A stretch of 16,211 bases of DNA from an uncultured archaeon (GTDB taxonomy: Archaea > Asgardarchaeota > Lokiarchaeia > Sigyniarchaeales > Promethearchaeaceae). The notes beneath the pieces were generated by a model. That model searched no databases. It was not told where the DNA came from and worked only from the letters and a program-made list of their open reading frames with translations. The DNA is taken from positions 1-16,211 of the forward strand of contig CAYRPF010000026.1 in the NCBI GenBank assembly GCA_964426185.1. Reading direction: 5' to 3'. Positions 1 through 16,211 of this stretch are shown here, piece after piece. How positions within the stretch are numbered: the stretch's first letter is position 1; every line of letters starts with the position of its first letter. The position numbers were made by a program, and so were the translations under genes.

Positions 1-9
1 AAAAAAAAG

Positions 10-155
10 ACGCTGCGAAACGAAAAATCCTATTTCTACATCCGAACCATTTATTCGGTAAGATTTTGAACCTGATTACAGCATAATTATACCACAACTT
101 TACTGCTAATCTGTTTGTGCACGGTGTTACTGCTTAGAATGCAAAACCGTTGTAT
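10..155 (-). ncRNA. Candidate structured non-coding element with three hairpins (strand tentative)
   Basis: Inverted repeats at 121-125/146-150, at 74-78/107-111 with inner pairing, and at 42-46/54-58 nested in 24-29/62-67. It is flanked by minus-strand T tracts, and no ORF is evident. Confidence 0.35.
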
Positions 156-159
156 AATG

Positions 160-226
160 AAGAAAAAAGAAATAAAGAATAGAGAAAAGGAAAGAAAGGA
201 AAAAAAAGAATTCCGTTTACCACGGA
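160..226 (-). terminator. Probable selD terminator: small hairpin followed by a long pyrimidine/U tract
   Basis: TCCGT-GGTAA-ACGGA hairpin (226-212), followed on the minus strand by about 50 nt of T/C-rich sequence including T runs. Confidence 0.55.
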
Positions 227-228
227 GG

Positions 229-265
229 CTCAGGAGAAAACTTAAAGTTTACTCTTCTCCATCAC
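229..265 (-). promoter_or_regulatory. Eukaryote-like SECIS element in the selD 3' UTR
   Basis: The minus strand reads GUGAU-GGAGAAGA-GU-AAA-CUUUAAG-UUUUCUCC-UGAG. This gives an RUGA/GA core, an 8-bp helix (253-260 with 233-240) and an unpaired AAA (248-250) 11 nt after GUGA. It lies 44 nt downstream of the stop of a gene with an in-frame UGA. Confidence 0.85.
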
Positions 266-309
266 TGCATTGAAGAACTAAGTTCTAAGCAAAATAGCCG
301 CCAAAAAGC

Positions 310-1362
310 TTAGTAATCTTCAATTTCTCGATAGATGATCTTTTCATCAAATTTCACGCCATTTAAACCCGCTTCGATCACACCTATTTCCATCCACCAA
401 ACATTTGAAGAAGTCATCATTGTGGTGAAATCATCCCAGACATCCAAACCTACCGCAATCAACATCGGTCCGGCGATTTCTGATGATTCACCCTCTGCCA
501 AACCATAGCAAAATAGATCGTCCAACTGTAATGCATAGGAAATCACCGGTAATTGAGTAATACGTGCACCCATATTGGTATTCAACAACATCTCCTCTAA
601 ATGCCCTTTGAAGCCAAAACCGGTAATATCTGTCATTGCGTGAATTCCCTCAAAAAACCGCCCAGAATGAATTATTTCAGGAATCGGTTTATTTGATGTA
701 GTCATTATTTTGGTAGCTATTGAAATGGCACGATCGATCTTACTTGTATCATAGTCCTTCATCCAAGAAGTATCTGCCTTTTGTGCACGGTCAGCAGCCA
801 TTACAGGATGAATTCCCAGTGGTTTGGTTAAAATAAGGTGATCTCCAGTTTTTATGCCGCGTTTCTGGATTAGATGTTCGGTTTGTGCGATGGCATCAAC
901 GCTGCCGCCTAATAATGGCCAAGGATTCTGAATGGTATGTCCTCCTGCAATATCGGAGCCAAGACTCTTCAGCAAATCACGAGTTCCCCGCAACATATCT
1001 TGTGCAAACTTGGGCGGTAAATCAGTAGGTAAGCCCAAGAAACAACTGTAATTTAATATATGAAGTGCATTTAATGCATAGATATCATTGGTTACATTAA
1101 CAGCTGCAATTTTTCCCATGATATAAGGGTCATCATGAATCGGTGTTACAATATCCAGATTTGTTAAAAGACTTTGAGTCTCAGAGATGGCGGTGATGGC
1201 GCAATCTTCTGCGTCTGCATTTAAACCGACTTGATTTAGCAAATTTGAGAGATCTAAGGCAGGAAGTTTACAAGATCATCCATGTAGTTGTGTTTTTTCG
1301 GTCAATCGATAGCCTGTATTGGGTATTTTCTTAAAGATTACGGGCTGTCGTTTAAAACTAAT
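310..1362 (-). CDS. selD: Selenophosphate synthetase (selenide, water dikinase), selenocysteine-containing; about 350 aa with Sec29, probable ATT start
   Basis: The track ORF 310..1242 has SelD motifs (EDCAI, TPIHDDPYIMGKIAAVNVTNDIYA, GGHTIQNPW, LILTKPLG, HAMTDITGFGFKGHLEEM). Manual translation upstream in the same frame gives ISFKRQPVIFKKIPNTGYRLTEKTQLHG-TGA(1276-1278)-SCKLPALDLSNLLNQ, the RLT...G[C/U]xCK catalytic motif. The frame is closed by TAA at 1363-1365. The start codon is inferred: ATT 1360-1362 after the SD, with TTG 1303-1305 as the alternative. Confidence 0.95.
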
Positions 1363-1367
1363 TTAAT

Positions 1368-1375
1368 TCACCTCC
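1368..1375 (-). promoter_or_regulatory. Shine-Dalgarno GGAGGTGA of selD
   Basis: Perfect complement of the canonical 16S 3' tail (UCACCUCC), 5 nt upstream of the in-frame ATT. Confidence 0.8.
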
Positions 1376-1455
1376 ACGTGTTATGTGTAATATTTTTTAT
1401 GATTTAATAAGTATATTGATATAAATGAGAACGATTCAGCAAAAAATCCCCAAAA

Positions 1456-4350
1456 TTATAAAATAATTTCCATTTCTTTCTGTAAAGTAGATAATTTTCC
1501 GAAAGGATTTTGGTAATTGATATTCAGCAGCCACCTCTTCAATTCATACTTTGTTGCTCTTTCTTTTTCTATTTTGAAAGTCCAACGTAAAATACGGACG
1601 GATTCGGGTTCAAATTCTCGAATAACTAATTCTAATGGATCACTCTGTCCAGGTTGAATCTTGAGAAAAGATGGATGCAGGAAAATTAAACTAAAATTGT
1701 TTAGAAAGAATTTTGTTGGATTATGTATTCTTAGATCAAAAATAATCTTATTTCCGATAATTTCCACCTTTCGATGCAGCTTAAGGAAATTTTCTCCCAG
1801 TGCCTTGGTGGGTTGAACCAGAGAATTATTACGAATCTCAGCAATAATTTTATGCTTTTTCAGAAGTTTAAAAACCGAATTTTTCAACTCTTCAATGGGT
1901 ATAGAATAAACACGAGCAAGTTGAAGAAATGAAAGTGGATTCATGTAACTTAAATATTCATTAATTTCTGCCGCAAAGATCTCTTCTTCAATAGAATCTT
2001 GAAATTCATCAAGAAGATTCATTAATTCTAATTTAGTTTTATTCCAATTCATGAAATAATTCTGCAATTCTTCAGAATTTATTCCTGAAAGATCGATTGT
2101 ATCTATTTTTTGGTAAACACTATCAATTTCCTTATTGTATTCTTCTACAGTATTAGAAATATTGTCAAAAGTCATTTTGACCATATTGCGCGCTTCTTTA
2201 AATCGTCGTTTTTTAATTTCTATAAAAATAGGGGTAGTAAGCTTGTCAAAATTTATTTTCATGTCACGAATATTTTGGACGGCTTGCAAAACTATCTTTT
2301 GTAGATTACTATTCAAAAGGTCAAATGTTATCTTTTTCTTTAGTTTATCTTGCTCGGGTGTCGGTGTTTTGATGGATTTTTCGAGATCTTTTATTCGATA
2401 AATTACGGTGGAAAGATATTGTTGGATTTCGATTTTTACATCAACCCAAAACATAGTTATATCTTTCAAGGCTTCTTTAAATTCGAGATTGGTAACCCAT
2501 AATTGCCCGATTTCAAATTCAAATGTATATAAATCTTTCCGAACCTGTGAAATCTTTTCTAATAATAATTCGGACACGGAATTCCCAAAAGATAAGGGAT
2601 CATCTTGGAATTGAGTTTCTATTTGTTCAATTTCTTCATATGTTGCCTTCATTTGTTCAATACGCTTTTTCAATTTTGAGATTTCTTTATTTAATTCATC
2701 TAGATAAGAATCCTTACGTTCTGAAATCATATTAAGTATCATATATTTTACATCAGAGATATTTTCTAAAACTTCTTCCTTGATTTCTTTGAATTCTTGA
2801 ATAGATTCCATAGAAAATCGTTTGAATTCGGACTTATTTAATAATTCTTCCATTTTATTTAATTTTTCGACTATTTTATTACTTTCTTCTTCCATATAGA
2901 CTTCTGCTTTTTGAAATTGATTTTGATTGATCAGTTTTTCGGCGTTTATGCGCAAGTCTTGTACAAATTGATGAAAAATCTCCAAGCTTTGATAAAAATT
3001 TTTTCGCTCTGCTTCAATTTCTTGGATATCTTGGTCAATATCTTCAAACAAAGTGTGAATTTTGGTGAGAGAAGCATCGATTTCATCCAAAACATCTAAA
3101 TCTTTTTCCTCTTTTTTATAATTCTGTAGATTTATAGCCGACCATACTGCTACTGATTTAATTCGGAGAATGTAAGTTAAATCGCCGAGTAACTTTATGA
3201 TTTGTTTTCGTTGGCGCCAATTTTCGGGATCTAAACTTAAATACATTCGGGCAAGTTCTTCTTCAAAAATATCACTCTTCTCTGAATATATTTTAATCAG
3301 ACAATCACTCACAAATTTCCTAAATTTCACCCCTGCATCTACTAATTGATGAAATAATATAGGTAGCATTTCTTTCATGTTTTGAACAACTATAAAAATA
3401 GAAGATTCCGTAATTCCTTCTAATACATCTTGGGAAAGATTATTTTCTTCAATGTACTGACGGAAAAATTTAAGAAGGGCAGGGCCTTGAACCCTACCAA
3501 CTTTAACAAAAGCATCAATGGTTTTAGTTTGAACCATCATGATGGAATCAGAAAACATATCAATTAAACGATGAAATAAAAGGATAAAATCATTAAAGAA
3601 AGAAGAACCAATCTCACCTACAATCCAAATTCCTTTTTCTCGAATTTCCCAGTCACCATCATTTAATAGCAGCAGAAGCATATCCACTAAATCGGCTCCG
3701 GTTAGGTGATGTGCTAAAGCTTTAACTACCTCGGTGGTTAAACCACGAATTTCTTCATCTGGATCTCGAATAAGCTTTATGAAATTCTGCTGAAAGATTT
3801 TTAGAAAATTCTTAGGGAGTTGAGAAGGAGATTTAATAAATTCCAACATACCTTCCAAAGCTTTCGCCCGAACTCGCCAAGAAGGATCTTCAAACATCTT
3901 AGAATATGTCAAATAAAGATCGGGATAATAATCAAAGGATTTCTGTAAAATTTCAGCTAACAATATCACTGCAGATTCACGCACTTTCTTATCTACGTCG
4001 AATAATTTTGATTCACATTTCTCAATAATTTGATCAAATTTCGAAATATCTGTATATCTGAAGATTTTTCGTAGAATTAAAAGAATTTCTTGCCGAATCC
4101 AAAATTCTTTATGATCTAAAAGTATTGGAGCATGCTTCATGGTCAATTCTACAGATTGTGCACTCTTATCACATAGAGCATCATAAACTTCCAAACAAAA
4201 AGCTAAAAAATCTTCATATTCAGATTGTAGCGCATATAAAAGAAAATTATTCGTTCGTTCTAAGGCTAATTCGTATCGGCGACTCTTAATTGCTTCTTGG
4301 ATAGAATGGATAAATTTATTACTGCTATTAGAAATTTCGGGATTGAACAT
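1456..4350 (-). CDS. 964-aa HEAT-repeat / coiled-coil protein with a PCI-like winged helix and a C-terminal beta-sandwich (Ig/appendage-like) domain
   Basis: HEAT signatures (LLDHKEFWIRQ, LFDVDKKVRESA, FEDPSWRVRAKA, IRDPDEEIRG, LNDGDWEIREKG, DPENWRQRK), then a heptad-rich middle. LSFLQLARVYSIPIEELKNSVFKLLKKHKIIAEIRNN resembles the PCI winged helix. The last ~105 aa show alternating beta-strand patterns. Confidence 0.8.
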   Translation of the reverse strand: MFNPEISNSSNKFIHSIQEAIKSRRYELALERTNNFLLYALQSEYEDFLAFCLEVYDALCDKSAQSVELTMKHAPILLDHKEFWIRQEILLILRKIFRYTDISKFDQIIEKCESKLFDVDKKVRESAVILLAEILQKSFDYYPDLYLTYSKMFEDPSWRVRAKALEGMLEFIKSPSQLPKNFLKIFQQNFIKLIRDPDEEIRGLTTEVVKALAHHLTGADLVDMLLLLLNDGDWEIREKGIWIVGEIGSSFFNDFILLFHRLIDMFSDSIMMVQTKTIDAFVKVGRVQGPALLKFFRQYIEENNLSQDVLEGITESSIFIVVQNMKEMLPILFHQLVDAGVKFRKFVSDCLIKIYSEKSDIFEEELARMYLSLDPENWRQRKQIIKLLGDLTYILRIKSVAVWSAINLQNYKKEEKDLDVLDEIDASLTKIHTLFEDIDQDIQEIEAERKNFYQSLEIFHQFVQDLRINAEKLINQNQFQKAEVYMEEESNKIVEKLNKMEELLNKSEFKRFSMESIQEFKEIKEEVLENISDVKYMILNMISERKDSYLDELNKEISKLKKRIEQMKATYEEIEQIETQFQDDPLSFGNSVSELLLEKISQVRKDLYTFEFEIGQLWVTNLEFKEALKDITMFWVDVKIEIQQYLSTVIYRIKDLEKSIKTPTPEQDKLKKKITFDLLNSNLQKIVLQAVQNIRDMKINFDKLTTPIFIEIKKRRFKEARNMVKMTFDNISNTVEEYNKEIDSVYQKIDTIDLSGINSEELQNYFMNWNKTKLELMNLLDEFQDSIEEEIFAAEINEYLSYMNPLSFLQLARVYSIPIEELKNSVFKLLKKHKIIAEIRNNSLVQPTKALGENFLKLHRKVEIIGNKIIFDLRIHNPTKFFLNNFSLIFLHPSFLKIQPGQSDPLELVIREFEPESVRILRWTFKIEKERATKYELKRWLLNINYQNPFGKLSTLQKEMEIIL

Positions 4351-4491
4351 AATTCTTCAGCGAATTTGTTGCTTCGTATTTATCTACAATTACATAAAAA
4401 GAATCTCTCTTATATTTTTTTATTTTGCTTTAGGATCAAAAAGCCGAAAATCTCGTAAATTTCATAAATTAGGGATTACTTTGAATTATTG

Positions 4492-6057
4492 ATGGCGAAG
4501 AAGAAAAAAAAAGCCGTGGCAAATCAAGATGATTTGTCAATGGAAGATTTAGGCATAACTCCGAAAGAACCCGTGAAGAAGACTTCTGTGAAAAAATCTA
4601 CTTCTAAGAAGACATCTGCGAAGAAATCCTCCGCAAAAAAGACCACTTCGAAAAAGACTTCACAGAAAAAAACAACTTCCAAAAAAAAATCTCCAAGGAA
4701 AACAACAAAAAAAACATCATCCTCAAAAAAATCCACCAGTAAGAAAACAACCTCAAAATCATCTAAGTTATCATCCATAAAATCCTCAGAAAATCAAGAT
4801 TTTATTCAATCTTCATGTAATGTTGGATTAGTTGGTCATGTAGATCATGGCAAAACGACCTTAGTGAAGGCATTATCAGGAACTTGGACAGAAAGATATA
4901 GCGATGAACAAAATCGGGGAATTACCATCAAATTAGGCTATGCTGAAACGGTTATTATGGAATGCCCGCAATGCAACTTAGTTCTTACAGAAGAATTAGC
5001 AAATAAAGCCCGAAAAAGTAAAAAAGATCCAAAGGGAAGATGTCCCGAATGTGGAGTCCCTTTAGAATTTCGCCGTAGAATCAGTTTTGTCGATGCTCCA
5101 GGTCATGAAATATTGATGGCCACAATGCTTTCAGGAGCATCTTTGATGGACGGTGCCATTCTTTTAATTGCAGCAAACGAGGATTGCCCTCAACCTCAAA
5201 CCAGAGAACATCTAGCAGCCCTTGAAATTGCAAAAATAGAAAATATCATCATTGTTCAAAATAAAATAGATTCGGTTAGCAAAGAACGAGTTATTGAACA
5301 TTATCACCAAATTAATGATTTTATAAAAGGAACCATTGCAGAAAATGCTCCCATCATTCCAGTATCTTCAATATTTGACGCAAATGTAGACAAAGTTATT
5401 GAAGCAATAGAAAAATATATCCCCTCACCAGATCTTGATGACGAATCAGATTTCTTATTCAATGTAGCCAGATCTTTCGATGTTAATCGACCTGGAACAC
5501 TCATTCAAGATTTAAAGGGAGGTGTTATTGGAGGAAGCATAGTCTCTGGTGTGGTTCATGTAGGTGATGATATTGAAATCAAACCTGGATTAAAAGATCC
5601 CGAAACAGGGAAATATCATCCTGTAATTACTAAAGTGGCATCTATTTATGAGGGATCTCATCCCCTCGAAATGGCTCGACCAGGTGGTTTGATTGCATTC
5701 GGAACATTACTAGATCCATCAAATACTAGAACTGACCAACTGATCGGCTCTGTTGTCGGCGCGGTAGGCACCCTTCCCGATGTTAAAATGACTGTACAAA
5801 TCGAAACTCATTTATTGGATACCGTTTTAGGAGCAGAAGAAGAAATAAAAGTTCAGCCTATTAAGAATAACGAACTTTTAATGATTGTTGTTGGAACATC
5901 ATTATCCGCGGGAGTTGTTACTAAGATTGGGAAGAAGAATGTTGTTACTTTGAAATTAAAAAGACCGCTGTGCGCTGTTGAAGGATCTATCACTGCAATA
6001 AGCCGTAGAATCAAAAATCGTTTCCGATTAATTGGATATGGATATATCGTAAATTAA
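4492..6057 (+). CDS. eif2g: Translation initiation factor 2 subunit gamma (aIF2-gamma) with a ~105-aa N-terminal Lys/Ser/Thr-rich extension
   Basis: GHVDHGKT P-loop, RGITIKLGY, Zn knuckle CPQC...CPEC, FVDAPGHEILMATMLSGA, PQPQTREH, QNKID, RSFDVNRPG, KGGVIGGS and C-terminal RLIGYG. ATG 4492 is preferred over TTG 4489. Confidence 0.97.
   Translation: MAKKKKKAVANQDDLSMEDLGITPKEPVKKTSVKKSTSKKTSAKKSSAKKTTSKKTSQKKTTSKKKSPRKTTKKTSSSKKSTSKKTTSKSSKLSSIKSSENQDFIQSSCNVGLVGHVDHGKTTLVKALSGTWTERYSDEQNRGITIKLGYAETVIMECPQCNLVLTEELANKARKSKKDPKGRCPECGVPLEFRRRISFVDAPGHEILMATMLSGASLMDGAILLIAANEDCPQPQTREHLAALEIAKIENIIIVQNKIDSVSKERVIEHYHQINDFIKGTIAENAPIIPVSSIFDANVDKVIEAIEKYIPSPDLDDESDFLFNVARSFDVNRPGTLIQDLKGGVIGGSIVSGVVHVGDDIEIKPGLKDPETGKYHPVITKVASIYEGSHPLEMARPGGLIAFGTLLDPSNTRTDQLIGSVVGAVGTLPDVKMTVQIETHLLDTVLGAEEEIKVQPIKNNELLMIVVGTSLSAGVVTKIGKKNVVTLKLKRPLCAVEGSITAISRRIKNRFRLIGYGYIVN
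4576..4755 (+). repeat. Degenerate 5-residue KK[ST][ST]x coding repeat in the aIF2-gamma N-terminus
   Basis: KKTSV-KKSTS-KKTSA-KKSSA-KKTTS-KKTSQ-KKTTS-KKKSP..., divergent at the nucleotide level. Confidence 0.9.
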
Positions 6058-6081
6058 TTAGAAAAATTAGAAAAAAAATTT

Positions 6082-6570
6082 TTATAAGTAAAATGATGAT
6101 CCTGGATCATCTTCATCCTCGTCATCATCATCATGCTTTTTCTTCCTTTTTAGCAAATGATCCATAATATTTTGAGAGATTTCATTTAAAGTTTCGGGAT
6201 CTAAATCTATACCTATGTCCTTTAGGTCATCAAGATTTTTACCAAAAGGGACCACTTTCACATCAAATTTGGTGTTTTTCATTTGCTGTGCTTTAATTTT
6301 ACGTTCTTTCTCGCGGTATGCCAAGTTTTTCTTGATTTCTTTCCCGTGCTTTTTGTATAACTGATTAATGATGGTTTGTATGAGTTCTTTTTCTAAATCT
6401 TCGGCTTCAAATAACATCAGTTCATCAGCACTGTATTTTTGCTCGAGAAATTGGATTGCCTCATCAATAGTCGCATGGCTAGGTGAAATCGTAGTGCTTT
6501 TTCTAACTTGACTTGATACAATTGCCCAATTAATAATGGCCCAAATAGGGTTACGGGAATTTTCGTTCAT
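6082..6570 (-). CDS. Hypothetical 162-aa protein with an acidic tail and C-terminal FYL (HbYX-like)
   Basis: ATG-started ORF filling the gap between eif2g and the MBL gene, with a TTTTAAAA TATA-like box about 30 nt upstream. It ends KRKKKHDDDDEDEDDPGSSFYL. Confidence 0.8.
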   Translation of the reverse strand: MNENSRNPIWAIINWAIVSSQVRKSTTISPSHATIDEAIQFLEQKYSADELMLFEAEDLEKELIQTIINQLYKKHGKEIKKNLAYREKERKIKAQQMKNTKFDVKVVPFGKNLDDLKDIGIDLDPETLNEISQNIMDHLLKRKKKHDDDDEDEDDPGSSFYL

Positions 6571-6733
6571 ATTTTTCGCTAAGTACTAGATCGAATTGTG
6601 CTTTTAAAAGTTAAGCATTAAGAATGATTCCTTTTCATCGAAAAAAGTGCGAAATTTTAAACAAAATTTCATGATATATATGAAAATATAATTAGAAATT
6701 TATTTCAATAATGGAATAATTAAAAAGAATATT

Positions 6734-7762
6734 ATGGTAATCGTAAAGACATCTGGTGAAATTTCTCCAAATTTATATATGTTGGATACAATGCAATTCA
6801 ATGTTTCACACATAACCACTGCATTCTGCTACTATGATGGCGAAAATGCTTTACTCATGGATGTTGGAACCTCAGATAATGTGCCCACCGTGTTACGTGC
6901 TTTGAAAAAGTTAAAAATACCCTTAAAACATTTACGAGGTATCACCCTAACACATTATCATTTCGATCATGCTGGAGGGGTTAGTAAATTATGGAAAAAA
7001 GTTAGTAAAAAAGTTCCCGATTTTAAGATATATACTACAAAATTCACTAAGGAAAAACTTCAAAATGCCGAATCCCACGTTGTTGGAGCCACAAGCACGT
7101 TTAATGAATTTGTAGGTACAATGAAACCAATTTCTGATGAATTTGTTAATGATGCATATGTATTACTGGATGAAGAAAATCCAAAAGTGGACTTGACGAT
7201 TCCAATTGATTTTTCTATGGGTGCAAAAATTAAACTAGTTCCTACTCCTGGACATTGTCCAGATCATGTATCTCCATCCATATTCTTCAATTCATCGACT
7301 TCACCCCAATTTTTATTTGGTGGTGAGGCTGTTGGAACATTCTACCATGAAAGCGAGCTAATGTCAGCAGCCACTTCCATGCCCCCAAATTTTCAATATA
7401 ATCTTTACATGGAATCATTGAAAAAAATTCAAGATTTAAATCCAGAAATTTTAGGTGTTTGTCATTACGGTGCAATTAAGGGAAAAAATGCAGTGAAGGA
7501 ATATTTAGAAGATCAGACAAATTATATGCAAGATTTGGTAATTGCAATAAAAAAACACTATAATGAGAATCCCAGCGTTAGATATATTATTGAACAATTG
7601 AAAAAAGATCGTTTACATGTTAATAATCGTGTGGGTAATCGATTTGTAGACAACCCAACCAGCAATCATTTCTTGAGTAACCTCCAATTAGCCTTGACTT
7701 ATGGGATTTTGATAGATCTAGGTTATCGAGAATCAAAATACGAAGAACGAGTGGTAAAATAA
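6734..7762 (+). CDS. MBL-fold metallo-hydrolase
   Basis: LLMDVG, THYHFDHAGG (HxHxDH), TPGHCPDH, GEAVG and CHYG motifs. Confidence 0.93.
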   Translation: MVIVKTSGEISPNLYMLDTMQFNVSHITTAFCYYDGENALLMDVGTSDNVPTVLRALKKLKIPLKHLRGITLTHYHFDHAGGVSKLWKKVSKKVPDFKIYTTKFTKEKLQNAESHVVGATSTFNEFVGTMKPISDEFVNDAYVLLDEENPKVDLTIPIDFSMGAKIKLVPTPGHCPDHVSPSIFFNSSTSPQFLFGGEAVGTFYHESELMSAATSMPPNFQYNLYMESLKKIQDLNPEILGVCHYGAIKGKNAVKEYLEDQTNYMQDLVIAIKKHYNENPSVRYIIEQLKKDRLHVNNRVGNRFVDNPTSNHFLSNLQLALTYGILIDLGYRESKYEERVVK

Positions 7763-7790
7763 GGAAAAAAGAATTCATGTCAAAATGATT

Positions 7791-10775
7791 TTATTCAAAT
7801 TTTTTAAGTTGATTTTTTACTTCTGATACCATTTTTTCGAAGGAAAAATCAGGATTTGAAAAGAATCCTTGAATAGAAGTGGGTTTTCCTCCTCCCTTAC
7901 CTTGAAATTTCTTTATAAGTGGGACGAAAATTATTTTTAAGTTCACATCAAGCGATTTTACATCTCTAAACGCGACTAGATTCCAACCATGAGCATTTCG
8001 ACCACCTATCATCACTACGGCATCAGACTTCTGTTTTAATATTTTTTTAGCTAAATTGCTGAGCATATTATTGTCAATTCCTTCATACCATGCAGATATC
8101 AAGGTAAATTTGCCAATTTTTTGCCCAGAATTAATCAATTTTTTAATATTTTCATCGCTCATGACTTCAGCAAATAAAGTTATATTGATTTTCATCTGTT
8201 CGTATTCGTTCTTGAATTTTTTGAACCGAATTAATAAATCTTCATATGGACATTCTAATTCTTTACTAAGGATTTTCAGTGGATCATCAGATAAGGAACA
8301 ATATTCTGATAGTTCCAAGGCACTTGGATCAATATTTCCAGTATTTTTTGCTTTTCGAAGCAATTTCCACTTTTTTATTAATTCTAAGCCTCGAGTAATC
8401 AGATTATCTTCAGAAGTTTCTAATATCTCTGCTAATTCTTTTTTAATTTCTTTATAACGCTCAAGAAGTTTGTTGGTGGTTTCCCCTGCAGTAAAGGTTA
8501 ATCGTACAATACCGTCTTGGATTTTCTGGGATTTAATGATCTTTATTCTACCAATCTCAGCAGTGTTATTTACATGTGTTCCCCCACAAGCTTCAACATC
8601 TACGTTAGGAATTTCTACAATGCGCAATTTTTTTCCTGGAACTGCACCACCTTGATAAACTCGCATCCCGTATTTCTGTTCTGCCTCACTCCGTTCGATA
8701 AAACCATGTTGTAATGGAATTCCTTGCTGGACAATTTCATTAGCTTTATCTTCAATTTTCTGCTGATCTTCATCTGAAATATTTTCAAAATGAGTTATAT
8801 CCAAATGGGCTTTTTCTAGAGTTTTCTTTGCACCTGCTTGGTTAATATGATTGCCTAAAACAACTCTGGCAGCAGCATTGACCACATGAGTAGCACTGTG
8901 ATGATGGGTAAGTATATTGCGACGGTGTTTATCAATTTTAATCTGAACGGAATCTCCCTCTTTAAAGGTGGGCGGTTCAGTTAGTATATGAACGATAACG
9001 GGACCTACAGTTATTACATCCCCAAAAGGAACCGTGTTAATCCATCCATTATCGTGCAACTGTCCACCCGAGGTGGGATATGCACAAGTTTGATCGACCA
9101 CTACAGTCCATGCATTTTTGCTTATGAATTCATCATCGTTTTCGGATTTTTCATTGACAAATTCATAATTAATTGGAGTAATTTGTAACACCTTAGCTTG
9201 ATTTTCATAAATTTTATAATCATCATAGTATAAGCGTTTTGTGGCAGGCAAACCATCGATTGGAATTTCTATTCTTTTATGAGTTGTATGAATTTGGGTC
9301 TTCCGTTCGTGTAGGGCCATTACTTTCTTATAAAAATCATCTGGAATTTCAATGTTAATGCCTCTATGTTTTGCGGCAGATTGAATTATTTCTGGATTAA
9401 TTCCATTACTATCATATAATTCCAATAGTTTTTCTTCTGTGATTTTTGATTTTTTCAACAACTTTGCCACAATCTTATCTGCTTCTTTCTTTGTAGCATA
9501 AAATTTTTGCTTTTCAACATCGAGCACTCTCTTTACTTCATCTAAATTTTCACTAACTTCAGGAAACAGTTCATATAACTCTTCTGCATGCCAAGCACAT
9601 ACTTCACCGAGATCTATCTCCCAATTAAATTGATCGATAAATCCCATTGCACGACGGAAGATTACCCTCAGGTTATAACCGCCTCCTACATTTGAAGGTA
9701 ATTTTCCATCTGAAATTGCGAAAAGCAAAGCTCGACTATGCTCAGCGATTGAATAAAGGGCAGTCATCGGTAGTATTTTTGCACGCAATTCCTCAGAAGT
9801 CATTTCAAGCTTATCTGCAACCACTTGCCATGCATCATTTAAATCTTCCACTTCATCACTGTTTAGAAAAGCAGAATATTGTGAAAAGCGATTAAAAAGA
9901 TGGTGATCGGGTTCTACTTTAGTAATTGCTTGTAAACGTTCTAATACTAATGGAAAAATGGCATCATATATCGTTGGTTTCGCCTGCGAAAACCAAGCTA
10001 CGCGTTCTTGGCCTAAACCCATATCTAAAACTTTTAATTTTAACGGCTCTGAGCCATTGGGAGTCTGTTGATAGAGCATATATACTTGATTGAATAACTC
10101 AACACCCCTACTAAAAAATTCAAGACAAGAACCATAATTTCCACCTCCAGCCCAAGCGTCTTCATGAATTTTGAATTCTGATTTCTCTAAACCAACCCCA
10201 TCAACCAGAAAATCGAAAATATCTTGGAACGCTTGCGCTTGATCCCATTCGTCTTCATCAACAAACATGTGCTGTCCGATCATCACAAAACCAGTGCAAT
10301 GAGAACCGGTGATACCGACATTTTCAATATCACTAAATCGCAGACAGAACTGAGGGATAATGAGTTTTTTAGCTGGAGGATGAATTTCTCCAGATATAAC
10401 ATAAGGTTGGAAGGCAGCAATGGATGCAATGGTAAATTCAGTAGTGGGATTCCATCTTGCAACCACTGGATATCGCTTAAGAGGTCTGTATCCTCGAGGT
10501 TCCAAAATTTCGACTATTTTTTTCCATACACCAATGAAACTAAGGTGATTCTTAGTGGGATTATTCTTTACTACTTGAAACCCTGCATTACAAGTGGGTT
10601 CACCGCATACATCTGAAGGTTTGTAGCTCCAAAAGAATTTTTCACATTTTGAGCACTGATATCTGTGGAAACCATTTTTTTCAAGAGTTTTAGTTGGATA
10701 ATATTTTTCTGGATTAAGAGAGGCAATTTTCTTGAATTGTTTTTTCTGCTCTTTATCCGATAACAATTTTCCCAT
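7791..10775 (-). CDS. alaS: Alanine--tRNA ligase, archaeal type
   Basis: N-terminal CSKC...CGEPTC, YPVVARW, FTIASIAAFQP, QFCLRFSDIENVGITGSH, LDMGLGQER, PSNVGGGYNLRVIFRR, YPTSGGQLHD, editing motifs HSATH and ACGGTH, and the C-Ala GKGGGK. Confidence 0.98.
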   Translation of the reverse strand: MGKLLSDKEQKKQFKKIASLNPEKYYPTKTLEKNGFHRYQCSKCEKFFWSYKPSDVCGEPTCNAGFQVVKNNPTKNHLSFIGVWKKIVEILEPRGYRPLKRYPVVARWNPTTEFTIASIAAFQPYVISGEIHPPAKKLIIPQFCLRFSDIENVGITGSHCTGFVMIGQHMFVDEDEWDQAQAFQDIFDFLVDGVGLEKSEFKIHEDAWAGGGNYGSCLEFFSRGVELFNQVYMLYQQTPNGSEPLKLKVLDMGLGQERVAWFSQAKPTIYDAIFPLVLERLQAITKVEPDHHLFNRFSQYSAFLNSDEVEDLNDAWQVVADKLEMTSEELRAKILPMTALYSIAEHSRALLFAISDGKLPSNVGGGYNLRVIFRRAMGFIDQFNWEIDLGEVCAWHAEELYELFPEVSENLDEVKRVLDVEKQKFYATKKEADKIVAKLLKKSKITEEKLLELYDSNGINPEIIQSAAKHRGINIEIPDDFYKKVMALHERKTQIHTTHKRIEIPIDGLPATKRLYYDDYKIYENQAKVLQITPINYEFVNEKSENDDEFISKNAWTVVVDQTCAYPTSGGQLHDNGWINTVPFGDVITVGPVIVHILTEPPTFKEGDSVQIKIDKHRRNILTHHHSATHVVNAAARVVLGNHINQAGAKKTLEKAHLDITHFENISDEDQQKIEDKANEIVQQGIPLQHGFIERSEAEQKYGMRVYQGGAVPGKKLRIVEIPNVDVEACGGTHVNNTAEIGRIKIIKSQKIQDGIVRLTFTAGETTNKLLERYKEIKKELAEILETSEDNLITRGLELIKKWKLLRKAKNTGNIDPSALELSEYCSLSDDPLKILSKELECPYEDLLIRFKKFKNEYEQMKINITLFAEVMSDENIKKLINSGQKIGKFTLISAWYEGIDNNMLSNLAKKILKQKSDAVVMIGGRNAHGWNLVAFRDVKSLDVNLKIIFVPLIKKFQGKGGGKPTSIQGFFSNPDFSFEKMVSEVKNQLKKFE

Positions 10776-10917
10776 ACGTTTTCAAGCATAATAAGATTAG
10801 AATTTAGAAAAATTTTTTGCCTTTAGATTTGAAGAAAAATAAGAACATAAAAGTAAAGATCATGTTGAAAATGTAGCATTTTAAATAGGTGCATTTGCTT
10901 AATTAATTTCGAGTATA

Positions 10918-11133
10918 ATGAAACAAATGAAATGGATCATCCTTATTATTGGAATAATTGGATTCTTCTTAGTCGCCCTAACAAATAATCCATTCGCCAT
11001 TTTTGCATACTTTGGCTTATATCTATGTTCTACAATTGCCATCTTCCAATATTTCTTTAGTCGTGTCGAAGCTCCTACAACAATTCAAATTATTTCAGAA
11101 AATTCTATGAATAAGGAAAATAGTACAAATTAA
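10918..11133 (+). CDS. Small membrane protein (two predicted TM helices)
   Basis: 71-aa ATG ORF in the intergenic space with two hydrophobic segments (WIILIIGIIGFFLVAL and FAIFAYFGLYLCSTIAIFQYFF). Confidence 0.65.
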   Translation: MKQMKWIILIIGIIGFFLVALTNNPFAIFAYFGLYLCSTIAIFQYFFSRVEAPTTIQIISENSMNKENSTN

Positions 11134-11276
11134 ATATTGAAATTGATCAAATTGTTCAAAGTATCCAAAATGTGATAAAAAAGGGTATTTCTTCATTTTA
11201 CTGGATTTAAGATTTGCTTTATAAGCGAAGTAACTAAATTTTTAACAATCAGATTACATACTTCTTTTGATTTTCA

Positions 11277-12971
11277 GTGAATTCCAAAGAAAATACTTCT
11301 TCTGCACCCAAAGAGCGACTTGAAAAAGATCAAATTAAAGATTTAAAAGATATCAGAGATACGATCGATAAGCAGCTTCGGGAAGCCAAGCATACTTTGG
11401 AAGAAACACCGAGCAAAGAAGAAACGACTCGAAAGGAATTAGTTCTTGCATTGGATGATTTGCAGGAGAAAATTGATCACCAGAAAGAAATTTTGAATAA
11501 TTTAAATCTCCAAATTAAAACCCAACAAGAATCCTTGCAGAAATACAATGAGAAATTATCAGGAATTGAATCACTTTACAGCCAGAAAGAGGCAAATTTA
11601 GAAAAAATAAATAAAAAGATTGAAAATTTGGTTCAGCAGCGTGAAATTTTGGAAGAACTCGAAAATCATCTAAAAACTTCCATCGATTCTCTTCAAAAGA
11701 AATCGAGTGAAATGGAATCTACACTTGGGGCGGTAACCCGAGAACATTTGAAAATTATTGAAGATATGTCAAAACTTCAAAACCAGTACAATCATTTATC
11801 ATCAGATTTCTCGGATAAGAAAAACTATTTATCAACATTGGACCAGGAAATCGCAGAAAATCGCTCCACTTTAACAAAATTAAAAGAAGATATTAATGAA
11901 AAAGAGAACCAATTAGTAAAATTAAAAGAATCACTTTCCTTGCGGGAAAAATATTTGGATGATTTAGAAAAGAAAATTCTTGAACGTCAAAAAGATTTAA
12001 CCACAATTGTTGAAGAATTCAGTCATTTCGATCATGAGCTTCCAATAAAAAAACAAGAATTCCAAGAATTATCAACACAAATTGAAGAAAAGACAAATAA
12101 AATAATGGAAATGAAGGAATACATAGAAACATTGGAACGAGAACACTTGGAATATGTCGAAAAGCACGGGCAAGTTAAATCAGAATATACTGAAAAAGAA
12201 AAAGAACTAGAAGAATTAAAATCAGCTATAGATGTGCGGGAAAAATACCTACAACAAATTCAGAAAAAAATCGATGAGCGAACTGCAAAACTTATGGAAG
12301 TCACAGAAAAACAGGCAGAACTTGATGAAATAATACCACAATTAGAAAAACGAAATTCTGATCTCACGGATAGCATTAGACTCTTAGATAAACATCTGGA
12401 AGAACGTAAAGAACAACTAAATACATTAACTGAACAAGTAAACATATATTCCACAACATTTGGACGTTTGATGGAAAAAATTAAGGGAAACGAAACAATT
12501 ATTGCCCAACAGACTCAAAGAATGGAAGAATTCGATAAAGATTACATTGCGAAAAGGGAAGAAAAAGAAAATATTGAAAAAAAATATCGTATACTGATTG
12601 ATAAACTGAAAGATGCTAAAGAAGAATATGAGAAACTTGAGCAAAAGAAAGTAAATTCAGAACGTACCCTCAAAGAGGCAGAATCTAACTTAAATGCTCT
12701 GCGAAAAAAACTCGGTTCTATGGAAAAAACAATTCGTGAAGCAGAAGCTAGAATTCAAGAAAATATGGTGTTAACTAAAATACGTAAAATTGCAAAATTA
12801 TATGGAGGCGCAGTTTTTATTATTGGGTTAAGTTTTTTCATCTTTGGGCTAATAATGATGCTGATTCCGACATCTTCAACCGTAGATTTCCCCCAAAACC
12901 TCTCACTCGGATTATTTATAATTGGAGGAGTGTTACTTTTCATTAGTGGATTGCTACATATGAGTACATAG
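11277..12971 (+). CDS. Long coiled-coil protein with two C-terminal TM helices
   Basis: About 490 aa of continuous E/K/L/Q heptads with no Walker motifs, then two hydrophobic segments at the C-terminus. GTG start, with an in-frame TGA just upstream and a TTTATAA box at about 11218-11224. Confidence 0.88.
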   Translation: MNSKENTSSAPKERLEKDQIKDLKDIRDTIDKQLREAKHTLEETPSKEETTRKELVLALDDLQEKIDHQKEILNNLNLQIKTQQESLQKYNEKLSGIESLYSQKEANLEKINKKIENLVQQREILEELENHLKTSIDSLQKKSSEMESTLGAVTREHLKIIEDMSKLQNQYNHLSSDFSDKKNYLSTLDQEIAENRSTLTKLKEDINEKENQLVKLKESLSLREKYLDDLEKKILERQKDLTTIVEEFSHFDHELPIKKQEFQELSTQIEEKTNKIMEMKEYIETLEREHLEYVEKHGQVKSEYTEKEKELEELKSAIDVREKYLQQIQKKIDERTAKLMEVTEKQAELDEIIPQLEKRNSDLTDSIRLLDKHLEERKEQLNTLTEQVNIYSTTFGRLMEKIKGNETIIAQQTQRMEEFDKDYIAKREEKENIEKKYRILIDKLKDAKEEYEKLEQKKVNSERTLKEAESNLNALRKKLGSMEKTIREAEARIQENMVLTKIRKIAKLYGGAVFIIGLSFFIFGLIMMLIPTSSTVDFPQNLSLGLFIIGGVLLFISGLLHMST

Positions 12972-12982
12972 AATTAAAATTT

Positions 12983-12988
12983 AGGTGA
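12983..12988 (+). promoter_or_regulatory. Shine-Dalgarno AGGTGA of the TPR-like gene
   Basis: AGGTGA lies 5 nt upstream of in-frame ATC 12994, the same geometry as at selD. Confidence 0.65.
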
Positions 12989-12993
12989 TATAA

Positions 12994-14907
12994 ATCGAAC
13001 GCCTCTCTTACAAACCCGTTGAAAAATTTCATGAAATCTTTAAATTACTTGGATTTGAAGCCTCTAATCGATATCACAACTATTTCCGTTATAGTATTTT
13101 GACAGAACCAGAAATTTCGATTAGTTTCAGGATAAAACTGCCCATTTTTCTTCCGATTTCAAACCCAATTCCTCTTGAACTTTGTTCTTTTAACATTTCT
13201 TGCTATTTTCGCCCAAGATGGTTGGATTCAAAATTTGAGGAATTTTTGCGAAGTTTTCTAACCAAAACAATGACTTACTACAATTACTTAATTGATGAAT
13301 ACCCTCTAAATCCGTATTTTACGCTGGACAAATTCGAAAATGCTTTAAATTCTGTTTTTAATCAAATTTACGCCTCAAAGTCTGAGATTTCCTATGATGA
13401 TACTATTTCAGATTTTCAAGCATATAAACCTCTCCGGAATCATTTTTTGTTGAAGTTCGATGATTTCTTGCAAATTTCAGAACAATTATCAGAAATATAT
13501 TCATATCTCGCAGAACAAAATTGCTTTGAAATGACTACAAATTTCCCCCCTGAACTTCATTCAAATATTCCATTTAAAAAACAACACTTAGTTGGGGTTT
13601 TCACCAACACCTCACATCAAGAATATCTTCAAGAATTTCTGGTGGGAGAACCTGGGAGTATATCATTTTGTCGCGATATAAAATACAAAAATATATGGTT
13701 TCGGTTTGGAATTGAATCACATGTTCTTTTTCCCTTTTTACAATTTCAACTTCATCAATCTGATTTTCAAATCGATTGGAAAATTCTAATTCAGGATTGG
13801 ATTTCATATGGAAGGGGTTTTTCGCAAGAAATTTTATCTTTTATGAAGGAGGAAATTGAAGTAAATTCTCAATTCTTATTACCTTTTTCAGAACAGAAAT
13901 TTCTCTTGGAAAAAAGTTATTTTGAAGAAAGTTATGGCCTATTTTTTCCGATACTCGTGTTTGAAGGATTAAAATCAATACTACATGCATCTCAGATTAA
14001 TAAAAAACAGGATTTTGAACCCCAAAATTTTCGAGATCTAATCTATCTATGGCGGTTTCAAAGAGCAAAATTTATGTTTTATCAAAAAGATTGGTTAAAC
14101 GCTGAACAATATCTTCTTCCTTTACTAAATGAAATTAAATCAAACCATTATCCCAATTTTTGCATTGAAATATGTTATTCATTGGCTGAAATTTCCGAAA
14201 AATTGAAAAATTACACTCAAGGAATCGAGTATTTGCTTAAAGGTCTTGAATTCGCCAAAAATGGGACAACACCGATATTGAAAATTTTACATTTGCATTT
14301 CTATCTCATGAAATTAGCATTTTATCGAAGCAATGAAAAAGAAAAAGTAAAACACGAAGAAATCCTATTTAGCGTTCTAAATGATTTTCCAAACGGGAAA
14401 GAAAAATCAAAAATGGTTCTGCAAATAGAACTGTGGCATATTCATTGGGATATTGAAGAAGGATGGTTAGACTCTGCCAAAGAACGACTCCTTGGTATAA
14501 AAAACCCAGAAAAATATGGATCAGATTATGAAATAGAATTCAACTTCCTTTGGGGTCAATTTTACAAAAAATCAAATAATTTAGAACAAATGTGGAAAGC
14601 TTATGAAAAGAATTTTAAATTTTCACCTAGGAAAAATTACTTTTTGGGCTTGTCTTACTTAGAATACGTTGCGGAGTACTTTCTTCAGCCCAATTATTCT
14701 TCTTTTCTTTATCGAGGGTTTCAAATGCTCCAAAAAGCTGCAGAATTCTTTGATTACCATAATCCTCGCGATTTACTCAAATTGAGTGAAATCTTGGCTA
14801 AGCTCATTGAGATTTGTTTTCAATTACATAATGATGACCTCGCGATTAAATACCAAAAACAGCTAAGTGCTTGTCATTCTGTAATTTCCTTCTTTATGCA
14901 TAAATAA
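12994..14907 (+). CDS. Hypothetical protein with C-terminal TPR-like helical repeats; probable ATC start (637 aa, versus track start TTG 13099)
   Basis: TPR-like segments (ICYSLAEISEKLKNYTQGIEYLLKGLEF and FNFLWGQFYKKSNNLEQMWKAYEK). The frame is open 35 codons upstream of 13099 (IERLSYKPVEKFHEIFKLLGFEASNRYHNYFRYSI), up to TAA 12991-12993. Confidence 0.75.
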   Translation: MERLSYKPVEKFHEIFKLLGFEASNRYHNYFRYSILTEPEISISFRIKLPIFLPISNPIPLELCSFNISCYFRPRWLDSKFEEFLRSFLTKTMTYYNYLIDEYPLNPYFTLDKFENALNSVFNQIYASKSEISYDDTISDFQAYKPLRNHFLLKFDDFLQISEQLSEIYSYLAEQNCFEMTTNFPPELHSNIPFKKQHLVGVFTNTSHQEYLQEFLVGEPGSISFCRDIKYKNIWFRFGIESHVLFPFLQFQLHQSDFQIDWKILIQDWISYGRGFSQEILSFMKEEIEVNSQFLLPFSEQKFLLEKSYFEESYGLFFPILVFEGLKSILHASQINKKQDFEPQNFRDLIYLWRFQRAKFMFYQKDWLNAEQYLLPLLNEIKSNHYPNFCIEICYSLAEISEKLKNYTQGIEYLLKGLEFAKNGTTPILKILHLHFYLMKLAFYRSNEKEKVKHEEILFSVLNDFPNGKEKSKMVLQIELWHIHWDIEEGWLDSAKERLLGIKNPEKYGSDYEIEFNFLWGQFYKKSNNLEQMWKAYEKNFKFSPRKNYFLGLSYLEYVAEYFLQPNYSSFLYRGFQMLQKAAEFFDYHNPRDLLKLSEILAKLIEICFQLHNDDLAIKYQKQLSACHSVISFFMHK

Positions 14908-15138
14908 ATGTACCAAAATTGAAAAAATTCCTTTTTTTTAATTATTATTTTGGAAACTTTCCAATATTTTCACTAAAAAATTACAAAAAATTTGAAAAAA
15001 AAAAGAAATACCATAATTTTTCTTGCCCTTGGAATTTATCTTTAAAAGAACATTCAATATTAGTGTATTTGTAGCAATTAGATCTACAATTAATTCAAAA
15101 GGAACATATATATTCAATAAAAACCATGTTATGATTAC

Positions 15139-15310
15139 GAGTCGGGCAAATCTAACTTTTCTTAGAGACTCAGAATAGTCTCGTCTCCCCTCTAGTTGGT
15201 TTGCTTCCCCTTATTTCCAATCTAGTTGGGTGTTTAAACCTTGAGCAGGTTTTGCTCATAAACTCCCTCTTTTTATTTTTTAACGCCCGACTCATCTCTT
15301 TTATTGAGAT
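15139..15310 (+). ncRNA. Candidate structured small RNA closed by a 9-bp GC-rich terminal stem (strand tentative)
   Basis: GAGTCGGGC 15139-15147 pairs with GCCCGACTC 15285-15293. Internal hairpins are GAGACT/AGTCTC (15165-15182), CCAA/TTGG (15217-15229) and TGAGCA/TGCTCA (15242-15258). A TATATAT box at 15107-15113 is preceded by a purine-rich BRE-like stretch. Confidence 0.55.
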
Positions 15311-15314
15311 GTGA

Positions 15315-15968
15315 TTATTTAAGTCTTTTTTTCCTGATTAAGATTGAAATTAAAACTAATTGGGTTGTTCCAAAAGCTATCACCAAAAAGTTATCATATC
15401 CATTAATAAACGGGATATAATATGATCCCAAAACATGAGAACTCTCCAATTTATAACTATCGGGTCCGTTTTCAACGAGTACAATTTGAAGATAAACCAA
15501 AAGTGTTTGGATGCCGGTATAGTTGTAATTTAATCTGATATTTGCAACACTTTGATTCAAATCTGAATCGAATATATATTGTATTGATGTATTGTAAGCT
15601 GCAGCTTGCTCGTATATAGCAGGATCTATGGAAAAATTAGACAATATGAAATCTGAAGTAGGTCGTTTTTGAAAAATAAATAGATAGAAAATACCTTGAT
15701 AAAAAGCAGTTAGGTTAATAGCCCAAATTTCGTTGGGATCTAGAGATGTTACATAAAATTTCGTTGAACCTTGCTCCATTCTAAATATTTCGGAATATTG
15801 ATATTTATCCAGAGTGGAGTCTGAAGAAGAAGTACACACAATGGGCGAGATCTGAATATTCAAGAAGTTTATTGAAAATGAAAGTAAGAGTAAAACTACA
15901 ATTACACGCTGAATCGATTTTCGATACAATATCCTATTATATTGAGGAAAATATGCTTTCATATTCAT
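15315..15968 (-). CDS. Cell-surface protein with an N-terminal signal/TM segment and a Loki-CTERM/PGF-CTERM-like sorting tail
   Basis: Basic plus hydrophobic N-terminus (RKSIQRVIVVLLLLSFSINFL). The C-terminus IPFINGY-DNFLVIAFGTTQLVLISILI-RKKRLK is a motif + TM helix + basic cluster. TATAAA lies 24 nt upstream of the ATG. Confidence 0.75.
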   Translation of the reverse strand: MNMKAYFPQYNRILYRKSIQRVIVVLLLLSFSINFLNIQISPIVCTSSSDSTLDKYQYSEIFRMEQGSTKFYVTSLDPNEIWAINLTAFYQGIFYLFIFQKRPTSDFILSNFSIDPAIYEQAAAYNTSIQYIFDSDLNQSVANIRLNYNYTGIQTLLVYLQIVLVENGPDSYKLESSHVLGSYYIPFINGYDNFLVIAFGTTQLVLISILIRKKRLK

Positions 15969-16013
15969 TCTTAATTACACCTTAAAGAAAAATTTATAGC
16001 TATTTTTTGATTT

Positions 16014-16211
16014 CTATTTTTTCTTTTGAGTTGTTTTTTTTCTTGTAGTGCTCTTTTTCACAGTTTTTTTCTTGGCGGTACTCTTCTTAGTAGTGCTTTT
16101 CTTCACAGTTTTTTTCTTTGCGGTACTCTTCTTAGTAGGGCTCTTCTTCACAGTTTTTTTCTTGGCGGTACTCTTCTTAGTAGGGCTCTTCTTCACAGTT
16201 TTTTTCTTGGC
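16014..16211 (-). CDS. 3' end of a CDS running off the window; histone-H1-like Lys-rich repetitive tail
   Basis: The frame is open to the window edge and ends in TAG at 16014-16016. The track 'start' GTG is a Val codon inside the repeat. Confidence 0.75.
   Translation of the reverse strand, partial: AKKKTVKKSPTKKSTAKKKTVKKSPTKKSTAKKKTVKKSTTKKSTAKKKTVKKSTTRKKTTQKKK
16040..16211 (-). repeat. 45-bp tandem repeat (three full copies plus partial copies) encoding VKKSPTKKSTAKKKT
   Basis: CACAGTTTTTTTCTT recurs at 16059, 16104, 16149 and 16194, with few substitutions between units. Confidence 0.97.

Follow-up and report, generated by a model that had tools for sequence, protein, structure and literature searches.

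A selD gene with a predicted selenocysteine codon and an Asgard eukaryote-like SECIS in a Promethearchaeales archaeon

The window, a stretch of 16,211 nucleotides, carries on its minus strand a gene for selenide, water dikinase (selenophosphate synthetase, SelD), in which an in-frame UGA (1278-1276) is, judging by the sequence, very probably read as selenocysteine (Sec) by means of an Asgard eukaryote-like SECIS in the 3' UTR. The initial annotation had described selD as a Sec recoding cassette with a eukaryote-type SECIS, and this description holds for the frame, the Sec column, the Sec machinery and the hairpin, which is conserved and covaries. The window covers the opening 16.2 kb of a contig that is 36.7 kb long, in a metagenome-assembled genome (3.26 Mb in 155 contigs, 34% G+C, 92% completeness). 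The nearest named SelD locus, with 77% identity, is that of Ca. Harpocratesius repetitus FW102 (Promethearchaeaceae, Promethearchaeales), and a closed 4.4-Mb genome with the same SelD match is placed in the genus of the window. The host belongs to the Promethearchaeales (Lokiarchaeia), in the same genus as Ca. H. repetitus.

The selD frame and its in-frame UGA

The selD coding frame (310-1362, minus strand) consists of 350 codons, one Sec codon included, and extends from a putative AUU start (1362-1360) to a TAA stop (312-310). In translation it is open over this whole length with a single TGA (1278-1276) inside, in the context ...TQLHG-U-SCK. Standard ORF calling shortens the gene to a frame that begins at TTG 1242, past the TGA, as the initial annotation had observed; the coordinates it gave for the frame, the TGA and the hairpin were all rechecked and are correct. 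The predicted 350-residue read-through product is a selenide, water dikinase. As a whole it scores 208.6 bits with TIGR00476 (SelD / selenide, water dikinase, NCBIfam), against a cut-off of 125, and 267 bits with the PRK14105 model, which is under the cut-off of 291 of that model. It contains the AIR-synthase-related N- and C-terminal domains (PF00586, AIRS, 55.5 bits, and PF02769, AIRS_C, 40.6 bits) and aligns to the SelD structures of E. coli, human and Aquifex.

The TGA, the predicted Sec codon, is residue 35 of the frame. The stretch YRLTEKTQLHG-U-SCK aligns with IRLTQYSHGAG-C-GCK in the loop of E. coli SelD, and the TGA therefore falls in the column of the catalytic Cys17. The lysine three residues on, which is E. 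coli Lys20, is conserved, as seen when U-S-C-K of the window is set against C-G-C-K of structure 3u0o, and the Asp-containing motifs of SelD also align to the solved structures. Human SPS1 has Thr in the Cys17/Sec column. Of the 151 genomes that sample the order, 137 contain a selD match at E <= 1e-30, and all of the matches listed have a TGA in frame. At the orthologous loci that were fetched (n = 29), the TGA always lies within H/F-G-U-S/K-C/V-K and is preceded by a conserved YRLT motif (YRLTxK...HG). The column, whose comparison across SelD homologues the initial annotation had proposed, is thus held as TGA in orthologues throughout the order, and the conservation of the peptide ahead of it is hard to explain unless the UGA is translated. 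Elsewhere in the genome TGA is an ordinary stop: it terminates 252 of 1400 long open frames, and the code is therefore not reassigned. In the largest family of the order, many genomes carry two selD copies on the same strand, ~1.3-1.7 kb apart and each with an in-frame TGA, in agreement with a duplication described in Huang et al. 2024.

If the UGA were a true stop, selD would be a truncated or decaying gene that starts at TTG 1242 and has no catalytic loop. Such a reading matches standard ORF calling, and the full frame indeed lacks an ATG, GTG or TTG ahead of the conserved motif and is preceded by an in-frame TAA (1365-1363). Yet the 34 codons ahead of the TGA encode the conserved YRLT...HG loop, which can be aligned with SelD proteins of known structure. 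The TGA is shared by almost all orthologues, and a strong Shine-Dalgarno sequence stands before the upstream frame, with none before TTG 1242. We consider a true stop extremely unlikely. The probability that sequencing or assembly turned a TGT or TGC into this TGA, and that the enzyme is a Cys form, is close to negligible: the window does come from a single metagenome assembly, but the same TGA is found in relatives whose genomes were assembled independently, two closed genomes of the family among them, and the genome has both a dedicated SECIS and Sec machinery. The preferred reading of the UGA thus remains that of a Sec codon.

The 5' end of the gene has to be inferred, because no canonical start opens the full frame. 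The Shine-Dalgarno sequence, GGAGGUGA (1368-1375, minus strand), is arranged as GGAGG, 8 nt and AUU, with the in-frame TAA (1365-1363) in the spacer. Neither ATG nor GTG occurs between this TAA and the YRLT motif, and the only TTG is the Leu codon of RLT. In most orthologues, GGAGGUGA or a shorter form of it is located a few nucleotides before ATG or TTG. Three genomes of the window's genus have GGAGG, 8 nt and ATT, ATA or ATC, from which 17 codons lead to the Y/F of YRLT. A locus from another genus of the family (L018) has GAGGTGA followed only by ATA/ATC, with 6 nt from GAGG to ATA, and CTC as the Leu codon of RLT. Two members of the genus have an in-frame GTG inside the Shine-Dalgarno sequence; in the window, upstream GTG starts are excluded by the in-frame TAA. 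The simplest common reading of these sequences is that selD would be initiated at AUH in the window's genus and in that of L018.

The hairpin downstream of selD

The SECIS (228-268, minus strand) is defined by its layout, by covariation in orthologues and by a covariance-model match at 223-271(-). G265 of the hairpin is separated from the TAA stop of selD by 44 nt. Its core consists of GUGAU (265-261) on the 5' side and UGAG (232-229) on the 3' side, which form the tandem G.A pairs G263.A230 and A262.G231, followed by U261.U232. The main helix has 8 bp (260-253 with 240-233), seven of them Watson-Crick and one G-U, and is capped by a 12-nt loop (252-241) of the form UAAAC...G with unpaired UAAA at 251-248. 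The AAA (250-248) is located 11 nt past the UGA of the core. The earlier description of a hairpin 44 nt after the stop with a GUGA...UGAG core, an 8-bp stem and AAA at 11 nt was therefore exact. Its statement that there is no obvious lower helix has to be revised: a 2-bp closing helix (G268-C228 and C267-G229) is present, and these positions covary in orthologues. Across 24 orthologues, the two pairs form in 23 of 24 (five pair types) and 19 of 24 (three pair types), respectively, and among the elements of this genome in 6/6 and 4/6. The next two positions (columns 2-3 with 49-50 of the orthologue alignment) are unpaired, and that alignment thus lends no support to a longer lower helix. A 3-nt bulge, 266-264 (A266 G265 U264), separates the closing helix from the GA, so that the order of parts (closing helix, 3-nt bulge, tandem G.A, U.U, long helix) is that of a kink-turn. 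This layout and the covariation suggest that the SECIS of the window may take a kink-turn shape.

The loop may contain a 2-bp ministem, C247-G241 and U246-A242. The C of UAAAC and the last G of the loop are invariant among members of the family and the other elements of the genome and can close a mini-loop of 3-4 nt, while the second ministem pair covaries in selD of the window's genus (U-A vs C-G). Within the genus, the GA/GA core, UAAAC and the loop-closing G of the selD SECIS are fixed, whereas the two bases before the 5' GA vary, being GU in the window (223-271(-)), AC in Ca. H. repetitus (L016:1418-1466(-)) and UU in a third genome, G001 (L017:1428-1476(-)).

The same layout (NNGA-N, 6-8 bp, a loop with AAAC, and N-GA) is found 8-44 nt past the stop in 26 of the 27 readable orthologous 3' UTRs, one of the 26 elements having N-AA instead of N-GA. 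One locus, L020, stops at the contig edge, and another, L025 (G026), was left uncounted as a poor candidate (GUGAU, 6 bp, a 26-nt loop and CAA for NGA). A metagenome scan returned one locus, with 50% identity and too little 3' flank. Covariation was assessed in a MAFFT alignment of 24 orthologous elements, with that of the window left out. In this alignment all eight pairs of the helix vary on both sides by compensatory changes, and 78.6% of the cells are paired, compared to 59.5% in shuffles, none of 500 of which reaches the observed value. Controls with slid partners are 39-50% paired, against 79% for the true helix, and RNAalifold independently predicts the same 8 pairs. The core is thus kept and covaries downstream of orthologues; its lack of conservation there had been named in the initial annotation as grounds for abandoning the claim.

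A covariance model built from the 24 orthologues without the window ranked 223-271(-) first in a search of 37.8 kb on both strands, with a weak score (19.3 bits, E ~0.064 by a rough calibration). This model is dominated by the form with 6 bp and a ministem, which is typical of the other large family of the order. In the Infernal comparison proposed at the outset, the model made from the orthologues places the hairpin first, if weakly, and the SECIS families of Rfam do not match: cmscan of positions 1-1500 on both strands at E <= 10 found none, RF00031 (SECIS_1) included. A second model, made from family members and the other elements of the genome, was dropped because MAFFT had misaligned three rows in their 3' arms. 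The MFE fold of the 3' UTR is no more stable than shuffles (z = -0.99), and fold stability is therefore no evidence.

The SECIS is followed by a second small hairpin (226-212) and a run of eight U (207-200), seen in the fold (200-226, minus strand). A hairpin and a U-run likewise come right after the SECIS in H. repetitus and G001. Termination of archaeal transcription at oligo-U is established, and the hairpin with its U-run likely marks the 3' end of the selD transcript. The 7 nt after the 3' GA of the SECIS (223-229 (-) of the window, GCCUCC and one more) are identical in H. repetitus (L016), and the CCUCC within them is the complement of the GGAGG in the Shine-Dalgarno sequence of selD itself.

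The position of hairpin 268-228 just ahead of a U-run, its unremarkable stability and the lack of an Rfam match would all suit a terminator or a chance stem, in which case the real Sec signal would be located elsewhere. In bacteria, this signal is inside the coding region; another option is a SECIS of the euryarchaeal GAA_A bulge type (two stems), for which the descriptor found no match in 309-190(-). A terminator has no need of an invariant GA...UAAAC...G...GA or of compensatory changes, and it is the separate hairpin, downstream of the SECIS, that comes with the U-run. Furthermore, the grammar of the element is common to other selenoprotein genes of the genome. We therefore regard a terminator or a chance stem as highly unlikely and treat the hairpin as the SECIS of selD.

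Related elements in the genome and the Sec machinery

Five sites in the genome match the grammar in its strict form, in which GA is followed by a perfect 7-9-bp stem, a 9-13-nt loop that opens with RUAAAC and closes with G, and N-GA; the 30 simulated genomes of matched composition contain 0.03 such sites on average. The grammar was written after the matches had been seen, and this difference thus demonstrates its specificity and is not an independent test. The other four matches each lie behind a frame with an in-frame TGA, in line with the earlier suggestion that the same hairpin should be sought behind further UGA-containing genes: one follows a gene for a VhuD/FlpD with two Sec (Pfam, 158 bits), and three follow small frames. 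A looser grammar has 38 matches in the genome, against 18-28 (~23) by chance per simulated genome, which amounts to about 5e-4 per 150-nt UTR (~6.5 Mb scanned, both strands). A loose descriptor, which asks for RUGAN, 7 bp or more of stem and AA close to where the loop begins, has 176 matches. With such numbers, the loose and middle descriptors are too unspecific to be used alone. The hairpins found with the looser grammar include C86:6509-6551(+), C10:19139-19174(+), C138:2844-2875(+) and C34:14859-14898(-) of this genome (G000); one of them has a GGGA core and one a CCCA/UGGG ministem.

The VhuD/FlpD frame (158 codons, two in-frame TGAs) comes after a frame of 660 codons at C88:8398-10920 of the genome (L047:1892-4421, -), which is of the size of HdrA, is located in the HdrA position and also has two in-frame TGAs. 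A single SECIS is found 27 nt past VhuD/FlpD. An HdrA-VhuD arrangement with one common SECIS has been published (PMC4989117), and the two frames on C88 correspond to this tandem, the HdrA being assigned from its size and position. A further frame, at C42:1973-2590 (L045), has no family match and contains two adjacent TGAs (C-U-U). A perfect SECIS-type hairpin (2550-2583) overlaps the end of the frame, whose hard stop is reached 17 nt into it. Another SECIS-like stem, weaker than the first, spans 2415-2460 and begins directly at the TGA TGA. The C-U-U frame is a candidate only, either for a Sec-Sec protein or for a double stop.

The genome has the machinery for Sec that the initial annotation had suggested looking for, namely tRNA-Sec, SepSecS, PSTK and an archaeal SelB. 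The tRNA-Sec (UCA) is on contig C3, and SepSecS scores 439 bits, above the cut-off. SelB (491 residues), encoded on contig C10, contains aSelB_III, the archaeal SelB domain III, and its best solved relative is M. maripaludis SelB (2e-78). The solved relatives of the KTI12-family kinase are exclusively archaeal PSTKs (phosphoseryl-tRNA(Sec) kinases). A search of the genome for the L7Ae family returned only two small L7Ae-family frames and no L7Ae-domain protein of the size of SBP2; Mariotti et al. 2016 likewise found no SBP2 in Lokiarchaeota (PMC4989117).

Directly upstream of selD in the window (1456-4350 (-)) is a gene for a 964-residue protein with N-terminal HEAT repeats, the remainder of which is long, Glu/Lys-rich and coiled-coil-looking and has no family match. 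A homologue of aIF2-gamma (GTP_EFTU and eIF2_C; 4489-6057 (+)) is extended at its N-terminus by ~100 residues that are rich in Lys and show a weak match to a histone-H1-like family.

In the mechanism that we propose, Sec-tRNA(Sec) would be brought by archaeal SelB and decode the UGA at 1278-1276, with Sec insertion directed by the 3' UTR SECIS (268-228) from ~1.0 kb downstream. The hairpin might recruit SelB directly or through a kink-turn-binding protein, so that the candidate readers would be L7Ae and L30e, kink-turn binders encoded on contigs C84 and C15, or SelB itself. Rother et al., in 2000, reportedly found that the SelB of M. jannaschii failed to bind its SECIS in vitro. Eukaryotic SBP2 needs the AUGA bases. 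The bases before the 5' GA may be free to vary here, in which case an archaeal SECIS reader would recognise the kink-turn shape. The presence of Sec in SelD may couple synthesis of the enzyme to the supply of selenium; that the synthesis of SPS2 depends on its own product is an old idea. It is a tentative suggestion, somewhat less probable than even, that a deliberately weak AUH start and a Sec codon 34 codons further on make up two layers of control, and that the SECIS reader sees the kink-turn shape and not AUGA.

Comparison with known SECIS elements

The class of element, the gene family and the GUGA variant of the core have all been published, and the interpretation given here is right and not new; as a result, the finding itself leaves the understanding of the system unchanged. 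The initial annotation had already stated that the concept was known, and Sec-containing SelD with a eukaryote-like SECIS is indeed described for Lokiarchaeia and other Asgard archaea in Mariotti 2016 and Huang 2024. The small additions made by the window are the variation of core bases within one genus, a covarying 2-bp closing helix with kink-turn layout and an apparent AUU start. Gene callers still truncate selD in Asgard genomes of this kind.

Loki-like SPS genes have one in-frame UGA at the Sec column and a conserved eukaryote-like structure behind the gene (Mariotti et al. 2016, PMC4989117). The window shares with this 'SPS lokiSECIS' the protein family, the Sec column and the phylum. 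In both, the signal is found in the 3' UTR, its GA/GA core is kink-turn-like, there are adenines that stay unpaired, and the G that closes the loop is conserved. In the SPS lokiSECIS, unlike other Loki SECIS, the main stem is shorter and an apical stem is added (type II-like; PMC4989117). In contrast, the selD SECIS of the window shares its 8-bp helix, and nearly all of its loop, with the elements of the genome's other selenoprotein genes, and its ministem has at most 2 bp; the form of the selD SECIS with 6 bp and a ministem dominates in the other large family of the order.

SelD is a selenoprotein in >90% of Sec-using Asgard archaea (Huang, Xiao and Zhang 2024, PMC11227280). In the same survey, eSECIS-like structures were found behind 85% of Asgard selenoprotein genes, those of selD being mostly of type II (PMC11227280). 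The Huang 2024 descriptor consists of a GA_[G/A]A core, an upper stem of 7-15 bp with at most two mismatches and, in type I, an apical loop of 8-20 nt; in type II, the loop is replaced by a bulge of 4-12 nt, a ministem of 2-8 bp and a loop of 2-6 nt. The SECIS of the window agrees with this descriptor in its core (G263 A262 / G231 A230), its 8 bp without a mismatch and its 12-nt loop, and it has, like the Asgard eSECIS-like elements, unpaired UAAA at the start of the loop and a location in the 3' UTR of a UGA-containing gene. The 12 nt of the loop can also be divided into a bulge of 5 nt, a ministem of 2 bp and a smaller loop of 3 nt, and the element therefore fits both types. The initial annotation had suggested that the GUGA core might be a minimal variant. 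This suggestion loses its ground, as a GUGA_GA core has been reported in selD of Thorarchaeia (PMC11227280); here it is found in a Lokiarchaeial genus.

The selD SECIS of Methanococcales (euryarchaeal, GAA_A bulge type) is likewise located in the 3' UTR and dependent on archaeal SelB, but its GAA_A bulge structure is absent from the UTR of the window. Compared to eukaryotic SECIS (RF00031; SEPHS2 and others), the element of the window differs in having an 8-bp helix above the core, a 2-bp lower helix and no internal loop on the 3' side, and also in lacking an Rfam match and an SBP2 homologue (PMC4989117; two small L7Ae-family frames here). Both are found in the 3' UTR, display an RUGA...GA quartet with AA(A) 11 nt after the UGA, and act, or in the window would act, over a distance of ~1 kb. 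The window thus adds one more well-supported case of the Asgard selenocysteine system, a proposed link between archaea and eukaryotes in the reading of UGA as Sec.

Follow-up and report, generated by a model that had tools for sequence, protein, structure and literature searches.

The selD gene of an uncultured Loki-type Asgard archaeon of the genus Harpocratesius poses a simple question, namely at which codon its translation begins. The gene lies on the minus strand of a 16,211-nucleotide stretch of DNA, here called the window, and current gene calling opens it at TTG 1242, a choice that removes the catalytic selenocysteine (Sec) loop from the product. The proposal that selD initiates instead at an AUU codon is supported by the Shine-Dalgarno (SD) motif ahead of that codon, by the corresponding alignment column in orthologues and by the absence of a usable canonical start, and we consider it very probable, from the comparisons that follow, that translation starts at AUU 1362-1360.

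The identity of the gene is clear. Its product exceeds the cut-off of the equivalog SelD model TIGR00476 (208.6 bits, cut-off 125) and stays under that of PRK14105 (267 bits, cut-off 291); two AIR-synthase-type domains, AIRS (PF00586) and AIRS_C (PF02769), were detected, and the solved structures matching it include human SPS1, E. coli SelD and Aquifex SelD (E from 1e-31 to 1e-22). The catalytic loop HG-U-SCK aligns with G-C-G-C-K of E. coli SelD and conforms to the G-U/C-x-C-K pattern. An in-frame TGA is present in the best selD match of 39/41 related genomes, which is every genome with a match, and is missing from one weaker paralogue match in these genomes; it occupies the HG-U position in all 31 selD loci inspected, and a tRNA-Sec gene was found in the window's genome. 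As a separate observation, the loop is HG-U-SVK in the SelD of a genome from another genus (L004, G008:C587), a Val standing where all other orthologues have the second Cys of U-x-C-K.

Downstream of the gene, the minimum free energy (MFE) fold of the 3' UTR contains a hairpin at 229-265. The fold z-score of -0.48 corresponds to a stability no better than that of shuffled sequences, and for this reason a SECIS is not claimed from the fold; an Rfam scan of window positions 1-1700 with E up to 1 returned no match, SECIS families included. A distinct SECIS type has been described for the SPS genes of Loki archaea (PMC4989117). The features of the locus are collected in Table 1.

Table 1. Features of the selD locus in window coordinates, with the evidence for each.
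Feature	Position	Strand	Description	Evidence
selD CDS	310..1362	minus	350 codons + TAA stop 312-310	TIGR00476, AIRS/AIRS_C, PDB matches
Sec codon TGA	1276..1278	minus	in HG-U-SCK	in-frame TGA, structure/profile alignment, orthologues
3'-UTR hairpin	229..265	minus	GUGA...UGAG core, 8-bp stem; candidate Loki-type SECIS	MFE fold
Shine-Dalgarno GGAGGTGA	1368..1375	minus	8 nt	perfect complement of the genome's 16S rRNA 3' end
Spacer ATTAA	1363..1367	minus	5 nt	ends in TAA 1365-1363, the in-frame stop upstream of selD
ATT, probable selD initiation codon	1360..1362	minus		column holds ATA/ATC/ATG behind SD in orthologues
N-terminal extension	1312..1359	minus	codons 2-17	open, constant length in genus, residues weakly conserved
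TTG, Leu of RLT	1303..1305	minus	rejected as start	codon not kept in relatives

Read on the minus strand, the selD frame runs from TAA (1365-1363) through ATT (1362-1360) and 27 sense codons to TGA (1278-1276) in ...YRLTEKTQLHG-U-SCK; the codons after the ATT are AGT, TTT, AAA, CGA and CAG, and the segment closes with TAT-CGA-TTG-ACC (YRLT). This reading agrees with what the sequence-only reading had reported of the region: neither ATG nor GTG occurs between the in-frame TAA and the Sec UGA, the sole TTG (1305-1303) encodes the Leu of RLT and has no SD, and a perfect SD, GGAGGTGA at 1375-1368, stands 5 nt ahead of the ATT, all coordinates being correct.

The SD motif is fully complementary to the 16S rRNA 3' end in the window's genome (...GGATCACCTCCT) and occurs just 64 times on both strands of this 3.26-Mb genome (34% GC), so it is not a chance match. 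Its distance from the ATT is also ordinary. Across 1713 confident ATG starts of the same genome, GGTGA mostly ends 4-7 nt ahead of the ATG, and an SD word of at least 5 nt precedes ~15% of genes, compared with ~4% of random 20-mers; at ORF boundaries with an SD of at least 6 nt, the spacer peaks at 4-6 nt for ATG and at 5-6 nt for TTG. The 5-nt spacer of selD falls in the middle of this range. The TAA inside that spacer is not a special signal, since 24/100 ordinary SD+ATG genes of the genome have a TAA there. A GTG (1371-1369) lies in frame inside the SD and cannot open selD, because AAT TAA comes next (the mini-frame GTG-AAT-TAA).

Two further observations concern the DNA upstream. A HEAT-repeat gene of 964 codons (4350..1456) precedes selD in the same frame, and the three in-frame stops between them (1458-1456, 1383-1381 and 1365-1363) show that a read-through fusion of the two is absent. 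A TATA-box-like word, TTTATATC, occupies window positions 1418-1425 of the minus strand, its first base 63 nt ahead of the ATT; were it a working promoter element, the transcript would carry a ~30-nt leader that includes the SD.

The start region was compared across 31 selD loci, comprising 30 genome loci (the window's gene, L001, included) and one metagenome contig (L031), the single further locus that a metagenome scan added. An SD occupies the equivalent place in 31/31 loci, of the type (G/T/A)GAGGTGA or, in a few, GAGGT. A canonical start follows 0-5 nt after it in 26/31 loci (ATG in 24, GTG in L011 and TTG in L013), and the five non-canonical loci carry ATT (the window), ATA (L002, L004 and L031) or ATC (L003). 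The orthologues with ATG or ATH at the same column that had been anticipated are therefore found, and they are found behind the same SD. The correspondence is closest in Ca. Lokiarchaeum ossiferum (L010), where GAGGTGA is followed by 5 nt and an ATG that falls exactly at the column of the ATT, ATA and ATC of L001, L002 and L003. These last three loci are congeners (L002 is Ca. Harpocratesius repetitus, with a SelD 77% identical to that of the window), and in all three of them 29 codons lie between the end of the SD and the Sec codon. In the more distant L004 (54% identity) the sequence reads GAGGTGA-AAA-ATA, the layout that other genomes show with ATG, and in L031 (50% identity) an ATA stands 5 nt behind TGAGGTGA.

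The same alignment bears on the GTG within the SD. It could be argued that the GTG in GGAGGTGA is the ancestral start and that the window copy gained a TAA two codons on, leaving selD to re-initiation after GTG-AAT-TAA or to poor expression. The GTG is indeed in frame and open in L002, L003, L031 and L010, so that in the first three it is usable in principle, and a similar GTG-NNN-TAA-ATH arrangement occurs at window positions 12984-12996. However, L004 has the GTG in another frame, as do most ATG-start orthologues, which marks the SD motif as a ribosome-binding site and not a start; a proper ATG comes after it in L010; L003 and L031 would be left without a usable SD ahead of it; and a ribosome cannot pair with an SD while holding the GTG of that SD in its P site. 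With a spacer TAA as common as reported above, and with selD under the strong purifying selection described below, we judge this course of events to be highly improbable.

A start at TTG 1305-1303 has in its favor that this is the only ATG, GTG or TTG between the stop and the Sec codon, but we find it scarcely credible. No SD lies ahead of it, and the Leu of RLT is encoded by TTA in L002 and L031 and by CTC in L004, so TTG is not conserved as a start in close relatives of the window's gene. Members of the clade retain the Tyr/Phe-Arg directly upstream of this Leu even where its codons differ synonymously. Moreover, the three congeners agree in every residue of YRLTEKTQLHG-U-SCKLPALDL while differing at many synonymous sites, indicating that translation must begin upstream of this stretch.

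What lies upstream, between the ATT and this invariant stretch, behaves differently. The distance from the ATH codon to Y/F-RLT is 17 codons in L001, L002 and L003 alike. The expectation that this KRQ-type segment would be conserved was borne out for its frame, which is open and exactly 17 codons long in the three congeners, and not for its residues, which are poorly conserved: codons 2-17 have pN/pS ~1 between L001 and L002 and are nearly neutral at the protein level. Such a pattern would also be seen if translation began at a near-cognate codon further in (ATC 1338-1336 or ATA 1326-1324) and the first codons formed a 5' leader, and many SelD proteins have ~5 residues before RLT, with profile positions 6-331 aligning to residues 18-333 of the product. 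Nevertheless, a downstream start of this kind is improbable, as no SD lies ahead of either codon, L002 and L003 carry other codons at those places, the conserved element is the SD with an ATH codon 5 nt on, and three species saturated at synonymous sites have all kept the segment free of stops and exactly 17 codons long. In the strict sense a start a few codons below the ATT is still conceivable, the next 16 codons evolving almost neutrally; the AUU itself is the reading that we retain.

The remaining possibility is that the ATT reflects an artefact (position 1360 misassembled or misread) or the decay of selD into a pseudogene. The source genome is a metagenome-assembled genome (MAG) of 155 contigs and 92% completeness, but five assemblies made independently, a circularised genome among them, all have ATH at the column. 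A comparison of the body of selD between the window and Ca. Harpocratesius repetitus gave dN 0.149 and dS 1.84 (dN/dS ~0.08), values by which the gene is under strong purifying selection and functional. A selD pseudogene was rejected on these values together with the intact 350-codon frame and the retained Sec codon, and the tRNA-Sec gene is present as well; artefact or decay is very unlikely.

The SelD tree groups the ATH genes of the four assembled genomes (L001-L004) in one clade with support of 100/98, and L031 adjoins this clade in an unresolved fork, so that at most two changes are needed and a single origin of the ATH state would be compatible with the topology. Judged from this distribution, the non-AUG state of selD is old. 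Most likely, it would have arisen once, from ATG, in the ancestor of the Harpocratesius clade and would then have been kept, with U, A and C replacing one another at its third position. The third base of the start column is T, A or C among the relatives, with no return to G; with few lineages and a G-poor genome, this drift alone is no proof of selection for a weak codon.

Starts of the same kind occur in other genes. The MutL gene of the window's genome (G000:C28:4595, L047) has no canonical start ahead of the conserved IAAGEVIERP motif and reads ATT-AGA-ATT-AAA-TTA behind GAGGTGGA and 5 nt, where both congeners (L048 and L054) have ATG-AAA-AT(A/T)-AAA-TTA at the aligned codons. Within the window itself, a plus-strand gene of 637 codons that runs from 12994 to 14907 begins ATC-GAA-CGC-CTC-TCT-TAC-AAA, the ATC lying 5 nt after AGGTGA (start region 12983-12996), and its orthologue in Ca. 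Harpocratesius repetitus reads ATG-GAG-CGT-TTA-TCA-TAC-AAA (MERLSYKP, compared with (ATC)ERLSYKP). A Pfam search of this gene returned no match; gene callers open it at TTG 13099, with a loss of 35 codons. The GTG-NNN-TAA-ATH arrangement that it shares with selD was considered as a signal and rejected, given the AT-richness of the DNA and the frequency of spacer TAA among SD+ATG genes.

The widest distribution was found for TFE-alpha (PF02002). The loci compared were that of the window's genome (L080, G000:C11:36457, minus strand), L073-L077, L081-L084 and L090-L091. An ATT stands behind the SD in 10 genomes of four genera, including Ca. Lokiarchaeum ossiferum and four genomes of genus g6; a canonical start is absent in 9/10 of these, the other (G006) having an in-frame TTG within the SD. 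Two genomes of a different family in the order carry ATC at a codon that is ATG in their relatives. By this comparison, TFE-alpha is a basal transcription factor with a deeply conserved non-AUG start. In the locus of one congener (L074, G002:C364), the ATT-CC start and the remainder of the gene lie in different frames on the two sides of a run of ~13 A, the explanation being either a frameshift site or a homopolymer error of the assembly.

Two additional genes of the window's genome have conserved N-terminal motifs upstream of any canonical start. A gene for a DUF2229 (CoA-enzyme-activase-associated) protein (G000:C45:14738, L034), with ATC 7 nt after AAGGAGGA, is a probable further AUH case (AUU, AUA or AUC for AUG). 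For MoaA (G000:C1:81360, L033), with ATT 6 nt after GGTGA, the congeners offer no orthologue and the N-termini of its relatives vary, so that its ATT start is only probable. At the level of the genome, ATH accounts for 7/24 of the non-canonical codons at SD-defined ORF boundaries against a codon background of 9.4% (p 0.005), compared with 4/25 in a wrong-spacing control, a difference that is not significant (p 0.22). This count is suggestive at most, and the case for a habit therefore rests on the individually aligned genes.

This recurrence decides how the AUU of selD is best interpreted. The sequence-only reading had suggested that the AUU start and the UGA codon together serve to limit or regulate selD expression, and that suggestion was not upheld: as SD-led AUH starts recur in unrelated genes of the genome and the order, a device specific to selD is not supported, and a habit of the lineage appears to be the simpler reading. 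A joint limitation of SelD by AUU and UGA is conceivable, but is dispensable for explaining the data. An AUU start for the initiation factor aIF1, by analogy with bacterial infC, was likewise looked for and not borne out. Ahead of its zinc-knuckle motif, the aIF1 gene (SUI1; L079, G000:C16:46346-48190, locus positions ~1399-1440) lacks both ATG and GTG; it seems to open at TTG (MPKDLVGICPKC), ~10 nt behind GGAGTGA, which would give the factor that guards start-codon fidelity a weak start of its own.

In the mechanism that we propose, GGAGGUGA in the selD mRNA would pair with the 3' end of the 16S rRNA and so bring the AUU that lies 5 nt further on into the P site. The initiator tRNA would sample triplets locally, as proposed for P. 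abyssi (PMC6237735), and the initiator Met-tRNA would accept AUU with a mismatch at the third base, such that the first residue would be Met; translation would then continue through the Sec-UGA to the stop at 312-310, with a yield presumably lower than that from AUG. ARAGORN found no Met/initiator tRNA in the MAG, with introns allowed too. Non-AUG complexes are reportedly destabilised and disfavoured by aIF1 (PMC6237735), and the repeated AUH starts despite this factor suggest either relaxed stringency in the lineage or selection for low dosage. Extending both ideas, we put forward tentatively, and with rather more doubt than confidence, that initiation in Loki-type Asgard archaea is less stringent at the third base, and that AUU, AUA and AUC would be regular starts where a strong SD precedes them, selectively kept at particular low-dosage genes (TFE-alpha in at least four genera, SelD in its clade, and MutL). 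At selD, the weak start combined with Sec recoding might then hold SelD at a low level, perhaps one responsive to selenium or to initiation factors.

The consequences for annotation are direct. Genes with AUH starts are truncated or missed by gene finders, as selD is when opened at TTG 1242, and for this reason surveys of the Asgard selenoproteome and of N-terminal domains are biased unless ATH behind an SD is allowed. Near-cognate starts are also used by eukaryotes, under the control of eIF1, which lends the AUH question its interest in Asgard archaea.

Among described archaeal systems, the nearest in form is the aEF1A start of P. abyssi, GGAGGUGA-UUUAA-AUG, which has served as model mRNA in experiments on 30S initiation in archaea (PMC6237735). 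The selD sequence, GGAGGUGA-AUUAA-AUU, has the same SD octamer and an AU-rich 5-nt spacer of the same length, and differs in having AUU for AUG, which should make it the weaker start unless fidelity is relaxed in the lineage. A review of archaeal initiation names AUG, GUG and UUG only as start codons (PMC7531240). The closest precedent comes from a methods remark in a 2026 paper, in which an ATT start is proposed for the tubulin gene atubA of an Asgard archaeon (Kariarchaeaceae) (PMC13394414). As with selD, the deposited Asgard protein is too short, and an upstream ATT at a plausible distance from a ribosome-binding site restores the conserved N-terminus; unlike the present case, atubA is a single-gene remark with no comparative test, belongs to another Asgard class and does not encode a selenoprotein. 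Apart from this passing remark, the literature searched contains no such start in Asgard archaea, in keeping with the earlier statement that no description of an AUU start is known for this gene in archaea. The SPS/SelD proteins described from Lokiarchaeota (PMC4989117; PMC11227280) belong to the same family and share the Sec of the N-terminal loop; their 3'-UTR hairpin with a GUGA core has its counterpart here in the candidate SECIS. The words start codon and initiation codon are absent from both of these Asgard selenoprotein papers, and neither describes the unusual start seen in the Harpocratesius clade. In ribosome profiling of H. volcanii, ~30% near-cognate alternative sites were recorded and set aside by the authors.

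In bacteria, AUU start codons are found in E. coli infC (which encodes IF3) and pcnB, and degenerate start triplets in bacteria are reportedly the subject of one published study. The selD start resembles those of infC and pcnB in that a conserved, SD-led gene would use AUU (or, in relatives, another AUH codon) for AUG with a third-base mismatch to the initiator tRNA, and would be expected to be weak. In contrast, IF3 keeps the starts of infC and pcnB in check, and infC regulates itself by this route, whereas selD would depend on the archaeal machinery (aIF1, aIF1A and aIF2), shows no evident feedback loop and has a third base that drifts among U, A and C. SelD has, to our knowledge, no role in initiation, and an infC-like loop specific to selD is disfavored because AUH starts occur in unrelated genes. 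In kind, SD-led AUH initiation is thus known from infC and pcnB; what would be new, and undescribed in the literature searched, is its conserved use in Asgard archaea, selD included.

Follow-up and report, generated by a model that had tools for sequence, protein, structure and literature searches.

The window analysed here, a 16,211-nucleotide stretch of DNA from an uncultured Lokiarchaeon, an archaeon closely related to eukaryotes, whose incomplete MAG comprises 155 contigs, contains two genes for which an isoleucine-type codon appears to serve as the start. On the forward strand, the gene for a TPR-like protein (12994–14907 at full length; 637 codons plus stop) follows a same-strand gene (11277–12971) encoding a 564-residue protein with a coiled coil and a membrane tail. 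The proposed start of the TPR-like gene, ATC at 12994–12996, lies 22 nt past the TAG stop of that upstream gene (12969–12971) and is preceded by the Shine-Dalgarno (SD) sequence AGGTGAT (12983–12989), with 4 nt between the end of this sequence and the ATC, or 5 nt counted from GGTGA. The SD and spacer also contain a GTG-ATA-TAA micro-ORF (12985–12993), which we judge incidental and whose TAA shuts the frame right before the ATC. No ATG, GTG, or TTG occurs in frame between this TAA and the conserved YFRYS motif. The first canonical in-frame codon is TTG at 13099–13101, 35 codons beyond the ATC, where it encodes leucine right after the conserved YFRYSI strand; the public gene call (P0002, 545 residues) begins further downstream, at ATG 13270–13272, and neither of these two codons has an SD ahead of it. 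An out-of-frame ORF of 23 codons (13031–13102) opens with ATG and closes with a TGA (13100–13102) that overlaps TTG 13099. Because a gene of 564 residues also sits before the homologue of the TPR-like gene in contig L082, from a third species, gene order suggests that the two are likely an operon.

On the reverse strand, selD (310–1362; 350 codons plus stop) encodes selenophosphate synthetase, with AIRS and AIRS_C domains identified by Pfam. Its proposed start is ATT at 1360–1362, located 5 nt behind the SD GGAGGTGA (1368–1375), and a GTG-AAT-TAA micro-ORF (1363–1371) again abuts the start. An in-frame TGA (1276–1278) is read as selenocysteine in the motif HGUSCK, and the combination of both domains with a TGA at the catalytic Cys/Sec position (G-U-x-C-K) meets the test for a selenocysteine-containing SelD. 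One in-frame TGA is present in the selD matches of 38 of 40 relatives. An Rfam search of the window returned no family. All three genomes of the genus carry GGAGGTG and then ATT, ATA (sister species G001), or ATC (G002) exactly 28 codons ahead of the selenocysteine codon, and selD in other genera has the identical SD followed by ATG. The sole canonical codon upstream of the conserved part of selD is a non-conserved TTG at codon 20, inside an RLT motif. The N-terminal 17 residues of the protein are weakly conserved. The coordinates of both SD and start sites, both micro-ORFs, and the ATG 13031 ORF were re-derived from the letters of the window, and those in the first-pass annotation are all correct.

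The 35 codons ahead of TTG 13099 had been proposed to be a translated extension that might align with ATG-started homologues, and it does so with the ATC on their Met1. The orthologue from the sister species (P0003, 53% identity) opens MERLSYKP where the TPR-like gene reads IERLSYKP, so that ATC 12994 sits exactly on its ATG. In the third species, AAGGAGG and 9 nt precede an ATC at the codon aligned to ATC 12994, and the starts of 10 homologues from across the order fall no more than 2 residues away from that codon. The sister species uses its ATG without an SD. Annotation of this family errs in both directions, as the expectation that standard gene callers would mis-annotate such genes had anticipated: P0002 is 92 conserved residues too short, and the homologue P0004 is over-extended to an upstream TTG.

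An AF2 model of the TPR-like protein (pLDDT 86.8) places the extension within a folded domain. Helix 7–18 and strand 31–36 are confidently modelled, so the first 35 codons are predicted to form helix 1 and strand 1 of N-terminal alpha/beta domains, both of which a start at TTG 13099 would delete. Residues 346–635 are entirely helical in the model, and Foldseek matches to consensus TPR, LGN, TTC7B, and OGT TPR domains (E 2e-5 to 1e-3) satisfy the test for a TPR fold built of helical hairpin repeats. A Pfam search yielded no family above threshold, TPR families included, the ESM Atlas gave just weak TPR leads (<0.9), and no match was found for the N-terminal 340 residues. The family has no Pfam entry and is restricted to the Lokiarchaeia.

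The two SDs can be anchored to the ribosome of this organism. A 16S model search of the genome produced no match; the 16S 3′ end, ...GGATCACCTCCT, was located by pattern, and AGGTGAT and GGAGGTGA are genuine complements of its anti-SD over 7 and 8 nt, respectively. ATG starts of the genome peak at an SD spacing of 4–7, and both window genes have an aligned spacing of 5. About 90% of the genes in this genome lack an SD. The claim that these are the only strong SDs at gene starts in the window stands for matches of at least 6 nt; one weaker case, AAGGTG-N9-ATG, precedes a 217-residue ORF at 15968 on the reverse strand. Two copies of the 14-mer AGGTGAWWTAAATY are present in the window and none in 200 shuffles, with the caveat that this pattern was derived post hoc from the same two sites, and the looser GGTGA-N5-ATH shows no enrichment within the window alone (2 found, 1.55 expected).

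Across the genome, in-frame ATH codons (ATC, ATT, or ATA) are preceded by an SD in 36 of 1996 cases, compared with 21 of 3173 out-of-frame ATH codons (OR 2.8, p=1.8e-4), and the comparison of SD-preceded in-frame ATH with other head codons is also significant (p=4e-7). The SD-to-ATH spacing optimum agrees with that of ATG starts, and the excess corresponds to roughly 13–24 genes. When internal coding ATH codons serve as the control, 5-mer SDs show no enrichment and 6-mers a 2-fold enrichment (p=0.009), a weakness that we attribute to the abundance of purine-rich SD-like words inside genes; head-region and out-of-frame ATH are the suitable controls. At a spacing of 5, the GTG within GGTGA is itself in frame, so that 15 of 16 such cases could be GTG starts, and for this reason the cases devoid of any in-frame canonical codon were treated as a separate, strict set. 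Neither CTG nor ACG is enriched genome-wide. ORFs with start-less 5′ extensions of at least 40 codons number 113, with about 23 expected, a heavy tail from which more non-canonical starts would be predicted than the SD-based tally gives. Operon coupling was rejected as a general requirement, since a long ORF on the same strand ends within 100 nt of just 20% of the ATH candidates.

Nine further genes, a lower bound, combine an SD and an ATH codon with the absence of any canonical start before the conserved domain. Eight of them (moaA, the PAS kinase, tfe, mutL, DUF2229, DRG, the TrmB regulator, and rpoA′) were judged by the position of the Pfam domain, and eS28 was found separately. One candidate, at C16:22108, was discarded owing to an upstream ATG. 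Relatives switch among ATG, TTG, ATT, and ATC at the aligned start codon. ATC or ATT is retained in four genera for rpoA′ and ATT in four genera for tfe; DRG shows ATC, ATT, ATG, and TTG at a single aligned codon, and relatives have ATG in mutL and eS28. The N-termini of TFE vary wildly among database entries. Positional homology of the ATH codon with the starts of orthologues holds for the TPR-like gene, selD, eS28, DRG, mutL, rpoA′, and tfe. The suggestion of a genome-wide non-AUG system thus holds in a modest form, with ATH starts covering roughly 1% of genes, or about 10–15% of the SD-led genes.

Together, the absence of a canonical start, the identity and spacing of the SDs, the alignment with orthologue starts, the conservation and structure of the N-terminus, the recurrence in at least nine other genes, and the interchange of ATG, TTG, and ATH lead us to conclude, with considerable confidence, that the TPR-like gene is translated from ATC 12994 and selD from ATT 1362 on the reverse strand, both near-cognate codons. 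The SD-directed AUU/AUC initiation first suggested for this lineage is thereby supported, in particular by the coincidence of the ATC with Met1 of the orthologue and by the in-frame enrichment of ATH, in the absence of protein-level, ribosome-profiling, transcript, or read-level evidence. Counting these two, the genome most likely holds at least 11 genes that initiate at ATC, ATT, or ATA 5–7 bases past a strong SD, nine or more of them outside the window. Several observations weigh against this reading: the genome-wide enrichment of ATH is modest, the first 17 residues of SelD are only weakly conserved, and the sister species initiates the TPR-like gene at an ATG without an SD, so that ATC 12994 might conceivably have arisen by a recent mutation that is poorly tolerated.

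Mechanistically, a strong duplex between AGGTGAT or GGAGGTGA and the 16S 3′ end would set the P site of the small subunit 5–7 nt past GGTGA, the spacing found in the SD-led ATG genes of the genome. Initiator Met-tRNA would then pair with the AU, the third-position mismatch being tolerated, and the protein would begin with methionine. The role of Met-tRNAi, the efficiency of ATH starts, and any regulatory purpose are inferred, and a more radical variant, in which some ATH proteins start with isoleucine delivered by a non-initiator tRNA, is not excluded. The genome encodes the eukaryote-type initiation factors aIF1, aIF1A, and aIF2, with aIF2 gamma encoded in the window itself. The gene for aIF1 (SUI1) starts with TTG in this genome, G001, and G011, with GTG in G008, and with ATG in G010, never with ATH, and consequently does not fit the infC-type pattern of a fidelity factor whose own gene has a weak start. 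ARAGORN, run with and without introns, detected no tRNA-Met in the incomplete MAG; the sole initiator-like find was an anticodon arm, GGGCTCATAACCC, at C13:33380. No altered initiator anticodon is evident, though this is weak evidence.

A first alternative is that the ATH codons are decayed ATG starts, leaving truncated proteins made from TTG 13099 (perhaps through coupling with the ATG 13031 ORF), ATG 13270, or the selD TTG at codon 20, or no protein at all. The ATG at the position of ATC 12994 in the sister species, the downstream starts picked by gene callers such as P0002, and the overlap of the ATG 13031 stop with TTG 13099 are compatible with decay. Against it, conservation throughout the order and an excess of synonymous change mark the 35 or 92 residues that would be lost (of codons 1–35, 12 are identical in the sister species, 13 differ only synonymously, and 10 differ in the amino acid), these residues contribute helix 1 and strand 1 to a confidently modelled domain, and neither of the two downstream codons in the TPR-like gene is served by an SD. 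The coupled unit starting at ATG 13031, which the first-pass annotation had named as a possible refutation of its own proposal, fails on the same conservation and structure and on its absence from the sister species, where the frame lacks an ATG and is interrupted by a stop. Decay is further contradicted by the SD and ATC of the third species, by the retention of ATH in all three congeners at selD, whose TTG is TTA in the sister species, and by the shared SD and ATH architecture of the essential genes rpoA′, tfe, and eS28. We therefore regard decayed starts as very unlikely.

Termination and reinitiation, the other route by which the two genes had been suggested to be expressed, would require ribosomes to initiate on the GTG within the SD, read the two codons of GTG-NNN-TAA, stop, and begin again at the abutting ATY. 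Both window genes do carry this in-frame micro-ORF, and each lies downstream of a same-strand gene (by 22 nt for the TPR-like gene and 93 nt for selD). The GTG, however, is itself part of the SD and is served by no other SD, and the micro-ORF does not persist: same-genus selD orthologues replace TAA with sense codons (CGA in G001, CCT in G002) yet retain ATA and ATC, the TPR-like homologues of the second and third species lack it, and so do the remaining validated ATH genes. Across the genome, just four sites besides that of selD have GGTGA-NN-TAA ahead of a long ORF, with ATC, ATA, ATG, and AAA as the codons that follow. Reinitiation would moreover still demand that the ATY be decoded as a start, and we consider it a highly improbable account. 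A consensus error in the MAG, with ATG as the real sequence at these sites, is the least credible alternative, since, even for a 155-contig assembly whose reads were not inspected, it would need G-to-C/T/A errors at the third start-codon position of 11 independent sites, and genomes of other species, assembled independently, have ATH at the aligned codons of selD, rpoA′, tfe, DRG, and the TPR-like gene (L082).

Initiation directly at the ATH codon, the reading we favor, has precedents that differ from it in instructive ways. In eukaryotes, near-cognate (non-AUG) initiation occurs with a stringency set by eIF1 and eIF5. The lokiarchaeal case resembles it in the tolerated third-position mismatch with Met-tRNAi and in the homologous aIF1, aIF1A, and aIF2, and departs from it in that an SD duplex positions the ribosome, without scanning or a Kozak context, and in that CTG and ACG are not enriched. 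Among bacteria, AUU or AUC starts are known for infC (IF3) generally and for pcnB in E. coli (PMC5499595), where an SD-led mRNA likewise initiates with initiator tRNA at a gene-specific codon that is conserved across species and often missed by gene finders. Unlike these, the genes described here belong to an archaeal host with aIF1, aIF1A, and aIF2 and no IF3, and the habit is spread over many unrelated genes (rpoA′, tfe, and eS28 among them), not confined to one or two, with no autoregulatory loop shown.

Within the archaea, the AGGTGAWWTAA common to both window genes is nearly identical to the SD and spacer of Pyrococcus abyssi aEF1A, GGAGGUGAUUUAAAUG (PMC6237735), and can thus be recognized as a classical strong archaeal SD context (GGUGA-WWUAA-start) in which AUC or AUU replaces the AUG. 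In Haloferax volcanii, ribosome profiling assigned about 30% of putative alternative initiation sites to near-cognate codons (PMC7261190), which indicates that archaeal ribosomes can use them, but those sites are alternative or extra ones, which the authors left out of consideration as potential false positives, not the sole starts of conserved core genes. The only case found in the literature for Asgard genomes is anecdotal: a ‘rare ATT start codon’ was put forward for AtubA, a tubulin gene of a lokiarchaeal MAG (PMC13394414), whose annotated protein lacks its first beta strand, which an upstream ATT at a plausible distance from a ribosome-binding site restores. The organism is of the same class as ours, and the reasoning is identical; there it was a single gene treated as rare, whereas the present case rests on 11 checked genes, on conservation between genera, and on a test across the whole genome.

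These results matter for annotation, as Asgard proteins, on which reconstructions of how eukaryotes arose draw, are being annotated too short or with spurious extensions. AUU, AUC, and AUA appear to be the sole starts of essential genes, including those for the largest RNA polymerase subunit, TFE, and eS28, and the pairing of weak starts with the strongest SDs, in a genome where most genes have none, suggests a distinct expression class. Only tentatively, and with the weight of doubt still against it, we raise the possibility that lokiarchaeal ribosomes have a constitutively relaxed third-position start check whenever a strong SD anchors the mRNA, and that the core genes with conserved ATH starts (rpoA′, tfe, DRG, and selD) are a set whose output tracks start-codon stringency as determined by aIF1 and aIF2 activity. 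If this were true, the eukaryotic control of near-cognate initiation would have a prokaryotic forerunner in such a relaxed check. The interchange of ATH, AUG, and UUG over short evolutionary distances makes the evolution of start stringency, SD-guided versus scanning, directly testable in cultured relatives.

The metagenome-assembled genome that contains the window (contig C26) comprises 155 contigs (3.26 Mb, 34% GC); the window codes for AlaRS, aIF2 gamma and a selenocysteine-type SelD, and its closest protein relatives are labeled Lokiarchaeota or Promethearchaeota, which marks the source as a Loki-type Asgard archaeon. The 16S 3' end fragment of the genome reads ...GGATCACCTCCT, and the Shine-Dalgarno (SD) sequence fully complementary to it is thus AGGAGGTGATCC. 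Matches of at least 6 nt occur at the heads of only two window genes, the TPR-like gene and selD, in agreement with the first-pass annotation, whose coordinates for both loci all proved correct upon re-checking of the sequence. A weaker AAGGTG-N9-ATG lies at 15968 (-) and the remaining window genes have no SD at their heads, a scarcity that fits published remarks on the rarity of SDs in Lokiarchaea (PMC12993045, PMC7531240). The AGGTGAWWTAA of both genes is essentially a classical strong archaeal SD context, comparable to the Pyrococcus abyssi aEF1A leader, GGAGGUGAUUUAAAUG (PMC6237735).

In the TPR-like gene, the SD AGGTGAT (12983-12989, +) is followed by ATAA and then by the proposed start, ATC 12994, 22 nt after the stop of the upstream gene. 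A TAA (12991-12993) shuts the frame immediately before this ATC, and the first canonical in-frame codon (ATG, GTG or TTG) is TTG 13099, 35 codons downstream. The search covered 41 genomes, the gene's own included, and found homologues in 34 (33 of 40 relatives), with alignments beginning at query residues 1-10. The orthologue of the sister species G001 (53% identity) begins MERLSYKP and the window gene IERLSYKP; ATC 12994 therefore sits on the ATG of G001, the alignment with an ATG-started homologue that SD-directed initiation predicts. A Logan contig from a third species, L082 (41% identity), carries AAGGAGG + 9 nt + ATC at the codon aligned with ATC 12994, and its gene call chose a TTG further back, in an overlap with the upstream gene. 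When ten homologues are aligned, the N-terminus of the family falls no more than two residues from the ATC-encoded position, and a conserved YFRYS strand lies upstream of TTG 13099. Codons 1-35 show 10 amino-acid differences from G001 and 13 synonymous-only differences; this sequence comparison indicates purifying selection in the ATC 12994 frame. An AlphaFold2 model (pTM 0.82, pLDDT 86.8) places helix 7-18 and strand 31-36 within a confident N-terminal alpha/beta domain, with residues 346-635 TPR-like. The public entry, P0002, begins at ATG 13270 and is thereby 92 residues short; no SD precedes either TTG 13099 or ATG 13270. The out-of-frame ORF at ATG 13031, named in the first-pass annotation as a possible translated unit, is not conserved: its G001 counterpart has no ATG and contains an internal stop. 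The 637-residue TPR-like protein is encoded next to a 564-residue coiled-coil membrane protein (11277-14907, +) in a conserved pairing, and the gene upstream of the L082 homologue (L082:1-3465) likewise encodes 564 residues.

In selD (310-1362, -), the SD GGAGGTGA (1375-1368, -) is followed by ATTAA and then by the proposed start ATT (1362-1360, -), 28 codons before the selenocysteine (Sec) TGA. Across 25 orthologous loci, GAGGTGA or GGAGGTGA is typically followed after 2-5 nt by ATG. All three genomes of the genus replace this ATG, with ATT in the gene's own genome, ATA in G001 and ATC in the second congener, G002, in each case 5 nt past the SD, with Sec exactly 28 codons further on. A GTG within the SD is in frame with the gene in G001 and G002; it cannot be the start in the own genome, where a TAA intervenes between this GTG and the gene. 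TTG codon 20 has no SD, lies within an invariant RLT motif and is TTA in G001. An ATT, ATC or ATA (ATH) codon at the SD-defined position is thus the parsimonious start in all three congeners. SelD is a selenoprotein with HGUSCK across the whole order, and several relatives carry two or three tandem Sec-selD copies (for example contig C18 of G028 and contig C39 of G037); no SECIS family was detected in the window by Rfam.

The first-pass annotation had suspected a genome-wide pattern. In long ORFs, we examined the in-frame codons that precede the first canonical start and recorded which of them follow an SD 5-mer at an aligned spacing of 4-7. In-frame ATH codons are SD-preceded in 36 of 1996 cases, versus 21 of 3173 out of frame (OR 2.8, p=1.8e-4) and 0.6% of non-ATH head codons (p=4e-7); the estimated excess is roughly 13 genes for 6-mers and 24 for 5-mers. 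Among head codons that follow an SD, ATT and ATC rank highest, and the spacing of their SDs has its maximum where that of ATG starts does. Internal coding ATH codons, used as a control, reveal little enrichment, since purine words resembling an SD abound within genes, and on their own the statistics are therefore modest. Another 12-15 or so candidates, all at spacing 5, are ambiguous, since there the GTG of the SD itself shares the reading frame; even so, ATH accounts for 16/42 at this spacing, far more than the 3/60 at flanking in-frame positions. Genome-wide, 113 long ORFs have at least 40 open codons before the first ATG/GTG/TTG, versus about 23 expected from geometric decay; most lack SD+ATH and may represent non-canonical starts without an SD, fragments caused by frameshifts, or mere chance.

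Stronger evidence comes from gene-by-gene checks, which sought genes with SD + ATH in front and no in-frame ATG/GTG/TTG from the upstream stop to the Pfam domain start. These genes are moaA, a PAS histidine kinase, tfe and mutL (ATT), and a DUF2229 activase, a DRG GTPase, a TrmB regulator and rpoA' (ATC). Ribosomal protein eS28 (C84:5289-5565, locus L087) has AAGGAGG + 8 nt + ATA, and its first in-frame canonical codon occurs only near the C-terminus, not before the C-terminal GPV. Codon 2 is Ser (TCT/TCA/AGT/AGC) in 6 of 12 validated SD+ATH genes, against 11% of first-ATG and 14% of SD-led ATG genes, a post hoc figure from a small sample. A 4291-codon ORF (C17:25235, +) opens with GGGTGAT + 5 nt + ATT, 73 codons before its first canonical codon; its first 350 residues have no Pfam match.

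Common to all cases is SD + 5-7 nt + ATH. The SD-led ATH feature is real, and SD-directed ATH initiation is supported by orthologue alignment, the SDs themselves and recurrence in other genes, without direct protein- or ribosome-level evidence. Re-initiation after a GTG-NNN-TAA micro-ORF, the alternative first offered, draws on such micro-ORFs at both window genes, but is unlikely because they are limited to these two and are not conserved; the ATH cases are not, as a rule, tightly coupled to an upstream ORF. Assembly error at the ATH codons is unlikely, albeit without a read-level check, because independent assemblies show the same codons.

Bacterial infC and pcnB are classical AUU/AUC starts (PMC5499595), profiling detected near-cognate sites in Haloferax (PMC7261190), and a 'rare ATT start' was recently proposed for one Lokiarchaeial tubulin gene (PMC13394414); we found no systematic description of ATH starts for Asgard archaea in the literature. 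Because aIF1 (C16:47744-48083, locus L066) starts at TTG, the own genome gives no support for an infC-like loop in which the fidelity factor itself starts at ATH. Starts of this start-codon fidelity factor are weak yet canonical, being TTG in G001 and G011 and GTG in G008, with G010 alone using ATG (L083-L086); in the own genome and G001 the start is preceded at about 10 nt by an imperfect SD, GGAGTGA. The initiator-type anticodon arm found in the genome carries CAT. The aIF2 gamma ORF (4489-6057, +) opens TTG-ATG without an SD and encodes an N-terminal extension, rich in Lys and about 100 residues long, that gives a weak, below-cutoff histone-H1-like HC2 match.

Database N-termini of Lokiarchaeial TFE entries (P0006-P0035) vary from truncated (MLLD or MDFGG) to over-extended around a conserved I-P-x-E-K-K, consistent with gene callers failing on an ATT start. 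Start codons were compared at the same aligned position in five relatives. The tfe codon is ATT across four genera, and that of rpoA' is ATC, ATC, ATC, ATC and ATT, with ATG in G008 only. For DRG it is ATC in the own genome, ATT in G001 and G011, ATG in G002 and G008, and TTG in G010. The mutL ATT and eS28 ATA of the own genome correspond to ATG or TTG in relatives (for eS28, ATG in G001, G002 and G010 and TTG in G011). Orthologues thus both conserve and switch the aligned codon, and ATH behaves as a start codon that this family can interchange with others.
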